Shown: positions 1 through 64,000 of the stretch, in pieces | Layout: each line of letters begins with the position of its first letter | How positions within the stretch are numbered: the first letter of the stretch is position 1 | DNA from: a virus | Strand: one strand, 5' to 3' | IMG/VR virus record: IMGVR_UViG_3300020391_000004 | Location: 67,615 to 131,614 of that record | DNA: 64,000 nt | The notes under the pieces: generated by a model | Seen by the model: the letters and a program-made list of their open reading frames with translations, nothing else | Databases searched by the model: none | Told to the model about the DNA's origin: nothing | Position numbers and translations under genes: made by a program

Positions 1-1
1 A

Positions 2-307
2 CTTAAAGGTATTAATAAAAGTAATTATTTTGGTAATGGACATGTACATTACATTCATCATGGTATAGGCACTATTGTCGTAGCTGGATTGTTTTTACCT
101 GCAGTACCTGCCATATTTTGTGCGATTGTAGATTATTTGATACATTGGCATATAGACTTTACTAAACATAAAGTAAATAAAATTTTAAAGATTGAAAGTA
201 GAACTAGAGCTTGGTGGTGGACTAATGTTATGGATCAAATATTACACTTCACTACATATTATTATATTGTAATATACTTTAGTGCAATGTCTTTTTGGTT
301 GTCGTAG
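2..307 (+). CDS. DUF3307-like membrane protein (5' end outside window)
   Basis: Frame is open from base 2; HWHIDFTK and DQILH motifs match the HxxxDxxK / DQxxH pattern of DUF3307. Confidence 0.6.
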   Translation, partial: LKGINKSNYFGNGHVHYIHHGIGTIVVAGLFLPAVPAIFCAIVDYLIHWHIDFTKHKVNKILKIESRTRAWWWTNVMDQILHFTTYYYIVIYFSAMSFWLS

Positions 308-527
308 TAATTTCAAAGCCAGGATATTCTTCATCTAAGGTATCAATTACATGACCTAACATATTTTGAATTTCTTCATCTGTCATCATTTTTTTATATA
401 AAACTATTGAATGTTTTAATAACATTGTTGCCATATACAAAGGATCATCAGAATCTTTTATTTGCGAATCAATATGTTTCACTAGACCTTCTTGTATCTG
501 TGACATCCTTTTAAGATTACTTTTCAT
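279..527 (-). CDS. hypothetical protein
   Basis: 82-aa ORF overlapping the stop of the upstream gene in an operon-like arrangement. Confidence 0.55.
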   Translation of the reverse strand: MKSNLKRMSQIQEGLVKHIDSQIKDSDDPLYMATMLLKHSIVLYKKMMTDEEIQNMLGHVIDTLDEEYPGFEITTTTKKTLH

Positions 528-1089
528 TTTGTTTCCTTAGTATGTTCATATGCACTACAACCAATTGTGCATAAGCTACTGCGTGTGCTTTCTTAAAACT
601 ATAACTATCTAATCCTGCTTTATCCCAAATAGTTTCTGCAACTTCACGCCATGTTTTTCCTATTAAGTGTCTTTTTGCAGGACGTATGACTGCTAAAAAC
701 ATCGCCATCCTTGGTATACTTGTTATATCTTCTGGCATTCTTGCCATAGTTTCAAAGTGTTTACCAACATGAATTAGTTGTTCAAAAAAATCTCTATCAT
801 GTAGCGTTGTCCAATCGGGCTCAGCCATCATTTCTATCAGATGTATTTCATTTTTTATGTGTTGATACACACCTACATTAAGTAAGTCTAGTTTAAAATA
901 TCCTAGTTGTTCTGCAGTCTTATGATCAATTGTTGCAAGTCCATCGTGTGCTATAGGAACTTTATTGAAGTAAACACCAGTATTATGTTTGTTCCCATTT
1001 TCTAGTCTAGCACCTACACCTTTAATATGTCTTAGTAAATGTGTTCTATCAGCAAAGTCTATATCTACGTCCGGCATACTAAATGTCAT
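517..1089 (-). CDS. dnaE: minimal DNA polymerase III alpha (C-family) catalytic-core-like protein
   Basis: PDVDIDF, KHNTGVYF, GYFKLDLL and YSFKKAHAVAYA motifs of DnaE in only 190 aa. Confidence 0.8.
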   Translation of the reverse strand: MTFSMPDVDIDFADRTHLLRHIKGVGARLENGNKHNTGVYFNKVPIAHDGLATIDHKTAEQLGYFKLDLLNVGVYQHIKNEIHLIEMMAEPDWTTLHDRDFFEQLIHVGKHFETMARMPEDITSIPRMAMFLAVIRPAKRHLIGKTWREVAETIWDKAGLDSYSFKKAHAVAYAQLVVVHMNILRKQNEK

Positions 1090-1924
1090 AGCGTTTTCCC
1101 GCCCATGCTTGTGTAGGTTTGTAGTCTGCTATGTTTGTTGGGTAATACTGCCAATTTTCTATCTCATATCCTAAATATTTTTCAATTAAATTGTCTAAGT
1201 ATCCTTGCTGATACACACAAAAATTACTAATGTTAAGAGGTATATTATTAATATAACATATAAATGCATACTGTACAAGTTCTTTTGATTGCAATATTTT
1301 CTTTTTATTTTTTATAAAGTCTTCCCACTTTTTGTCTAAGCCAACACTGTATTCATATCCTAGATTCTTTAAACACAATTTACATTCTAGTAAGAATTTT
1401 TCTTTATTGTAAAACCATCCAAATTTAAAAATTCTTTGTATATCTTTATTTTTTGCATGTTCATTATGTTTCATTAAAAGACCGTTATTTGGTCTGTGCA
1501 TAAGTTTAAAAAATTCACGCATACCAGTCAGACCATCATTTTGAAAAACTTCTGCTTGTTTAAATATATTGCCAAGTGGTTTACTATCACTACTTTCCCC
1601 TTTGAAGCTAATTTTATCTTTGAAGTCCCATAAATTTTTAAAACTATTAATTTTTAACAAATCTAAACCAAACTCGCCACCAGCATAAAATAAGTGCCAC
1701 ATCAAAATATGTAGATCGTCTACATTAGCTTCAATATTACACCATATATCATTTTCTTCGCAACTATGAACATGATCTACAATTTTGTTGAAATTTCCAT
1801 TAGCATGAGCACCTTTTTTATCCGCATAAAAATTAAAGTCTTGTTGTACTCCAGATGCTACACTAAGACTTCTAGACAAAAAATTTCCATGTGACCCAGC
1901 TGGAAATAACAACTTAGGTAACAT
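1079..1924 (-). CDS. hypothetical protein (FPAGSHGNFL N-terminal motif)
   Basis: Long ORF, probable start MLPKLLFP at 1924; N-terminal motif resembles that of 4226..4864. Confidence 0.6.
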   Translation of the reverse strand: MLPKLLFPAGSHGNFLSRSLSVASGVQQDFNFYADKKGAHANGNFNKIVDHVHSCEENDIWCNIEANVDDLHILMWHLFYAGGEFGLDLLKINSFKNLWDFKDKISFKGESSDSKPLGNIFKQAEVFQNDGLTGMREFFKLMHRPNNGLLMKHNEHAKNKDIQRIFKFGWFYNKEKFLLECKLCLKNLGYEYSVGLDKKWEDFIKNKKKILQSKELVQYAFICYINNIPLNISNFCVYQQGYLDNLIEKYLGYEIENWQYYPTNIADYKPTQAWAGKRYDI

Positions 1925-2603
1925 TACTAATTGCCTCCCGTAATTTATTCTTAGGCACATTAATATGGCGTTTATCGCAAACTTTTTCTATAACACACGT
2001 GTCACATTTAGGATTTCTACTTTTACAAATCCTTTTTGCATGTGTAATTAGTTGCATATGAGCCGCATACTTATATCTATCAGGAGTAGAATTATTTACA
2101 AGCACTGCACTTTTGCCTTCGTCTAAAGTGTCAGTCCAACCTAGTCTCCATAATAATCTGAACACATGAGTATCAACTGCAATGTGAGGCTGATTAAAAA
2201 CAAAACGCATTACAATATCACTACTTTTTCTGCCTACGCCAGGAAGTTTCATTAGTTCTTTTTGTGTTTGAGGCACAACGCCATTGTATTGTTCAATTAA
2301 TATTTTACTAGTCGCTAATATATTTTTTGACTTTGCGTTATATAAACCTGCAGGCTTTATTGCTTCTATAATATCTTCCTGTGTCAATTTAATCATATCC
2401 CAAGCATTATCTGCTAAAGAAAATAGTTGTCTACACGCTACTGCAGTTCTTGCATCTTGACTTTGTGCTGATAACATTACACCAATAAGACTAGTGTATG
2501 CATGTTTATGTATTTTAGCATCTGGTTTTTTATTCCTATACTTAGGCCAATAACTACTTAATTGTTCATATATGAAATCAATTTGTTCTTTATTTTTCAT
2601 CAT
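1914..2603 (-). CDS. nth: endonuclease III
   Basis: HhH LPGVGRKS, AVDTHV, and C-x6-C-x2-C-x5-C 4Fe-4S motif. Confidence 0.95.
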   Translation of the reverse strand: MMKNKEQIDFIYEQLSSYWPKYRNKKPDAKIHKHAYTSLIGVMLSAQSQDARTAVACRQLFSLADNAWDMIKLTQEDIIEAIKPAGLYNAKSKNILATSKILIEQYNGVVPQTQKELMKLPGVGRKSSDIVMRFVFNQPHIAVDTHVFRLLWRLGWTDTLDEGKSAVLVNNSTPDRYKYAAHMQLITHAKRICKSRNPKCDTCVIEKVCDKRHINVPKNKLREAISNVT

Positions 2604-2610
2604 AGTCCCG

Positions 2611-3498
2611 TCATTTAACTTTCCCTAAAATTTGTAAATCATTTATTGCTAGTTTGTCTACATTTTGAGGCGATACTGCTAGTACCATACCATAGCCACC
2701 ATTAAAAATAGTTAAAAATTCTCGCATATTCATTTTATCTTGGCACTTAAAATATAAGTCAGACCACCATCCCTCTCTTTTAAAATTAAGTCCATTGTCC
2801 AAAGTTACTTCTAAAGTGTGTTCTCTACCTTTTAACATTCTTGGAATATTCTCAATAAGACCACCACCAGTAATATGTGATACACCGTTAATGAACTGGT
2901 GGTTATTTAATATTTCATTTGTGTAAATTCTTGTGGGCGTAAGTGGTATTTCATTGAGTGGTAATATTTTTCTTAACATACTGAACCCATTTGAATGTGG
3001 GCCACTTGAGGGGATACCGACAAGAATATCACCTTCTTGTACAATTCTAGGAAAATGTCTATCCACTACAGTACCTACCACGAACCCAGCAAGATCAAAC
3101 TTTGATCCTTCATAAACTCCAGGCATCTCGGCAGTTTCACCACCCATAAGAGTACAACCAGCAAGTTCACAACCTTTTAATATTCCATTAAGTATTTCTT
3201 TTGATTTATCTAGACATATTTCTCCTGTTGCATAATAATCAAGAAATCCTATAGGTTGTGCAAATTTACATAGGATATCGTTTACACACATTGCTACAAG
3301 ATCAATACCTATAGTATCAAACTTATCATGACCTTCTGCTACTAAAATCTTTGTACCAACTCCGTCTGTGGATATTACAACTTCCTCTCCACCAATCATT
3401 ATAGAAGCACCGAAATCTTTGAATCCAAGATATTTTGCTATCTTATTTCCTTTTTCAATATTCACTCCAGCATCAGAATATGCGTTCGTTTTCATCAT
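2611..3498 (-). CDS. purM: phosphoribosylformylglycinamidine cyclo-ligase (AIR synthetase)
   Basis: STDGVGTK, GIDLVAMCVND, GGETAEMPG, HSNGFS and HITGGG motifs; start MMKTNAY overlaps the upstream stop. Confidence 0.93.
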   Translation of the reverse strand: MMKTNAYSDAGVNIEKGNKIAKYLGFKDFGASIMIGGEEVVISTDGVGTKILVAEGHDKFDTIGIDLVAMCVNDILCKFAQPIGFLDYYATGEICLDKSKEILNGILKGCELAGCTLMGGETAEMPGVYEGSKFDLAGFVVGTVVDRHFPRIVQEGDILVGIPSSGPHSNGFSMLRKILPLNEIPLTPTRIYTNEILNNHQFINGVSHITGGGLIENIPRMLKGREHTLEVTLDNGLNFKREGWWSDLYFKCQDKMNMREFLTIFNGGYGMVLAVSPQNVDKLAINDLQILGKVK

Positions 3499-4229
3499 AG
3501 CCCTGCTTCTTTTAAAATGTGTTTTACCCATTCAGTATCTGCAAAGTAATCTACAAATTTACGTTTCCAAAAATCTGGATCAATATATGGAAATACCATT
3601 TCTATTTGTTCAGTACTTAGTTTGTTCAATGCATCTTGTCCGCTAGTACAATTATAAATTATCCAACTACTAATACGACCTGTAGTGATATCTTTAACAA
3701 GAACATTGCTACTAACATAATAAAAATAATGATTAAATATACTTTCCTTTTGTTCCGCCCATGCTTCCATAGTTTTTATACTGCGTTCTAATGCATCTTG
3801 TGTTGCTTCTGTACGTAAATGTTCAAACAAGTATTCTTGATATACAATATCTTTTGTCCAATAGTCTAGTTTCTTATTTTTTGCTATAACCCAGTCAATA
3901 AATTTTTGTGTATTGATAGCACGAATGTTTACCATATGTCTGCCAAACTTTACAAATGCATTGTAGTATGGACTTGTACTAAAGTCAGTATATGTTTTAA
4001 ACTTAGCACTGCCTTGTGTAAGTTCATAAAATCGGAGATAAGCAGTCATGCCTAATTTGACCCCGGGCTCATGTTCTTGCTGAGCACGACGCTTAGGTTC
4101 GCAAAGGTGGGCAGCAAGTGTAGACTCCTTGCGAAACTCCTTGCCACAGTATTGGCATTTGTAATCTTTTGTTTCCATTTTACGATTTATTATAGCATCT
4201 TTTATTATTTCTGTAAACTGTTGATTCAT
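3495..4229 (-). CDS. conserved phage protein with N-terminal C2H2-like zinc finger
   Basis: CQYCGKEF...AAHLC motif; 244-aa ORF in operon. Confidence 0.6.
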   Translation of the reverse strand: MNQQFTEIIKDAIINRKMETKDYKCQYCGKEFRKESTLAAHLCEPKRRAQQEHEPGVKLGMTAYLRFYELTQGSAKFKTYTDFSTSPYYNAFVKFGRHMVNIRAINTQKFIDWVIAKNKKLDYWTKDIVYQEYLFEHLRTEATQDALERSIKTMEAWAEQKESIFNHYFYYVSSNVLVKDITTGRISSWIIYNCTSGQDALNKLSTEQIEMVFPYIDPDFWKRKFVDYFADTEWVKHILKEAGL

Positions 4230-4864
4230 CTTATTTCATTTATCCACAGCTCGTAATATTTTTTAATCCATTCGGATACACTATCAAAGTCAGTGTATCC
4301 TAAACAATTGTAAAATGATCTTAGCCCGTTAACGGTAGTTGATATATCTTCATACCAATTTGTATTCCAAACTAAGTCTGTTTGGCTCCACCATTTTTCT
4401 TCTTTATGCATACTGTGACTAAATCTTTTACTTAAAAAAGTTTCACAATTTACAAAAATAATTTCTTTCGCATTAGGAAATACTTTTAAATTGGAATATC
4501 TAGTATGTTCATCATGACACACATAAAAGAAGTCATAATTTATTTGTTTTGTTAATTGTATAGCAGTATCATTAAATGGCAACCCTACTTCTAACTCGCC
4601 TAATATTGCTCCATGTTCAAGTGTGCCACTTAATTTTAGATCACCAAATAATTCATTACATCCTAATCCTAAATCATTCCAAGGGCCACTATGTCCTTTT
4701 ATTTTGTTAATAAGGAATGTCTTTTTTTGTTCCTGTGTATAATGGATTAAGTCCTGATGTTGTAAAACTGCATGATTACTAACTCCTAAACAATTAATAA
4801 GAAACTTACCTCCAGCACCTGGCGGATAACATACAAAAATAATTTTGTTAGTTTCGTAATTCAA
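4226..4864 (-). CDS. hypothetical protein (YPPGAGGKFL motif, P-loop/sulfotransferase-like N-terminus)
   Basis: 212-aa ORF; glycine-rich N-terminal loop. Confidence 0.5.
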   Translation of the reverse strand: MNYETNKIIFVCYPPGAGGKFLINCLGVSNHAVLQHQDLIHYTQEQKKTFLINKIKGHSGPWNDLGLGCNELFGDLKLSGTLEHGAILGELEVGLPFNDTAIQLTKQINYDFFYVCHDEHTRYSNLKVFPNAKEIIFVNCETFLSKRFSHSMHKEEKWWSQTDLVWNTNWYEDISTTVNGLRSFYNCLGYTDFDSVSEWIKKYYELWINEIR

Positions 4865-5915
4865 AGTAATCCTCTTGTTTTGTATTCCTGCGTAAGTCTA
4901 ATGTTATACAATGTAATCCACCATCCCAGAAGTATCTATGACGCCATTGAATGTAAACTGGTTCTATATTATGTTTACGTAAAAACTTATTTACTTGCAT
5001 GTTGTTATTTTGACTGACGCAACAATGATTGCTATCCAACATTAGCACATTTACATCAAAGACAGTTTCCTCTACATAACCTACCCAGTCAGTTAGCCAG
5101 GTCTCTACAAATTCTGTAAAAGCATTGTTTTCTTCTTCACCAGGTAACCACCATTTACCATCATTCTTATGTTTCAATTGCAAAAAAGGACTCAATTTAT
5201 TCCAACTTTGTTCAGGTAAATAACAAACCTCCCAGTCTGGAAAACTATCTTTATATTTTTGTACACCTTCTAAACTTATTATCGCTCCGGGTTTGACTGT
5301 ATGAAATGAAGCATCATTGTGTCCACCTATGTCTAAAAAATAATTTCTAAACTTGTAATTAGTTGCACGATCTATACAATCACTTGCATACTGCCATTTA
5401 TCTTTTTCGAGGTTAAAAATATCTACATAAATGTCTTTACCTACTACAGTAATATTTGGAGCATCAATAGGAAAGATATCATTATTATTATTTTTAAAAT
5501 ATAATTTATTCAGGTCTACAATATTTTCATTATCGTATTTTTCTAGTGCCTGTATAATACTAAAATGATCTCCATTGCAATAAATTAATTTATCACTTGC
5601 TACAAACTGTCCGTCCCTAGGTTGTAACGGTGCTCTAGGTACACCTTGTTCTCCTTGTATACTGCCATCCTGTTCTAAAAAATCCGTAATCTTATCGCGA
5701 GGATTTACTATTGGTCTAATTACTTCACAACCAAATTGCTTAAGGACAGTTTCAAAATTTTGTAAATCTTCTTGTGTTTCATCAGCTATCTTTTGTAGAT
5801 TAGATTTTACACTACTATTTGGCATACTTGAAAAAAAGTCTGCACTGTAACAATCACCTAGCATGACTGCTTCTAATTTATCCCATTTATTATAATTAAG
5901 ATACTTACTCACCAT
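4848..5915 (-). CDS. amidinotransferase (pentein) family protein
   Basis: PRD motif, GGHND and C-terminal GGLHCIT (catalytic Cys). Confidence 0.85.
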   Translation of the reverse strand: MVSKYLNYNKWDKLEAVMLGDCYSADFFSSMPNSSVKSNLQKIADETQEDLQNFETVLKQFGCEVIRPIVNPRDKITDFLEQDGSIQGEQGVPRAPLQPRDGQFVASDKLIYCNGDHFSIIQALEKYDNENIVDLNKLYFKNNNNDIFPIDAPNITVVGKDIYVDIFNLEKDKWQYASDCIDRATNYKFRNYFLDIGGHNDASFHTVKPGAIISLEGVQKYKDSFPDWEVCYLPEQSWNKLSPFLQLKHKNDGKWWLPGEEENNAFTEFVETWLTDWVGYVEETVFDVNVLMLDSNHCCVSQNNNMQVNKFLRKHNIEPVYIQWRHRYFWDGGLHCITLDLRRNTKQEDYFELRN

Positions 5916-6345
5916 ACAACTTTGCTATCTCTTTTAAATCTTTGTCTGTATACATTTCTGCCAACATATCTATTTCATCGCTTTTAACACGAGGATGTAA
6001 ACGTTCTACTTCTTTACGTCTTTTACTACTATTATTTTTATCTTTCTTTTTGTGTCCTACCCATTGATGAAACTGTGTACCCATGCCTGGACTAACTGTG
6101 CATAACAACTGCCATACTAGTTTAGGATGTTTTGCTAGTTCAAAGTATGTACAATTTACACGTTGGTTACCTGCCATAAGATAATATGTTTGTAATTCAT
6201 TCGTGCCTTTTACTAAACTTACATATCGATTTAGTAAGAAAGGTGATAATTGCTTTTGATGCTCAGGCGTAAGCCGATCATAAAAAGTATAATCTTTTTT
6301 ATCTATAGCCGATAGTACTGTATTAAGTTGTAGTTTATTAGACAT
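5905..6345 (-). CDS. putative clamp loader small subunit (T4 gp62-like)
   Basis: AIDKKD...SPFLLNRYVS...HPKLVWQLL pattern and size; replication gene context. Confidence 0.6.
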   Translation of the reverse strand: MSNKLQLNTVLSAIDKKDYTFYDRLTPEHQKQLSPFLLNRYVSLVKGTNELQTYYLMAGNQRVNCTYFELAKHPKLVWQLLCTVSPGMGTQFHQWVGHKKKDKNNSSKRRKEVERLHPRVKSDEIDMLAEMYTDKDLKEIAKLYGE

Positions 6346-7000
6346 TTATATGTTCCATTAAAAAGTCTGCGTACACAGAATGTCCTTGTGTATCGGCATG
6401 CCCATGCCAACCGAAATGTTCGTAATCCCATGGTTTTAAATTAGCATCTTTTATTATACTATGCAAACTGTTTTTATAAAAGTTTAATATTTTAGGTCTT
6501 GCATTTATCTGTTCCGCAACACCTTTGCCAAATTCAAAGTTAGAATCATAATGATAATCATTTCCAAGATTATGTAATAAAAAATTTATATTATTAGATT
6601 CTAAATAATCGTGTAATAGTATAATATTAAATAGTGCTTTGGTTTCACAATACTGCCATTCTGTTAGGTCCGCATAACGTAGTAAGTCTTCACCTTGTAA
6701 TGGTATAACACAATGCTCTTCAGAAAAGGATTTATAAGGAAACTTAACAAAGTCACCTGGGTCATCTGTGTGTACTTCTAATACTTGGCTAGATCCAAAT
6801 CCAATAAGCATAAATGCATCTTTGTTTATAAAACTGTAACGCATTGCACTTCTAATAATTTTTTCTACGCCCTTGCCATTATGTCCGTAGTGATCTAATT
6901 CTAATCCTAATTTTTCTGCAACATAATGTCCTGTATTTTTATTTTGCCCTGTTGGAAGTAAATGACTGAAACTACTACCATCGTAATATAACTTATCCAT
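6338..7000 (-). CDS. SGNH/GDSL-hydrolase-like protein
   Basis: N-terminal GSSF and C-terminal HADTQGH. Confidence 0.5.
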   Translation of the reverse strand: MDKLYYDGSSFSHLLPTGQNKNTGHYVAEKLGLELDHYGHNGKGVEKIIRSAMRYSFINKDAFMLIGFGSSQVLEVHTDDPGDFVKFPYKSFSEEHCVIPLQGEDLLRYADLTEWQYCETKALFNIILLHDYLESNNINFLLHNLGNDYHYDSNFEFGKGVAEQINARPKILNFYKNSLHSIIKDANLKPWDYEHFGWHGHADTQGHSVYADFLMEHINV

Positions 7001-7265
7001 ACCAATAACCTCCTGTTTCTAATACATCACTAAATGCTAACATAAACATACGTGCATCGTCAAGTTTTGCAAACTTTATAATTACATGTGAACCTTCTTT
7101 TTGATAATCATATTTTAAACCACTACGGATTTTTAAATAATTGTTTACTCTATCTATAAGATCTGCAATAAGTGTTCCGCTATTCACTCTTAAATAAAAA
7201 TCAAGTTCTACAGTAAATTCAAAAGCACGATAATCAATTTGATATATTTTACCAGGCTCTATCAA
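6993..7265 (-). CDS. hypothetical protein
   Basis: Probable TTG start at 7265 overlapping the end of the upstream gene; the longer ORF call overlaps 7249..7752. Confidence 0.45.
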   Translation of the reverse strand: MIEPGKIYQIDYRAFEFTVELDFYLRVNSGTLIADLIDRVNNYLKIRSGLKYDYQKEGSHVIIKFAKLDDARMFMLAFSDVLETGGYWYG

Positions 7266-7752
7266 TGCTAACGATTTCGTTTTGCTTGTTGATTTCTTTG
7301 GCGCAGTAAACGCATTTTGGGTTCTCAACACCAGTTTCAATGGGTATTGCAAGTATCTGTCCTTGTTTAAGTTTGGGAAAGAACCATTTAACATCACTAT
7401 AAATATCCACTATATTTACAGGTAAGTAATCATGCCTAAAATCTCCAAGTGGATTGAATAAAAACGCATCAAATCCTCTATCGTTTAGACTACTAAACGC
7501 CAACATTTCTAAGTCTCCGCAATGTTTATCACCTATTAGTATTTTCCAATCAACAGGCATACGTATTTTATGTTTGCCTATTTCTAAAACTACTGCCGGA
7601 CTGTTAAAACTTTCTAAAAATATAAGCGGAATAAAAAAGTAATCAGGATCTGCTGGATTGCTATTATCTAAAATAGCAAATCTAAGATCATCAACCTCAT
7701 CAGGTATATCATTCATTTCATATGCAGTATTTTCTAAAGTTAAAATCCGCAT
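7249..7752 (-). CDS. conserved hypothetical phage protein
   Basis: 167-aa ORF coupled to clpP (overlapping stop and start). Confidence 0.65.
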   Translation of the reverse strand: MRILTLENTAYEMNDIPDEVDDLRFAILDNSNPADPDYFFIPLIFLESFNSPAVVLEIGKHKIRMPVDWKILIGDKHCGDLEMLAFSSLNDRGFDAFLFNPLGDFRHDYLPVNIVDIYSDVKWFFPKLKQGQILAIPIETGVENPKCVYCAKEINKQNEIVSIDRAW

Positions 7753-8330
7753 TAATAAACTGCTTTTATCTTATCAGCAATACCATATTTTACTGCCTCT
7801 TTTGCACTCAACCATACATCTTCTGCAGGTAATAAAAGTTCTCTAATTTTCTTTTCCGTCATTCCTGTGCATTTTTTATAGTGTGCAATCATACGTTCTG
7901 TTGATAGTTCAAACTCTCTTACTCGGGCAAAAAGTTCATGCTCCTTACCACTGCTACCCCAACTATATTGGTGAGATAAGATACTTGTATTAGGCGTTAG
8001 TATACGTCTACCTTTTTCACCTGCCATAAATGTAAGTATACCACAACTTGCTATCAGTCCTAGTCCAACAGTTTTAATTGGAATTGCACTACCTTTCATT
8101 GTATCTATTAAAGCAAAGGCTGCATGAACACTACCACCTGGGCTATTAATAATTAGTGTTAGTTCTTTTGGTCGTTGCACAGATGGTAAAAGATTCTTTT
8201 CTATTATCCATTGTACAATAGGCTTAGTAGATTCAAATGTAAATCCATCAGCCATGTAATAAATTCCTGTTTCCCACATCATCATTCCTGGATCGGGAGT
8301 TCCTTGTTTTTTCTCAGCCATTTTCTTCAA
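7752..8330 (-). CDS. clpP: ATP-dependent Clp protease proteolytic subunit
   Basis: INSPGGSV, catalytic Ser in IASCG, His in SHQ, Asp in EDVW, and EAVKYGIAD. Confidence 0.92.
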   Translation of the reverse strand: MKKMAEKKQGTPDPGMMMWETGIYYMADGFTFESTKPIVQWIIEKNLLPSVQRPKELTLIINSPGGSVHAAFALIDTMKGSAIPIKTVGLGLIASCGILTFMAGEKGRRILTPNTSILSHQYSWGSSGKEHELFARVREFELSTERMIAHYKKCTGMTEKKIRELLLPAEDVWLSAKEAVKYGIADKIKAVY

Positions 8331-8703
8331 CCTTATCTTTCTTTTTTAAATTTAAAATATAAACTGCGAGTGCTAGTATCAGTATTGCACCTGCACTACT
8401 CACCAGTACCCACGGCTCGCTTTCTTTTCCTTGAAGTATTAATAATCTACACAATGCAGTAATTGCAATTACAATAGGAAACGTAACTGGTATTACATGT
8501 GTACTATAGTATGCGCCTACCATACCAATTATTTCTACGTATATAAACAACAAAAATAAATCAGCAAGATTAACGGACAATGACAAGTACATATTATAAA
8601 CATCTAAAGATGCTGCGACAATTGTTAAACAACCTATTACACCCAACATAAACTTTTCAGTTATAAGTGTAGTCCAATGTAATTGTTTGGAAAAATCATC
8701 CAT
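8314..8703 (-). CDS. psiE: phosphate-starvation-inducible PsiE family membrane protein
   Basis: 4 TM segments; DLFLLFIYVEII...IAITALCRLLIL. Confidence 0.8.
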   Translation of the reverse strand: MDDFSKQLHWTTLITEKFMLGVIGCLTIVAASLDVYNMYLSLSVNLADLFLLFIYVEIIGMVGAYYSTHVIPVTFPIVIAITALCRLLILQGKESEPWVLVSSAGAILILALAVYILNLKKKDKVEENG

Positions 8704-8843
8704 TATTTCTTACCTTGTCCTCTATACATTTTCCATGATCTTTTTTTATGCTTGTTCATTTTACAAATAGAAGGCTTTCTGCCTATACTTGTCTTTACTT
8801 TTGTTGCTTCATGAACGGCAACCGTTCTATACATTTTTGCCAT
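8703..8843 (-). CDS. 46-aa basic protein ending KMYRGQGKK
   Basis: Translated by hand; AAGGAG RBS; KxYRGQG-type C-terminus typical of small T4-like marine phage proteins. Confidence 0.7.
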   Translation of the reverse strand: MAKMYRTVAVHEATKVKTSIGRKPSICKMNKHKKRSWKMYRGQGKK

Positions 8844-8852
8844 ATTTACTCC

Positions 8853-10313
8853 TTAAATATTCCAATCAGCTTTTTCGACCGTGAATGGATAGTTTGCTTC
8901 TTTATAGAATGCTTTACGTTTTGTTAAATGTCTTTTTGCAAATTTACAAGTGCTGGTTATGTCCCAGATTTGTACGAAGTCTTTGTCTTCTGCTTTTCTG
9001 ATCCCTCTTCCAATACTTTGGATAACCCTAACAAAAGACTTGCCAGGCTCAACAAGCACAAGATTAAAAATACGAGGAATGTTAATACCCACCGCCGCCA
9101 CCCCGTAGGTTGCAATGATAACCTTTCCTGTAGCAGTTGATATCTCGTCATATTCTGTTTTTCTATCTGCACCTTTTGTACTCCCCGATACAAAGACACT
9201 ATCTGGTATACGACTTTCTAGTTCATTACCAGCCGCAATTCTATCAACTAAGATAAGTGTATTGCCTGTATCTTTTATACTATCACATAAACTACTTATA
9301 TAATCTAATCGACCTTTATCTTCTAATAAGTATTTAAGTTCACTCTGATAGTTAGTATGGATAGCGGTATCGATCATTTGTACTACGTTCACATGACACT
9401 CTGCAAGTACGCCTTTATCTTGTAATTCTTTTGCACTTATTTGATTTATTACAGGGCCAATACTACAAACTATTCCTACACTTTCAAACTTTTCTTTTGG
9501 CACTGTGCCTGTTAGTCCCCAACGGATAGGAATATGTGACATGACTCCGGTAAGTAGAGCAGTAAGTGCATCTGCTTTTGCCATGTGTACCTCATCAACC
9601 ATAATACAAACTACATCTTCAATAAATTCGCCTATAGTAATTGGTGCTACACTATTTTTTGTATTCTTTAACAATATATTAAGACTTTGCCATGTACAGA
9701 TTGTATGTGTTCTGCCAAACTCTTTACGGTCTCCAAAGTAAACACCAACATCTAATCCCATGTTTACATAATCTTCTTCTGTCTGTGTAACAAGACTTTT
9801 GTTTGGAACTATTACAATACTTCTACCATATTGTTCTACACTCTTACTGAGAGCCGCCGTCATTAAAGTTTTACCTGCACCTGTAGCAATTTCCTGTAGA
9901 CTTTGTTGATTATTTAGAAAGCCATTAATAGTTTCTACTTGATAGTCTCTTAGTTTTATAGGAGTTCCTGCAACTGGGTGTCCTTCGGGCCATAGTATAT
10001 CTGAAAATGTATCTTCGTCAACAGGTTCTAGTCTAAAGTCTGTTTCATATTCACGTAAGTCATTCAATGTAACGTCATACCCTTGGCTTTCTAATACAGG
10101 CAATATGTCAGGTAATAAATTTATATATGTGCTACCACCTAATTGAAAGAATGCTTTCTTGCCATCCCAACGTCCTAGTTTTACTGCTGGCAAATATCTG
10201 GCATAAGGTATCTCATACTTGAACATATTACTTAACTTACGTCTAGTGTCCAAGTCTAGTCCTTCTATCTTTACATTTACTTCATCTTTAACATGTAGCA
10301 CTGCTGGCTTCAT
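8853..10313 (-). CDS. uvsW: UvsW-like SF2 DNA helicase
   Basis: ATGAGKT, DEVH and QSIGRGIR motifs. Confidence 0.9.
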   Translation of the reverse strand: MKPAVLHVKDEVNVKIEGLDLDTRRKLSNMFKYEIPYARYLPAVKLGRWDGKKAFFQLGGSTYINLLPDILPVLESQGYDVTLNDLREYETDFRLEPVDEDTFSDILWPEGHPVAGTPIKLRDYQVETINGFLNNQQSLQEIATGAGKTLMTAALSKSVEQYGRSIVIVPNKSLVTQTEEDYVNMGLDVGVYFGDRKEFGRTHTICTWQSLNILLKNTKNSVAPITIGEFIEDVVCIMVDEVHMAKADALTALLTGVMSHIPIRWGLTGTVPKEKFESVGIVCSIGPVINQISAKELQDKGVLAECHVNVVQMIDTAIHTNYQSELKYLLEDKGRLDYISSLCDSIKDTGNTLILVDRIAAGNELESRIPDSVFVSGSTKGADRKTEYDEISTATGKVIIATYGVAAVGINIPRIFNLVLVEPGKSFVRVIQSIGRGIRKAEDKDFVQIWDITSTCKFAKRHLTKRKAFYKEANYPFTVEKADWNI

Positions 10314-11299
10314 ACTATCAGTCCTTTACTAATAGTTTTATTATACACAAGTTCGTCTAATTTATCAATCATTTTAGGTGTGTTTAATTTTTTAATTGCA
10401 ATCTCTCTTATATTACGTTTTAGTAACAAAGATCTGTTGAACTCTAGGCGTTTTATAATATCATTTGTTAAAATTTCATGTGCATTTTTAAGTATATCTT
10501 TATTATCATTCAATAATCTAAAGGTTCGATCAAAAGGATTGGTTATAAATTCACTGGTATAATCTACTACGTCAGTAAACATATCAAATCCAATTCGTTC
10601 CATACTTGTAGCCATTCCGTAACCACTAATAATTGGAATATTATATGCTAAGAATGACCAAAATGTTTTTTCACTAAGATGACATCCATATTCCCAAAAA
10701 CTTACATCATTAACAATGTTAAATACTGCGTCACTCGCGTGAGGATAAAATACATTTAAAAATGTATCAGCAGTTGGTGACTCAAATGGATCTGAACCAA
10801 TTAATTTCTTTGGTAATCCGGGATAAAGTTCATTTATAAAAAGTAAATGTTCTCCTATACCTTCGTCTTCTACATTAAATCCGGCAGTATAAAAATATTC
10901 TTTTGGTTCAAAATTTTGATTTATCCAACTACTAGCAATAATTCTATGAAATCTTGCTTTATTATTAAATGTAACAAATTTGTACTTGCGGGATAGTTTA
11001 GGTTTATCATCATTGTTGAATTGTTTTATATTAAGATCCATAATAGGTATATAAATTTTGTTAAAATTATCTTCAACATATATGTAACTATCATACAACC
11101 AAATTGTATGCTCTGGATCTATACAGTTATCAATTAATTTATTTTGTCCAATATTTTGTAATAAAAGTTCCTGTTTAGTCTTTGAATAGTCTATATCATA
11201 ATAGGAAAAATGATCAACAACTAATACAAAATTACTGTCAATAGTTTCATTATTATAATCTGAGCCTTCTATTTCTTTAAATGTACTTCGCAATTTCAC
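10310..11299 (-). CDS. hypothetical protein, glycosyltransferase-like
   Basis: Shares HR, SEKTF, PI..G, GF..F and DYT/DET motifs with 24114..25145. Confidence 0.5.
   Translation of the reverse strand: MKLRSTFKEIEGSDYNNETIDSNFVLVVDHFSYYDIDYSKTKQELLLQNIGQNKLIDNCIDPEHTIWLYDSYIYVEDNFNKIYIPIMDLNIKQFNNDDKPKLSRKYKFVTFNNKARFHRIIASSWINQNFEPKEYFYTAGFNVEDEGIGEHLLFINELYPGLPKKLIGSDPFESPTADTFLNVFYPHASDAVFNIVNDVSFWEYGCHLSEKTFWSFLAYNIPIISGYGMATSMERIGFDMFTDVVDYTSEFITNPFDRTFRLLNDNKDILKNAHEILTNDIIKRLEFNRSLLLKRNIREIAIKKLNTPKMIDKLDELVYNKTISKGLIV
10340..10368 (-). promoter_or_regulatory. sigma70-type promoter for uvsW (TTGATA-N17-TATAAT)
   Basis: Hexamers and 17-bp spacer read directly, ~25 bp upstream of the start. 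Confidence 0.55.
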
Positions 11300-11765
11300 T
11301 CGCTATCATTTGGTGTCCTTGTTCAAGAGGATGTCCATTAGGTCCTTTTGGTGCTTCGTAGCACCATTCTACTAGTCTACCTATATAGCAATTTAAATTT
11401 ATAGGCTCGTCCCAGGTTGTACAAAAATAATGTGGTATATCCAAAAATTTATCTAATGCAATCATTTGTGTAGCAAGTTTTTGTCTTGCCCATTCTTCGT
11501 CCCATTCAGTAAATAAGCCTGGACTAGTATTAGGAGTATGTTGATACCCATTTATTTCTATTCTGTTAGGAGTAGTCCATGCTACAATAACTGTGTCAAC
11601 AGTATGTTTATGCAGATAACCTATTGTATTTCTAAATATATAATCATTACTAGCTCCAGGCACTGCTAAGTTTACTACATCTTTACCAAGCAAATAGGGC
11701 CAAGACAGTTTAGGATCGCTTAGTTCACTTCCATAAGTAAAACTATCACCTATAGTTAATATCAT
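11277..11765 (-). CDS. SGNH/GDSL-hydrolase-like protein
   Basis: GDSFTYG, GASNDYI and HPLEQGH. Confidence 0.7.
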   Translation of the reverse strand: MILTIGDSFTYGSELSDPKLSWPYLLGKDVVNLAVPGASNDYIFRNTIGYLHKHTVDTVIVAWTTPNRIEINGYQHTPNTSPGLFTEWDEEWARQKLATQMIALDKFLDIPHYFCTTWDEPINLNCYIGRLVEWCYEAPKGPNGHPLEQGHQMIASEIAKYI

Positions 11766-11947
11766 TATCCTATCTCATCATTAAGCGGAAGTATTGTAAT
11801 GATAACTTGCCAGTTATTTGGATCATCAAACTCAAACTTGTTAACTCCTGCTTCATCAGCACGTTCTTTTGAATCATATACTCCAACTAACTTAGTATAA
11901 CCTGATTTTTTGTTCTGTTTTTCCACCAAATAAATGCTAGTTGTCAT
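11765..11947 (-). CDS. hypothetical protein
   Basis: 60-aa ORF with coupled start and stop overlaps. Confidence 0.55.
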   Translation of the reverse strand: MTTSIYLVEKQNKKSGYTKLVGVYDSKERADEAGVNKFEFDDPNNWQVIITILPLNDEIG

Positions 11948-12339
11948 AATATTGCTATTCTTTTTTGAATATTATCTACAAGACTACTTAGCCCGTTTCT
12001 CCGTTGTGCAGTAAGTAATTGTCTTATTCCTAGTAACTCTATATCCTGTTTTGTAATTGTTTTAGCTTCTTCTAAATTAATATCAGTAAAACAATCACAA
12101 ATGATACTAGTGATACCTTTTGTGATCATTGCATCACTATCGTAATAAACTTTTACAAGATTGTCTACAACTCCAACATCAATCCATATTTTACTCATAC
12201 AACCTCTAACCAGTCTATCATCAGTTCTTAATTCTTTTGGCAATGATGTGATGTGTTTGGCTAAATCTATTATATAAAATAACCTATCATTCTCATCTAA
12301 ATATTCGAACTCTTCTTTCCACTTTTGTATCTTATTCAT
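11944..12339 (-). CDS. sufE: SufE family cysteine desulfurase activator
   Basis: VRGCMSKIW (catalytic Cys), SDAMITKGI and RRNGL. Confidence 0.9.
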
Positions 12340-12698
12340 TCTTCTGGGCCTGGGTTAGGACTAAAATCTTTTGTCTTATCTTTATCATATCCGTTTGCAG
12401 GATTAAGTGCGTCTGCATTAGGCAATGGCTCTAACTTTTTAGTAATGTTGGGCCAAGCATCAGGCCCTGTACTATGTTTTGTATTGATGTCTAACCAATA
12501 TTGTAATTCGCTTGTCATAACAGTGTCAGGCACTATTGCATCTGCAGGGCATTCAGGTTCACAAACTCCGCAATCTATACATTCGTCTGGATTAATCACA
12601 ACTGTATTTTCGCCTACATAGAAACAATCTACGGGACAAACTTCAACACAGTCAGTGAATCTGCAATTAATGCATTTATCGTTTACAATATATGTCAT
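12336..12698 (-). CDS. fdxA: FdxA-type (7Fe/8Fe) ferredoxin
   Basis: [18 protein letters not shown] and [16 protein letters not shown]. Confidence 0.92.
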
Positions 12699-12716
12699 GA
12701 AATACTTTTCTATAGT

Positions 12717-12754
12717 AAAAAGAGCGAGTAACTATATTTATAATTACCCGCTCT
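12717..12754 (-). terminator. intrinsic terminator after AAA ATPase gene
   Basis: AGAGCG-GGUAA / UUACU-CGCUCU stem followed by U-run. Confidence 0.7.
12735..12742 (-). promoter_or_regulatory. T4-type late promoter TATAAATA upstream of fdxA
   Basis: Exact gp55 consensus, located in the loop of the terminator hairpin. Confidence 0.65.
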
Positions 12755-12763
12755 AGTAAATGA

Positions 12764-12803
12764 ATCGCGATCGGAGGAGAGAGAGGAGAGAGAGTCACGC
12801 GAT
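12764..12803 (-). ncRNA. candidate anti-Shine-Dalgarno RNA hairpin (3' UTR of AAA ATPase gene)
   Basis: AUCGCG/CGCGAU stem enclosing CUCUCUCUCCUCUCUCUCCUCC, two tandem complements of AGGAGAGA. Confidence 0.55.
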
Positions 12804-12812
12804 CCAAACTGT

Positions 12813-13859
12813 TTACACTCGCTTCATACAAGTGCTTTCTGCTAGTACCTTCCAATTGCTAGGACTAATCTTAGCAAGGTCGGCTACTTTCAAAGCCATT
12901 CTTAAACTTACTTCCCTGAACTTGTTACAGTTATCAGCGATAAAGTCTATAACTTCTGTTTCTAATTCTTTACTCATATCGTAACCTTTAAATAGATCAC
13001 CTTTATCTGCAATTTGTTTAACTCTAAGAATTTTATCTCTCATAGTATCTAATGTAAGATCCAAATAATGACATCTACTTTGTAGAGCTTCAAGATGATC
13101 TTGTAACTTCTTACTCCTAACATTCTCAAATTTAATGTTAGTAATAAAACAAGCACTGCCTTTAAATTCAAACTTATCTGGTATACCTTCACTTCTTAAT
13201 TTGTTACTTTCGGCATTCCAATATATCATTCTCTTCTTACCACTATCAAGTGCAGCCTTAAGAATGTTAAGTGCAAGATCATCCATTAATACACTATCAC
13301 AGTCATCAAACACTAAAACATTGCCTTTGTCTGAAAACTCATATAACTTTGCATAAAGTCCTAGTGCAGTCATTGCACCTTTAACAACTTCGTACTTACG
13401 TCTGCTACCTGCCATATCACCAAACAAACTACTTTTGTTTAGTTCTTCTTCAACACCATAACTTTTACCAACCCCCGGAGGACCAGTAACAATTAATGCT
13501 CTTATATCACTGTTTACAAGAGACTTAGTCATCTGATCTAATATCTCAAATCTAGTGCCAATTTCTGCAATTCTTTTTGCATCTTGTTCTGCAGTAAACT
13601 TAGGCTCTGCTTTTGCAACTACATCTGCTTTTGCACCTTCTTGCACATTAAAACTATCTTGCTCAACAAACTTAATATCTTCAGGTGTGTTTACTGCAAC
13701 ACGAATTTTTGTAGCCATATCACCAAATCTACAACTACCGTTGACAGTAACAAAACCTCCACCATCTTTTTTACTTTGAAAATTCTTAATTAAAGGAAAT
13801 ACAGTATTCTGTACTGCTTGATTCCTGTAACTACCGTTCTTGACTAATACATATGACAT
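12813..13859 (-). CDS. AAA+ ATPase family protein
   Basis: Walker A GPPGVGKS, Walker B VLVFDD, arginine-finger region SRC. Confidence 0.85.
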   Translation of the reverse strand: MSYVLVKNGSYRNQAVQNTVFPLIKNFQSKKDGGGFVTVNGSCRFGDMATKIRVAVNTPEDIKFVEQDSFNVQEGAKADVVAKAEPKFTAEQDAKRIAEIGTRFEILDQMTKSLVNSDIRALIVTGPPGVGKSYGVEEELNKSSLFGDMAGSRRKYEVVKGAMTALGLYAKLYEFSDKGNVLVFDDCDSVLMDDLALNILKAALDSGKKRMIYWNAESNKLRSEGIPDKFEFKGSACFITNIKFENVRSKKLQDHLEALQSRCHYLDLTLDTMRDKILRVKQIADKGDLFKGYDMSKELETEVIDFIADNCNKFREVSLRMALKVADLAKISPSNWKVLAESTCMKRV

Positions 13860-13885
13860 TCATCTCTCCATTTATGTCTTTGTTT

Positions 13886-14167
13886 TTAACTATAATTAAT
13901 AATAACATCTTTATTATCTGTGTCAACCTTAAAACCTAAATATTCTGCAGTTTCATAAATTAACTTTAATCTTTTTACACCTATACCAGGGATTTTAAGT
14001 AATTCTTTTTGAGTAATAGTTAAATCATTATAATTACATTCAAACTGACTGGCAAAAAAATCCATCTTTCTAAGTTCACCTGGAGTTTTACCTAATACTG
14101 CAAAATCAGACTTTAATTTATTATAAGGTATACTTTCATATTTACGAGCAAAATCACCAAATGTCAT
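13886..14167 (-). CDS. small protein with RNA polymerase alpha-CTD/HhH-like motif
   Basis: NDLTITQKELLKIPGIGVKRLKLIYE resembles the alpha-CTD dL...eLl.i.n.G.KS..EI pattern. Confidence 0.45.
   Translation of the reverse strand: MTFGDFARKYESIPYNKLKSDFAVLGKTPGELRKMDFFASQFECNYNDLTITQKELLKIPGIGVKRLKLIYETAEYLGFKVDTDNKDVIINYS
13899..13926 (-). promoter_or_regulatory. early promoter TTGACA-N16(TGT)-TATTAT
   Basis: Read directly; one of 8 copies. Confidence 0.85.
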
Positions 14168-14406
14168 TATATCATCTCATCTTGTGAATATTTGTAAGTA
14201 TTATATTGATCTTTGTAACATTCTACAAAATTGTAAATAGTTTTAACAAGTTTTATATCCTTAACACCACCAGTTGATTGGGCAATATCCATCATACTTA
14301 GTAGATCTTTTTCTGCACTACTTATTGAATCATGCTTACCAGTTTCATATTCAACTGTAACACTATCTTCTTTAACTACACCTGTTAATTGTATTTTCTT
14401 TTTCAT
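14167..14406 (-). CDS. hypothetical early protein
   Basis: 79-aa ORF with AGGAGAGA RBS behind an early promoter. Confidence 0.7.
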   Translation of the reverse strand: MKKKIQLTGVVKEDSVTVEYETGKHDSISSAEKDLLSMMDIAQSTGGVKDIKLVKTIYNFVECYKDQYNTYKYSQDEMI

Positions 14407-14421
14407 AAAGTTCTCTCCTAA

Positions 14422-14448
14422 TTTCTAACTATGCTGTTATAATAACAT
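14422..14448. repeat. 27-bp direct repeat (copy at 20411-20437) covering -10 box and leader
   Basis: TTTCTAACTATGCTGTTATAATAACAT is identical at both sites. Confidence 0.9.
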
Positions 14449-14466
14449 CGTTAGGATAGTTGTCAA
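14439..14466 (-). promoter_or_regulatory. early promoter TTGACA-N16(TGT)-TATTAT
   Basis: Read directly. Confidence 0.85.
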
Positions 14467-14467
14467 C

Positions 14468-14899
14468 CTATGTACTGAACTTTTTAATTCTTTTTTCATG
14501 TCTACCACCATCAAATTTTGTTTGTAAAAATGTATCTACAATATCTATTGTATCTGGTTCCAATGTTTGTAATGATCCGCCTAAACATAAAATATTACAA
14601 TTACCATGTGATCTAGCCTGTTCTGCTAATTCAATATTAAAACATAATGCTGCTCTTATATTTCTATGTTTATTTGCAGTAATAGCCATTCCTTGTCCAG
14701 TTCCACAAACTAATATTCCATAATCATATCCATTATGTAGTACGTAGTGTACTACTTTTTCAGCATAGTCCGGATAATCAACACTGTCCTCACTATGAGT
14801 GCCTAAATCAACATAGGCATGTTCTGTACTATCTAAATGTTCTTTTATCCATTCTTTTAATTTATAACCACCGTGATCACTTGCTATTGCTATTCTCAT
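14468..14899 (-). CDS. rpiB: ribose-5-phosphate isomerase B
   Basis: IASDHGG, DYPDYA, GILVCGTGQGM, ANKH, HGNCNILCLG and GGRHEKR; ATGA overlap with the upstream gene. Confidence 0.95.
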   Translation of the reverse strand: MRIAIASDHGGYKLKEWIKEHLDSTEHAYVDLGTHSEDSVDYPDYAEKVVHYVLHNGYDYGILVCGTGQGMAITANKHRNIRAALCFNIELAEQARSHGNCNILCLGGSLQTLEPDTIDIVDTFLQTKFDGGRHEKRIKKFST

Positions 14900-15981
14900 T
14901 GTAAATACCTTTTTGTACAAAGCCAACCAATTAATCTTTTATTTAAACCTGTAAATTTTTTATTATAAAGCAAAGGTCTCCATTGTTCTACTAAGTCATT
15001 ATAAGACTCCGAACCTTCCCAATTGGGCCATTCTTTTGCCCACTTATAATGAGTCACTTCATCATTCCATTTATGAGATCCAAAATAATTATCTACTATA
15101 TAGTTTAAATCTCTCATATTAGGTTTTATCAAAAATCTTTCATGCATAAAGATTCTACCTAAACTTTCATTTAAACTTTTAAATGCTCCGTTATTATTAG
15201 TTTTGTATACTATATCTGTGCCTGTAAATTGTTTATTTTTTATTAGCCATTTTTTTGCAAGATGTGATTGTTTAATAATTAACGGAGCACTTCCAATATA
15301 AAACATTTCTAAGTTTGATTCGCCCCAAGACTCATCATCTTGGTCATAAAAAAGAGAATGGTATCCTTTTTCATCTTTGTAAATAAAAGGTTTGTTTCCT
15401 CCTGTTAGGATACAACCATTTTTTAATATCTTTTGATATAAAGCAGGATGCCTAATTTGCACTGTTGATTCATACCCTATATGATGCATTACTAATAGAT
15501 AATTTGTTTTAGAAATATCATTGCCTGGCTTATGATTAAAAATACTATTCCCTTCATAATTATCTAATTTACGATCGTATAAAACTTTTGCTCCCATAAG
15601 TTTATCTTTATTTTCATTTAAATATTTTATAGAAAGTTGTGTATCTAAATTCCATTTTGTATCTGGATTACGCCCAACATACCATACACAAATATAATCT
15701 AATGGTATTTTATATTTTATAAAAGTTTGTAATAATGTATGACAATCAGTTCCGCCACCATAACACAACACAATTGTATCATATTTTTCCCGTAATTGTA
15801 TTGCACGTTGTCTTTGTAATTCTTCAACAGTTTCATCTGGTTCAATTGTCCAATCATATCCATCTAAGTATTCATCTAAAAGATAAGCATTAAATGATAA
15901 TAATGGATTATCAATTGCATATTTAACTGCTATAAATTTATTATTAAAATATTGATCGCCTACTCTCCATCCCCACTGCAT
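14896..15981 (-). CDS. adenine-nucleotide alpha-hydrolase (PP-loop)-like protein
   Basis: LREKYDTIVLCYGGGTDC is a variant of the SGGxDS PP-loop. Confidence 0.55.
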   Translation of the reverse strand: MQWGWRVGDQYFNNKFIAVKYAIDNPLLSFNAYLLDEYLDGYDWTIEPDETVEELQRQRAIQLREKYDTIVLCYGGGTDCHTLLQTFIKYKIPLDYICVWYVGRNPDTKWNLDTQLSIKYLNENKDKLMGAKVLYDRKLDNYEGNSIFNHKPGNDISKTNYLLVMHHIGYESTVQIRHPALYQKILKNGCILTGGNKPFIYKDEKGYHSLFYDQDDESWGESNLEMFYIGSAPLIIKQSHLAKKWLIKNKQFTGTDIVYKTNNNGAFKSLNESLGRIFMHERFLIKPNMRDLNYIVDNYFGSHKWNDEVTHYKWAKEWPNWEGSESYNDLVEQWRPLLYNKKFTGLNKRLIGWLCTKRYLQ

Positions 15982-17304
15982 TTAGTTCGCTCCTGCATAA
16001 TATTCATTTATCATTAAAAATGTATAAAAGTGATCTAAAAGGATATGTCCTACTACCATCCAAAATATAAAAGGAATATAATTAACTTGAGGAGTTTTCC
16101 AGGCAATAAATGTTGCAATACAAAATAAGACCATATTGAATAGTCCTTGTCCTTGTGTTGTTTCCCCTACCAAATAAGTTGTAAAACAAAGAATAAAAAA
16201 TACTACAATTTTAAGTATAGTATTATTATTAGGAACAATTTTTACAAAATGTTTTGCAAATTTAATTGCTAATGTTAGTGCTATTAGGTTTACAAGTAAT
16301 AATAAATGCCACTGATTTGAAAGTAATCCTAATACTTCATTAGCACTATTTTCCCAACCTTTAATATCAAGCATTGCATAAATTATTGCTTCACTGCCTG
16401 TTATAGGTATTCCAAACATCAATAATGGAAATAATTGTGTAATACTTCCTGCATTATTTGCAGTTTCACTGCTTGTTAAACAATAAGTATTACCAGGCTT
16501 ATAATTATTTTGAATTCTTTTTTCTGCAAGATAAGATAAATGTGATGCACTAATAGTTGTTAGTCCGGGCAATAGCCCTCCTAAACTACCTATTAAAGAC
16601 CCTCTTAGTATACACCATTTATGTGCAAATAACGACTTTATTCTTAGAAACTTTTCGCGACTTAATAGTTCTTTTTGGGAATGATCTTCAGCTGAAAGCA
16701 CCTCCTTCATACTTAAAAGACCTGCACATAAAGGAAAAAAATGAATACCTTGACTAAAAATTAAAATATCAAAATATGTTAATGGAATATTTGTATTCCC
16801 ACTATATCCAATATGGCATAATCCTATTGCTAAAATTATTAAAAAAACATCTAACATAAGTTTATTTTTAGTAGTCCATATTAAACTAATTCCTACAATG
16901 GCAAACAAAACAGACTTTTCAAAACTTGTCAATGATAAACTTATAGTAGCTAATGCCATCAAACCAATAGCAATTAATCCAAATGTTGTACCTATAAAAC
17001 TACCTACACCTGTCAAAAAAATTGCTTTTTGACCTTGGCCTTGTTTAGATAAATTATAACCTTCAACCACTGCAGGAAAGCTACTTGCTTCTCCTGCTAT
17101 GCCGAGATATATAGCAGTTACACTTCCAAAGTATTGGGCACTACATACCATACATGTGTAGAACATTAATAGTTCAACAGGTTGTAAATCAAGCAGAAGA
17201 GGATATAGAATAGCACATGCCACAAACATTCCTACTCCAGGAACACAACCGCATATAATTCCTACTGTGCTTCCTATTAAGGCTGCTTGTAAAATTTCAT
17301 ACAT
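15982..17304 (-). CDS. tctA: tripartite tricarboxylate transporter permease TctA-like
   Basis: Multi-TM; YFGSVTAIYLGIAGE, SETANNAGS and LLMFGIPITGSEA motifs. Confidence 0.85.
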   Translation of the reverse strand: MYEILQAALIGSTVGIICGCVPGVGMFVACAILYPLLLDLQPVELLMFYTCMVCSAQYFGSVTAIYLGIAGEASSFPAVVEGYNLSKQGQGQKAIFLTGVGSFIGTTFGLIAIGLMALATISLSLTSFEKSVLFAIVGISLIWTTKNKLMLDVFLIILAIGLCHIGYSGNTNIPLTYFDILIFSQGIHFFPLCAGLLSMKEVLSAEDHSQKELLSREKFLRIKSLFAHKWCILRGSLIGSLGGLLPGLTTISASHLSYLAEKRIQNNYKPGNTYCLTSSETANNAGSITQLFPLLMFGIPITGSEAIIYAMLDIKGWENSANEVLGLLSNQWHLLLLVNLIALTLAIKFAKHFVKIVPNNNTILKIVVFFILCFTTYLVGETTQGQGLFNMVLFCIATFIAWKTPQVNYIPFIFWMVVGHILLDHFYTFLMINEYYAGAN

Positions 17305-17315
17305 TTAATTGTATA

Positions 17316-18203
17316 TTAGTACTGATCCCAGCCTAATTCTTTTTCCATTGTAATTTGTGTACTTTTATCAAAAGTTAATCTTAGTTTCTTTTTGTTAGTG
17401 TACACTCCGATATTGCCTGTGTTATTTTTTACATCTTCTTTCATAGAATTAGATATAGTTTTAGCAATATCATTTTTATCGTTAAAAACAAACCATGTAC
17501 TTAACCATGCCCTTGTCAACTTAGAATTATTAAAATAATCTGCTAACTTAGGAATACCTTTAACTTTATCTTGTTCAATAGTTTTTAATATAATGGTATA
17601 TTCATTTTTAATTTTTTGTAATCTTAAAAAGTGTCTATATGATGTCCAAACTGCATCAATTTCTTCCGATGCCATTCCTGCCCTCATTTTTGAACTACCA
17701 TTGTAACCAACGAATACATGATCAGAACCCCATGAATTATTCATTTGATTATGCCATTCTCTTTCTACAGAGCTACTGCCTGAGTAACCAATCTTTAATC
17801 TTTTATTTTTAAAATCTTCTATTGATAATCCTTTGGTCTTTATTACCAAATATAATCCACCTACTTTACTAACTATAGGAGTTGCACCTTTAAAACTTAC
17901 ATATGGACAAGCTGGATCATTTTTTAATTTACTTACCAACTGATAATAGTTTTCATAATGTGTTAAAAATGTACTGCCTTTGGCTTGTTTACTAACGACT
18001 GCAAAGCCTTTACATGCACTGCCAGGAACAATCGCATCAAGTGTAATTTTGCCATACTTACCTTGCTTACTGTCCTTAGCCATTAGTTGTGCAAAAGCAT
18101 TAGTACCACCACCTGTGGATCCTGTAACAATCATTGGAATAGTTTCAGAAAAAACTTTAGTTGTAAACATAAACAAAAAAATTGCAAAAAATATTTTTTT
18201 CAT
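17316..18203 (-). CDS. tctC: TctC/Bug-like substrate-binding protein
   Basis: Signal peptide; IPMIVTGSTGGGT, IVPGSA and YNGSSKMRAGMASEEIDA; adjacent to tctA. Confidence 0.7.
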   Translation of the reverse strand: MKKIFFAIFLFMFTTKVFSETIPMIVTGSTGGGTNAFAQLMAKDSKQGKYGKITLDAIVPGSACKGFAVVSKQAKGSTFLTHYENYYQLVSKLKNDPACPYVSFKGATPIVSKVGGLYLVIKTKGLSIEDFKNKRLKIGYSGSSSVEREWHNQMNNSWGSDHVFVGYNGSSKMRAGMASEEIDAVWTSYRHFLRLQKIKNEYTIILKTIEQDKVKGIPKLADYFNNSKLTRAWLSTWFVFNDKNDIAKTISNSMKEDVKNNTGNIGVYTNKKKLRLTFDKSTQITMEKELGWDQY

Positions 18204-18386
18204 AGATTAATCCTTTACCTTAAAATATTATTATGTTGATTATACATAAAATTATAATGCACTGTCAACTTTAAAATTTGTTTGAATATCGACTTATTAA
18301 TTAGGATAGGGCGTTCTTGTAAGTAAAGAGTATAACTCAGGCGTCCATTTTTGTATCCACGTCTAAGAAAGGCGTTGTCGACTATA

Positions 18387-18393
18387 TATTTAT
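18387..18393 (-). promoter_or_regulatory. late promoter ATAAATA upstream of the tct operon leader
   Basis: Same motif as precedes structural genes; overlaps the stop of 18390..19019. Confidence 0.45.
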
Positions 18394-19019
18394 TTTGCTA
18401 AACTAAGCACTCTATTTGCTTTTGGTTTTCCTCTGACGTTTGCTAACCATCTTTCAGTTGGTCCACAATTCACTGCACCGTGAGGAGTTACAGTGCCAGT
18501 TATTTTATAGCAATCGCCACTTTTCCAATTAGTAATTGCATCTTCACCCCATAGCACAACCTGACCTAATCCCCAATCATTTAAGAAAACAAAATATCTT
18601 TCCCAATCGTCGTCAGCAGTAAAGTCATAGTGCATCCATAACATATCACCTGGCAACTGCTTGTTAATTTTTACAGGACTATATATTGAATCATTAGGCA
18701 TTTCAAGCCCTAAGTCATCCATAATTTTTTTAAAAGGAGAATAGTTAATACAATACTTACTAGGAGATTCTCTGTACATGTATTGTGATTTGTTTACATA
18801 TCTTGTACTATCTGTTGTAGGAAAAATACCTTCGTCACGTTCTTGTTTTACTCTCCAGTTCCATGCAAACCAGTCAGTGTTAGTCCAATCAATATCTTTG
18901 AAATCATTATGAATTTCTGTAAAGTTTACATTTAATCTACCTATGTATTCATATTCAGTTCTTATAGGTTGATTATCTAACCCTCTTAGTTTACGAGCAC
19001 GATCCCATCTATTGTCCAT
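18390..19019 (-). CDS. 2OG-Fe(II) dioxygenase-like protein
   Basis: HxD (MHYD), distal His (PHGA) and Arg in a beta-rich fold. Confidence 0.7.
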   Translation of the reverse strand: MDNRWDRARKLRGLDNQPIRTEYEYIGRLNVNFTEIHNDFKDIDWTNTDWFAWNWRVKQERDEGIFPTTDSTRYVNKSQYMYRESPSKYCINYSPFKKIMDDLGLEMPNDSIYSPVKINKQLPGDMLWMHYDFTADDDWERYFVFLNDWGLGQVVLWGEDAITNWKSGDCYKITGTVTPHGAVNCGPTERWLANVRGKPKANRVLSLAK

Positions 19020-19022
19020 AAA

Positions 19023-19235
19023 TTATTTGGCTTCTTTTTGACTTATTGCAAGTTTAGTACAAACGTAACTTTTTCCGTTTGGTGAGTCAATTGTAATAGC
19101 AGGTAATCCAGGTGTAGCTTCTCTACAAGGAACACTATACCACCAGTTACCTTCTTTAATTTGTTTACTGCTTGTATCTATAAATTCTTTATTGTCAATT
19201 CCAAACAATGCTAAAATTGCTATTGCTAGTGCCAT
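19023..19235 (-). CDS. hypothetical protein
   Basis: 70-aa ORF with AGGAG RBS and N-terminal hydrophobic segment. Confidence 0.6.
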   Translation of the reverse strand: MALAIAILALFGIDNKEFIDTSSKQIKEGNWWYSVPCREATPGLPAITIDSPNGKSYVCTKLAISQKEAK

Positions 19236-19266
19236 TTTTAATCTCCTATTTAATAACTATTTACAA

Positions 19267-19440
19267 TTAATCTTCTTTTTTATTTGAAGCCTTAGGTCTA
19301 CCTGGACCTTTTTTCCAAACACTAAGAACTGCACCTTCGGTTACTGCACCAGTGTCACACTTTTTTATTTCGCCACCTTTTTCAAGGAATTCAGTAATTT
19401 GTCTTTCATGTTCTTCAGCTTCACGTCTTGTCATTGCCAT
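19267..19440 (-). CDS. 57-aa hypothetical protein (EFLEKGGEIKKC)
   Basis: Translated by hand; AGGAG RBS. Confidence 0.7.
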   Translation of the reverse strand: MAMTRREAEEHERQITEFLEKGGEIKKCDTGAVTEGAVLSVWKKGPGRPKASNKKED

Positions 19441-19468
19441 TTATATACTCCTAATTTACTAACAATTC

Positions 19469-19562
19469 AAAAAAAAATCCATAAGCCTTCTAATACGGAG
19501 TTATTAGTTGACTTATGGATTATCCATTTCGTATCCCCGAATACTTAATGAATTCTAATTAT
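19469..19562 (-). ncRNA. candidate ~94-nt sRNA or attenuator
   Basis: Own TTGACT-N17-TATAAT promoter; ends in a 10-bp + 6-bp hairpin followed by U8; no credible ORF. Confidence 0.6.
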
Positions 19563-19568
19563 AAAAAC

Positions 19569-19597
19569 ATTATAGTGTATTTAGAGGATAAAGTCAA
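19569..19597 (-). promoter_or_regulatory. sigma70-type promoter TTGACT-N17-TATAAT
   Basis: Read directly. Confidence 0.8.
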
Positions 19598-19632
19598 CCT
19601 TTATGTAAAGATAATTTACATATTACCTTACA

Positions 19633-19845
19633 TTAGATAAGCATAGGTAACTTGGGCCATGGCGTATTGATGCCGTTCTTATGATCCAAGTAAGTCATAA
19701 CTAATTCTAATTCAAATGACTCATTCATTGCTAAAAAATCAATTAAAGCATCAAAGCCAATTGCACCTTCAAAAATAAAGTCATCTACAGGATTATCCTG
19801 TATAAACATTTCAGCCGCTGTGCGGTAAGTTTCATTTGAAAACAT
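19633..19845 (-). CDS. hypothetical early protein
   Basis: AGGAGAGA RBS; acidic 70 aa. Confidence 0.65.
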   Translation of the reverse strand: MFSNETYRTAAEMFIQDNPVDDFIFEGAIGFDALIDFLAMNESFELELVMTYLDHKNGINTPWPKLPMLI

Positions 19846-19853
19846 ATTCTCTC

Positions 19854-20093
19854 CTATCTTAATTCTATACCTTCATCAAATAGTTTCCAGGCATCACCAT
19901 CTTTTTGAAATCCATATTCACTGGCAAAATCCATTGAACTACTATGACATAAATGTGGACCTATACCTTTTGTTTTTAATATGTAAGCAACCATTTTAGG
20001 TGTCTTAGCAAATCCAACACAATTACCAGCCCTTCCAGCAAAAAACTTTATACCTGATTCATCCGCTGCAATAAAATTAATTTTATTTTTCAT
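19854..20093 (-). CDS. hypothetical early protein (SSSMDFASEYGF)
   Basis: AGGAGAGA RBS; 79 aa. Confidence 0.7.
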   Translation of the reverse strand: MKNKINFIAADESGIKFFAGRAGNCVGFAKTPKMVAYILKTKGIGPHLCHSSSMDFASEYGFQKDGDAWKLFDEGIELR

Positions 20094-20104
20094 TTACTTC
20101 TCTC

Positions 20105-20392
20105 CTAGTTTCCGCCTAAGTTAAATTCATAATTAATATCTTTATAAAGTTTATCCATTATGTAATTACATTGTCCTGCAGTTTTAGCATTTAATAAAAT
20201 AGTTTTGCTTCTTTTAAGATTAGCAAGACATTCTTGGTGAATCTCGTTGTAAGGATCTCTTCTTACTCTCTGTGCTACTTTATTAATTTCATTTGGAAGA
20301 TAGTAGTAAGCATAAGTTGCTTTATACTTTGCAGTTGAATAATCTAAACCTTCTTTAACGAACTTATCTCTGGATCTACTTGAACAAATCAT
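20105..20392 (-). CDS. hypothetical early protein
   Basis: First gene after an early promoter; AGAGAGAGA RBS region. Confidence 0.65.
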   Translation of the reverse strand: MICSSRSRDKFVKEGLDYSTAKYKATYAYYYLPNEINKVAQRVRRDPYNEIHQECLANLKRSKTILLNAKTAGQCNYIMDKLYKDINYEFNLGGN

Positions 20393-20427
20393 TTATTTTC
20401 TCTCTCTTGTTTTCTAACTATGCTGTT

Positions 20428-20455
20428 ATAATAACATAATAATATGACTTGTCAA
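20428..20455 (-). promoter_or_regulatory. early promoter TTGACA-N16(TGT)-TATTAT
   Basis: Read directly. Confidence 0.85.
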
Positions 20456-20679
20456 CCCCCATTGCTCATTACTTTTAATAATTGTAATTCTTTTCCTGTA
20501 ATCTCCCTAAGGGTCAATCCTTTGCCTCCTGGGTCCATACTTTCATATTTTATAAGACAAGCACGGGCATGAATATCTTTCCAAATTTCTTTTTTACCAT
20601 CTGGCCAGGCAATCTCATAAGTACGTGGTGTTTTATCCCAACTTTTAGGAGCACCTTCTTTCATATAAGTTACAGTCAT
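20452..20679 (-). CDS. hypothetical protein
   Basis: 75-aa ORF coupled to the upstream gene. Confidence 0.6.
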   Translation of the reverse strand: MTVTYMKEGAPKSWDKTPRTYEIAWPDGKKEIWKDIHARACLIKYESMDPGGKGLTLREITGKELQLLKVMSNGG

Positions 20680-21101
20680 TATTTAAGATATATCCTGTTG
20701 CCTCTTAGTGCAAAAAATAAGCCTCCACAGTATAGCATTACATGGAAGTTATCATATAATAACACATCTACAAAACTTTCAGGCTCACCAATAAGAATTA
20801 CCCCTGTCATTATTCCACAAATAGTTACTCCACTAAAACGTGTAAGTAGGTCTCCTAATGTAGGTAATAATTTAGGAAAAATTAATATTGCACCAATAAT
20901 TAATCCTATGCCTGCAAATAATTCTCCCCAAACTACAAAGAACCATACTGTCATTGGTAATCCATAGCCTTCTGCATCTTCTATGTTTACCGGTAGCTTT
21001 GCTAGTCCTTGTAAAATAAAGACTATTGCTAATGGCATTCTTATTAATAAATTACTTCCTTTAAATTCAGGAATTTTATCTAAATAGTTTGAAATAGTCA
21101 T
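20679..21101 (-). CDS. DoxX family membrane protein
   Basis: LIRMPLAIVFILQGLAK...ELFAGIGLIIG...LTRFSG. Confidence 0.8.
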   Translation of the reverse strand: MTISNYLDKIPEFKGSNLLIRMPLAIVFILQGLAKLPVNIEDAEGYGLPMTVWFFVVWGELFAGIGLIIGAILIFPKLLPTLGDLLTRFSGVTICGIMTGVILIGEPESFVDVLLYDNFHVMLYCGGLFFALRGNRIYLK

Positions 21102-21430
21102 GAAATAAACCTATATAAAATTAAAAATAAAATACTTGTTAAACCTGCACTGCCTATTAGTGCAATCCAGAAATTAAAATAAAGAAAACCTGTAGCAAAT
21201 AAAGGGAAGAATATTAAACTAAGTCCAACAAAATAAACTGTTTGGTAACTAAATGTTTTAAATGTTTGATAATCAACTCCTGTATAATACATAATAATTA
21301 ATGTGACAAAACTTACCATAGGTATGCCCATTACAACTGCACCAAATGTTGCATTTTTTTGTGCTACGGTGCTAACTATTCCAATAATTAATCCGCCTAG
21401 CAATGCTTTCCAGATTATATCAAGATACAT
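21098..21430 (-). CDS. DUF3147/GlpM-like 4-TM protein
   Basis: KALLGGLIIGIVS...GAVVMGIPMVS hydrophobic pattern. Confidence 0.55.
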   Translation of the reverse strand: MYLDIIWKALLGGLIIGIVSTVAQKNATFGAVVMGIPMVSFVTLIIMYYTGVDYQTFKTFSYQTVYFVGLSLIFFPLFATGFLYFNFWIALIGSAGLTSILFLILYRFIS

Positions 21431-21587
21431 TATAATTTTCCTTTACTACTAATATTTGCCAATTAGGATGTTGCTCCTGAAGTAATTCTGCTTTGTAGTC
21501 TAATTGTGCTTTACTTTCATTCCATTCAAGAATTTCCATCTTATCCTGTGCTGATTTTCTAACAACTAATTTATATTCTATTTTCAT
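21420..21587 (-). CDS. 55-aa hypothetical protein
   Basis: Translated by hand; fills the gap, AAGGA RBS. Confidence 0.5.
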   Translation of the reverse strand: MKIEYKLVVRKSAQDKMEILEWNESKAQLDYKAELLQEQHPNWQILVVKENYNVS

Positions 21588-22304
21588 TTAACTTTCCTTA
21601 ATAAAATTTAGTATTTTTTTACACCAAATTGCATAACAACTATGATTAGGATGAGCATCATCTCTTGCTATTTTAAAATTATTATTACTATCTACTAAAT
21701 CCTGAATACCATGCATGGGTTGAAAATAATTAACGTAATTAATTTGATCTTTAATACATAGTAATTCTTTTAATTTTGTTTTATATTGCATTTGTCCATA
21801 TACACTATTATATATCACAAATTTTAAATTTAATTCTCGTAATCTTTTTTGAATTAATAGTATATTGAACCAACTATTATAAATTAATGTCTCTTCTAAA
21901 TTAATTGCTTTTAATCTTCCACTTAAATAATTATGTGTGCGGAACCAGTCCTCTTCTATTACAGGCCCATTCATAAATGCTTTAGCTTTATGTTCCGTGC
22001 CCTTGTAGTAACTTCTATCTCTATGCTGGTCTCTTGGTCTTTCTCCTATAGTTTGAAATCTATTTTCAGGAGGTATTCCAATTAATAAAAAACTATCCAC
22101 TTCCTCAAAGTTAGTAGTATATAATCTCCTTAATACACCATCAGGGGATAATCCTGGACTTGCTAGATTTATGTGTTCATAACCTAATTCATCTGAAATA
22201 ATATCTCCTGGACCTAAGTGCTTGTAGTTATCTGCAAAGTTTTCATAACTTTGTACACAATTACCATAACTAAAACTATCGCCAATATTATATAATTTAG
22301 GCAT
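21588..22304 (-). CDS. SGNH/GDSL-hydrolase-like protein
   Basis: GDSFSYG, GLSPDGV and DAHPNH. Confidence 0.65.
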   Translation of the reverse strand: MPKLYNIGDSFSYGNCVQSYENFADNYKHLGPGDIISDELGYEHINLASPGLSPDGVLRRLYTTNFEEVDSFLLIGIPPENRFQTIGERPRDQHRDRSYYKGTEHKAKAFMNGPVIEEDWFRTHNYLSGRLKAINLEETLIYNSWFNILLIQKRLRELNLKFVIYNSVYGQMQYKTKLKELLCIKDQINYVNYFQPMHGIQDLVDSNNNFKIARDDAHPNHSCYAIWCKKILNFIKES

Positions 22305-23001
22305 TTATTATCTTTTTTATTTTCCAAGGTGTAAAACATATACTGCCTAAACTAATATGATCTGCACCAGCACCTTTATATATTTTTACATCTTTAGTTG
22401 TTGTTACTCCACCACCAGCAATTACTTCTACATGAGGATGTTTACGTTTAATATAACGTATAATACCTAGTGTATGTGGCATTAATATTTTCCCACTAAG
22501 TCCACCTTGCGGTGTTGGCAGTGTATTACTTGCATGTATTTGTTTATAGCCCATATCAACTATATTATCTATAAATTGTTCAGTTGCATTAGGTGGGATT
22601 TTGACTATACACCATCTTTGTCTCATCTTACGTGGAAACTTATCAAAGTTTTGCCAAGTTGTAGTATCATTATGCGAGTCTAAATTAGGACAACTTACAT
22701 TTAATTCTATGTTACGATCCATACTAATTGAATTAAATATACTTGTCCAATCTGTTTCGTGTATTGCGGCAAGACTAAGTATTTTATCAAAGTTTACGGT
22801 TCTTTGTGCAACACTTAATCCAGGATTTCGTAATCCTAATTTATTTCTCCAGCTCCAGCCCGCATCAGTTTTTATATACCGTAGTGTTTTTAATATTTGT
22901 TTAAGTCTGCCTTTACGTGGCAATACAGTAAAAGTTCCTGCAACACTTATAGCATTATTAAAATTTAAATAATTTCCAAATGGTGCAGCAATAAAATACA
23001 T
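22297..23001 (-). CDS. dihydroorotate dehydrogenase-like FMN TIM-barrel protein
   Basis: NKLGLRNPG, ELNVSCPN, VKIPP, SNT, GGLSG and AGGGV...GADHISLGS. Confidence 0.8.
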   Translation of the reverse strand: MYFIAAPFGNYLNFNNAISVAGTFTVLPRKGRLKQILKTLRYIKTDAGWSWRNKLGLRNPGLSVAQRTVNFDKILSLAAIHETDWTSIFNSISMDRNIELNVSCPNLDSHNDTTTWQNFDKFPRKMRQRWCIVKIPPNATEQFIDNIVDMGYKQIHASNTLPTPQGGLSGKILMPHTLGIIRYIKRKHPHVEVIAGGGVTTTKDVKIYKGAGADHISLGSICFTPWKIKKIINA

Positions 23002-23135
23002 TAGAAAAACTTTGCATTATCATTATTTAAAAATGCTAAAACACCAGCCATAATTAGAAATCCCCAAATAATACAATTAATTTTAATTAAATATCCAAAG
23101 TGAGAATATCTAATTAAATAATAAATTTTAGTCAT
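23001..23135 (-). CDS. 44-aa membrane micropeptide
   Basis: Translated by hand; one TM segment; TAATG coupling. Confidence 0.5.
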   Translation of the reverse strand: MTKIYYLIRYSHFGYLIKINCIIWGFLIMAGVLAFLNNDNAKFF

Positions 23136-23316
23136 GATACCCATCATCTTCATCCAATACTTTTATTACAGGTTTTTTGGCATGACTTATTTCATTATCT
23201 ACGTCTTTAGTAACACTTATTTCATTATCTACAAAAGGAAGCATTAATTGCTCTTCATTAATACCATATTTGTCTTCCATTTGTTTAGCCCATTCAAATA
23301 AATCTTCTTGTGTCAT
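23128..23316 (-). CDS. hypothetical protein
   Basis: GGAG RBS; 62 aa. Confidence 0.6.
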   Translation of the reverse strand: MTQEDLFEWAKQMEDKYGINEEQLMLPFVDNEISVTKDVDNEISHAKKPVIKVLDEDDGYHD

Positions 23317-23342
23317 ATTTACTCCATTTAATTAAAATTAAT

Positions 23343-23399
23343 GGGAAGATTGCGACAGTTCCTAATTTCATTATCCATTAGTTGTTGTAGAATCTTCCC
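23343..23399 (-). ncRNA. long hairpin upstream of the 23316 gene
   Basis: GGGAAGAUU/AAUCUUCCC outer stem and CUAAU/AUUAG inner stem. Confidence 0.4.
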
Positions 23400-23517
23400 T
23401 TACTTGGTTGTATGAGTACATGCCCTCGATAAGTTTTTATATATCGTTTCAATCCACTTATCTTATGCTTCAATCATTAGGTACTACTCTAACTAGTCTT
23501 TCGACGTGTTTAATAAA

Positions 23518-23592
23518 TTAATAATAATAGACCATTTCAATAAAAAAAATACAAATTATGGCTACAACTGCTAAAAAGATTGCATTATTCAT
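23518..23592 (-). CDS. 24-aa hydrophobic micropeptide
   Basis: AGGAG RBS; MNNAIFLAVVAIICIFFIEMVYYY. Confidence 0.5.
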   Translation of the reverse strand: MNNAIFLAVVAIICIFFIEMVYYY

Positions 23593-23593
23593 A

Positions 23594-24112
23594 TTATACT
23601 CCTAGTTGTTTATAACACCATTGTAAACATCGTGCTTGGTGATGAGCATCTGCTAATGCATTATGTGCCGCCACTTTGGGTATTGCATTTACTGGATCTG
23701 TTGGCATCATTTTAAATACTGTTCTACTGTCACGTAAGTTCCAAAAGTTCCACGGCTTATTAACACCAGATTGTAGATAAAGATTTTCTATAATAGTCAT
23801 ATCAAAACCATATCCTTGTCCCCATATTTGTTCGCACCCAACAATAAATTTATTTAATTTATTAATTGCGTCTGCAACAGGAGTCCTATTGTGTTCTCCC
23901 ATTGCTTCATCCTGTATCTTTTGGGGTTGTGTTGCCCACCATGCAACTGTTCCGTCATCTACAGTTCTACCTAGAGCGATTTGTTCATCCACATCTAGTC
24001 TAATATATAATTCATCAACTATGCTTGTTCTGTTAAACTTAACCGCACCTACTGTTAGCACTACTGCACTAGGACTAGTATCTAATGTTTCTAAATCTAT
24101 CATACAATCCAT
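23594..24112 (-). CDS. DEDDh 3'-5' exonuclease (Rv2179c-like)
   Basis: MIDLETL, FDMTII, RDSRT and HNALADA. Confidence 0.88.
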   Translation of the reverse strand: MDCMIDLETLDTSPSAVVLTVGAVKFNRTSIVDELYIRLDVDEQIALGRTVDDGTVAWWATQPQKIQDEAMGEHNRTPVADAINKLNKFIVGCEQIWGQGYGFDMTIIENLYLQSGVNKPWNFWNLRDSRTVFKMMPTDPVNAIPKVAAHNALADAHHQARCLQWCYKQLGV

Positions 24113-24113
24113 A

Positions 24114-25145
24114 TTAACGTCCCCATATATCTAATAAATCCATTCTTAATTCACTAATTAATTGGTCACCAAATTGATTAAAAAAATAATCTCTATTATA
24201 ATCTGTAATACCTTGACAGTCTTCTGCTAACCGCTGCATTTCAGTTCTAGTTAATGGCTCTTTTATATAACTACTGTTACTTTCAATCATATCTTTTATT
24301 CTTATTTGATTATCCAATTCATCATATGTTTCATCAAACACACTACCCCAACGGTTATCACCATCACTGACACCACCAAAAGTTTTAAATCCATATTGTT
24401 GCACATGTTGTACTGCTCCTTGATGAGCAACTAATAAAAATGGTATCCCCGCCACTATGCTATTAAATGTCTTTTCTGTTATTATACCGTACTGTTCATG
24501 ATATTGACTTTCACTTACAATACTAAATGCCGCAGTATTATAATTCTTTTTCATTGCTAATAAATTTACTAAGTTATCATATTGTTGTTCATATTCATCA
24601 AACGATAAATTACTGTAAGCCAACTCTATGCCTTTACTTTGTAAACTTATATTTGCATGTCGATACTGTTTTAATACACTGTGTAATGCTGCTCTATGTG
24701 GTTTATATATTCTCTGCGGACAAACAAAATTATATTTAAAATCTTTTTTATCTGCACTAAATGCATCACGTAGTACGTCTTCATTATCTTTATAACTGCA
24801 CCAAGTTTCATATTGATGACTACTAAACTGTATAATATTAAATGAACGTTCAGGTAATATTTGTTGTATACCACGAGGCCATACTAGAACACTAATACGA
24901 TGCATGGGAAATCCATTCGCTCGAAAATGATCGTGTAGACGAATTAATTCTTTTCCGTCTAGCATATCCTGTAAATTAACAAATAAATGATAATCAGGAT
25001 CATCAAAATTGCATTCTATAACTGTTTGCGGCGATGTAATATCCCAACCTGTGCTAGTAATTGGATATTCTAAAGCACTGTCTAATATATCTGCACGAGG
25101 AAATATTTCTCGTACTACGGTTGTCCACAGTTTATGACCAGGCAT
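24114..25145 (-). CDS. hypothetical protein, glycosyltransferase-like
   Basis: HRAAL, SIVSES, ITEKTFN, PFLLV, GFKTF and DETYD; paralog-like to 10310..11299. Confidence 0.5.
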   Translation of the reverse strand: MPGHKLWTTVVREIFPRADILDSALEYPITSTGWDITSPQTVIECNFDDPDYHLFVNLQDMLDGKELIRLHDHFRANGFPMHRISVLVWPRGIQQILPERSFNIIQFSSHQYETWCSYKDNEDVLRDAFSADKKDFKYNFVCPQRIYKPHRAALHSVLKQYRHANISLQSKGIELAYSNLSFDEYEQQYDNLVNLLAMKKNYNTAAFSIVSESQYHEQYGIITEKTFNSIVAGIPFLLVAHQGAVQHVQQYGFKTFGGVSDGDNRWGSVFDETYDELDNQIRIKDMIESNSSYIKEPLTRTEMQRLAEDCQGITDYNRDYFFNQFGDQLISELRMDLLDIWGR

Positions 25146-25254
25146 TATATAATATAGCTCCTGCAGTTACTAATAGTGTGCAATAAATTATTGCAAAGGC
25201 TATTTGACCTAAAAAATTTCTAAACTCTTGTCTTTCACGTTGCCAACGTTTCAT
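25132..25254 (-). CDS. 40-aa membrane micropeptide
   Basis: Translated by hand; one TM segment; coupled overlaps. Confidence 0.5.
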   Translation of the reverse strand: MKRWQRERQEFRNFLGQIAFAIIYCTLLVTAGAILYNAWS

Positions 25255-25352
25255 TAAAAAGGATTATGTGCTATCGCAATAATTGCAAATAATGCAACTA
25301 TGCCCACCACACCCCATAAGCACGATTTAATTAATTCATTAATGTAAAACAT
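25254..25352 (-). CDS. 32-aa membrane micropeptide
   Basis: Translated by hand; one TM segment; TAATG coupling. Confidence 0.5.
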   Translation of the reverse strand: MFYINELIKSCLWGVVGIVALFAIIAIAHNPF

Positions 25353-25357
25353 TACTT

Positions 25358-25915
25358 CTAATCTCCGGATTTAGTGTTAATTTTATTGCCATTTTTATCT
25401 AATGGAGTATATTCATATCTATAATCAGGATGTATATCTGATAATTCTCTTACTAATTGATGAGCTCTAAACAAACTTTTATCCATTAAGTCATAAAAAA
25501 ATCTTGAATATTTACACATTTCACTAATTAATAAACTTGTACCACTATAAGTCTTTTCTCTGCCACGAATTTCAACTAATTTAATCCAATTATTTTCTAA
25601 ACAATCTTGTACTATACCGTGAATTGCTTGCCTACTAGTTAATAATTTATGTGCTAGTTGTGTAATCGATATAGGCTTACCTTGTAGTCGACTAATAACC
25701 ATTACACGAGCAAAAGCATTTTTTAGTGGCGATGAATTAAAATATACTTGTGTAGATGTATCCATACGTAATAGTCTACTTTTATATATTTTAAGTTCTG
25801 ATTCACATAGTGTAACTAAGTAATCTTCCATTACACGGTCAAACATAGCATTTTCTAAAGTACCGCAGTCAGGACACGTACAATCAAATTCGTGTTCTGT
25901 ATTATCCACAGACAT
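25358..25915 (-). CDS. putative winged-HTH protein with N-terminal CxCxxC
   Basis: ISITQLAHKLLTSRQAIHGIVQDCLENNWI is a MarR-like HTH pattern. Confidence 0.5.
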   Translation of the reverse strand: MSVDNTEHEFDCTCPDCGTLENAMFDRVMEDYLVTLCESELKIYKSRLLRMDTSTQVYFNSSPLKNAFARVMVISRLQGKPISITQLAHKLLTSRQAIHGIVQDCLENNWIKLVEIRGREKTYSGTSLLISEMCKYSRFFYDLMDKSLFRAHQLVRELSDIHPDYRYEYTPLDKNGNKINTKSGD

Positions 25916-32760: not shown

Positions 32761-33695
32761 TAATTATTCTCCTGTAACCTCTTCCATGCAGTACCGTCTT
32801 CTATTTCTCTTTTTTTGTATTGATTATGTGCAAGCCAATATAGTAACGGTTTTCTATTGATAGGTTCTGTGTTAAATTCTTCTGGCTTTGCTGAATTTTT
32901 AAAAATGTCTATATCGTAACTTACTCTTACACAACAACTTTGTTCACTTGTTATTACAGGTATTCCTAGTAATGTAGCTTCTAGAGCAACCATACTGTTA
33001 TAAGCTATTACGCATTGTGCATCTAGTAGTGCTTGGCTCAAAGGTTGATCATTAGCACTGCTATCATATGTTTTAAGTTCTAGTAAGTTTCCATCTCCAT
33101 CTACTACAGGTTCATTAGGCTTACGTCTTACTACAATACGATAGTGTTCATCAGGAGGCAAGTACTGTTTTAATTTATGAACTATTCCGTCTAACCAATC
33201 GTCTGGTCCTTGATCCATAAACCAACTTACTGCACCTGTGGGAGGAAGTATTAATATATTTTCACCTCTTTGGCTATTGTGTTGCCATTTATTACATTGA
33301 TATCCATAGTGTTTATGAAATCCGTTCCAACGATCTTTAGATACATCACGTAGTGATATGCAAGTATGACTGTTCTTACTAATACGCATCCACCCTTTAC
33401 CTCCATATCCAGGACTAAAGTATGCATGATCCATGTAATAATAATCTATACCTTTTTGTTTTGCTTCTTTAAGCATTTTGCCTGTGCCACGTAATATACC
33501 TAATGTAGCTACTGCATCTACGCCGGGTAAAATATCACTAGGTAATCCATTTTTTTTATAATTTTCTATTTGCATATGTTTAACTTGCCATGCACCATTT
33601 ACACTATTATTATATCTAATTACACCTCTTGCGAAAGCAATAGTAATGTTTGTTGTAATTCTTCTACTTGTATCATATACATATAATCTAGGCAT
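32760..33695 (-). CDS. capsule-synthesis (KpsS/GT-B-like) family protein
   Basis: YMDHAYF, IVVRRKP and VIAYNSMVALEATLLGIPV. Confidence 0.7.
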   Translation of the reverse strand: MPRLYVYDTSRRITTNITIAFARGVIRYNNSVNGAWQVKHMQIENYKKNGLPSDILPGVDAVATLGILRGTGKMLKEAKQKGIDYYYMDHAYFSPGYGGKGWMRISKNSHTCISLRDVSKDRWNGFHKHYGYQCNKWQHNSQRGENILILPPTGAVSWFMDQGPDDWLDGIVHKLKQYLPPDEHYRIVVRRKPNEPVVDGDGNLLELKTYDSSANDQPLSQALLDAQCVIAYNSMVALEATLLGIPVITSEQSCCVRVSYDIDIFKNSAKPEEFNTEPINRKPLLYWLAHNQYKKREIEDGTAWKRLQENN

Positions 33696-34440
33696 TCAGT
33701 ATCCCCTCTGCTAGTCCTGATTCTATTTCCTTGTGTGTAAATTGACTGTATGCTAAATTATAAAACCATTGCATACGATCTACACGTTTAGGATTGTTAA
33801 TTGATTCTATATGCCAACTACTTATATCACTAGCAAAACTATCTTTATGACATATTGTAGGTATGCCTAATAGTTGTGCTTCAAGGGCACATAGACTTAT
33901 ACAAGTTACGACGCAATGCGTATCTTGTGCTTGTTGGGCAAATGGAATTTCCGCTACACTAGGACCACTAGTGCCATTTGCTCTAGGCTTATGTCTAATC
34001 TCATAAGGTCTATCTGTATAAAATTCTAATTCTTTAATAATAAACTCTAACCATTGTTGTACACTTAAACCTGTTACATATCTAGTCATAGTTTCACTAC
34101 TTGGGCATACAAGTATCTTTGTACCTTTGCCGTATTCTTTTGGTGTAACATTCCATTTTTTAAATCTATCACTAGGATAATCTAAGGTATGTCGATAATG
34201 AATATGATTTTTTCCGACACGCCAATAAAAATCTTCTTTTGTTTTATCATACCATCTGCCGTAGTATGGCATATCCCAGAAGTACCAAGGTCTTTTAGTT
34301 GCTTTGCATACTTTTATATTTGTTTGATTACTTCCTATAAATCCCCAGAAGTGATCTTCAGTGCCTTTCCATCCTTTTGCCAGGCTATCCATTACCCAAT
34401 TACATTTACTGTCAGTTTTTGTAGGATGTCTATGCAACAT
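33688..34440 (-). CDS. capsule-synthesis (KpsS/GT-B-like) family protein
   Basis: WDMPYY, IRHKP, VVTCISLCALEAQLLGIP and LAYSQF..KEI. Confidence 0.7.
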   Translation of the reverse strand: MLHRHPTKTDSKCNWVMDSLAKGWKGTEDHFWGFIGSNQTNIKVCKATKRPWYFWDMPYYGRWYDKTKEDFYWRVGKNHIHYRHTLDYPSDRFKKWNVTPKEYGKGTKILVCPSSETMTRYVTGLSVQQWLEFIIKELEFYTDRPYEIRHKPRANGTSGPSVAEIPFAQQAQDTHCVVTCISLCALEAQLLGIPTICHKDSFASDISSWHIESINNPKRVDRMQWFYNLAYSQFTHKEIESGLAEGILNA

Positions 34441-35255
34441 TAGTAGGTTGCACTCTTATGATCTGATTGACGTAAATCTATATTATCTTTACTATATTCA
34501 CTTTTAAGTTCATCTACAATATCGTTTACGTAACGTCCTTGAAAAGGTATCTGGAATGGTACATCTTTAGTTTTAGTGTATGCAGTTACTATACTAATGT
34601 TTTGTGATGCGCCATCTCTATCATGTAATTCATCGTATGCTTTCTCAAGTTGACTTAATGGCTTACGCGGCTTCTTTTGTTCGTAATGTGTCCAGCTATC
34701 TATGTCTGTAGGACAATCTATATATTTGCCTGTATTCCTTGCTAACCACATAAACTTCCATTTATATCCATTAGCCGCGGCTATGTCTCTGAACAATCCA
34801 GGATGAAAACTATAAAAGCAGTGATTAAACCACGGAGCAAATGGCAATACATTTATCATAGTACCGCCCACTTTGCATAAGTTGTGCATGTTCTCAAAAA
34901 CTGTGCGTTGGTCAAATATATGTTCGCCGGTACCATTGTTTGTTACATAATCAAATTGTCTTGTATAGTTGTATTTGTCTTTTAGTATAAAGTTTAAATC
35001 CATTGCTATACTACGTAGTTCTGTATTAATATCTATTGCAAGGTAATCACTGAAGCCTAAGTCCTCAAAGTATTCCCATACATATTGTGTTGGTTTACGT
35101 AATGTTCGGCCACTTACTTGTTCGCATTTGTTTAACCAATCTTCGCCATAACGGAAACGTTGATTACCCCACTCTACTACAGTCGCTCCTGAGGTAAAAG
35201 ACTCTTGCTTTACTAGTGTAGCAGTCGCAAGTTGCATTATATTATTAAAAGCCAT
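34440..35255 (-). CDS. class I SAM-dependent methyltransferase-like protein
   Basis: VEWGNQ, IDIN and FDYVTNNGTGEHIFDQ...CKVGG. Confidence 0.75.
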   Translation of the reverse strand: MAFNNIMQLATATLVKQESFTSGATVVEWGNQRFRYGEDWLNKCEQVSGRTLRKPTQYVWEYFEDLGFSDYLAIDINTELRSIAMDLNFILKDKYNYTRQFDYVTNNGTGEHIFDQRTVFENMHNLCKVGGTMINVLPFAPWFNHCFYSFHPGLFRDIAAANGYKWKFMWLARNTGKYIDCPTDIDSWTHYEQKKPRKPLSQLEKAYDELHDRDGASQNISIVTAYTKTKDVPFQIPFQGRYVNDIVDELKSEYSKDNIDLRQSDHKSATY

Positions 35256-35256
35256 A

Positions 35257-36492
35257 TTACGCCTCTTTTAAAAAATGATAGTATTCTCGTTTTCCACCAG
35301 CTCTAGCAGGGCCATGGTCAATTTGTTTAAACTTTTCTTTAAATGCAGTAATCATTTTATTTGTATGATCTATGTTATTAGGTCTATTTTCTAGCTTCTG
35401 CGTTTCATGAACTACAATACCATTAGGTGCTACTATGTCATAATAGTAATCTACTATTTGGTCTTCTGTTAATCCTCCAAAGTCACGTAATTGAATACTT
35501 ACTGCTAAACTAAGTAGTATATCATATTGCTTAGTATTATTTTGCACAAATTCATTAAATGTTTGTTTTATCCACTTTACTGTGTTAGTATTTGGTAATT
35601 CTACATGTGGCTCAACACCTGTAGCACTTTCTACCATAGGTGCTACTAGTTCTGTAATATAACCATCATTACAACCTATATCAACTAATTTATGATATTC
35701 TTTGCATATTTGATCTAGTTTCATATTCTTTACACGATTTATTGCATCATCTATTCCGAAACGTTTTTGATATTTTTTCCATGCTTCTACATATTTTGGA
35801 TTTGGTATGTTGTATTGTGTCATTGATTTAAATGCCTCTCTTGGGTTCATTTCTTTCATACGTTTCCATATTTTTTCTTTATGGTCACTAGGAGGTATCT
35901 TCCTCCACATTTCTTTTTCAAAACTTTCTTTCGGATATTTTAATCCTGTTAATAAAAATTTTCTAAAATTATCTGGATCATATCTACTAAACAATTGCTT
36001 AACTTTAGGATGCATTGTATCTTCTAAAAATCCTTTTGGATTTGCCATTTCAAAGTCTATCAAATGTAATTCACCATCTTTAATGCATAAATTACTTAGC
36101 GGTACATCACTGCGAGGATTGTATGCAATAGGGGGTTTTAAGGGTTCCTTATTTAATCCTGCAAAGAAGTATTGTATGTTTGCTTTTTCAAGTCCATCGC
36201 ATATACGATTTGCTTGATCTAAGTATAACATAAGATTATGCTCATGCCAAGTACTAAACAAATGTTCTCCACAATTCTCCATTTCCACAATCATTTCTTT
36301 ATCTCTTGCGGCATGTAGTATTGGAAATCCTGGATATCCTTGTAGTCTACGTAAGCACTCTACTTCGCGTTCGTAACATTCACGTAGTGTGCCACGTGTA
36401 GGTTTAACACCTTTTTTACGTAGTCCAAAAAACTTAATTGCTTTTTCAGGACCGATGAATACGCCACTTACTTTGCCAATGGCATATCTCAT
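35257..36492 (-). CDS. kinase-like / SAM methyltransferase fusion
   Basis: N-terminal REVECL, DVPLSN (D-x4-N) and LIDFE; C-terminal LVDIGCNDG. Confidence 0.75.
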   Translation of the reverse strand: MRYAIGKVSGVFIGPEKAIKFFGLRKKGVKPTRGTLRECYEREVECLRRLQGYPGFPILHAARDKEMIVEMENCGEHLFSTWHEHNLMLYLDQANRICDGLEKANIQYFFAGLNKEPLKPPIAYNPRSDVPLSNLCIKDGELHLIDFEMANPKGFLEDTMHPKVKQLFSRYDPDNFRKFLLTGLKYPKESFEKEMWRKIPPSDHKEKIWKRMKEMNPREAFKSMTQYNIPNPKYVEAWKKYQKRFGIDDAINRVKNMKLDQICKEYHKLVDIGCNDGYITELVAPMVESATGVEPHVELPNTNTVKWIKQTFNEFVQNNTKQYDILLSLAVSIQLRDFGGLTEDQIVDYYYDIVAPNGIVVHETQKLENRPNNIDHTNKMITAFKEKFKQIDHGPARAGGKREYYHFLKEA

Positions 36493-37256
36493 CGCTTAAT
36501 TTCTTTTACTTTCCACATCTTACCATTGCCATTAAATTCGCCAATGATATTGATACTACGTCTACGTTCAGTAGGTTCTATTCTTGGAGTGACACTGTGT
36601 ATACTGCCCATAACATTTAAAAACATACAAAAGCTATTTTGCTTATAAGGCACTTGTGTAACTTCCTCATGTACATTGTCCTCTACTTGTCTACCTAAAC
36701 TTTTGTTTACTTGTTTTATTTCGTTTATTTGTCTATGGATTGTAAAGTTTCCGCCTGTTGCATTATCTTCAGGTTTTTTCATATATAACAAACCAGCATA
36801 TATTTCCACAGGATTGTCAACATGCGGTGTTCTACTTGTACCTGTTTGATCTACAGGCTCATGTACAACAAATTGGCAATCAGTTACATACTGTCCACTG
36901 TTATCTACATCTCTGGTAGTAACATTGTCTGCATTTAGTAAGTATTGATATTGTGGATAAGATTTCATTATGCTTGGTTCGAATAATTTAATACATTCTT
37001 TGAAATATTCTTGACTCGTATGATATGCAAAAAAATCCTGCCATATGGGCGGAGGTGCTTCAACTGCACATTCTTTACTTTTATATCTATAAGTTATACC
37101 ACCATCATGCGGTGATGTACTACAAACCAAATCCTCTGGAAATGAATCTGCAAGTTCTTTATATAAATTTTCTGGTAGTGCATCTTCAACACAAACAAAA
37201 GGATAAGGGTCTTGTTCTACTACTTTTACATTTTGTATAACGCTAAGATTATTCAT
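36489..37256 (-). CDS. 2OG-Fe(II) dioxygenase
   Basis: PHVD, SIHSV and RRSIN facial-triad and Arg motifs. Confidence 0.85.
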   Translation of the reverse strand: MNNLSVIQNVKVVEQDPYPFVCVEDALPENLYKELADSFPEDLVCSTSPHDGGITYRYKSKECAVEAPPPIWQDFFAYHTSQEYFKECIKLFEPSIMKSYPQYQYLLNADNVTTRDVDNSGQYVTDCQFVVHEPVDQTGTSRTPHVDNPVEIYAGLLYMKKPEDNATGGNFTIHRQINEIKQVNKSLGRQVEDNVHEEVTQVPYKQNSFCMFLNVMGSIHSVTPRIEPTERRRSINIIGEFNGNGKMWKVKEIKR

Positions 37257-37665
37257 AATATGTTCCTTGTATACTTTTTATTTCAAGCATGTTATAATTT
37301 GGATCTTCAACAAAAAATGTTTCTTGTTGTGTATCCTTACCTTCAAATCTAATGTAAGGATTATCGTAAAATCCAATAGATGCTTCAATTTTACTTTTTA
37401 CTTTTACATATATATCCCATGGTAAATGCACACCAAAATGTGGCACACAGACTGCTCCCATATCAACATTATGTCTTTCTCTAGTTTCAGACTTCGTAGC
37501 TCTTGGTGTAGTTTCATGTAATGTTAATTCATTACCCCAAAAGTCTATATCTTGCCATTTGCCTTCTTCTTTTGGTCCTAGTTCACAACCTAATACATCT
37601 GTATAAAATGGTAAAGTTGTTTCTAAGTTTCCTCCTTCAATTGCTAAATGAAAGCAATTAGTCAT
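37249..37665 (-). CDS. VOC/glyoxalase family protein
   Basis: FHLAI...FYTDVLGC...DFWGNELTLH...PHFG...DPNYNMLEIK. Confidence 0.88.
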   Translation of the reverse strand: MTNCFHLAIEGGNLETTLPFYTDVLGCELGPKEEGKWQDIDFWGNELTLHETTPRATKSETRERHNVDMGAVCVPHFGVHLPWDIYVKVKSKIEASIGFYDNPYIRFEGKDTQQETFFVEDPNYNMLEIKSIQGTYYE

Positions 37666-38021
37666 GACTTCTCTCCTAATTGGGTCCAGTCATCACCGTA
37701 TCCAATTATACATATACTATCATATGAGGGATGATATTCGGTAATACTAAACGTCTTTGTCTTTATATTTACAAATATCTGTAAAGGAATGTGTGCTGGA
37801 ATATCTGATAATCCATCTTTATCACGTACCTTTGTACTTTGTATTCCTGTAATTATAGGTATCTCGCCTTTAGCATGTATGGCTTCTAATGCTACATCTT
37901 TATTTTCACACATAACAGGTTTTTCATTCCATTCGCCTGCTTGTACATTTTTAAACATTCCTAGTCCAAAAATAGCCAAATAAACTGCCACTAATATTCC
38001 TATAGGTAAATATGATCTCAT
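37662..38021 (-). CDS. exported hypothetical protein
   Basis: Signal-peptide-like N-terminus; KPVMC...CIIGYG. Confidence 0.65.
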   Translation of the reverse strand: MRSYLPIGILVAVYLAIFGLGMFKNVQAGEWNEKPVMCENKDVALEAIHAKGEIPIITGIQSTKVRDKDGLSDIPAHIPLQIFVNIKTKTFSITEYHPSYDSICIIGYGDDWTQLGEKS

Positions 38022-38033
38022 GTTTTGTCTCCC

Positions 38034-38501
38034 TTATTTTTTTAAAAACTTAGTGTGCGGAAAATCATAGTATATTAGTTCAGTTTTATCTGTACTTTGT
38101 CCATGTCCTTCTTTTTTTGTCTTAAATTGGCCCATCTGTTGAACACCAGTTTCTGATTGACGTTTAGACATTTTTTCAAGTTGTTCTCTATTTTCCTTTG
38201 TATGTTTGATACTATATAATCTTGTGCCTTGCTTATCTAACACTAAAAGTTCAATACTCTTCGAAGTTTCTGTATGATATAGATATGACCATTCACCTTT
38301 AGGTAAAGCAGGATAAGGTCTTCCAAATATTTTTTCAATATCAATTGTTAAAAATGCAAGAGCAATAAAACTTGCTGGTAGTAAAATTATTGCAATCTTC
38401 CAATTTACTCTAATCCATATACATATGCATAGTAATAAAATTAGCACAGGCCATCCTATAATATGATATATCCAAGTATCAAACCAGTCTAGATTAAACA
38501 T
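38034..38501 (-). CDS. membrane protein, third gene of the ExbBD-like module
   Basis: Two N-terminal TM segments plus a soluble domain; coupled to the exbD-like gene. Confidence 0.65.
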   Translation of the reverse strand: MFNLDWFDTWIYHIIGWPVLILLLCICIWIRVNWKIAIILLPASFIALAFLTIDIEKIFGRPYPALPKGEWSYLYHTETSKSIELLVLDKQGTRLYSIKHTKENREQLEKMSKRQSETGVQQMGQFKTKKEGHGQSTDKTELIYYDFPHTKFLKK

Positions 38502-39124
38502 TACATTGGATCTCCTACCATACTACGATTAATAATCGATATATTATTCTGCCATACTGTTTTTACAATATTTCCTTTATCATCAACATAAAAAGCCATA
38601 ACACCTGCTTCTTGTCCTTTTTTAGATAAAGGTATAATAATGTCTCCTAAATACTTATATCTTTTTACAGTCATAAATCTTACAATAACATCAGCAGGCA
38701 AAACTCCACCATGTGTTGCATACATATGTAAATTAACGAGATACTTCCCTTCAAATAAATTAGTAAAGTGTACTACTTCTTGATTTTTAGTATAAACAAT
38801 TTTTCCTTGAAATGTATCATTTCCTCCACCTATATCATCTTTTTCTAAATGCATACCCGGATGTGTTTTTTTCGTAAAACTTAATATATTTCCTTTAGGA
38901 TCCTTAACCCAAATGTCTACATCTAGTTTACTATTATCATCCCAATCTATTACTAACATTGCTACATCGGGTGGGTCAATTTTTCCATCTTCTGCTATTG
39001 GATTTATTAATATATAAGCAATAAAAAATAAAAACACAAAACCTACTAGCATATTAAAAAGTAGATCTATAAATCCAAAGGTTGTTAAGTAACGTTTAGT
39101 GTTTCTTGGCATAATGACCTTCAT
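38501..39124 (-). CDS. ExbD/TolR/MotB-like single-TM protein with beta-sandwich domain
   Basis: GFIDLLFNMLVGF TM segment with conserved Asp; DVDIWVKDP...EKDD. Confidence 0.65.
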   Translation of the reverse strand: MKVIMPRNTKRYLTTFGFIDLLFNMLVGFVFLFFIAYILINPIAEDGKIDPPDVAMLVIDWDDNSKLDVDIWVKDPKGNILSFTKKTHPGMHLEKDDIGGGNDTFQGKIVYTKNQEVVHFTNLFEGKYLVNLHMYATHGGVLPADVIVRFMTVKRYKYLGDIIIPLSKKGQEAGVMAFYVDDKGNIVKTVWQNNISIINRSMVGDPM

Positions 39125-39566
39125 ATATCATTAATTGACATTTTAAATTTAAACTACTTCCTAAACCAACTAAAGTGGTTGTTAAAGCTGTACTCATTCC
39201 TGTTGCCATTTGTCCTAATGATTGGGTTAAGGATTCTGTACTAGTTACATCTATTCCTTCAAAGGATGAATATAGCATGATTAAAAAACCACTTACCGTA
39301 CCGATAAGACCTAAAGTGATCATGCTTTCAGCAGTAAACCATAGCATCTCGTCATAAACTTCTTTAGGTTTAAATATTTTATATAATACAAATGCTGAAC
39401 TTATTAACCATACTAATATAACTAAAAAACTAATTTTTGTTTTATCAGCATCATATAATGCAGTCCATAAGTCGAACATATGTAATATAAAAAATCCAAA
39501 AAAAGTAACTGTTATTAATGCTACCCATTTGTAAAGTAATGATTGCTCCATTATTTGTCCTTCCAT
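39096..39566 (-). CDS. MotA/TolQ/ExbB proton-channel family protein
   Basis: LGLIGTVSGF and GMSTALTTTLVGL signature helices. Confidence 0.85.
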   Translation of the reverse strand: MEGQIMEQSLLYKWVALITVTFFGFFILHMFDLWTALYDADKTKISFLVILVWLISSAFVLYKIFKPKEVYDEMLWFTAESMITLGLIGTVSGFLIMLYSSFEGIDVTSTESLTQSLGQMATGMSTALTTTLVGLGSSLNLKCQLMIYEGHYAKKH

Positions 39567-40453
39567 TTTATTACACCATTAGACTTTTGTTGTTGTGCCG
39601 CGTCATATTCATGTGGATTTTTTAGTTTTTCTGCACGAATCTGTTGCTTTGTGACTTGTCTTAAATCATGCCAATGCGGATTGCTATGATGTGCAAATCC
39701 TCCTACTAAGTCGCCTGCAAGGCTTTTTCCAACTTCTTTTCTAAAGCCTTTTAGATGATCCATATAGGCTCCTAGTGGACTGTTTATAAAAATATGTCCG
39801 CCTTTATCAGGACCTCCAAGGTCATTCATTTGCACACCCATTGATTTAAAATCCTCAATTAGTTCGCCAAATATAAAACTATCGTGATATTCTACGTGAT
39901 TAAATATATCATCACTTTCATATATCCAACGCCATTGATTCATGAATTCATCAAATTTTGAGTGGTGTCTGTTAAACATCATCCATCCACATTCTGGCCA
40001 TGTCCTACGTCCTAAATATGTTGCTAGTTGATCTTCATTTGGTGCTAGACTATGTAGAAAGTCAACATTCATTGGAGTATGTGTTCTAACATCACCATCA
40101 CACCAAATAAAAATATCTGTACCACAGTTTTTTGCAAAGTGCCATAGTGCAAAAGTTTTATTTGCAAATCGACTTGCGTCCCATAAAAAACTTTTTTTAC
40201 TCTTATCTTTGTTATATCCATGTGCATGTGGATTGTCTTTATGTCGTTCTTGCCATGCCTTAAGATCCGGTAGTGTATTTCTTTGATCTAAAATAGTAAT
40301 GTCATTATTATTAGTTTCAGGTACGTGATCCTCTGCATATATTGTAAGAGGCACCTCTTTGGGCCAGAAATTATTATATCCTTCAATAAATGCTTTTCCA
40401 TATTTTTTGTATCCCGTCTTGTGCCAGGAGGTAAATACTGATAAAGTACGCAT
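39551..40453 (-). CDS. nucleotide-diphospho-sugar transferase-like protein
   Basis: RFANKTFAL, DxD in WCDGD, YHDSFIF and HLKG. Confidence 0.7.
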   Translation of the reverse strand: MRTLSVFTSWHKTGYKKYGKAFIEGYNNFWPKEVPLTIYAEDHVPETNNNDITILDQRNTLPDLKAWQERHKDNPHAHGYNKDKSKKSFLWDASRFANKTFALWHFAKNCGTDIFIWCDGDVRTHTPMNVDFLHSLAPNEDQLATYLGRRTWPECGWMMFNRHHSKFDEFMNQWRWIYESDDIFNHVEYHDSFIFGELIEDFKSMGVQMNDLGGPDKGGHIFINSPLGAYMDHLKGFRKEVGKSLAGDLVGGFAHHSNPHWHDLRQVTKQQIRAEKLKNPHEYDAAQQQKSNGVIKWKDK

Positions 40454-40458
40454 ATAAC

Positions 40459-40466
40459 TATTTATA
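40459..40466 (-). promoter_or_regulatory. late promoter TATAAATA, 5 nt before ATG
   Basis: Exact T4 late consensus. Confidence 0.75.
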
Positions 40467-40481
40467 AGGATTTAATCTGCA

Positions 40482-41336
40482 ATGAAAATATCTCACTTTC
40501 CAAATAATTTACCAAGCAACGCAGACGAAGTTTATCCACAATTAATAGAAGCAATAGGCAAAACAGACGAACTAGTAACCAGTTCGATGGATGCTGATGT
40601 TGCTCTTATATGGAGTGTACTATGGTATGGCAAGATGGCTGGTAATAAGAGAGTATGGGATCATTATAGAGAACAAAATAAACCTGTAGTAGTCATTGAG
40701 GTAGGGGGCCTTATACGTAATGGTACTTGGAAATTAGGTATAAATGGTATCAACAGAGATGCAGACTTTGCAGTAGAAGACTATATGCCTAGCGACAGAT
40801 TAAGTAAATTTGGAATAGTACTACAACGTTGGAAAGAAGAAGGAGAATATGTATTAATATGCGGTCAACACGGACATAGTCAACAATGGATTGGTATGCC
40901 AGACATGGATACATATTATAAAAATACTATTACTGAAGTAAGAAAATATACAGACAAACCAATAGTAGTACGTAGTCATCCTCGATTTAGAGAAGGATTA
41001 CATTGGGCATGTGATAGTGAATGGTACAAAAAACAAGGCGTTACGTGGAATATACCTAAGCACATACAACAAACTTATGATAGTTTTGACTTAGAACATA
41101 TGTTAAAGCATACTCATTGTACTATAAGTTATAGTAGTAATGCAGGAATTAGTAGTGTAATAGCGGGTGTGCCAGCAATTGTAAGCGAACATAGTTTGGC
41201 ATACGAAGTGGGTACTGAAATGAATGAATGGTTAAGTAAACCAGATAGGGCAAATTGGATTAACAAAATGAGTTATATAGAATGGTTTCCACATGAAATT
41301 GGAACACAATGGCTAAGGATAAGGGAAAAACTTTAA
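40482..41336 (+). CDS. capsule-synthesis (KpsS/GT-B-like) family protein
   Basis: VIEVGGL, IVVRSHP and ISYSSNAGISSVIAGVP. Confidence 0.7.
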   Translation: MKISHFPNNLPSNADEVYPQLIEAIGKTDELVTSSMDADVALIWSVLWYGKMAGNKRVWDHYREQNKPVVVIEVGGLIRNGTWKLGINGINRDADFAVEDYMPSDRLSKFGIVLQRWKEEGEYVLICGQHGHSQQWIGMPDMDTYYKNTITEVRKYTDKPIVVRSHPRFREGLHWACDSEWYKKQGVTWNIPKHIQQTYDSFDLEHMLKHTHCTISYSSNAGISSVIAGVPAIVSEHSLAYEVGTEMNEWLSKPDRANWINKMSYIEWFPHEIGTQWLRIREKL

Positions 41337-42136
41337 TGACAACATGCGTATTAGTTACAGGAGGATTTGATCCATTACATAGTGGACATATTGCATATTT
41401 TAAAGCAGCTAAAGAATTAGCAAAGTATGGAGGTAAACTGTATGTTGGTGTTAATAGTGATGATTGGTTACAACGTAAAAAAGGTAGACCGTTTATGCCA
41501 TTTAAAGAACGTAGCAATATTGTTCAAGAACTAAGTTGTGTAGATAGATGTATTAGTTTTGATGATAACGATGATACTGCTAACGGAGCAATTCTTAAAA
41601 TGGTTACACAGTACAACTTTCGTAAAATTATATTTGCAAATGGTGGTGATCGTGTACAAGGTAATTGTCCTGAACACAAAGAGTGGATCAAAGATAAAAG
41701 GATAGAATTTGCTTATGGTGTAGGTGGAGATAATAAGGCGAATAGTAGTAGTTGGATCTTAAAGGACTGGACTGCTCCTAAAGTTACAAGAGAGTGGGGG
41801 CATTATAGAAATTTATATAATGGCGATGGCTTTCGTGTAAAAGAATTAGTAATAAATCCAAATAGTAAACTATCAATGCAAAAGCATGAAAACAGAAGTG
41901 AAACCTGGAATTTAGTATCCGGCACAGCAAAAATATTAACTAGTCATAGGAGCATGCCAATTGATCCAGCAGTGCATACATTACAAGTACAAAATCCTAT
42001 AGATATTCCTTTAGGTACTTGGCATCGTGGCTATAATGATAGTAATCAACCAGCACATATAATTGAAATTTGGAAAGGGCCTAGCGAGTTGCTATCTGAG
42101 GAAGATATACGTCGTTGGGATCCATTAGCTAGTTAA
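41336..42136 (+). CDS. cytidylyltransferase-like (HxGH) / mannose-6-phosphate isomerase cupin fusion
   Basis: TGGFDPLHSGH, FANGGDR, REWG and LSMQKHENRSETW; start coupled to the upstream stop. Confidence 0.88.
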   Translation: MTTCVLVTGGFDPLHSGHIAYFKAAKELAKYGGKLYVGVNSDDWLQRKKGRPFMPFKERSNIVQELSCVDRCISFDDNDDTANGAILKMVTQYNFRKIIFANGGDRVQGNCPEHKEWIKDKRIEFAYGVGGDNKANSSSWILKDWTAPKVTREWGHYRNLYNGDGFRVKELVINPNSKLSMQKHENRSETWNLVSGTAKILTSHRSMPIDPAVHTLQVQNPIDIPLGTWHRGYNDSNQPAHIIEIWKGPSELLSEEDIRRWDPLAS

Positions 42137-42365
42137 GACTGTGTACTAGATTGTAACATAATCTCGGCGGTAACCACTGTAATAAAAAAGCATGTAATCT
42201 ATATCGTAAGTAAGTTTCTTCAACTAATTTTTCATCTACAGTTTTTAGTGTTTTTTTCCAGTAAGGGTATTCAGCGCCAGATAAGACTACTTCATAATTT
42301 TTTGTTGTTTTCAGTACTTTGACATGTAGGTATTTACATCTTTTATTTTTTAAAATTTTCTTCAC
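42129..42365 (-). CDS. hypothetical protein
   Basis: GTG start, GGAG RBS and late promoter upstream. Confidence 0.45.
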   Translation of the reverse strand: MKKILKNKRCKYLHVKVLKTTKNYEVVLSGAEYPYWKKTLKTVDEKLVEETYLRYRLHAFLLQWLPPRLCYNLVHSLN

Positions 42366-42393
42366 CTAGCTTCTCCATTAGAAAATTTAAATA

Positions 42394-42400
42394 TATTTAT
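42394..42400 (-). promoter_or_regulatory. late promoter ATAAATA
   Basis: Motif upstream of the 42365 gene. Confidence 0.45.
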
Positions 42401-43170
42401 TAAGTATGCCACCTATAATCATATACTGTTCCATCTAACCATCTAGTCACTATGCCTTGATCAGACAGTATATTGTTACTCATTACTATTTCTTTTAAAT
42501 TATCGTTAAGTAATCCTAAATCAGCAATTTCGTACCAGGAAGTCTTGTAGTCTAATATATCTCTTTCTTTATATGTTAGCACTTGTATTATATCACTATA
42601 CTTTTCTTTTTGTAAATAAAAATCATTTACGTCGAATCCATTTAATGCTAACAAATACAAAATTTGTGTAACTGTAAAAGTATTGTAATTTTGTGAAGGA
42701 GTATAATTTTGAAATCTATTATGGTACATACTTACTGTACTTGGTACACATAAATATAACATACTACCTATAGACATTGATTTATTAACACGCCCTAGGA
42801 ATTCTAAGGGACTATATATATGTTGCATTAGATTATGACACCAAACCACATCAAAAGGTACACTCCAAATTGTATCACTTGTATTAAAATCGTGGCTCTT
42901 ATACTGTATATTTTTGCGACTTGGCACATTGTTTTTCGTATGTAAATCAAAACCTACACAATTAAAATTTAGTTTTGGACCCGGAGTTCCGTCTTCTTCC
43001 CACGTATGCATATTAGCCCAAAACTCAAGGTCTTGTCCATTTCCACAACCAAAGTCAGCCATATGTTTTATACTTACTTTAAAGTCATCAAATTGATCTA
43101 GTAAATTTAATGCATTTAGACTATGTTGATGACTTAGTTTGTTATCCCAATTTGCTACTTGATTAGTCAA
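42400..43170 (-). CDS. class I SAM-dependent methyltransferase
   Basis: ADFGCGNG and FDVVWCH. Confidence 0.85.
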   Translation of the reverse strand: MTNQVANWDNKLSHQHSLNALNLLDQFDDFKVSIKHMADFGCGNGQDLEFWANMHTWEEDGTPGPKLNFNCVGFDLHTKNNVPSRKNIQYKSHDFNTSDTIWSVPFDVVWCHNLMQHIYSPLEFLGRVNKSMSIGSMLYLCVPSTVSMYHNRFQNYTPSQNYNTFTVTQILYLLALNGFDVNDFYLQKEKYSDIIQVLTYKERDILDYKTSWYEIADLGLLNDNLKEIVMSNNILSDQGIVTRWLDGTVYDYRWHT

Positions 43171-43624
43171 TTCGAATATCTTCCATACCAGCAGTACGTA
43201 ATCTTACTACGTGACCCATTTGCCATTGTTTAGTATCTAAGCCTTTCATTATGCCTAACCATCTATTCCTTAGTAGTGCAACTTCATTAATTATAGTTTC
43301 AAAGTCAATTACTTCGTCTTCTCCGTCCACATACTTTTCTGCGTCTCGGCTAGTCAATGCACGAGCATATCCTTCTAAATATTTTTGAAAATGCTTCCGC
43401 CTTATCTTACGTAATTGTATATTTAAAAAATTAAGCACTGCTTCTATTTCTTGTAACTGATTAAATCTATGTTCTGTAATACCAGGCAACGCAGTAATAT
43501 TTTTTTCTACGATCCCTTTAACATTGCATTCACGTTTTGCTTCTTCCAATTCGCTTTCATAGAAGTTTATAAAGCCTGGTATATCAGCAATATTATTTAC
43601 AACTCTATTGTACCACTGGCTCAA
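43163..43624 (-). CDS. uvsY: recombination mediator UvsY-like protein
   Basis: LPGITEHRFNQLQEIEAVL and KYLEGY.RALTSRDAEKYVDGE; next to recA. Confidence 0.8.
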   Translation of the reverse strand: MSQWYNRVVNNIADIPGFINFYESELEEAKRECNVKGIVEKNITALPGITEHRFNQLQEIEAVLNFLNIQLRKIRRKHFQKYLEGYARALTSRDAEKYVDGEDEVIDFETIINEVALLRNRWLGIMKGLDTKQWQMGHVVRLRTAGMEDIRID

Positions 43625-43851
43625 TACAAATCCTCTTCCTCGTAATCATCATATTCGTCTTCGTCAACTTCACCAACAATTTCGTCTACACTATTTTTCA
43701 TGTATTCATCTATACCACCAAGTTTAATAAGATCTTCTTCATCTAAAACCTCTTGTAAATCGTCTACAAGTTGATCAGTTGCATGTTGAAGTTCTTTTGC
43801 AGGGATATATTGTTTTAAAATTTCATATATAAGTTTAACTGATGCTTCCAT
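43621..43851 (-). CDS. acidic hypothetical protein
   Basis: 76-aa ORF coupled between recA and uvsY. Confidence 0.65.
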   Translation of the reverse strand: MEASVKLIYEILKQYIPAKELQHATDQLVDDLQEVLDEEDLIKLGGIDEYMKNSVDEIVGEVDEDEYDDYEEEDLY

Positions 43852-44947
43852 TTTCTTTCTCTACTTCTGAGTCTGCTTGTTTTATATTCTCATGGACATC
43901 TCCGTGTCCGTCAACTACTTCATCTATACTTAGTCCATCTTGTGCAGAAACGTCCTGCATAATTACTTCAAGTTTATCTCCTGTCCATGCTTTTCGGAAC
44001 TCTAGCATTTCTACACCTGTAGTTGTTGTATACTTCAAACGATTACCTTGTTTTGTAAGTAAGCCTTTTGCCTCAAACAGTTCAAGTAATCCGCTATACT
44101 TATTCATTCCTGTTTCGTAAGGAATCTTAACTTGTACACCTTCAAACGGCTTTGCATATCTAGTCTTCATTACTTTACATGCCGCTCTTATTCCGTTTAC
44201 AGTTGTTGTTTTATTTCCGTCTTCATCTTCTTTTAGTTTTAATTTTCTCATAGCAATAACAATACTACTTGCATATATAAAGCCTTGTCCACCACTAATT
44301 TTATCATCTGGATCAAACATATCCTGCGAAGCATATGTATGGTTTGTACATACCATACCTACGTTGTAACTACCAATCATGTTTACTGTGTTACGAACAA
44401 GTGCAGTAAGTGCCTTAGGCTTTCTACCCATATCACCTTTCATGTTACCTGCTTCAAATTGATCTACATCAGTTGGCGTTAATAACATACCTAAACTATC
44501 AATTACAAATAATACCTTAGGTCTTTCTTCTTCAGGCATTGCTTTATAGTCTTTCATAAATGTGCTGATAGTTTTCGCTACATCATCTATCATACTCATA
44601 CTAAGTTTAAGTAATTTGCTTTCGTCAGTATCTACACCAAGTGCTTGTAACCAACTTTCATCTAATGCATTTTCACTATCAATAAGCACAACAAAGATAC
44701 CTTGTTCTTGTGCATTCTTTACAATGTTTCCAGACGCAAAATAACTTTTGCCTGCACCAGATTCACCTGCAAACACTGTAACTTTACCCATAGGTACACC
44801 ACGGTGGAAATCACCACTTACTAGATAGTTTAGTGCATAACTTCCTGTACTAATCCAATCGGTTGGATCGTGAAATCCTATACTTAATCCATCTATACTT
44901 TTTGTTATGTCTTTTCTAAATTTACTTACGTCAAAGGGTTTGCCCAT
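43835..44947 (-). CDS. uvsX: RecA/UvsX recombinase
   Basis: Walker A GESGAGKS, IDSENALD, FVIDSLG and NHTY. Confidence 0.92.
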   Translation of the reverse strand: MGKPFDVSKFRKDITKSIDGLSIGFHDPTDWISTGSYALNYLVSGDFHRGVPMGKVTVFAGESGAGKSYFASGNIVKNAQEQGIFVVLIDSENALDESWLQALGVDTDESKLLKLSMSMIDDVAKTISTFMKDYKAMPEEERPKVLFVIDSLGMLLTPTDVDQFEAGNMKGDMGRKPKALTALVRNTVNMIGSYNVGMVCTNHTYASQDMFDPDDKISGGQGFIYASSIVIAMRKLKLKEDEDGNKTTTVNGIRAACKVMKTRYAKPFEGVQVKIPYETGMNKYSGLLELFEAKGLLTKQGNRLKYTTTTGVEMLEFRKAWTGDKLEVIMQDVSAQDGLSIDEVVDGHGDVHENIKQADSEVEKENGSIS

Positions 44948-44959
44948 ATTATACTCCTG

Positions 44960-44969
44960 TGTGCCTATT
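44960..44969 (-). promoter_or_regulatory. AATAGGCACA motif just 5' of the recA SD
   Basis: Identical 10-mer also at 46861, 46884 and 46984. Confidence 0.6.
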
Positions 44970-44974
44970 CTTTT

Positions 44975-45003
44975 ATTATACTACTATTTTTAATTCTTTG
45001 CAA
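44975..45003 (-). promoter_or_regulatory. sigma70-type promoter TTGCAA-N17-TATAAT for recA
   Basis: Read directly; preceded by GG as in the other promoters. Confidence 0.65.
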
Positions 45004-45767
45004 CCTGTTTTCATATTCCTATACAAGATGTCTTGTACTATTTCAATTTGTTGAGTAAAATTTCCAAATCCAATTGTGCTACCTATAACTGATAAATTGT
45101 TATTTTTACAATAGGATACATAATCATCAGGTGCAGATTGTTTATATGTTTTAGTTATACTCAAAATTAATTCACCGCTTAAAGTTGTAAAATCGTCTGT
45201 GTCAATATCATTAATATTCTCATCATAATGTTTCCATTTTTCATATGTTTGTCTGCCTAGATCATTAAATTTTATATTAACATTGTATCTATTGAAATCA
45301 GTTATTTTACTACCAAATATATTTTCGCATGACCATATATTCTTTGCGTCAAAATTTCTAATCTTAAACTTAAAATTTTCTATATTATGTAAGATTTGAT
45401 TAATATCACGAAATTTTTGACAAAGGACTGGATTTATCTTATGGAGAATTGTATTAATTTTTGCATGTTGCAATTGAAACTTGACCCAAACCATATGTAA
45501 TTTGTTTAACACGTCTTGATTATATAATCTAATATTTACAAATTCGGTGAAATGACTAAAGTTAAACTTGTCCACAAAGTATTCATTTATTTCTAACAAA
45601 CACTCTCCAAGATATTCTAAACTAGTCATTAAATTATCACAACTAATATTAAATTTATTTTTGCTAGACTTAGTGATAGATTCAAAATAATATTCTACTA
45701 AAGGTGGATTATGAGTATTAAGTTCAATCATATCACCGCTTTTAGTAAAAACTAAATTAAAGTTCAT
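44976..45767 (-). CDS. hypothetical protein
   Basis: 263-aa very AT-rich ORF inserted between ssb and recA. Confidence 0.6.
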   Translation of the reverse strand: MNFNLVFTKSGDMIELNTHNPPLVEYYFESITKSSKNKFNISCDNLMTSLEYLGECLLEINEYFVDKFNFSHFTEFVNIRLYNQDVLNKLHMVWVKFQLQHAKINTILHKINPVLCQKFRDINQILHNIENFKFKIRNFDAKNIWSCENIFGSKITDFNRYNVNIKFNDLGRQTYEKWKHYDENINDIDTDDFTTLSGELILSITKTYKQSAPDDYVSYCKNNNLSVIGSTIGFGNFTQQIEIVQDILYRNMKTGCKELKIVV

Positions 45768-45786
45768 TACATAGTCCTTTTAATAT

Positions 45787-45807
45787 AGGGGTGACATTGC
45801 CACCCCT
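45787..45807 (-). terminator. GC-rich hairpin after ssb (terminator-like)
   Basis: AGGGGUG/CACCCCU stem; poor U-tract. Confidence 0.45.
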
Positions 45808-45813
45808 TAATTA

Positions 45814-46845
45814 TTAAGATTGTCTATTACGGATCATTGCTAAAATGTCTTCTGCTCTTTTGCTTTCACCGCCCTCTGCTACTGGCGCTGGGGGAGCCGT
45901 TACTGTTTCAGTCTGCGGAGCAGGAATAGGTGTAGCACCCATCTCTGCTGGTGTTGCTACTGGAGCCGGAGCAGTTTCTATAATCGGTGCTGCCGGAGCA
46001 GGTGTTACAGTAGTAGGTGCTGTCGCAGTTGACGTACTAGAGGTTGAGGAACCAGCTGGAGCATCTATACCATATGGACGATAATACTGACCCCAACGTT
46101 CAACGTCATAGGCCTGTCCATTTACACTTGCTTCGAACATTTCTTTAATGCACTGCAATTCTACTTCTGTAGGTTTTTTAGGAAGATAGTCTGATAATGT
46201 ATTAAGACCATAGGTCTCAATGGCTGACATTTGCGACTCTGTTAGTGCTGTCTCTTTACGAGCCCATTTACTTGTACTATAATCTGCATACTGTCCTTTT
46301 GTAGTCTTAGTAATACGAAAGTCTAAACCAGCAGTATAGTCTGTTGGCATTTCTTGTATGTCTGGGTCCATAAGTGCATCTTTAATTAAGTTAAAGATAC
46401 TAGGTGAGATTACAAATCTTCTTATTGGGTTTTCAGGTGAGTCCTCTTGTAGAGGATTTTCGTTCACAAAACCTTGAAAGATGTAACTACGTTTCTTCCA
46501 ATATTTTCTACCCATTTCCTCGAGACTTGAATCTTTAAACCAACCACGTACTTCTGTTAATACAGGACAAGTTTCTCCAAACATTTCAACACATGGTACT
46601 TGTACTACCACAGGTTTACTATTTAAATCGTTCTTTACACCACTAAATGGTAAACGAATCATAAGCCTTTCAGCCCAAAAAAATGTGTTATTAGGATCGT
46701 TATCAGGTAAGAAACGAACTGCTGTCGTTGCTCCTTCAGGTATGTTCCAATGTGGGAAAATTGCGTTGTCGCCGCCGCCGGATCTCTCACTACGAGATTC
46801 TTGTGATTTTAGTTTTGCTCTAATTTCTGCCAAAGATGTTGCCAT
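45814..46845 (-). CDS. single-stranded DNA-binding protein (T4 gp32-like)
   Basis: VRFLPD, FFWAER, PCVEMFGETCPV, YWKKRSY and DYSTSKW. Confidence 0.9.
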   Translation of the reverse strand: MATSLAEIRAKLKSQESRSERSGGGDNAIFPHWNIPEGATTAVRFLPDNDPNNTFFWAERLMIRLPFSGVKNDLNSKPVVVQVPCVEMFGETCPVLTEVRGWFKDSSLEEMGRKYWKKRSYIFQGFVNENPLQEDSPENPIRRFVISPSIFNLIKDALMDPDIQEMPTDYTAGLDFRITKTTKGQYADYSTSKWARKETALTESQMSAIETYGLNTLSDYLPKKPTEVELQCIKEMFEASVNGQAYDVERWGQYYRPYGIDAPAGSSTSSTSTATAPTTVTPAPAAPIIETAPAPVATPAEMGATPIPAPQTETVTAPPAPVAEGGESKRAEDILAMIRNRQS

Positions 46846-46910
46846 TATTTTCTCCTTAAATGTGCCTATTGTTTAGCCTTGTATGTGCCTATTCACATAC
46901 TATATTACAT

Positions 46911-46939
46911 AGTATATGCTACTTTATTTATCAAGTCAA
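46911..46939 (-). promoter_or_regulatory. sigma70-type promoter TTGACT-N17-TATACT for ssb
   Basis: Read directly. Confidence 0.7.
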
Positions 46940-46940
46940 T

Positions 46941-46971
46941 AAAAAAAGGCATACAAAGTGATGCCTTTTTT
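46941..46971. terminator. bidirectional intrinsic terminator
   Basis: A7-GGCAT / ATGCC-T6 inverted repeat. Confidence 0.75.
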
Positions 46972-46988
46972 ATAAATTTTTTATGTGC

Positions 46989-49049
46989 CTATTTGCTTCG
47001 GTCGATGTCTTGTAGTTTACGCATCTGTCTTGCTACTATACTTCTCGGTGTTATTTGATAGCCTTGTTCGCCTTCATGTATGCCGTGGTTGCTCCTCGCC
47101 TTTGACCCTACGCCTGCCATTGCTTTCATTTTTGCAATGCTTTCCGCCACTTCATCTACTTCTTCTACTGATTCTTTTTTATCTTCTTTGTCATCTTCTT
47201 TATCATCAGAATCTTTGCCTTTTTTCTTATCTAAAAATGCCTGAAGTCCTGGATTAAGTTTACCTTCTTCTACTGCTTCTTGTTCAATACCTTCCGGAGT
47301 ATTATCATAATCTAGATCTAATTCCATTTGTCCCGGTCTGTTTGCATCTGCTATAGCAGACAAGTATTTGTCATATTCGACACCAAAAGTTCCTTTTACA
47401 GTATCTAAGTATTTCTGTATGACTGGTCTGGCATCTCCAGCTGGATCTTTATCACCGGCATCTCCTAAATCGTCATACAATGTATCATCACCAAATGCAA
47501 AAGCAATTGCGTTAATAGCATCTTCCCCGCCATCACCTAATGGTATAGGATTTTGCATCAACTTATTCATCTTGGCTACTTCTTCATCAGTAGTTGGTAA
47601 AGCCCATGTGCCTTCTGTAATCATATTGAGTCCTTGCTCGTATGCTTCAAATGTTACATCTTCTTTTTTCTCTTTACCATATAAATCTTTTTTAGCAGCT
47701 CTGTCAACTATATCTACTTTACCTTGTAAATACTTCTTAGTAATTTTTATTGCGGCTGCGTATTGTTTTTCATCATCATAGTTTATGCCACCTAGTACAT
47801 TACCCATTGCATCATCTACATGATTATTAGAAATATATTCTATAACATTAATCACCAAATTACGATTTTTGTTAGCAGTTGGCATATCACTATTTTTCAT
47901 TATGTTAAAATAATTTTTTAGTTCTTGTTCGTCTGTTTCATTTTTAAATACTTTTATATTTTCAGAACTATTTGCTAAAGATGCAACATCGTTCGCCCTA
48001 CCGGCCACTTCAGAATCTAGATCCTTTTCGCTACGTTTTTCTATATCCTGAGGATAATCATCTGGGTTGTAGTTATCCTTATCCATCTTTGCTTCCTTTT
48101 TTAAACTTAGTGCTCTGTGTACTGCTGGTAAACTATCTACCATACGATCATCAAATACTTGACGTGTAAGTTTTGTTTTTAAATCTTCAATATCATTTTC
48201 TTCTACTTCGATTACATCGGGTACCCAATTTTCAAAATATTTGTTGTAACCATTTGCACTACTAATTGCTTTAAGTGTATCTTTTAGTCCATAGTATCTA
48301 TCTGTAGCTGCTTCTATAACTTCTTTTGCGTCTTCACTAACGTAATTATTGGATTTTGCACTACGTACAAACTGTTTTAATTGTTGCATTTCTTGCATAA
48401 TTTCTACAATATGTGTACCACGCTCGTCACGTGTATAGCCTTCATTTGAGATATGTCTCGCCATTGCTCTTGCGCCAGGTAGATAATTATTTGCAAATTT
48501 AAAGCGTTCGCCTTGACTATTTTCAATGTAGATAGCACTTATGTTTCTGCTTCTTGCACCCATTTTTGTTTCATCTACTGTTTTGTTATGCTTAATAATG
48601 AGCTTTGCTTTTCCTTGTTCTAGGAAACTTTTTTGGCTAGTGCCATGTAGTCTGTTTTCCATAACTTCGTCCTGGTTACGTTGTGTTAAAAACTTGTAAT
48701 CTTTTTTATCAAGTCTCTCTTTTGTTACATTATGTGTTTCATAGTTTAACATATTTCTTGCACTAAATTTGCTTAGTTCTTTTAAAAATCCATACCAAGC
48801 ATCTGCAGTACTACTATCAGCATCTTCTACTATGCTATTAGGAAAATAAACTTGTAATTTTCCTTCTTCATTTAAACTAATAGTTACTGCACCAACTGGC
48901 AAATCTCTGTGCTTAAAATTAAATTCAAAAAATCTTGCTTGATTAGGATCTGTAGTAACATTGCCTTCACTGTCCCCTAATTTAATGTTAGCCACACGAC
49001 TACGTATCTTATCAAACAGTTCTTCTGATATGTTTTCTATACTTCGCAT
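46989..49049 (-). CDS. conserved late protein, probable virion or internal head protein
   Basis: 686 aa; late promoter; acidic C-terminus with EG-type sites. Confidence 0.6.
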   Translation of the reverse strand: MRSIENISEELFDKIRSRVANIKLGDSEGNVTTDPNQARFFEFNFKHRDLPVGAVTISLNEEGKLQVYFPNSIVEDADSSTADAWYGFLKELSKFSARNMLNYETHNVTKERLDKKDYKFLTQRNQDEVMENRLHGTSQKSFLEQGKAKLIIKHNKTVDETKMGARSRNISAIYIENSQGERFKFANNYLPGARAMARHISNEGYTRDERGTHIVEIMQEMQQLKQFVRSAKSNNYVSEDAKEVIEAATDRYYGLKDTLKAISSANGYNKYFENWVPDVIEVEENDIEDLKTKLTRQVFDDRMVDSLPAVHRALSLKKEAKMDKDNYNPDDYPQDIEKRSEKDLDSEVAGRANDVASLANSSENIKVFKNETDEQELKNYFNIMKNSDMPTANKNRNLVINVIEYISNNHVDDAMGNVLGGINYDDEKQYAAAIKITKKYLQGKVDIVDRAAKKDLYGKEKKEDVTFEAYEQGLNMITEGTWALPTTDEEVAKMNKLMQNPIPLGDGGEDAINAIAFAFGDDTLYDDLGDAGDKDPAGDARPVIQKYLDTVKGTFGVEYDKYLSAIADANRPGQMELDLDYDNTPEGIEQEAVEEGKLNPGLQAFLDKKKGKDSDDKEDDKEDKKESVEEVDEVAESIAKMKAMAGVGSKARSNHGIHEGEQGYQITPRSIVARQMRKLQDIDRSK

Positions 49050-49054
49050 ACACG

Positions 49055-49061
49055 TATTTAT
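49055..49061 (-). promoter_or_regulatory. late promoter ATAAATA, 5 nt before ATG
   Basis: Read directly. Confidence 0.7.
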
Positions 49062-49062
49062 C

Positions 49063-50628
49063 CTATATCATAATAAATGGCATAGGCTCTTGGTCAAAGT
49101 CGTCTCCGTCTCGTATATGATTTTCAAGTTCTGGATGATAGTTTTTTAGTGTTTGAGCCATACGCATTACAAGTAAAGTACTCATTACCAAGTCATCTGT
49201 GTCGCCTGCTTTAGCTTTAAAACTATTACCGGCTGCTATGAAACTTTTCATTTCACTTAGTAACATTTTACTGTTTACTTTGACTTTATCTGTTTCTACA
49301 AGTGTTTTAAACTTACTACATATACTAATTTTACTACGGTGTGTTGTGTTAAATCCTCTACGATACATTCGACTGTTACCATGGATTTTTGGCTCGCTTA
49401 AAAAGATACCTGGAATATTTTCTTCCCCTATCTCTGCCACACTTTGTAAAGCGGCTTCTCCTATTGTGTTATTTTCCATACTATAGTATATGTTCATAGT
49501 ATCTACACCTTCGTCCAACAAATATTTGTTAATATCTACCATTATACGTATTTGTTGTGGAATAGGTGTTTTATTGTGGCTCCATTCTCCTACCTGCTCC
49601 ATACTAGGTATTTCAAATATTTCTATTGCCGCAGGATCTCCTCCGGTGCCTAAGCTAGGATCTAGCCCTACAAGATAAGTCATTTTTGGATTTATTTTTT
49701 TATACCAACGTACTGTACCATGTCTATATAATGGTTCCATACCTCGTAAATTTGTTAATGCTAAACTGTCAATTAGTGTTTCATCGTAAATAATAAATTC
49801 ACATTCATGTTCACGTCTAAAACGTTCTTCGCCAATCCGTTGTAATTCTTCTGCTTTCCATTCCTCATCTCTATCTGGATGTTCCCACCAATAACTTTGA
49901 AAATGTTTAAATCCATTTACACCTAAATCTTGCTCAACACCATTTTGATCATATGTCTTATTTGCATCTCTCCATATAGTTGCAAACTGATCCTCATCAC
50001 TGTTAGGTGTACTTGTAATAATTGCAGATCCACCTGTTGCTAGTGTAGGTGATATACTTGTCCAAAATTCCTTAGCAATGCTAGGTCTAACAAATGCAAA
50101 CTCATCACAGTATAGTAATGTAATAGACATACCTCTTCCTGTATTGTCTGTGGTTGCTTGTGCTATAATTCTACTACCATTATCAAAGTCTATACTCCCT
50201 TTATTATAACTAGTAACACCGGCACGTATATGATCCGGACAAAGTTCATAAGCATAGCGTATACGTTGCATAATTTCCTGAGCTCCAGCGTATTTGTGTG
50301 CCGCAATTAGTATTACACTATCTGGTACAAACATTGCATACCATAATAAGTAACCTGCAGCAGTTGTACTTTTACCTGTCTGCCTTGGCAACATGTTTAT
50401 GTTGAATCTGTAATTATGATATATATCTAATAATTTATGTTGATACTCATATGCTTTATATTGCATACGTCCTTGAGTCGGATGTTGAATAGCAAAATGA
50501 TTATTCAAAAAATAGAATACACCAGTCTTAGGATGAGCACATTTTGCAAATTCAGCTAATTGTTCTTTTGAAAACTTTTCTTTTTTGTATGCTTTTTTTG
50601 TTAAATTTTGATCTAGTGGTTTAACCAT
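49063..50628 (-). CDS. terL: terminase large subunit (T4 gp17-like)
   Basis: PRQTGKST, LLYCDEFAFV, STPN, GLDPSLGTGGD and DDLVM. Confidence 0.95.
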   Translation of the reverse strand: MVKPLDQNLTKKAYKKEKFSKEQLAEFAKCAHPKTGVFYFLNNHFAIQHPTQGRMQYKAYEYQHKLLDIYHNYRFNINMLPRQTGKSTTAAGYLLWYAMFVPDSVILIAAHKYAGAQEIMQRIRYAYELCPDHIRAGVTSYNKGSIDFDNGSRIIAQATTDNTGRGMSITLLYCDEFAFVRPSIAKEFWTSISPTLATGGSAIITSTPNSDEDQFATIWRDANKTYDQNGVEQDLGVNGFKHFQSYWWEHPDRDEEWKAEELQRIGEERFRREHECEFIIYDETLIDSLALTNLRGMEPLYRHGTVRWYKKINPKMTYLVGLDPSLGTGGDPAAIEIFEIPSMEQVGEWSHNKTPIPQQIRIMVDINKYLLDEGVDTMNIYYSMENNTIGEAALQSVAEIGEENIPGIFLSEPKIHGNSRMYRRGFNTTHRSKISICSKFKTLVETDKVKVNSKMLLSEMKSFIAAGNSFKAKAGDTDDLVMSTLLVMRMAQTLKNYHPELENHIRDGDDFDQEPMPFIMI

Positions 50629-51038
50629 GTAACATCCTTAAAATATAGTTTTGCAGGTCTAGTACTTATACGTATTACTTTTACTACTGTCTCAAAATTA
50701 TTTGAAATATCTTCAAACATAGTCATACGTAATTGCCTACTTGCATTATCATAACTACTTTTTCCTATGGTAGTAAGATAGTTTTTATCACCATATTTAG
50801 GAAATACTCCTCTTACAAATAAACAAACATCTGCTAAATCTTTAGGTGGCATTGTTCCTTTTATGTATGCTTCAGTAAAAGTAGGACTGGGTAAAAAGTC
50901 CGGATCGTCTATAAACGAGCCGAGGAGAATAGCTACATATGCTTCTATATCTTCAGGCAATGTAAAGCCTTCTTGTCGACTAGTTTCGATTAAACATTCA
51001 CGAAAAACCGTTACATACTCGTCCCTTATAAATCTCAT
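50613..51038 (-). CDS. conserved hypothetical protein
   Basis: DLADVCLFVRGVFP...IGKSSY helical family pattern. Confidence 0.6.
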   Translation of the reverse strand: MRFIRDEYVTVFRECLIETSRQEGFTLPEDIEAYVAILLGSFIDDPDFLPSPTFTEAYIKGTMPPKDLADVCLFVRGVFPKYGDKNYLTTIGKSSYDNASRQLRMTMFEDISNNFETVVKVIRISTRPAKLYFKDVTWLNH

Positions 51039-51043
51039 ATAAA

Positions 51044-51050
51044 TATTTAT
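51044..51050 (-). promoter_or_regulatory. late promoter ATAAATA, 5 nt before ATG
   Basis: Read directly. Confidence 0.7.
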
Positions 51051-51074
51051 GTCTCAATTAAAGTAGTATGTAAT

Positions 51075-51650
51075 ATGAAACTTTTTCAATATGGTTGTAG
51101 TGTAAGTTTAGGCGAAGAAGCTGATATTTGTTATGGACAACTAATAGCAGAACAGTTTAATTTTGAGTTTATACAACTTAGTGAAAGTAGTGCAAGTAAT
51201 CCTCATATTGCTTTAAAATTTTGTGAAACATATAAAGATATCACGCCAAAGGATTTTATTATTTTCGGATGGAGTCACCCAAACAGACAAAGTTGGTTCA
51301 ACAATAGAACACAACAATGGGAGCATATGAATTATATACAAGGGAAAAAACCTGGTAGTGCATTGCTAGATAGTTGTAGAGATTATCTAGTCAATCAACA
51401 TGAACGTGATGGATATGTTGAAAAACTACACACATGGTATCCAAGACACATAGTTGAAATGACTTGTAAAGTAAATAGTTTAAGATATATCCACGTTGAT
51501 TGTGTGCCAGGTATGTGTGAGAAATTAGGTGCTACAGGAACTAATGAAAACGCTAAGTCAAAATATATAGCGGATCACTTACATCCTAATAATGACGGAC
51601 ACCGCTATATTCATAAATTATTACAGGAAGAACTTAGTCTTTATTTGTAA
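51075..51650 (+). CDS. SGNH/GDSL-hydrolase-like protein
   Basis: GCSVSLG, SASNPHI and HLHPNNDGH. Confidence 0.7.
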   Translation: MKLFQYGCSVSLGEEADICYGQLIAEQFNFEFIQLSESSASNPHIALKFCETYKDITPKDFIIFGWSHPNRQSWFNNRTQQWEHMNYIQGKKPGSALLDSCRDYLVNQHERDGYVEKLHTWYPRHIVEMTCKVNSLRYIHVDCVPGMCEKLGATGTNENAKSKYIADHLHPNNDGHRYIHKLLQEELSLYL

Positions 51651-52704
51651 TTTCTGCTTCTTCTAAGAAATCTTTGTAACTTTTGTAAAGTTTTTCTTCT
51701 ACTGCTTCCATAGTTTCTTCAACTTCACGTGGTTCTTGATCCATTGGATTATCACCAGGTGCACTTGCTGGATAACTTTTCTTAGGTCTATTTAATCCGC
51801 CACTTAATCCAATAAGTTGATCTTCTGGACTCATATAATCTTCTGCAGGCTCATTGGCATACTCAGCAATTTTTTCTGCGTAGTTTTCATAACCTGCTAG
51901 TTGTAATATATCTTGTAGTTCTTGTACTGGTACTGATACCATTGCGTCTACTGCTTCTTGGTCGCATCCACAATCTTCTTCTACTTCTATATCTATATTT
52001 TCAGTTGTATCACTTTCAATAAACATTTCAATTGTCTCTGCATTGTCTTCTATATCGTCAGTGCCTGTAATTTTTACTAATTCATTCATATATGCTTTAG
52101 TAATAGGCATTTCATCAATAAATGCCATTGGGTCTTCTTCAAATTTATCTTCACCGTATTTTTTCATCATAGCATCGACTTCATTTGTTTCCATAGCATC
52201 GGTTGTTATTCCGCTATTAGTTGCCCATTGGACATAACCTTGAGGTAACGGATCTCCGTTGTTTCCTATATAGTTTGAATACTTTTCAGTCCAAGCCATC
52301 ATCATATCTTTTACTTTGCCTTCGTCTACTACTTCTTCTGTTGTAGTATCTTCGTCTTGTCTGTCCATAATTTCTTTTTTAATTTTATCATACTGGCTAC
52401 CCATACCCGGATATGCTTTTTCAAACTCTTCTTTAGTCATACCCTCTTCAACATCCTGCATCATATCTTTGACTGAGCCTTCATCAAGCGTATCCTCTTC
52501 TATATCATCAAGTATATCCATGTACTCACGCATGTCCTCCATCTTGCCTGCCATTTTGTTCATTTTCTTTTTTAGTGTAGGATTTTTTTCTATTCCTGGT
52601 TTATCGTAATCTTGGCGATTAAGAGAAGGTGTACGACCAATGTCCATTCCGCCGGCTCCCATTTTGTCCATTTTACTCATTTTTGGTTTAATTACTATAG
52701 GCAT
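51634..52704 (-). CDS. acidic late protein, probable internal head or core protein
   Basis: Repeated DEGxVKDMM and ILQLAG motif; very E/D-rich. Confidence 0.55.
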   Translation of the reverse strand: MPIVIKPKMSKMDKMGAGGMDIGRTPSLNRQDYDKPGIEKNPTLKKKMNKMAGKMEDMREYMDILDDIEEDTLDEGSVKDMMQDVEEGMTKEEFEKAYPGMGSQYDKIKKEIMDRQDEDTTTEEVVDEGKVKDMMMAWTEKYSNYIGNNGDPLPQGYVQWATNSGITTDAMETNEVDAMMKKYGEDKFEEDPMAFIDEMPITKAYMNELVKITGTDDIEDNAETIEMFIESDTTENIDIEVEEDCGCDQEAVDAMVSVPVQELQDILQLAGYENYAEKIAEYANEPAEDYMSPEDQLIGLSGGLNRPKKSYPASAPGDNPMDQEPREVEETMEAVEEKLYKSYKDFLEEAEITNKD

Positions 52705-52713
52705 TTTCTTTCC

Positions 52714-53367
52714 TTACGTGTTAGCACCTGTGATGCGTTTAATCATATTTTTATTTGCTGTTTTGTTAGATGTCTTAGGATTAATCTTTTGATCAAGTCC
52801 GCCATATTTCTTTTGTTGGTCCTTACCTATCTTGTCAAATTGAGGATCATTTTTCAAATTACCTACAAATTTATTAAACCCTTTTTGCATTCTATCTAAA
52901 AATGAAGGTTTATTATTTTTATCAGGTTGTAAGTTAGGTGTTATAGGTTTGTAAGTATTGTCCTTGTTTAAAGCATACCTGTTTAAAGGCGTAATAGGCA
53001 TTAATCTTTTATCAATACTAGGTTTAATCTTTTTATCAGGACTAAATGGATTGCCTGGAGAATTCTTTTGAGATATTGTCTCCGGTGGAGCCATAGGATT
53101 ATCTATTTTAGGTTCTTTTTTTGGTTGTTTTTTTATTTCTTTATTAAGTAATCTATATTTTTCTGCGATACCACTTAGTGTATCACCTTTTTTTACAGTA
53201 TAGCTTTTGCCGTTTGGCAGTTTTACTTTTTGTCCAATGCTTATCTTATTCGGGTCTTTTATTCCACTAAGTTTTGCAAGAGTACGGTAAGTTACACGTT
53301 CGTCTACCTTTTCAACTTCTTCATTAATTTTGCGTAATGATTCTATTGCTTTATATAAATCTAGCAT
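52714..53367 (-). CDS. LysM-domain protein
   Basis: YTVKKGDTLSGIA preceded by a permuted half LAKLSGIKDPNKISIGQKVKLP. Confidence 0.85.
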   Translation of the reverse strand: MLDLYKAIESLRKINEEVEKVDERVTYRTLAKLSGIKDPNKISIGQKVKLPNGKSYTVKKGDTLSGIAEKYRLLNKEIKKQPKKEPKIDNPMAPPETISQKNSPGNPFSPDKKIKPSIDKRLMPITPLNRYALNKDNTYKPITPNLQPDKNNKPSFLDRMQKGFNKFVGNLKNDPQFDKIGKDQQKKYGGLDQKINPKTSNKTANKNMIKRITGANT

Positions 53368-53874
53368 TTACTTTCCTTTTGCTTCAAACTCATACTTACG
53401 AGTCTCTAAACCCTTTAGCATATTGCCATTGTATTCGTCACCAAAAGAATCCGATGCTTTTACATCTTTGGCATCTTTGTAATCAGGATCTTCTAATTTA
53501 GAAATATATTCTGCATCCTGCTCTTTTATTGCTTCTTCTCTTGCAATTTCTTCAGGATGATCGCTATTAATTACTACCAAATGGCTTGCTGGAACTCCAA
53601 CTACTTGAGTAATATATTCATACAAAGAATTTGCAGTTACTGGATATTTTAGTTCTGCATCCATAATAAACACTTCAGCATTATTAAGTGTTTGAAAATC
53701 CATGGGGTGTTCTTGTATTGGAGTTTTTTTAGGTTTGCTAATACTTGCAACTTCATACTTTTCAAGTGCAGATTCTAGAGCGTCCATTCTTTCATCATCT
53801 AACATCTCTGCAATTTTTAAACGAAACTTATATGTTTGTTCATTTTCTACTAGATAACTCTTAAAACTTTTCAT
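53368..53874 (-). CDS. conserved late protein with capsid-targeting-like N-terminus
   Basis: Starts MKSFKSYLVE, compare T4 CTS MKTYQEFIAE. Confidence 0.6.
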   Translation of the reverse strand: MKSFKSYLVENEQTYKFRLKIAEMLDDERMDALESALEKYEVASISKPKKTPIQEHPMDFQTLNNAEVFIMDAELKYPVTANSLYEYITQVVGVPASHLVVINSDHPEEIAREEAIKEQDAEYISKLEDPDYKDAKDVKASDSFGDEYNGNMLKGLETRKYEFEAKGK

Positions 53875-53898
53875 CTTACAATCCTTTTTATATGTGTG

Positions 53899-53905
53899 TA
53901 TTTAT
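53899..53905 (-). promoter_or_regulatory. late promoter ATAAATA
   Basis: Read directly, upstream of 53874. Confidence 0.65.
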
Positions 53906-54417
53906 TCCTTTTCGTGTGTATCACGTCCTAGTATTTCTTGTAATAGTTGGGTACGATCTATAGCATGACCTTGTCCATCTTCCGTATCTTCCCCTCGATC
54001 ATATGCTTGTTTTGCAAGTTTTGCATCAAGTGTTGCTTTTTTTATTTGTAAATCCACCATACGTAATTTCTTATTTACTTTATGTTGTTTTGCATTTAGT
54101 GCAGTATCTAACATACGACTTGCATTGTTAAAAATTTCTCCGCTAAAACGTGCTTCAACATTCATACCGAGGTCCATCAGATCCTTAAACGTATCTTTTG
54201 CTAAGTCAGCAATATCATCCATCTCTTTATCACTAGTGCCAAGTTCTCTTACACTAGGCAAAGCTGCATCAATTTTATCTACATTTTCCATTGCCGTTTG
54301 TAGTTCAGGAATATCATCTGCAGTAATAGTATCTACTACTTTAGCATTTTCTTCTTTTGTTAAAGGCATTTCTTCGTTGACTTCAACATTGAATAATTCT
54401 TCAAGTTTTTTTGTCAT
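53902..54417 (-). CDS. putative terminase small subunit (gp16-like)
   Basis: Helical; LMDLGMNVEARFSGEIF...DLQIKK resembles the gp16 core; packaging context. Confidence 0.5.
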   Translation of the reverse strand: MTKKLEELFNVEVNEEMPLTKEENAKVVDTITADDIPELQTAMENVDKIDAALPSVRELGTSDKEMDDIADLAKDTFKDLMDLGMNVEARFSGEIFNNASRMLDTALNAKQHKVNKKLRMVDLQIKKATLDAKLAKQAYDRGEDTEDGQGHAIDRTQLLQEILGRDTHEKE

Positions 54418-54445
54418 TAGATTTCCTAATTTTATTAATACTTAG

Positions 54446-54886
54446 TTATCGTTTACCGTTATGAAAAATATCTTCTTCAGTGACAACTCTAAAACGTAAA
54501 CCTTTATGCTTGGCCCATTTAGCCGCTGCTTCCCATTTTGCGTGGTTTACTGCTATTGCAATTTTCTCCTGTTTGCGGGTTTTTTCAGTCAACACTGTCT
54601 GCGATTTTGGTTTTACCTCAATTAATTCAGCATGTTTTTTACCATTTTTATCTTGATACATTACAACAAAATCTGGCACATATACAGTACCTTTTCCCGT
54701 TAGCGGATTGCGGTAAGGTATTTGTATTGCTTCACTTGCCCAATTTACTACGCTAGGATGATTGTCACAAAAACGCATAAATGCATGTTCCCATCCACTT
54801 CTATATCGAGGAGATTTATTACCACTATACTTTTGTGGATTTTTCATTTCGTATAAGCCGTTAGCAAATTTGTTACGACTAAACAT
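54446..54886 (-). CDS. head completion nuclease (T4 gp4-like, TnsA-type)
   Basis: YRSGWE, WASE..IPY, YVPDF, IEVKP and KWEAA. Confidence 0.9.
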   Translation of the reverse strand: MFSRNKFANGLYEMKNPQKYSGNKSPRYRSGWEHAFMRFCDNHPSVVNWASEAIQIPYRNPLTGKGTVYVPDFVVMYQDKNGKKHAELIEVKPKSQTVLTEKTRKQEKIAIAVNHAKWEAAAKWAKHKGLRFRVVTEEDIFHNGKR

Positions 54887-55255
54887 TTATGCCTCCACTT
54901 GGCGGGCTATATTCTCATTAGGTTTAATATTTTGTTCGTATCCTAGTAAACTTGATGTACGTCTACTAAGATTTAAAAATGTAGGAATTGCACTTTTTAA
55001 ATTTGAATCGTCAAATTCTTTTATTATATCTATGATGTTTATGTTCAATTCATTTGCTGCTTCTATAACGGCTGCAGTAAGTGCTGCTGCCGCATCTGGA
55101 TTTTTTGTCCTAGCAATAAAAAAACTTTTTGCTGCTTCAAACTCATTGTCTGTCATACTAATTTGATTAGTAAAATAGTTTGTAAAATAATCTTGAACTC
55201 TCTGATCAAAATTATCTACTGGATTTATTAATGGTAAGTTAGTATCTTGTGACAT
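54887..55255 (-). CDS. hypothetical virion-region protein
   Basis: 122-aa ORF in the structural operon. Confidence 0.6.
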   Translation of the reverse strand: MSQDTNLPLINPVDNFDQRVQDYFTNYFTNQISMTDNEFEAAKSFFIARTKNPDAAAALTAAVIEAANELNINIIDIIKEFDDSNLKSAIPTFLNLSRRTSSLLGYEQNIKPNENIARQVEA

Positions 55256-56529
55256 TAAATTATTCCGTCTAATGGAGTTTGTAGTCTACTTTTTTTACTA
55301 TACTGTTTTAAATCGCTTATATGTATTGGCTTACTGACTGTTCCAGTACCTGCAGGAATTTTGGTTGTATTTCCACCGACATTAACAGAATTTACACGTC
55401 TAGTGTTATTTGCATTACCTATATTGACGCCTCCACTAGTAACTACATTATCGGTAATAACTCTATTACTGTTTGTATTATTTTGTATGTTTTGATTTTT
55501 TCCAGTAATAGTGCTAATAATTCCTTTTTCGATAGACAGAGCATAGTTGTTTGCAATTTTTTCAGCCTCGCCTGTTATAGGAACTAGTATATTACTTGTT
55601 GGCTTTTTACCTGATATTAAATTATTAGCAAAAATATTAAGTGTCTCTTCGAACACATTTAGTCCATTTGGATTTTTTGTTTGATTGAATATTATTTCTG
55701 CATCTGTAATTGTGCCTATAACATTTCCATCAAATAAATCAGTAGCACGTTGCGATGTAACACTGGTTAGTGTGCCGTCTATAAATGCAGTATCATCAGC
55801 TATTGTTGTAGCACTTAAATCACTTTTTTCTACATCATAATGTATATCACCAAATCCTCTTGGATTTATGTTATTTACAAAACCAGTAGCATATTTTACA
55901 GTTTCATATGCTAATTGCATTGTATTTTCCATTAATCCGCCATTAGCATAAGCATGTTGATCATGTGAAAAACTAGTAATAATTGGATTTACAAGCGTGT
56001 ATTCACCAAACTTATGATTTTGCATACTATAAATTTTAATGTTTTTAAAAAATCTTTTGTTTCCGCGTTGTAGTCCCCATTGTTGTTGAGTCCTATTTGC
56101 ATACTTGTCACTTGTAGTGTACGCATTTCCATCTAAACTATATGTGGGATCTGCATTATAGTAAATGTAATACTTATGCCACATTTCTCTAATTACTTCT
56201 TTTGTATCATCGTGGAAACGTATTGTTATAGGCTGGTAATTAAATTTATGATGACTTTGTGTTTGTCTATTATATTGATTATGTGTTTGTACGTCTAAGG
56301 TATAGGCAGGTAAATCCGCACTTTTAACTAGTAATGGAATCTCTAATTGTGCTATTGTGTCAAATAAAGTCGCGGCCTCTGGAGTAAATTCAAATACTAC
56401 ATGAAATAAATTAGAATATTTAGGTTGGAGCTCATAGTTATTATCAACAAAAGTTTTAGATGCGTGTTTGTAATCACGCATCGTATCACCTGTTGAAAAT
56501 TGTGTGAGTAAAGGATTTACACTAGCCAT
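55255..56529 (-). CDS. tail-tube-like baseplate or tube initiator protein
   Basis: Tube-fold motifs (LVKSADLP..., YQPITIRFHDD, NPIITSFSH, MQLAYE); follows the tube gene. Confidence 0.6.
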   Translation of the reverse strand: MASVNPLLTQFSTGDTMRDYKHASKTFVDNNYELQPKYSNLFHVVFEFTPEAATLFDTIAQLEIPLLVKSADLPAYTLDVQTHNQYNRQTQSHHKFNYQPITIRFHDDTKEVIREMWHKYYIYYNADPTYSLDGNAYTTSDKYANRTQQQWGLQRGNKRFFKNIKIYSMQNHKFGEYTLVNPIITSFSHDQHAYANGGLMENTMQLAYETVKYATGFVNNINPRGFGDIHYDVEKSDLSATTIADDTAFIDGTLTSVTSQRATDLFDGNVIGTITDAEIIFNQTKNPNGLNVFEETLNIFANNLISGKKPTSNILVPITGEAEKIANNYALSIEKGIISTITGKNQNIQNNTNSNRVITDNVVTSGGVNIGNANNTRRVNSVNVGGNTTKIPAGTGTVSKPIHISDLKQYSKKSRLQTPLDGII

Positions 56530-56543
56530 TAGAACTTATCCTA

Positions 56544-57161
56544 TTAGCCGGTTACTGTTTGACCAATTGTTCTATCTATTGAAGAACCTATTCCTTCGCC
56601 TAGTGGAGTTTGTACTGCATTATCAAATCTTACAGCCATTGTAATATTTGCTGGATCTTGTGATGCATAATCTAGTTCGTTATAATTTATATTTTGTACG
56701 AAACAACCATATAACTCCCAAGTTTCAAGTACGTTTGGAGTATTTGCACCATTTCCACCGTCTAGTATTTCAAAACGTGTTATAAATTTATAATCTATAC
56801 CCGAAGCAGCACTGGATTGTTCCATGAAGTCAAATTGCTTTTGGATTTGCTCACCGCATAGTCTTGATATAGCACCGTTTACATCATCACGTAAATTTAC
56901 TGTTATTGGATCCCAATTATGTTTTCCTATAAGATAAACTTTACTGTTATAGATATCAATCATATTTTCTTCAAATGTTACTGCTGGACGAGTAATATTC
57001 ATTATTTGCTTTGTCATTTCAGTTCTAGGTGTACTGACGCCAAAGTTTTCAAAACTGGCTCTAAAGCGGTATTTTAGTTTTGGCATTAGCAAGCCTTGAC
57101 TTGCCGCACTCTGATCACCGTCTATAGGTACTGTGAACTTTGTTAATGATGAAACTGACAT
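56544..57161 (-). CDS. tail tube protein (gp19-like)
   Basis: LMPKLKYRFR, WDPITVNLRDD, WELYGCF and LDYAS; follows the sheath gene. Confidence 0.88.
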   Translation of the reverse strand: MSVSSLTKFTVPIDGDQSAASQGLLMPKLKYRFRASFENFGVSTPRTEMTKQIMNITRPAVTFEENMIDIYNSKVYLIGKHNWDPITVNLRDDVNGAISRLCGEQIQKQFDFMEQSSAASGIDYKFITRFEILDGGNGANTPNVLETWELYGCFVQNINYNELDYASQDPANITMAVRFDNAVQTPLGEGIGSSIDRTIGQTVTG

Positions 57162-57192
57162 TTAATTCTGCTCCTAATAGTAATTATAAAAG

Positions 57193-57199
57193 TATTTAT
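57193..57199 (-). promoter_or_regulatory. late promoter ATAAATA for tail tube
   Basis: Read directly. Confidence 0.75.
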
Positions 57200-57212
57200 C
57201 AGTTTAAAGCCA

Positions 57213-57239
57213 TAAAAAATGGGGGTATAAACCCCCATT
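57213..57239 (-). terminator. intrinsic terminator after tail sheath
   Basis: AAUGGGGGU/ACCCCCAUU 9-bp stem followed by U-run. Confidence 0.85.
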
Positions 57240-57255
57240 GTAATTTTTATTATAT

Positions 57256-60200
57256 TTAAACTGTACTTGCGGCTGCAACGTTTCCACTTGCAATTTCGCC
57301 TGTATTTTTTAGTCTTATCGGAATGAAAATAAATTCAGCTGATTTAACAGGTTCTATAGCAACATCAACATACAACTCGTTTCTGTCTATTCTATCTGAT
57401 GTATTATTTGTATCATCACATACTACTAAGTAGTCGAATACTCCACGTTTTGCGACTAAATCATTAAGTGTTTGTTCGATTTGTTGTTTTAGCTCGTCTC
57501 TAGTTATTTTATCATTTGGTTCAAATACAAATCCTGTTGCAATTGTTTGTAGCTGACGTCTTAAATATCCTGTCAAGCGTGATATGTTTATACGGTCTAA
57601 AGCACTTGTACTTGCTGCTCTAGTCTTGTTACCATAATTTAAAATTCCGCTTCCTGCAAAGAAAGCAATTGGATTTACTCTATTTGTATATAATGTATCT
57701 CTAACACTTTCACGTATGTTATCTGTAACAAAAGTTCCAGTTGTTGAATCTATATATCCGATACTTGCTATGTTATCAACTAGTCCACGACGTGTACCTG
57801 CAGGTGCAAACCATGGAAAACTAATATCATCACTCCTTGCAATAGTCCTTAACATTGCATGACTTGGCGGTACTACAATTGTATTACCGTTTAAATCATT
57901 TGTTGTGGCACTTGGATAAAATACTGCTAGATAAGGATCACTAGTTACTAATCCATCTTCATTATTATCACTGGCATTTGCTGTATTAGTTGTATAGTTT
58001 TCTAATGCAGTGCTTGTTGCGGCTAATCTTAACGGTGTATCACCTATAACAAATGCAGTTTGTCTTCTATCATTATTTAGACTGACCATATTGCTAATTA
58101 GCTCTGGATAACCGGGAGATGCAATTACATTAAAAGTTCTTGCATCTTCACGTAATTCTGCACTTGCATCTAAAGCAGACTTCATAGCATTTACTACTAC
58201 TGTTCTTACTGCTTTACGTCCAAAAGTAGTACCACTTTCTGTTACCCATGCATCCTTCTCAGTAGGTAGTGTTGGATATAAAGTTGTATCACTAAAATTT
58301 GTTCTACTAAAGTAATCAGCTCTAAATTTCTTTACATTGTATGTACTGCGTCTTGTATTAAACAATAACATACCACGTGGATAAATTGTAGGATCTGGTC
58401 TATCAATATCTAAGTAGTCATTTGTTAATAAACTTTTTGTTGTTGGAATAGCACCAGTCACCACATCTGTAGTTCCATCGCCCATAAAACGTGCATCTGC
58501 AAAAATTATCCCGTCTTCTGTAGTATTGTCCGTTTTATCAATTACAACCCATTTTTGTTCGCCACTCACTGTTTCTCTTCTATACAATGATGGATAATTT
58601 TCTAAATCACTTGTATCAATCCATAGATCACCATTTACTAAAGCACTATCATCGCTTTGTAATGTAGGTGCAGTTGAGCTAAAAATTACACCATTTGGAC
58701 TTGTACTTGCTAAAGCAAATCCTCTTGTATCTGTAATATTTTGATAACCTTTCCATATAGTTCCATCATGTATCATAATATCTGCTTCAAAACCGCCTGT
58801 ATACCAATGTGTGTTATCTGTTGGATTTGCACTTGGTGCACTTATACTAGCAGTGTATGTAGGAGCAATCCAATTACTTAATATTAAGTCACTACTGTTA
58901 CCAGCTCTTACTTGTTTTGTTGTTATACTTGTTGTTATGCCTGCATCTGTAAGAGGTGTACCTGTAGTATTTTTAAGTATTATTACACCACCTAATGCGT
59001 GTGTAATTACCAAAAATCCACTACTATCTACACTTGCACTTACATTAGAAACATTAGCAGCGTTAATATCACTTGCTAAACTTGCAATTGATGTTCCGCT
59101 TAATGTCACTTCTACAGCAGTGCTTAGTGTTGTACTATTTGCACTACTTGCACTTATAGTAAATTTATTTCCTGCAGTTAATGGCGTAGCTGAATTTATT
59201 AATCCTGTCACACTTAATATACCAGCACTATATCTTTGAAAAAGTTTATAAGTTACTGTATCATTTTCAGTAACATCATATTGTACGTAGTATGTGCCCG
59301 CCTTTATAGCTTTACCGCCTGTTGAATCTAAATTTTTCAGTGCAGTAACATCATTTGTATAAGCAGGTGCAGTACTTGCAGTAAATGATGCAGTTGCGGT
59401 ACTATATGTGCTTACATCTGCTAAAAAACCTAAATTACTGGATGTTGTTTTTACCCATACACTTCCTGTTGGTCTTGGTACTGAATCTGTAGATTTCCAT
59501 GCAGGTACCGTATAGTGTGGATCCTGTGCTATTAGTGGTCTTGCATATGTTCCTGCACTTAATCCTGCGTCTGTCAAAATACTTCCACTAGCATTTGCTA
59601 AAACTATTTTTCCATCTGCAACACTGTCTACGCCAACTGCGGTGCTATTTGCATATATTTCTATTTTATTGTTATGCACATCAGCAGTAACACCAGTAAT
59701 ACTCGCATTATTGATACTAGTCTTTAATTCTGTTACAGTACTTCCTACCATTGTTACAGTTGTACCATTTATAGTAATACTATGTCCTTGTGTAAATCTA
59801 GGACTTGCTACAGTTCCAGCAATAGTTGCATGAGCAATTTGCCAACTTGCACTACCTACTAGTACCCAGGCATTTGCACGATTTTTATAATAAACAGGGT
59901 TACTAACATTTGTTGCAACTAATGCATAATCACCTATTGCACCAATTGAAGTTTTAGGAACTCCGCCATCTAAATCACTTGTACTTGTTATTACAGTTGG
60001 AACCTTATTTGTAAAGGATCCTGTACTTCCGTTCCATTCAAAAATTCCCCAACGTGTATCTGCAGAAACGTCCCACCATATTGTTCCATTTGTTGGTTGT
60101 CCTAATGGTCTACTTGTACTGCTTACTAATTCTCCTAGATCAACATCTGCTCTCATTACGTAAGCACGGTTACTTACACCTAGTAGACTATAAGCAGCCA

Positions 60201-60483
60201 TTAATCCATATTCATTTAATTCGTATCCATTAATTGGTGTGCCCGCTGCAGTATTATAAAAAGTTGGATTTCCAAATGTACTTGTTAATTCTCTTTGACT
60301 TCCAATTAAAAAAGTTTTTCCTGCATTTGCGGCAGTTGTTCCTGATGCTGTTCCTGAGCCAGTTCCACTCGTTTTATTTTCTGCAGTTGCAATAACAATT
60401 GTTGCTACTGTGCCTGCAGTAGAAGGAGTATAATTACTTTCGTCTATTACTGTAACTTCTACGCCTGGTGATATAAGTGCCAT
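57256..60483 (-). CDS. contractile tail sheath protein (gp18-like)
   Basis: SPGVEV N-terminus; PWFAPAG..RG, RINISRL and RIDRNEL...PVKSAEFI. Confidence 0.93.
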   Translation of the reverse strand: MALISPGVEVTVIDESNYTPSTAGTVATIVIATAENKTSGTGSGTASGTTAANAGKTFLIGSQRELTSTFGNPTFYNTAAGTPINGYELNEYGLMAAYSLLGVSNRAYVMRADVDLGELVSSTSRPLGQPTNGTIWWDVSADTRWGIFEWNGSTGSFTNKVPTVITSTSDLDGGVPKTSIGAIGDYALVATNVSNPVYYKNRANAWVLVGSASWQIAHATIAGTVASPRFTQGHSITINGTTVTMVGSTVTELKTSINNASITGVTADVHNNKIEIYANSTAVGVDSVADGKIVLANASGSILTDAGLSAGTYARPLIAQDPHYTVPAWKSTDSVPRPTGSVWVKTTSSNLGFLADVSTYSTATASFTASTAPAYTNDVTALKNLDSTGGKAIKAGTYYVQYDVTENDTVTYKLFQRYSAGILSVTGLINSATPLTAGNKFTISASSANSTTLSTAVEVTLSGTSIASLASDINAANVSNVSASVDSSGFLVITHALGGVIILKNTTGTPLTDAGITTSITTKQVRAGNSSDLILSNWIAPTYTASISAPSANPTDNTHWYTGGFEADIMIHDGTIWKGYQNITDTRGFALASTSPNGVIFSSTAPTLQSDDSALVNGDLWIDTSDLENYPSLYRRETVSGEQKWVVIDKTDNTTEDGIIFADARFMGDGTTDVVTGAIPTTKSLLTNDYLDIDRPDPTIYPRGMLLFNTRRSTYNVKKFRADYFSRTNFSDTTLYPTLPTEKDAWVTESGTTFGRKAVRTVVVNAMKSALDASAELREDARTFNVIASPGYPELISNMVSLNNDRRQTAFVIGDTPLRLAATSTALENYTTNTANASDNNEDGLVTSDPYLAVFYPSATTNDLNGNTIVVPPSHAMLRTIARSDDISFPWFAPAGTRRGLVDNIASIGYIDSTTGTFVTDNIRESVRDTLYTNRVNPIAFFAGSGILNYGNKTRAASTSALDRINISRLTGYLRRQLQTIATGFVFEPNDKITRDELKQQIEQTLNDLVAKRGVFDYLVVCDDTNNTSDRIDRNELYVDVAIEPVKSAEFIFIPIRLKNTGEIASGNVAAASTV

Positions 60484-60520
60484 ATTCTCTTTCCTTTTAT
60501 TAAGGTAATTTGTATACTGT

Positions 60521-60527
60521 TATTTAT
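60521..60527 (-). promoter_or_regulatory. late promoter ATAAATA for tail sheath
   Basis: Read directly. Confidence 0.75.
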
Positions 60528-60579
60528 CCACACCACATTAAAAAACACCTATTTTGCCATGTCCCTTTAAAGGTCCGTG

Positions 60580-60586
60580 TTAAATA
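60580..60586 (+). promoter_or_regulatory. late promoter variant TTAAATA, 5 nt before ATG
   Basis: Read directly. Confidence 0.55.
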
Positions 60587-60591
60587 CATGT

Positions 60592-60921
60592 ATGAGACCG
60601 GTTTGTAAACAATGTGGACAACGTCCTAAGGCAGTAAATTATTACAAAGGTAATAAAATATATTATAGGCGTAAATGTGAACAATGCCTAAAATTATATA
60701 AGCCTGTCAAACCATTATGGGTAGATAGTGGATATAAATTAAAAAGAAAATGTGAGGCTTGTGGATTTAAGCCTATTATAAGAAGTCAAGTTATTGTTTT
60801 TTATATTGATGGAAATTTAAATAATGTTAACAACCGTAATCTGAAAACTGTATGTCTAAATTGCAATCAGGAGTTGATAAAGTTTGGTTGGAATCGAGGT
60901 GACCTAAAACCTGATGTTTGA
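60592..60921 (+). CDS. zinc-binding HNH-like protein with degenerate active site
   Basis: CxxC pairs; VFYIDGNLNN..NL..VCLNC, with the usual His residues replaced. Confidence 0.7.
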   Translation: MRPVCKQCGQRPKAVNYYKGNKIYYRRKCEQCLKLYKPVKPLWVDSGYKLKRKCEACGFKPIIRSQVIVFYIDGNLNNVNNRNLKTVCLNCNQELIKFGWNRGDLKPDV

Positions 60922-61516
60922 GATTTTCTAAAGTTGAATTATTTTCAATAATAACATCAAACTTATCATCAGAAGCTACCCACTTCCATTCACTAGTATG
61001 AACATCACGAAACATAATTTGCATAGTATCTACTTCATCGTTACTAATATTTGCTTTGTTAACGTTTATTGCAGTGGCCCACCATAATGGTTTCTCTCCA
61101 CGTCTTACTTGCCAAACTTCGCCGCCAATGCTACGTAACATGTCTTGCTCATTTGTAAATCTAACATCTGGAATCACGTAGTCATCTGGGTTTTCTAGCA
61201 TTTGTTTTTTAAGTAAACTAACCCAGATTCCTTTATCAAATCCATTACGCATACAGTCCGTTCCAAATTCTTGTAATACTATTCTCGGTGTAATTAATCG
61301 ACCTGTCTCGTTTGACCAAAAAGGATCTCGTTGTTCACGCCATTTTCTACTTTTAGCAGTATCGCCTTCGAGTAAATTTCTATCCCACCCAAAAACTTTT
61401 GCTACACCATCTTTAAGTTTGTCAGCAAAACTTAATTTTTTGAAACCTTCCGCTACTAATATATCCGCAACAGTACCTTTGCCCGAACCTATTAATCCGC
61501 ATATTCCTATTATCAT
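60827..61516 (-). CDS. deoxynucleoside monophosphate kinase (gp1-like)
   Basis: GLIGSGKGT, FADKLKD, QEFGTD and DVRFTNE. Confidence 0.9.
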   Translation of the reverse strand: MIIGICGLIGSGKGTVADILVAEGFKKLSFADKLKDGVAKVFGWDRNLLEGDTAKSRKWREQRDPFWSNETGRLITPRIVLQEFGTDCMRNGFDKGIWVSLLKKQMLENPDDYVIPDVRFTNEQDMLRSIGGEVWQVRRGEKPLWWATAINVNKANISNDEVDTMQIMFRDVHTSEWKWVASDDKFDVIIENNSTLENLKHQVLGHLDSNQTLSTPDCNLDIQFSDYGC

Positions 61517-61528
61517 TTAAGCCTCATG

Positions 61529-62284
61529 TTAGCCAATTATAAATGAAAGTGGATCAGATCCATCCACATAATTACGTAATTCTTCGTCTAGTTTGTCTAG
61601 CTCTACCTGTGCCTCTGCTTTTAAGGAATCACCATTTAAACTTGTTCCGCCTTGTGGTCCTGCAATAGTGCTGAATTTACTTCTTGCTTCGCCAAGTGTA
61701 TATTTTGCTAGGGCTAAAGCATAATCTTGTATCCATGGCCCTGCATGTCTATCCTGTAATAATCTACTTTCAGGACGCAGATTATATGTCCATAACACAA
61801 GTACTTCTCCGCTGGCACTAAATTTTCTTAATACAGTTATAACTTTTGTAACAGGATTAAAATCAAAATTAACAAATCCACCAAAAAGTCTAGCACTCAG
61901 TTCCTGATACTGATAATACATTTCGTACGTAGCCATGCCGCCTATACGTCCACTTTGTAATAGGTAAGTATTTTGAAAAGCTGCTTCGAATGGTTCGAAT
62001 TGTGTACCAGTTTCGTTACTACCACTACCGACACTACGTCTAAATACCTGCCTTACTTCTTCTATTTCATCGGGCAATGTATATTCTTGTTGTTCTTTTA
62101 CAACACTCAAAAACACATAAGAACTTTCATATGCATTTTGACTACGTTGTCTGAAACGTTTTACAGACTTATCAATTACATTATCATAATGACTGGGATC
62201 AAGTTCAACGTCTACCATACCATCGCCTAAGCGATAGCGAATGTAATCTACTGTGTCTGATCTTAAACTTGCTAGTGTTGCCAT
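61529..62284 (-). CDS. neck protein (gp13-like)
   Basis: RLGDGMVDVEL, WIQDYALALAK..LGEARSKF and GPQGG.SLNG. Confidence 0.85.
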   Translation of the reverse strand: MATLASLRSDTVDYIRYRLGDGMVDVELDPSHYDNVIDKSVKRFRQRSQNAYESSYVFLSVVKEQQEYTLPDEIEEVRQVFRRSVGSGSNETGTQFEPFEAAFQNTYLLQSGRIGGMATYEMYYQYQELSARLFGGFVNFDFNPVTKVITVLRKFSASGEVLVLWTYNLRPESRLLQDRHAGPWIQDYALALAKYTLGEARSKFSTIAGPQGGTSLNGDSLKAEAQVELDKLDEELRNYVDGSDPLSFIIG

Positions 62285-62303
62285 AGTGTATCCTTATATA
62301 CAC

Positions 62304-62310
62304 TATTTAT
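62304..62310 (-). promoter_or_regulatory. late promoter ATAAATA for the neck gene
   Basis: Read directly. Confidence 0.7.
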
Positions 62311-63461
62311 TAATTATTGACTGCCTTAAGTATGACAGTATCATTGTTAAATCTTCCATTAAGTCTTGTTTCGACACCTTTTATATTACTTAAAAACTTA
62401 CGTAATTGTACTTTACCACTTTTATTGAATTCAGCAAGTTGTTGTTCAGGTTTACGAAGTGTTTTTGCTACACTTTGTTTTTCATTGAAAAATTGTAACG
62501 TAGTCCCTTTTACCTGTAAGGTGTCATGTTCATTTGCAATATACTTACCAATTTTTCTTGTTTTAGTATTGAATATCCATAATTCGTTGCATCCAATTAT
62601 ATCTGCAGGATTTATACTAGCAACTTTATATTTCTCATCAGACTTACAATACTTCATTTTTGAAACTAGTTTATCAGCACTTTTTGGTTTAGGTGATCTA
62701 GTTTTTCTTGTTGCTTTACTTTCAGCAGTAATTAAGTCACATGCTCCTACTATACCTTGAAATAATTCAACGGCTTTTTTTATTTCTAATTTACCTAAAT
62801 GTGCATAGCCTTCTCTTAATTGTTCGTCTTGTTGAGTAGCAGGCTTTTGTAACATTAAGTATTCACCTAATATACCCTCATAAAAAGCACGGATATGTCT
62901 TGCATGAGCTTGGTTTACTTGTTTTGCACGAAAAAACTTTACAACATCGAACTTTTTAAAACCTTTTGGATCTTGTAAAAATCTATCCACCTCATCTTCA
63001 ATATGAGAAATAATATTTCCACTTGCTTCTTTAATGCGTTCTTGAATACTAGGGACATACACATTCTTAGGTTTAGCCGCTTCTTCTGCTTTTACTTCCT
63101 CTACGATGGATAATCCTTTGTTATATAGTTCTTCAAAGTATCCTTCCATCCAATTGACACTATCTTGTGGTGCTTCTTTTCCTTCAGCTACCCAATGACA
63201 GTATCCAGCTATAAATTGTTTTCCAAATTTATATTCCTTGTTTTTAAATATTACTTTAGATTTTTCCTTACTATACACCTTCTTAATGTGTGTTTTAACA
63301 ATATTCACACATTCTTTTGTGTCTACATTAAAATGAAAAAAGTCACTATGTTTTTTGTAATCATCCATAGGAGCCGCTTTTGCTCCTACAGTCTTTCTAC
63401 GAGCAATAGTTTTTTTCTTAGAAAGTCTTTTTCCTTTAAGTGCGGTTAAACCCATATCCAT
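62310..63461 (-). CDS. conserved hypothetical phage protein
   Basis: 383 aa; PSIQERI, VKGTTL, KTLRKP and NGRFN. Confidence 0.7.
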   Translation of the reverse strand: MDMGLTALKGKRLSKKKTIARRKTVGAKAAPMDDYKKHSDFFHFNVDTKECVNIVKTHIKKVYSKEKSKVIFKNKEYKFGKQFIAGYCHWVAEGKEAPQDSVNWMEGYFEELYNKGLSIVEEVKAEEAAKPKNVYVPSIQERIKEASGNIISHIEDEVDRFLQDPKGFKKFDVVKFFRAKQVNQAHARHIRAFYEGILGEYLMLQKPATQQDEQLREGYAHLGKLEIKKAVELFQGIVGACDLITAESKATRKTRSPKPKSADKLVSKMKYCKSDEKYKVASINPADIIGCNELWIFNTKTRKIGKYIANEHDTLQVKGTTLQFFNEKQSVAKTLRKPEQQLAEFNKSGKVQLRKFLSNIKGVETRLNGRFNNDTVILKAVNN

Positions 63462-63651
63462 ACTCCCTCTGCATCTCGTGTTCGTAATTATGAAATTCTA
63501 TCTTCTTCCTTTCAATTATATCATCTATTTTTACAATAGCATTTATAACTTCAGGTGTATGTTTTAATTTCTTAAGACTATTTATTGCAGTTTCTAAGTC
63601 TTCAATATCAATTATTAAATCGTTCATTTTATCCTCATAAAAGTTTTGCAT
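63436..63651 (-). CDS. hypothetical protein
   Basis: Short coiled-coil ORF in operon. Confidence 0.5.
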   Translation of the reverse strand: MQNFYEDKMNDLIIDIEDLETAINSLKKLKHTPEVINAIVKIDDIIERKKIEFHNYEHEMQREYGYGFNRT

Positions 63652-63916
63652 CTACACCAGTAATAGTTGTTAGTTTCTTAATAATACTATTAACATCCTC
63701 AACTGTCAACCAACCTTTTACTGTATCTCCTTCATCAGTAATGCCTGGTAGTTGTATCATATTATCATTTTCAAAAATACATATTTCATAAAAGCCTCCT
63801 GCGGCTCCATAGGAAATTTCGTTTTTTACAACACTTAAAATGTATTTTTCAAAATCATAGTTTGCTTTGTATCCCCTAGGATTTATTGTGTCTGTCATTA
63901 CATCTGGATGAAACAT
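63635..63916 (-). CDS. conserved hypothetical protein (YEICIF...VKGWLT)
   Basis: 93-aa ORF with RBS. Confidence 0.65.
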   Translation of the reverse strand: MFHPDVMTDTINPRGYKANYDFEKYILSVVKNEISYGAAGGFYEICIFENDNMIQLPGITDEGDTVKGWLTVEDVNSIIKKLTTITGVDAKLL

Positions 63917-64000
63917 TTTATTATCCTATTTAATATCTTCAAGTTTAGAACCACCTTTACATACAAACCCAGGCGGTGCCCATAATGTATGGTTTAAATC

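Follow-up and report, generated by a model that had tools for sequence, protein, structure and literature searches.

Hairpin 1, a pyrimidine-looped RNA hairpin just downstream of the stop codon of an NrdC.10-like AAA+ ATPase gene in an uncultured jumbo phage, is probably this lineage's form of a conserved 3′-UTR anti-ribosome-binding-site element that limits translation of the ATPase mRNA. In relatives of the phage, the 3′ element is complementary to the Shine-Dalgarno sequence (SD) and spacer of the same ATPase gene, and the two sites change together when the start region is compared with the 3′ UTR locus by locus. Judged from these sequences, the conserved partner of the element is the ribosome site of its own gene and not primarily a set of early genes.

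Genomic Setting and the ATPase Gene

The window, a stretch of 64,000 nucleotides, is a piece of a 131,614-bp IMG/VR viral contig with an estimated completeness of 38% and a G+C content of about 32%. The minus strand codes nearly all genes of this contig, whose source is an uncultured jumbo phage. The gene at 12813-13859 (minus strand, as are the features below unless stated otherwise) encodes the NrdC.10-like ATPase of 348 aa (phrog_1250), which has an N-terminal beta domain followed by an AAA+ core and a lid. It is a homologue of T4 NrdC.10, with 36% identity across residues 100-340. The protein has matches in 1,308 phage records, and the ATPase search yielded more than 580 related IMG/VR contigs. 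Among cultured phages, the PA5oct-like Pseudomonas jumbo phages are nearest, with 41% identity in Cassandra. In the AlphaFold model (pLDDT 84), the beta domain lies N-terminally to a generic AAA+ core and lid, and NorQ/MoxR, RuvB, RFC, and Orc/Cdc6 match this model about equally in Foldseek. Because the fold is a generic AAA+ one, assignment of a specific function from the fold search was dropped.

A ferredoxin gene and a SufE gene lie 3′ of the ATPase unit. These adjacent genes (11944-12698), the first encoding a 2x[4Fe-4S]-type ferredoxin with DUF3470, make up an Fe-S cluster auxiliary module. When the DNA was searched against cultured phages, the ferredoxin gene alone was matched (Acinetobacter phage MD-2021a).

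Architecture of the Transcription Unit

The ATPase unit is preceded by a sigma-70-type promoter (TTGACA, 16 nt, TG-TATTAT; 13899-13926) that matches the consensus at 11 of 12 positions, and transcription would start near 13890-13892. By sequence and predicted folds, the 5′ UTR is about 32 nt long (13860-13892), and the SD, GGAGAGA (13863-13869), stands 3 nt ahead of the AUG, in the loop of a weak local hairpin formed by GACAU and AUGUC. In the leader hairpin of the window (13850-13880) and of the related loci L002, L004, L011, and L013, upstream bases pair with AUGUCA, that is, with the start codon and codon 2; in L011 and L013, a synonymous change of codon 2 from UCA to UCU is matched by an upstream change from U to A.

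At the other end of the gene, the stop codon UAA (12813-12815) is followed by nine nucleotides, the stem of hairpin 1, and then a terminator hairpin. The latter, hairpin 2 (12716-12754; RNAfold and terminator scan), comprises 15 pairs and a U tract, ends the ATPase transcript, and is the sole terminator-like site within 12500-14500, where the scan places it at 12721-12754. Hairpin 1 has no U tract and is thus not an intrinsic terminator itself. The initial annotation had assigned hairpin 1 to the 3′ UTR of an early-promoter gene, just ahead of a terminator, and this placement was borne out, the promoter being of the form TTGACA-16-TATTAT.

The first gene of the upstream early operon, an ORF of 79 aa, has the SD AGGAGAGA at 14412-14419, and a promoter scan places the early promoter of this operon at 14439-14466. 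Since no terminator-like site lies between this promoter and 12754, the SD at 14412-14419 can share one long transcript with hairpin 1, and transcripts from 14439-14466 should also end at hairpin 2, the only such site. The first gene of the upstream operon thus probably shares the ATPase terminator.

The loop of the terminator (12731-12745) reads UAUAAAUA, which we take to be the T4 late-promoter consensus; relatives carry UUUAGAAAUAGA, so the likeness is probably due to chance. In relatives, the -35 element of the following promoter sits in the 3′ arm of hairpin 2. In eight of these loci (L004, L006, L011, L013, L025, L057, L068, L076), a -35 element TAGACA within the terminator 3′ arm forms a PeSL-like composite of terminator and promoter, and the next gene (GDSL-like in many) starts 5-8 nt past a TGnTATAAT -10 box, a distance that suggests leaderless mRNAs for the gene after hairpin 2.

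Hairpin 1 and Its Pyrimidine Loop

Hairpin 1 (12761-12806) consists of a 5′ arm at 12798-12806, a loop at 12770-12797, and a 3′ arm at 12761-12769. A 6-bp stem closing a 28-nt loop had been described here; both are present, and in the RNAfold prediction the stem is in fact 9 bp long (UGGAUCGCG / CGCGAUUCA), containing the 6-bp one, with the 28-nt loop fully open. Hairpins 1 and 2 fold together (12700-12815) with a predicted energy of -31.4 kcal/mol (RNAfold, z = -4.56), and none of 200 shuffled sequences was as stable.

The 22 consecutive pyrimidines, the two complements of the early SD, and the CCUCC reported for this loop are all found there. The pyrimidine run (12773-12794), which is unpaired and predicted to cost about 0.05 kcal/mol to open, is the longest purine or pyrimidine run of the 131,614-bp record, and Tandem Repeats Finder resolves it into 2.3 perfect copies of the 9-nt unit UCUCUCCUC. 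The loop presents UCUCUCC(U) twice along with CCUCC, and the repeated UCUCUCCU is the complement of AGGAGAGA. The minus strand of the window has 8 copies of this SD, where 1.2 would be expected for the two strands combined, and 0 of 100 shuffles reached 10. Every one of the 8 copies lies directly upstream of an ORF start, in agreement with the earlier statement that the loop complements the ribosome-binding site (RBS) of at least seven early genes. The complementary word UCUCUCC is rare on the sense strand of the record, with 4 copies (2 of them in this loop) vs. 15 of GGAGAGA. Rfam, with its CU-rich sRNA families such as cuckoo/CcsR, AbcR, RsaE, and RNAIII, returned no match at gathering thresholds in the 64 kb, and only chance-level ones at E <= 10 in 12650-12900.

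Two other features of the locus were considered and set aside. A plus-strand SD serving an antisense ORF was rejected since no credible ORF is present. The ATCGCGAT palindrome, noted initially in one arm of the hairpin, does exist; relatives do not conserve it, so it is incidental and was rejected as a site.

Conservation of Hairpin 1 in Relatives

A C/U-rich-loop hairpin right after the ATPase stop codon recurs in relatives whose protein identity is as low as about 58-65%, and the sequence of its stem is wholly different from lineage to lineage. In an alignment of 14 sequences, RNAalifold found compensatory changes in five of six pairs. For the 9-pair stem, 86.9% of the cells are paired, compared with 65% after shuffling of columns and 28-43% after sliding of the partner, and double changes are seen in eight of the nine pairs. 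The covarying stem includes G.U pairs. The covariation of the stem and its conservation indicate that hairpin 1 is a selected RNA structure.

The length of the loop differs among close relatives by CU or CUC units. The anti-SD segment has an unpaired probability of 0.71, against 0.40 for the remaining 3′ UTR (Wilcoxon p = 4e-14, n = 85). This segment falls within the hairpin loop in 36 lineages, and elsewhere overlaps or abuts the stop codon.

Co-variation of the 3′ Element With the Ribosome Site of the Same Gene

The SD and the 3′ site co-vary through more than 15 different sequence pairs. The window has GGAGAGA on the SD side and UCUCUCC on the 3′ side, while relatives have, in the same order, GGAGAGAGA and UCUCUCUCC, AGGAGCAAG and CUUGCUCCU, GGAGGAGCAA and UUGCUCCUCC, AGGAGUAACUAU and AUAGUUACUCCU, AGGAGCUA and UAGCUCCU, AGGAGCAUUC and GAAUGCUCCU, UAACGGAGUAUC and GAUACUCCGUUA, GGAGUGAGAU and AUCUCACUCC, UGGAGAUGAGU and ACUCAUCUCCG, or GGAGUGUGU and ACACACUCC. 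As expected from the anti-SD role first proposed for the loop, these relatives with other SDs carry a matching 3′ element. One clade displays the path from GGAGUA:UACUCC through GGAGUG:UACUCC, with a G.U pair, to GGAGUG:CACUCC. In deeper lineages, the complement extends over 10-14 nt, reaches the start codon, and occurs a single time in the contig. In the 204-kb contig of L021, for example, the 12-mer AGGAGTAACTAT is found exactly twice, as the SD and as the reverse complement of the 3′ element, with no one-mismatch copies elsewhere in the contig. Similarly, the 10-mer AACGGAGTAT of a 54-kb contig is a unique pair flanking the ATPase gene.

Among 44 non-redundant lineages, start regions and 3′ UTRs that belong together form a predicted duplex of -14.2 kcal/mol on average, vs. 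-11.0 kcal/mol for mismatched combinations, and the longest Watson-Crick run averages 7.16 for matched and 5.80 for mismatched pairs. In a permutation test on these lineages, 0 of 20,000 permutations reached the observed value. The difference persisted when each protein cluster was reduced to one representative, both at 90% identity (67 clusters, p < 5e-5) and at 80% (32 clusters, p = 1.5e-4); at 70% identity, single linkage places 173 loci in one cluster, which leaves no power. With the conserved GGAG:CUCC core as a fixed anchor, Watson-Crick pairing continues into the flanks for 4.35 nt on average, compared with 1.56 nt for mismatched controls. Of 67 lineages, 66 have a Watson-Crick pair at the first flanking position (C-G 29, U-A 25, A-U 9, G-C 3), and on a minimum spanning tree of the 67 lineages, 39 of 58 double changes retain Watson-Crick pairing.

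The complementarity is not universal. About one third of the non-redundant relatives have no complement of at least 7 nt. Among cultured phages bearing a homologue, T4, nt-1, D481, slurp01, phiA8-29, and the Klebsiella T4-like AM_K3 have no 5′-3′ complement, and KARL-1 is borderline. The Cassandra/PA5oct-like phages have 8 Watson-Crick and 4 G.U pairs, yet a local hairpin takes up the 3′ partner in one of its arms. In Cassandra (L243, OR805292; 2350-2400), the complement of the start region is the 3′ arm of a 9-bp hairpin whose 5′ arm copies the start region, an arrangement that, as read from the sequence, could be a switch or a coincidence. Of the four ncRNAs listed in the PA5oct RNA-seq paper, none is at the homologous locus.

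The comparative data indicate that the loop, or an unstructured equivalent at the stop codon, is under selection as the partner of the SD of its own gene. It is highly unlikely that no regulatory pairing takes place at all, with hairpin 1 serving as a 3′-end stabiliser, its loop being a slippage-prone (CU)n tract, and the complementarity being a coincidence of low complexity. The loop is indeed a perfect tandem repeat whose length varies by CU or CUC in close relatives, and the 7-nt match of the window is not significant alone. However, co-variation is also seen where neither partner is of low complexity (AGGAGUAACUAU, UAACGGAGUAUC, AGGAGCAUUC, UGGAGAUGAGU), coincidence cannot account for the unique pairs in large contigs or for the permutation and anchored tests, and aSD-like words are otherwise avoided on the sense strand. 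The neutral microsatellite named in the initial annotation as a refuting outcome is likewise not what is found: the length of the loop does vary by slippage, yet it stays tied to the SD.

The partners formally make up a short inverted repeat with arms about 1.05 kb apart, and pyrimidine-rich loops are able to bind proteins. A role of the repeat at the DNA level, as a recombination or inversion site, or of the CU-rich loop as a dock for an RNA-binding protein, is nevertheless most improbable. The counts of G.U and A.C combinations in the long-range helix (56 vs. 49, with few interior cases) do not discriminate between the strands, nor between selection on RNA and selection on DNA. However, one arm is always the SD with its spacer, while the other is always in the same transcript ahead of the terminator, where a hairpin with a covarying stem that includes G.U pairs usually leaves it exposed. 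Among about 240 loci, none has the gene in inverted orientation, and a protein site would have no need to follow the bases that flank the SD. Reading the long-range pairing at the level of RNA is thus based on transcript position, accessibility, and the covarying hairpin.

Pairing Within the Window

The match of the window to its own gene is 7 nt long (GGAGAGA, 13863-13869) and is offered twice in the loop. It is shorter than the 8-nt match to other early genes and, taken alone, no better than chance for a single gene; its meaning is derived from the comparative data. Opening of the SD is predicted to cost 1.75 kcal/mol and that of the loop sites about 0.05 kcal/mol, and the 7-mer duplex has a predicted energy of -10.1 kcal/mol. 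A longer, imperfect duplex, which covers the start codon and enters codon 2, reaches -16.0 kcal/mol, while pairing of the ATPase leader with a generic 16S tail yields -7.6 kcal/mol. In the predicted fold of the full-length transcript, the 5′ hairpin is weak, and the SD and the anti-SD are both located in loops. This model suggests a loop-loop contact between the two. A genome-wide RNAduplex scan with the loop was uninformative, being swamped by purine-rich coding segments.

A survey of complements between the 5′ and 3′ ends of the same gene over all genes of the record indicates that they are not a general property of this phage's genes. The sole other outlier among about 190 genes is an ORF of 62 aa (start at 23316, in the region of about 23050-23340, minus strand). 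Its start region, UAAUUUUAAUUAAAU, is perfectly complementary over 15 nt to a site about 38 nt past the stop codon of this ORF; the sequence is AT-rich and partly palindromic.

Potential Action on Other Early Genes

The anti-SD function suggested in the initial annotation was partly upheld. The element is conserved, single-stranded, and tracks SDs, whereas the partner conserved in deep lineages is the ATPase gene's own SD and spacer rather than the AGGAGAGA early genes. It is possible, though doubtful, that hairpin 1 and the terminator form a stable 3′-UTR-derived sRNA of ~90 nt that switches off early mRNAs with the private SD (A)GGAGAGA, an activity that would be compatible with pairing to the element's own gene. 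GGAGAGA is the commonest extended SD of the record, found in 12 start regions vs. 4 for the next triplet after GGAG, and the exact AGGAGAGA copies all precede ORF starts, as described above. In close relatives, small early genes share a lineage-specific SD that fits the loop (GGAGAGAGU in L009, AGGAGCAAG in L036, GAGGAGCAA in L039), and a 55-kb contig has 7 copies of GGAGCAAG and none of a control pattern. The loop also holds two tandem seeds, and the succession of hairpin and terminator is compatible with a discrete 3′ fragment sharing the terminator of the mRNA.

A possible sRNA promoter is seen in a sister subclade, where TTGCAT, 17 nt, and TA(T/C)AAT occur just 5′ of hairpin 1. In seven loci (L011, L013, L015, L022, L025, L027, L036), TTGCAT falls in the last codons of the ATPase gene and TA(T/C)AAT lies 7-16 nt before hairpin 1. 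However, this candidate was not called by a consensus scan and its -35 element matches at 3 of 6 positions, while the window has no -10 box upstream of hairpin 1 and hence no internal promoter for it. Recombination of promoter/terminator cassettes, in the terms in which one report describes them, has probably homogenised the early leaders (PMC4122927), so the shared SDs could be a by-product. Furthermore, deeper lineages have a complement that extends 10-14 nt into the gene-specific spacer and matches no gene but the ATPase one, which argues that the ancestral target was a single mRNA. For the clade of the window, where the loop is duplicated and thus also fits the 11 other GGAGAGA start regions, action on these in trans is possible as far as their sequences indicate.

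A broader version, in which an abundant sRNA made of hairpin and terminator mimics the 16S anti-SD, is tuned to the private extended SD of the phage, and shuts down the whole early class including its own gene, appears unlikely. If true, this sRNA would be an RNA-only counterpart of the early shut-off by T4 RegA and RegB and, in combination with the later genes that look leaderless, would drive a temporal translation switch. The Pfam profiles of RegA and RegB have no match in the record, which is about 38% complete; control genomes are likewise without a match.

Proposed Mechanism

Under the preferred explanation, in which hairpin 1 restrains translation of its own mRNA, the loop would pair with the ATPase SD once the 3′ end has been transcribed, either intramolecularly or between separate copies or processed 3′ fragments. 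With about -10 to -16 kcal/mol for the duplex vs. about -7.6 kcal/mol for the 16S tail, binding of the 30S subunit would be blocked, and the duplex might also expose the ATPase mRNA to decay. ATPase synthesis would then be confined roughly to the time in which the transcript is being made. In the clade of the window, both partners have turned into (GA)n and (CU)n repeats. Speculatively, the two tandem seeds may correspond to the two ribosome entry sites of the long operon transcript (14412-14419 and 13863-13869). Both the sign of the effect, repression, and its mode, cis as opposed to trans, are what we infer for this element.

Comparison With Known Systems and Significance

The sRNAs CcsR/cuckoo, AbcR, RsaE, RNAIII, and Yfr1 have hairpin loops with CCUCC or UCCC that pair with SD regions. 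Whereas these are independent sRNA genes with many targets, the phage element belongs to an mRNA and has this very mRNA as its conserved target. Among phages, the hairpins in the early transcripts of T4 e, soc, and I-TevI hide the SD locally, lambda sib brings about RNase III decay without SD pairing, and the long-distance pairing in MS2 lies within coding RNA. The present case resembles them in that phage translation is set by a structure hiding the RBS or by a 3′ site acting back, although to our knowledge none of them is a 3′-UTR anti-SD element. The PeSLs of T4-like phages are described as terminator/promoter cassettes (PMC2839356, PMC4122927). Hairpin 2 and the overlapping next promoter are similar to such cassettes, which may explain the shared early leaders. 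As described in these reports, PeSLs feature neither an anti-SD loop nor a complement to an upstream RBS, and the description does not cover hairpin 1.

The closest likeness is to icaR of Staphylococcus aureus, where base pairing of a 3′-UTR motif, UCCCCUG, with the SD prevents initiation and gives rise to a site for RNase III (Ruiz de los Mozos et al., 2013; PMC3868564). As in icaR, a pyrimidine-rich anti-SD in the 3′ UTR is complementary to the SD of the same mRNA, here over 7 nt twice in the window and up to 14 bp in relatives, and compensatory evolution of the pairing is evident from the permutation, cluster, anchored, and spanning-tree tests. By analogy, the predicted pairing would block initiation and/or lead to cleavage by RNase III. 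The two elements have no sequence relationship, and the 3′ UTR of the phage gene is about 95 nt long, whereas that of icaR is long, having been selected among 3′ UTRs of more than 100 nt. Also, the phage motif is usually found in a hairpin loop or over the stop codon, and the evidence for it is covariation, whereas that for icaR is experimental.

In Bacillus subtilis, the RBS is bound in vivo by pyrimidine-rich, aSD-like 8-mers placed hundreds of nucleotides downstream; this pairing inhibits initiation and favours decay, and words of this type are scarce in genes (Gill et al., 2025, preprint; PMC12697547). On the sense strand of the phage, aSD-like words are similarly scarce. However, the B. 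subtilis system consists of synthetic insertions and genome-wide avoidance, whereas the phage case is natural, conserved, and apparently selected.

In bacteria, icaR is the main known case of a 3′ UTR that pairs with the SD of its own mRNA, and a search of the full-text literature yielded no phage example of a 3′ UTR pairing with its own SD. The recent synthetic work indicates strong repression by aSD-like words at a distance and a general avoidance of them, while here a natural one has been retained and reshaped over the long term, in a large family of environmental jumbo phages in which about 580 or more IMG/VR contigs carry the ATPase gene. The element would be the best comparative evidence so far for long-range RBS pairing as a selected regulatory device. 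It also flags the NrdC.10-like AAA+ ATPase, which is conserved and uncharacterised, as a protein whose dose matters to the phage.

What the first reader, a model, noticed from the sequence alone, without database searches (positions are those of the whole stretch)
14468..18203. Phage-encoded tripartite tricarboxylate transporter operon: tctC-tctA-PP-loop enzyme-rpiB, without tctB
The four genes are tightly linked (11-bp gap, abutting stop/start, ATGA overlap) and bounded by promoters. TctA is 440 aa. TctC has GGGTN where the family usually has GGxxD, hinting at an altered ligand. No small TctB ORF is present. Inference: the phage installs its own uptake system for a carboxylate and a cytoplasmic ATP-dependent enzyme to process it, feeding sugar-phosphate or glycan metabolism. 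A 2OG dioxygenase lies immediately upstream.
Basis: partly seen in the sequence, partly recalled or inferred. Interest (0 to 1): 0.72.

Follow-up and report, generated by a model that had tools for sequence, protein, structure and literature searches.

The report
Phage acid importer plus orphan ATP enzyme
An uncultured giant marine phage carries its own two-part uptake system for a small organic acid, joined to a virus-only ATP-using enzyme shaped like asparagine synthetase, and many uncultured phages share this gene set, whose substrate is unknown.

Summary
On the minus strand of a tailed-phage record lie four tightly joined genes: an exported binding protein, TctA, a PP-loop enzyme and RpiB. 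The only perfect sigma-70 consensus promoter in the 64-kb window sits 35 nt upstream.

- TctA is certain by Pfam (E 1.4e-64).
- The binding protein misses Pfam TctC but has the TctC/Bug fold (Z 16-21) and a profile link to true TctC. The family's conserved Asp is replaced by Asn.
- The 361-aa protein matches no Pfam, PHROG or NCBIfam model. It has the PP-loop fold, and its best match is the asparagine synthetase domain (Z 10.2).
- No TctB is present.

The core trio is co-conserved. Of 27 viral TctA loci, 23 have the binding protein and 23 the enzyme; 10 cellular TctA loci have no such enzyme. All four genes are under purifying selection (dN/dS 0.09-0.30). RpiB is linked only in this clade, in 4 loci.

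Best reading (0.6): a TctB-less importer captures a carboxylate, which the enzyme adenylates and probably amidates. The substrate is unknown, and a link to glycan or sugar-phosphate metabolism is not shown.

This scan found the same cassette before on other DNA. My paper searches found only a bare tctA mention.

The parts
18239..18268 (-). Perfect sigma-70 consensus promoter-like site (TTGACA-N18-TATAAT), 35 nt upstream of the binding-protein ATG
   Evidence: a 12/12 match and the only perfect match in the 64-kb window. Its function is inferred, not shown.
17316..18203 (-). Exported TctC/Bug-fold solute-binding protein (295 aa). It has an N-terminal hydrophobic signal-like segment and two invariant Cys (C64, C99). 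The pincer-loop motif reads T-G-S-T-G-G-G-T-N.
   Evidence: model pLDDT 88.8; the Foldseek top 14 hits are all TctC/Bug proteins (4x9t, E 1.7e-12). Z 16.0-21.1 for 11 TctC/Bug entries, then 14.4 or less; hhalign to true TctC gives 85.5% probability, E 5.7e-6; invariant residues; no Pfam TctC hit.
15982..17304 (-). Short TctA permease (440 aa) of the tripartite tricarboxylate transporter family
   Evidence: PF01970 at E 1.4e-64 and 218.8 bits, covering profile positions 2-415 of 423; the G-x3-G-x3-G-x2-P-G-x-G repeat is present in TM1 (G11..G25) and near-complete in TM7 (G235..G247); it belongs to a clade of 47 metagenome clusters at 37-98% identity, then 35% or less to cellular TctA of about 500 aa.
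14896..15981 (-). Virus-only PP-loop ATP pyrophosphatase-like enzyme (361 aa). It resembles the asparagine synthetase synthetase domain but has no glutaminase domain. The PP-loop reads GGGTDC here and SGGxDS in most relatives.
   Evidence: motif; model pLDDT 66.6. AsnS 9b6c Z 10.2; beta-lactam synthetase 8.6; LarE, NadE and CarA 8.3; weak Foldseek hits to LarE and NMN synthetase; the best BFVD hits are uncharacterised phage proteins, E 2.5e-13; no Pfam or PHROG hit; the only NCBIfam line is a chance-level hit to an unrelated family; 1395 representative clusters at E<=1e-3.
14468..14899 (-). Ribose-5-phosphate isomerase B (143 aa). Its start overlaps the enzyme's stop (ATGA).
   Evidence: PF02502 at 2.7e-51. 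TIGR01120 rpiB at 156.1 bits against a cut-off of 138.65, and NF004051 at 175.3 against 135; the same order and overlap occur in L047 and L048.
18390..19019 (-). Associated cupin-like protein (209 aa) with an HxD...H pattern, probably a 2OG/Fe(II) oxygenase of the Asp/Asn-hydroxylase type. It lies upstream of the promoter, so it is not in the same predicted transcript.
   Evidence: Atlas neighbours are viral clusters in which 14-49% carry PF05118; homologues flank or interrupt the cassette in related loci (45 ORF hits); no Pfam hit for this protein.
14439..14466 (-). Promoter-like site (TTGACA-N16-TATTAT with TG) that starts the next transcription unit and marks the 3' border of the cassette
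   Evidence: 11 of 12 matches. No terminator-like site was found on this strand.

Best explanation
The cassette is a phage-borne 'capture and convert' module with three steps.

1. The host's sigma-70 polymerase transcribes it from a consensus promoter (inferred).
2. The exported TctC-fold protein binds a small carboxylate in the periplasm and hands it to the phage's own short TctA permease. TctA imports it by ion-coupled secondary transport. It works either without TctB or with a TctB borrowed from the host (inferred from family knowledge).
3. In the cytoplasm the PP-loop enzyme adenylates the carboxylate with ATP, and an amine or ammonia displaces AMP to give an amide. This is the chemistry of the asparagine synthetase / beta-lactam synthetase / NAD synthetase class (inferred from fold and motif). 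The solute is thereby trapped or turned into something the phage needs.

What is shown: the gene identities, their co-conservation, and purifying selection. What is not shown: the ligand, the direction of flux, the enzyme's chemistry and independence from TctB.

RpiB, translationally coupled to the enzyme here, is most simply a separate pentose-phosphate and nucleotide-supply gene that rides in the same early operon in this clade.
For: Identity of the parts: (see the parts list).

The record is a phage. It carries a T4-type terminase, a tail sheath, RecA-like and ClpP genes. It is an IMG/VR virus record of 131.6 kb, estimated 38% complete.

Co-conservation around TctA:
- Of 27 viral loci found through TctA, 23 hold a TctC-like protein, 22 of them adjacent.
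- 23 hold at least one homologue of the enzyme within 4.4 kb, 11 of them adjacent.
- The 4 loci without them stop 0-307 bp behind TctA.
- TctA identity to the window falls to 27-35% in most of these loci, so the linkage has survived long divergence.
- Of 16 metagenome loci found through the enzyme, 13 have TctA directly upstream.
- The 10 cellular TctA loci (Alteromonadaceae-type) have no homologue of the enzyme.

Wider enzyme family. In 159 viral loci of two other subfamilies, 101 hold a TctC-like protein. Of 208 unique enzyme genes, 70 have one as direct neighbour. A Pfam check of 40 evenly sampled neighbours gave PF03401 TctC in 22, and 18 of these reached the gathering score. No other binding-protein family stood out.

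Receptor and enzyme diverge together. Mantel r is 0.67 over 75 adjacent pairs (p 0.001). In loci with two or more pairs, the nearest enzyme and the nearest receptor agree in 89 of 102 comparisons, against 49.8 expected by chance. These comparisons are not independent.

Selection: dN/dS is 0.09-0.30 for all four genes.

Persistence: near-identical DNA occurs in marine metagenome runs of several studies from 2014 to 2025. Contigs of 2678 and 2246 nt differ by 0-1 letters.

RNA: a weak hint only. Two 100%-identical contigs in one metatranscriptome run lie at 17247-17429 and 17679-17858. The first bridges the binding-protein/TctA junction.
Against: - No ligand, transport activity or enzyme activity has been measured.
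- The binding protein fails Pfam TctC, and the family's 'very conserved' Asp is Asn.
- The window's enzyme has a degenerate PP-loop: S75 is Gly and S80 is Cys, while 90% or more of 60 relatives keep Ser.
- The enzyme model is mediocre (pLDDT 66.6; 106 residues below 50). Foldseek E-values are only about 1e-3. A Z of 8-10 is not far above the background the tool itself quotes.
- No sequence-level link to any solved PP-loop protein was found.
- TctB, which cellular systems normally carry (review PMC5812351), is absent. The permease may therefore not work alone.
- Only 18 of 159 loci of the wider enzyme family hold TctA within 6 kb. The tight partner is the receptor, not the permease.
- The RNA contigs could come from DNA carried into the library (the tool's own caveat).
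Confidence: 0.6

Rival explanations
1. Unlinked auxiliary genes. The transporter simply imports a fuel such as citrate or a C4-dicarboxylate. The PP-loop enzyme serves an unrelated pathway, for example tRNA, DNA-base or cofactor modification, and RpiB serves nucleotide supply. On this view the tight packing is ordinary phage genome economy.
For: - Phage genes are generally packed tightly: nearly all large ORFs of the window lie on one strand.
- Related PP-loop clusters in the Atlas partly carry QueC (38% of one cluster).
- Only 18 of 159 wider-family loci hold TctA nearby.
- rpiB is clearly optional.
Against: - The enzyme accompanies TctA in 23 of 27 viral loci despite 27-35% TctA identity, and in 0 of 10 cellular loci.
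- A TctC-like receptor is the direct neighbour of 70 of 208 enzymes in other subfamilies.
- Receptor and enzyme trees mirror each other.
Confidence: 0.13
2. Pyridine-carboxylate (nicotinate or quinolinate) salvage for NAD. The Bug-like receptor and TctA import the precursor, the NadE/NMN-synthetase-like PP-loop enzyme amidates a nicotinate nucleotide, and RpiB supplies ribose-5-phosphate for PRPP.
For: - Bug27 and Bug69 bind quinolinate at 70-136 nM (PMC11452294, abstract and passages read).
- Bug27 (2qpq) is among the top fold matches.
- NMN synthetase, NAD synthetase and LarE are among the enzyme's fold matches.
- The relative P0019 gives weak NadE (6.8e-4) and LarE hits.
- rpiB is coupled to the enzyme here.
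Against: - Pfam scans of the large ORFs of the 131.6-kb record found no NadC, PncB, NadD, NAMPT or PRPP synthetase. The record is only 38% complete.
- The best Z is to asparagine synthetase, not NadE.
- 73 of 159 loci carry two or more enzyme paralogues, and 9 loci carry two or more adjacent receptor-enzyme pairs. That argues for many substrates rather than one cofactor.
- All TctC structures score alike (Z 16-21), so Bug27 is not singled out.
Confidence: 0.07
3. Tailoring of an acidic sugar or glycan building block. The cassette imports a uronic, aldaric or nonulosonic acid and the enzyme forms its amide, as WbpS-type amidotransferases are recalled to do. The product would feed phage-directed glycan synthesis, which is.
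For: - Sugar-nucleotide genes lie near the cassette in some loci: DegT aminotransferases (L010, L025, L029), epimerase/dehydratases (L011, L016, L025), a glycosyltransferase (L025) and FkbM methyltransferases (L008, L011).
- RpiB is a sugar-phosphate isomerase.
- The review's substrate table lists a galactarate/glucarate TTT system (PMC5812351, passage read), and a TTT system is involved in alginate use by a Vibrio (PMC13390454, search listing only).
Against: - These neighbours vary and are absent from the window's own cassette.
- No NCBIfam or Pfam sugar-amidotransferase model matches the enzyme.
- RpiB passes the equivalog cut-off for ordinary ribose-5-phosphate isomerase B.
- The WbpS analogy is recalled, not tested.
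Confidence: 0.1

Closest known systems
[quoted passage not shown]
   Same: - It has a TctA permease with the Pfam domain and the duplicated glycine/proline motif.
- The adjacent exported receptor has the TctC two-lobe fold over 263-268 residues, and both pincer loops are recognisable.
- Many receptors serving few permeases in the wider phage family recalls the 'orphan' Bug proteins (review PMC5812351).
   Different: - There is no TctB. All 10 cellular control loci carry a 261-284-aa, 5-6-TM gene between tctC and tctA; 0 of 27 viral loci have one.
- TctA is about 60-70 residues shorter than the cellular ones and 35% or less identical to them.
- The receptor fails Pfam TctC, and its motif reads T-G-S-T-G-G-G-T-N instead of P-F-x-A-G-G-x-x-D.
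- It is encoded by a virus and coupled to an enzyme that cellular TTT loci lack.
Asparagine synthetase B class of PP-loop amide and lactam synthetases (human and E. coli AsnS/AsnB, beta-lactam synthetase, carbapenam synthetase) and other PP-loop ATP pyrophosphatases (NadE, LarE, TilS, QueC)
   Same: - It has the Rossmann-like PP-loop fold (Z 10.2, 8.6 and 8.3 to 9b6c, 1jgt and 1q15; 182-194 residues aligned).
- The SGGxDS loop sits at the expected place in 90% or more of relatives.
   Different: - It has no N-terminal glutaminase domain.
- No Pfam or PHROG model and no related NCBIfam model matches, and no solved chain matches by sequence.
- The family looks confined to viruses: Atlas neighbours are 95-100% viral, and none was found in 50,697 deposited phage records with three queries.
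- In the window the loop is GGGTDC.
Phage auxiliary transport genes such as cyanophage pstS (recalled) and the tctA hit reported on SUP05 viral contigs (Roux et al. 2014, PMC4164917)
   Same: A virus carries host-type nutrient-uptake components. Roux et al. list tctA and a 2OG-Fe(II) oxygenase among four putative AMGs (passage read).
   Different: That paper reports 'protein domain hit only' and says the role is unknown. It describes no receptor, enzyme or cassette. Here the receptor, the permease and a dedicated enzyme form a conserved unit.

Membership tests
TctA (Pfam PF01970, TTT large permease) | Match to the family profile above the gathering score | tested here: met
   218.8 bits against a cut-off of 28.9, covering profile positions 2-415 of 423. 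One search gives the same result from the genome search.
TctA (Pfam PF01970, TTT large permease) | Duplicated motif G-x3-G-x3-G-x2-P-G-x-G in TM1 and TM7 (review PMC5812351, passage read) | tested here: met
   Read. TM1: G11-x3-G15-x3-G19-x2-P22-G23-x-G25. TM7: G235-x3-G239-x3-G243-x2-P246-G247-x-T249, where the last G is T. Most of these positions are invariant in 23 relatives.
Tripartite tricarboxylate transporter (complete TctCBA system) | A small 4-5-TM TctB subunit encoded with TctA | tested here: not met
   no PF07331 match at E<=1 in the 131.6-kb record, which is 38% complete; the junctions leave no room; 0 of 27 viral loci have an ORF with 3 or more TM segments within two genes of TctA; 10 of 10 cellular loci do. 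TM counts come from a crude hydropathy scan.
TctC / Bug solute receptors (Pfam PF03401) | Match to the family profile | tested here: not met
   no PF03401 hit, even at E<=1. There are indirect links. hhalign to 10 true TctC proteins gives 85.5% probability and E 5.7e-6 (the TctC status of three of those proteins was confirmed). In addition, 22 of 40 sampled viral relatives reached by iterated profiles hit PF03401.
TctC / Bug solute receptors (Pfam PF03401) | Two-lobe TctC fold | tested here: met
   the top 14 Foldseek hits are all TctC/Bug proteins. Z 21.1 (4x9t, 267 aligned, rmsd 3.2) down to 16.0 for 11 entries. The next class (TAXI) scores 14.4.
TctC / Bug solute receptors (Pfam PF03401) | Loop motif P-F-x-A-G-G-x-x-D between beta1 and alpha1 (review PMC5812351) | tested here: not met
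   The window reads T27-G-S-T-G-G-G-T-N35. Across 15 relatives only G28, S29 and G32 are invariant, and N35 is nearly so. The register was confirmed by hhalign. The second loop (G-Y-x-G-S) aligns with P-Y-P-G-S of true TctC.
PP-loop ATP pyrophosphatases (adenine nucleotide alpha hydrolases) | SGGxDS pyrophosphate-binding loop | tested here: inconclusive
   The window and three close relatives read GGGTDC. The other six of the 10 sequences in A2 read SGG[VI]DS. In 60 wider relatives G77 and D79 are invariant, and S75, G76 and S80 are kept in 90% or more.
PP-loop ATP pyrophosphatases (adenine nucleotide alpha hydrolases) | Fold | tested here: met
   at least 44 of the 50 listed chains are PP-loop or related HUP-fold proteins, best Z 10.2. 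Searches agree. The model is of moderate confidence (pLDDT 66.6).
Asparagine synthetase B (glutamine-hydrolysing) | N-terminal class II glutaminase domain plus the Asn_synthase Pfam domain | tested here: not met
   no PF00733 or PF13537 hit. The fold match covers only chain residues 144-464 of 9b6c. Full-length AsnB-like genes occur as separate neighbours in L017, L020, L023 and L030.
Ribose-5-phosphate isomerase B | Scores above the curated cut-offs of PF02502 and TIGR01120 | tested here: met
   PF02502 173.6 bits against 24.7; TIGR01120 156.1 against 138.65; NF004051 175.3 against 135.

The most novel reading that the evidence does not exclude
The receptor-enzyme pairs may be matched 'make and sense' sets rather than nutrient traps. 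The virus-only ligase would make a small amide that leaves the infected cell. The cognate exported receptor, with TctA, would detect or re-import it in other infected cells. That would give giant aquatic phages a family of private chemical signals whose synthase and receptor diversify together, as in peptide or acyl-homoserine-lactone systems.

The co-divergence of receptor and enzyme fits this reading: r 0.67, and 89 of 102 concordant choices. So does the presence of several diverged pairs per phage: 9 loci carry two or more adjacent pairs. Both facts also fit the nutrient reading. No exporter was seen, and nothing here tests signalling.
Probability: 0.06. Interest if true: 0.9.

Novelty: new variant of a known kind. 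Interest (0 to 1): 0.64.

Why it matters
Phages are known to carry single uptake components. A complete, dedicated receptor-plus-permease system wired to its own enzyme would be different: it would mean large marine phages reprogramme what an infected cell takes from dissolved organic matter, and not only how the cell spends it.

Three points make it testable and useful.
1. It is a natural TctB-less TTT system, which bears on the unresolved question of what TctB does.
2. The enzyme belongs to a family of over a thousand sequence clusters with no entry in Pfam, PHROGs or NCBIfam, so one solved activity would annotate a large block of viral dark matter.
3. The matched receptor gives a direct experimental handle on each enzyme's substrate: find the ligand, then test it on the enzyme.

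Tried and rejected
- Complex prediction for TctA with the binding protein.
- Sequence searches of solved structures with TctA, the receptor profile, the enzyme profile and the wide enzyme profile. Nothing significant came back; QueC at E 2 is noise.
- tblastn against 50,697 deposited phage records. The receptor gave no match. The enzyme and two distant relatives gave no match. TctA gave only four weak hits at 23-28% identity. I take this as 'not in cultured or deposited phages at this sensitivity', not as absence.
- PHROGs for five cassette-region proteins and the downstream ATPase, and for 20 enzyme relatives: no hit for any cassette protein or enzyme relative.
- NCBIfam sugar-amidotransferase idea (WbuX/PseA type, recalled): no such hit.
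- NAD-salvage idea: no supporting genes in the record.
- A single wide enzyme alignment (A5) was too diverse for a locus scan. I replaced it with two subfamily alignments.
- TctB candidates elsewhere in the window. The 140-aa protein at 20679-21101 is DoxX-like. The 110-aa membrane protein at 21098-21430 has no family hit. Neither is adjacent to the cassette nor co-conserved with it.
- Metatranscriptome. Only two short contigs lie on the stretch. The rest of the cassette has no RNA cover in that run, which says nothing either way.
- A contig joint in run X4 skips 14403-17801. Only 21 letters lie on its shorter side, too weak to claim a cassette-less variant.
- Host identification was not achieved.

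Full report
**What is there.** The window is part of an IMG/VR virus record of 131.6 kb that CheckV rates 38% complete. It encodes a T4-type large terminase, a tail sheath, a RecA-like protein, ClpP and a dNMP kinase, so it is a large tailed phage. G+C is 29-40% along the window.

The finding's coordinates match four minus-strand ORFs:
- a 295-aa protein at 17316-18203;
- a 440-aa protein at 15982-17304;
- a 361-aa protein at 14896-15981;
- a 143-aa protein at 14468-14899.

The only perfect TTGACA-N16-18-TATAAT site in the whole 64-kb window lies 35 nt upstream of the first gene, on the coding strand. An 11/12 site follows the last gene. Promoter-like hits as a class are not enriched in the region (29 against 33.5 expected), and no terminator was found on that strand.

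**Identity of the four proteins.**

TctA is unambiguous. PF01970 matches at E 1.4e-64 over nearly the whole profile. It has the duplicated glycine/proline motif that the TTT review names (PMC5812351, passages read; residues read, conservation).

The 295-aa protein has no Pfam TctC hit, and its only NCBIfam hit is weak, to the TAXI family. However:
- A confident model (pLDDT 88.8) matches only TctC/Bug proteins in the top 14 Foldseek rows.
- In the second look, 11 TctC/Bug entries score Z 16.0-21.1 over 263-268 residues, and the next class scores 14.4.
- A profile-profile comparison with ten cellular TctC proteins gives 85.5% probability and E 5.7e-6. It aligns the window's T-G-S-T-G-G-G-T-N with their W-G-A-G-G-G-T-D. 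Three of those ten were checked and pass Pfam TctC.

The Asn is nearly invariant in the 15 relatives. The protein also has an N-terminal hydrophobic segment that the model leaves unstructured, and two invariant cysteines. Both fit export.

The 361-aa protein matches no Pfam or PHROG model and no related NCBIfam model. Its relatives carry SGGxDS where the window has GGGTDC. A moderate model (pLDDT 66.6) aligns best with the synthetase domain of asparagine synthetase (Z 10.2). Beta-lactam synthetase, LarE, NAD synthetase, carbapenam synthetase and TilS follow at Z 8.2-8.6. Foldseek agrees only weakly. It has no glutaminase domain.

RpiB passes the curated cut-offs.

The upstream 209-aa protein shows an HxD...H pattern. 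Its language-model neighbours are viral clusters that partly carry the Asp/Asn-hydroxylase family. This is a lead, not a demonstration.

**No TctB.** PF07331 finds nothing in the record at E<=1, and there is no room at the junctions. As a control for my hydropathy scan, all 10 cellular TctA loci fetched show a 261-284-aa ORF with 5-6 predicted TM segments between tctC and tctA. None of the 27 viral TctA loci has an ORF with 3 or more TM segments within two genes of TctA. The record is incomplete, so a TctB elsewhere, or use of the host's, cannot be excluded.

**Is the linkage real?** Each protein's close relatives are unnamed metagenome proteins:
- 15 for the receptor;
- 9 for the enzyme;
- for TctA, 47 clusters at 37-98% identity, after which identity drops to 35% or less and the hits are mostly longer. 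The named ones are cellular TctA of about 500 aa.

In the species-representative genome collection, only one 14-kb contig of a metagenome-assembled genome (MAG) holds a close TctA (68%). The other ten loci are 26-31% identical.

Scanning IMG/VR with TctA gave 27 loci. With iterated profiles, 23 hold a TctC-like protein (22 adjacent) and 23 hold at least one homologue of the enzyme (11 adjacent). The four exceptions end 0-307 bp after TctA. Most of these TctAs are only 27-35% identical to the window's, so the trio has stayed together over long divergence. The ten cellular loci have no enzyme homologue. Sixteen metagenome loci found through the enzyme show TctA directly upstream in 13. One has the receptor directly upstream instead, and two are too short to tell.

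All four genes are under purifying selection. NG86 dN/dS is 0.15-0.30 against L047/L048. For the less saturated L047-L048 pair it is 0.26 (TctA), 0.19 (enzyme) and 0.09 (RpiB). rpiB follows the enzyme only in the window, L047, L048 and L017.

**The wider family.** A profile of the enzyme finds 1395 representative clusters at E<=1e-3, and 1029 at E<=1e-10. Twenty sampled members have no PHROG hit, and their only Pfam line is one chance-level hit. Three queries found none in 50,697 deposited phage records. Atlas neighbours are 95-100% viral. The best BFVD structural matches are uncharacterised proteins of uncultured phages.

In 159 viral loci of two other subfamilies:
- 101 hold a TctC-like protein;
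- 70 of 208 unique enzyme genes have one as direct neighbour;
- only 18 loci hold TctA within 6 kb;
- 73 loci hold two or more enzyme paralogues.

To check that the iterated receptor profile had not drifted, I scanned 40 evenly sampled hits against Pfam. Twenty-two hit TctC, 18 at or above the gathering score, and no other binding-protein family was prominent. The window's own subfamily members in that sample had no hit.

Receptor and enzyme distances correlate (Mantel r 0.67, p 0.001, 75 pairs). Where a locus offers a choice of pairs, the nearest enzyme and the nearest receptor coincide in 89 of 102 non-independent comparisons, against 49.8 expected. Duplication of pairs as units would also give this result.

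**Neighbours.** Recurrent but variable neighbours of the viral cassettes are:
- full-length AsnB-like amidotransferases;
- radical SAM/SPASM enzymes;
- DegT aminotransferases;
- epimerase/dehydratases;
- methyltransferases;
- cupin or 2OG-oxygenase-like proteins;
- in one locus, a DctP-type receptor.

Pfam scans of the record's large ORFs found no NAD-salvage genes.

**Occurrence and expression.** Near-identical DNA is present in marine and seawater metagenome runs of several studies from 2014 to 2025. Long contigs differ by 0-1 letters, and a variant about 95% alike also occurs. One metatranscriptome run holds two identical short contigs, one of which bridges the receptor/TctA junction. DNA carry-over cannot be excluded.

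**Interpretation.** The best-supported reading is a phage-borne importer of TTT type (receptor plus short TctA), coupled to a cognate cytoplasmic PP-loop enzyme that adenylates the imported carboxylate and most likely forms an amide. It is probably expressed early from a host-type promoter. RpiB is a clade-specific addition.

Shown: the identities, the linkage and the selection. Inferred: direction, chemistry, timing and TctB independence. Unknown: the substrate.

The rivals are unlinked auxiliary genes, pyridine-carboxylate salvage and sugar-acid tailoring. They are set out with their evidence in the Rival explanations section.

**Known or new.** My paper searches found only the SUP05 virus study, which lists tctA as a 'protein domain hit only' of unknown role (PMC4164917, passage read), and a review that repeats it (PMC6359870, passage read). 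I found no description of the cassette or of the enzyme family. The library does not hold most subscription journals.

Earlier notes of this scan describe the same core cassette on at least eight other genomes. I re-derived the core claims independently here.

Noticed in passing
Outside the window, same record: L043 7880-9034, 9039-10178, 12386-12823, 15683-16894 (G000:C1 has the same coordinates): The phage record also encodes a full-length cytochrome b (PF00033 and PF00032), a plastocyanin/azurin-like copper protein, a DAO-type FAD oxidoreductase next to serine hydroxymethyltransferase, ClpS and Hsp20. Respiratory-chain genes in a phage are unusual.
   Followed up: no
window 11944-13859: Downstream of the cassette lie an AAA-like protein (phrog_1250), a 2x[4Fe-4S] ferredoxin with DUF3470, and SufE. 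Locus L017 shows a similar run after its cassette: PP-loop enzyme, RpiB, a 348-aa ORF with no Pfam hit, then ferredoxin. L048 has an AAA348 homologue after RpiB.
   Followed up: partly
window 18270-18389: The intergenic leader upstream of the consensus promoter holds three ACGCC-containing words within about 70 nt, read. This may be an operator or chance.
   Followed up: no
window 20679-21430: Two small membrane proteins lie 2.5 kb upstream: a DoxX-like 140-aa protein (PF07681, 1.7e-5) and a 110-aa protein without a family. They are not adjacent to the cassette, and I do not read them as TctB.
   Followed up: partly
L008 5007-5975 (minus strand): One related viral locus carries a TRAP-type DctP receptor (PF03480, 5.2e-33) beside its TctA and an unlabelled 313-aa ORF. 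Phages may mix receptor classes.
   Followed up: no
window 15191 and 15250 (run X6); 14403-17801 (run X4): One low-depth contig shows a 3-nt and a 1-nt deletion inside the enzyme gene. Another contig shows a joint that skips most of the cassette, with only 21 letters on one side. These may be population variants or assembly noise.
   Followed up: no
L019 3932-12048; L028 4657-6970: Some loci carry three or four (L019) or two tandem (L028) paralogues of the enzyme around a single TctA. One such contig (L018) bears a giant-virus MAG label in its name.
   Followed up: partly
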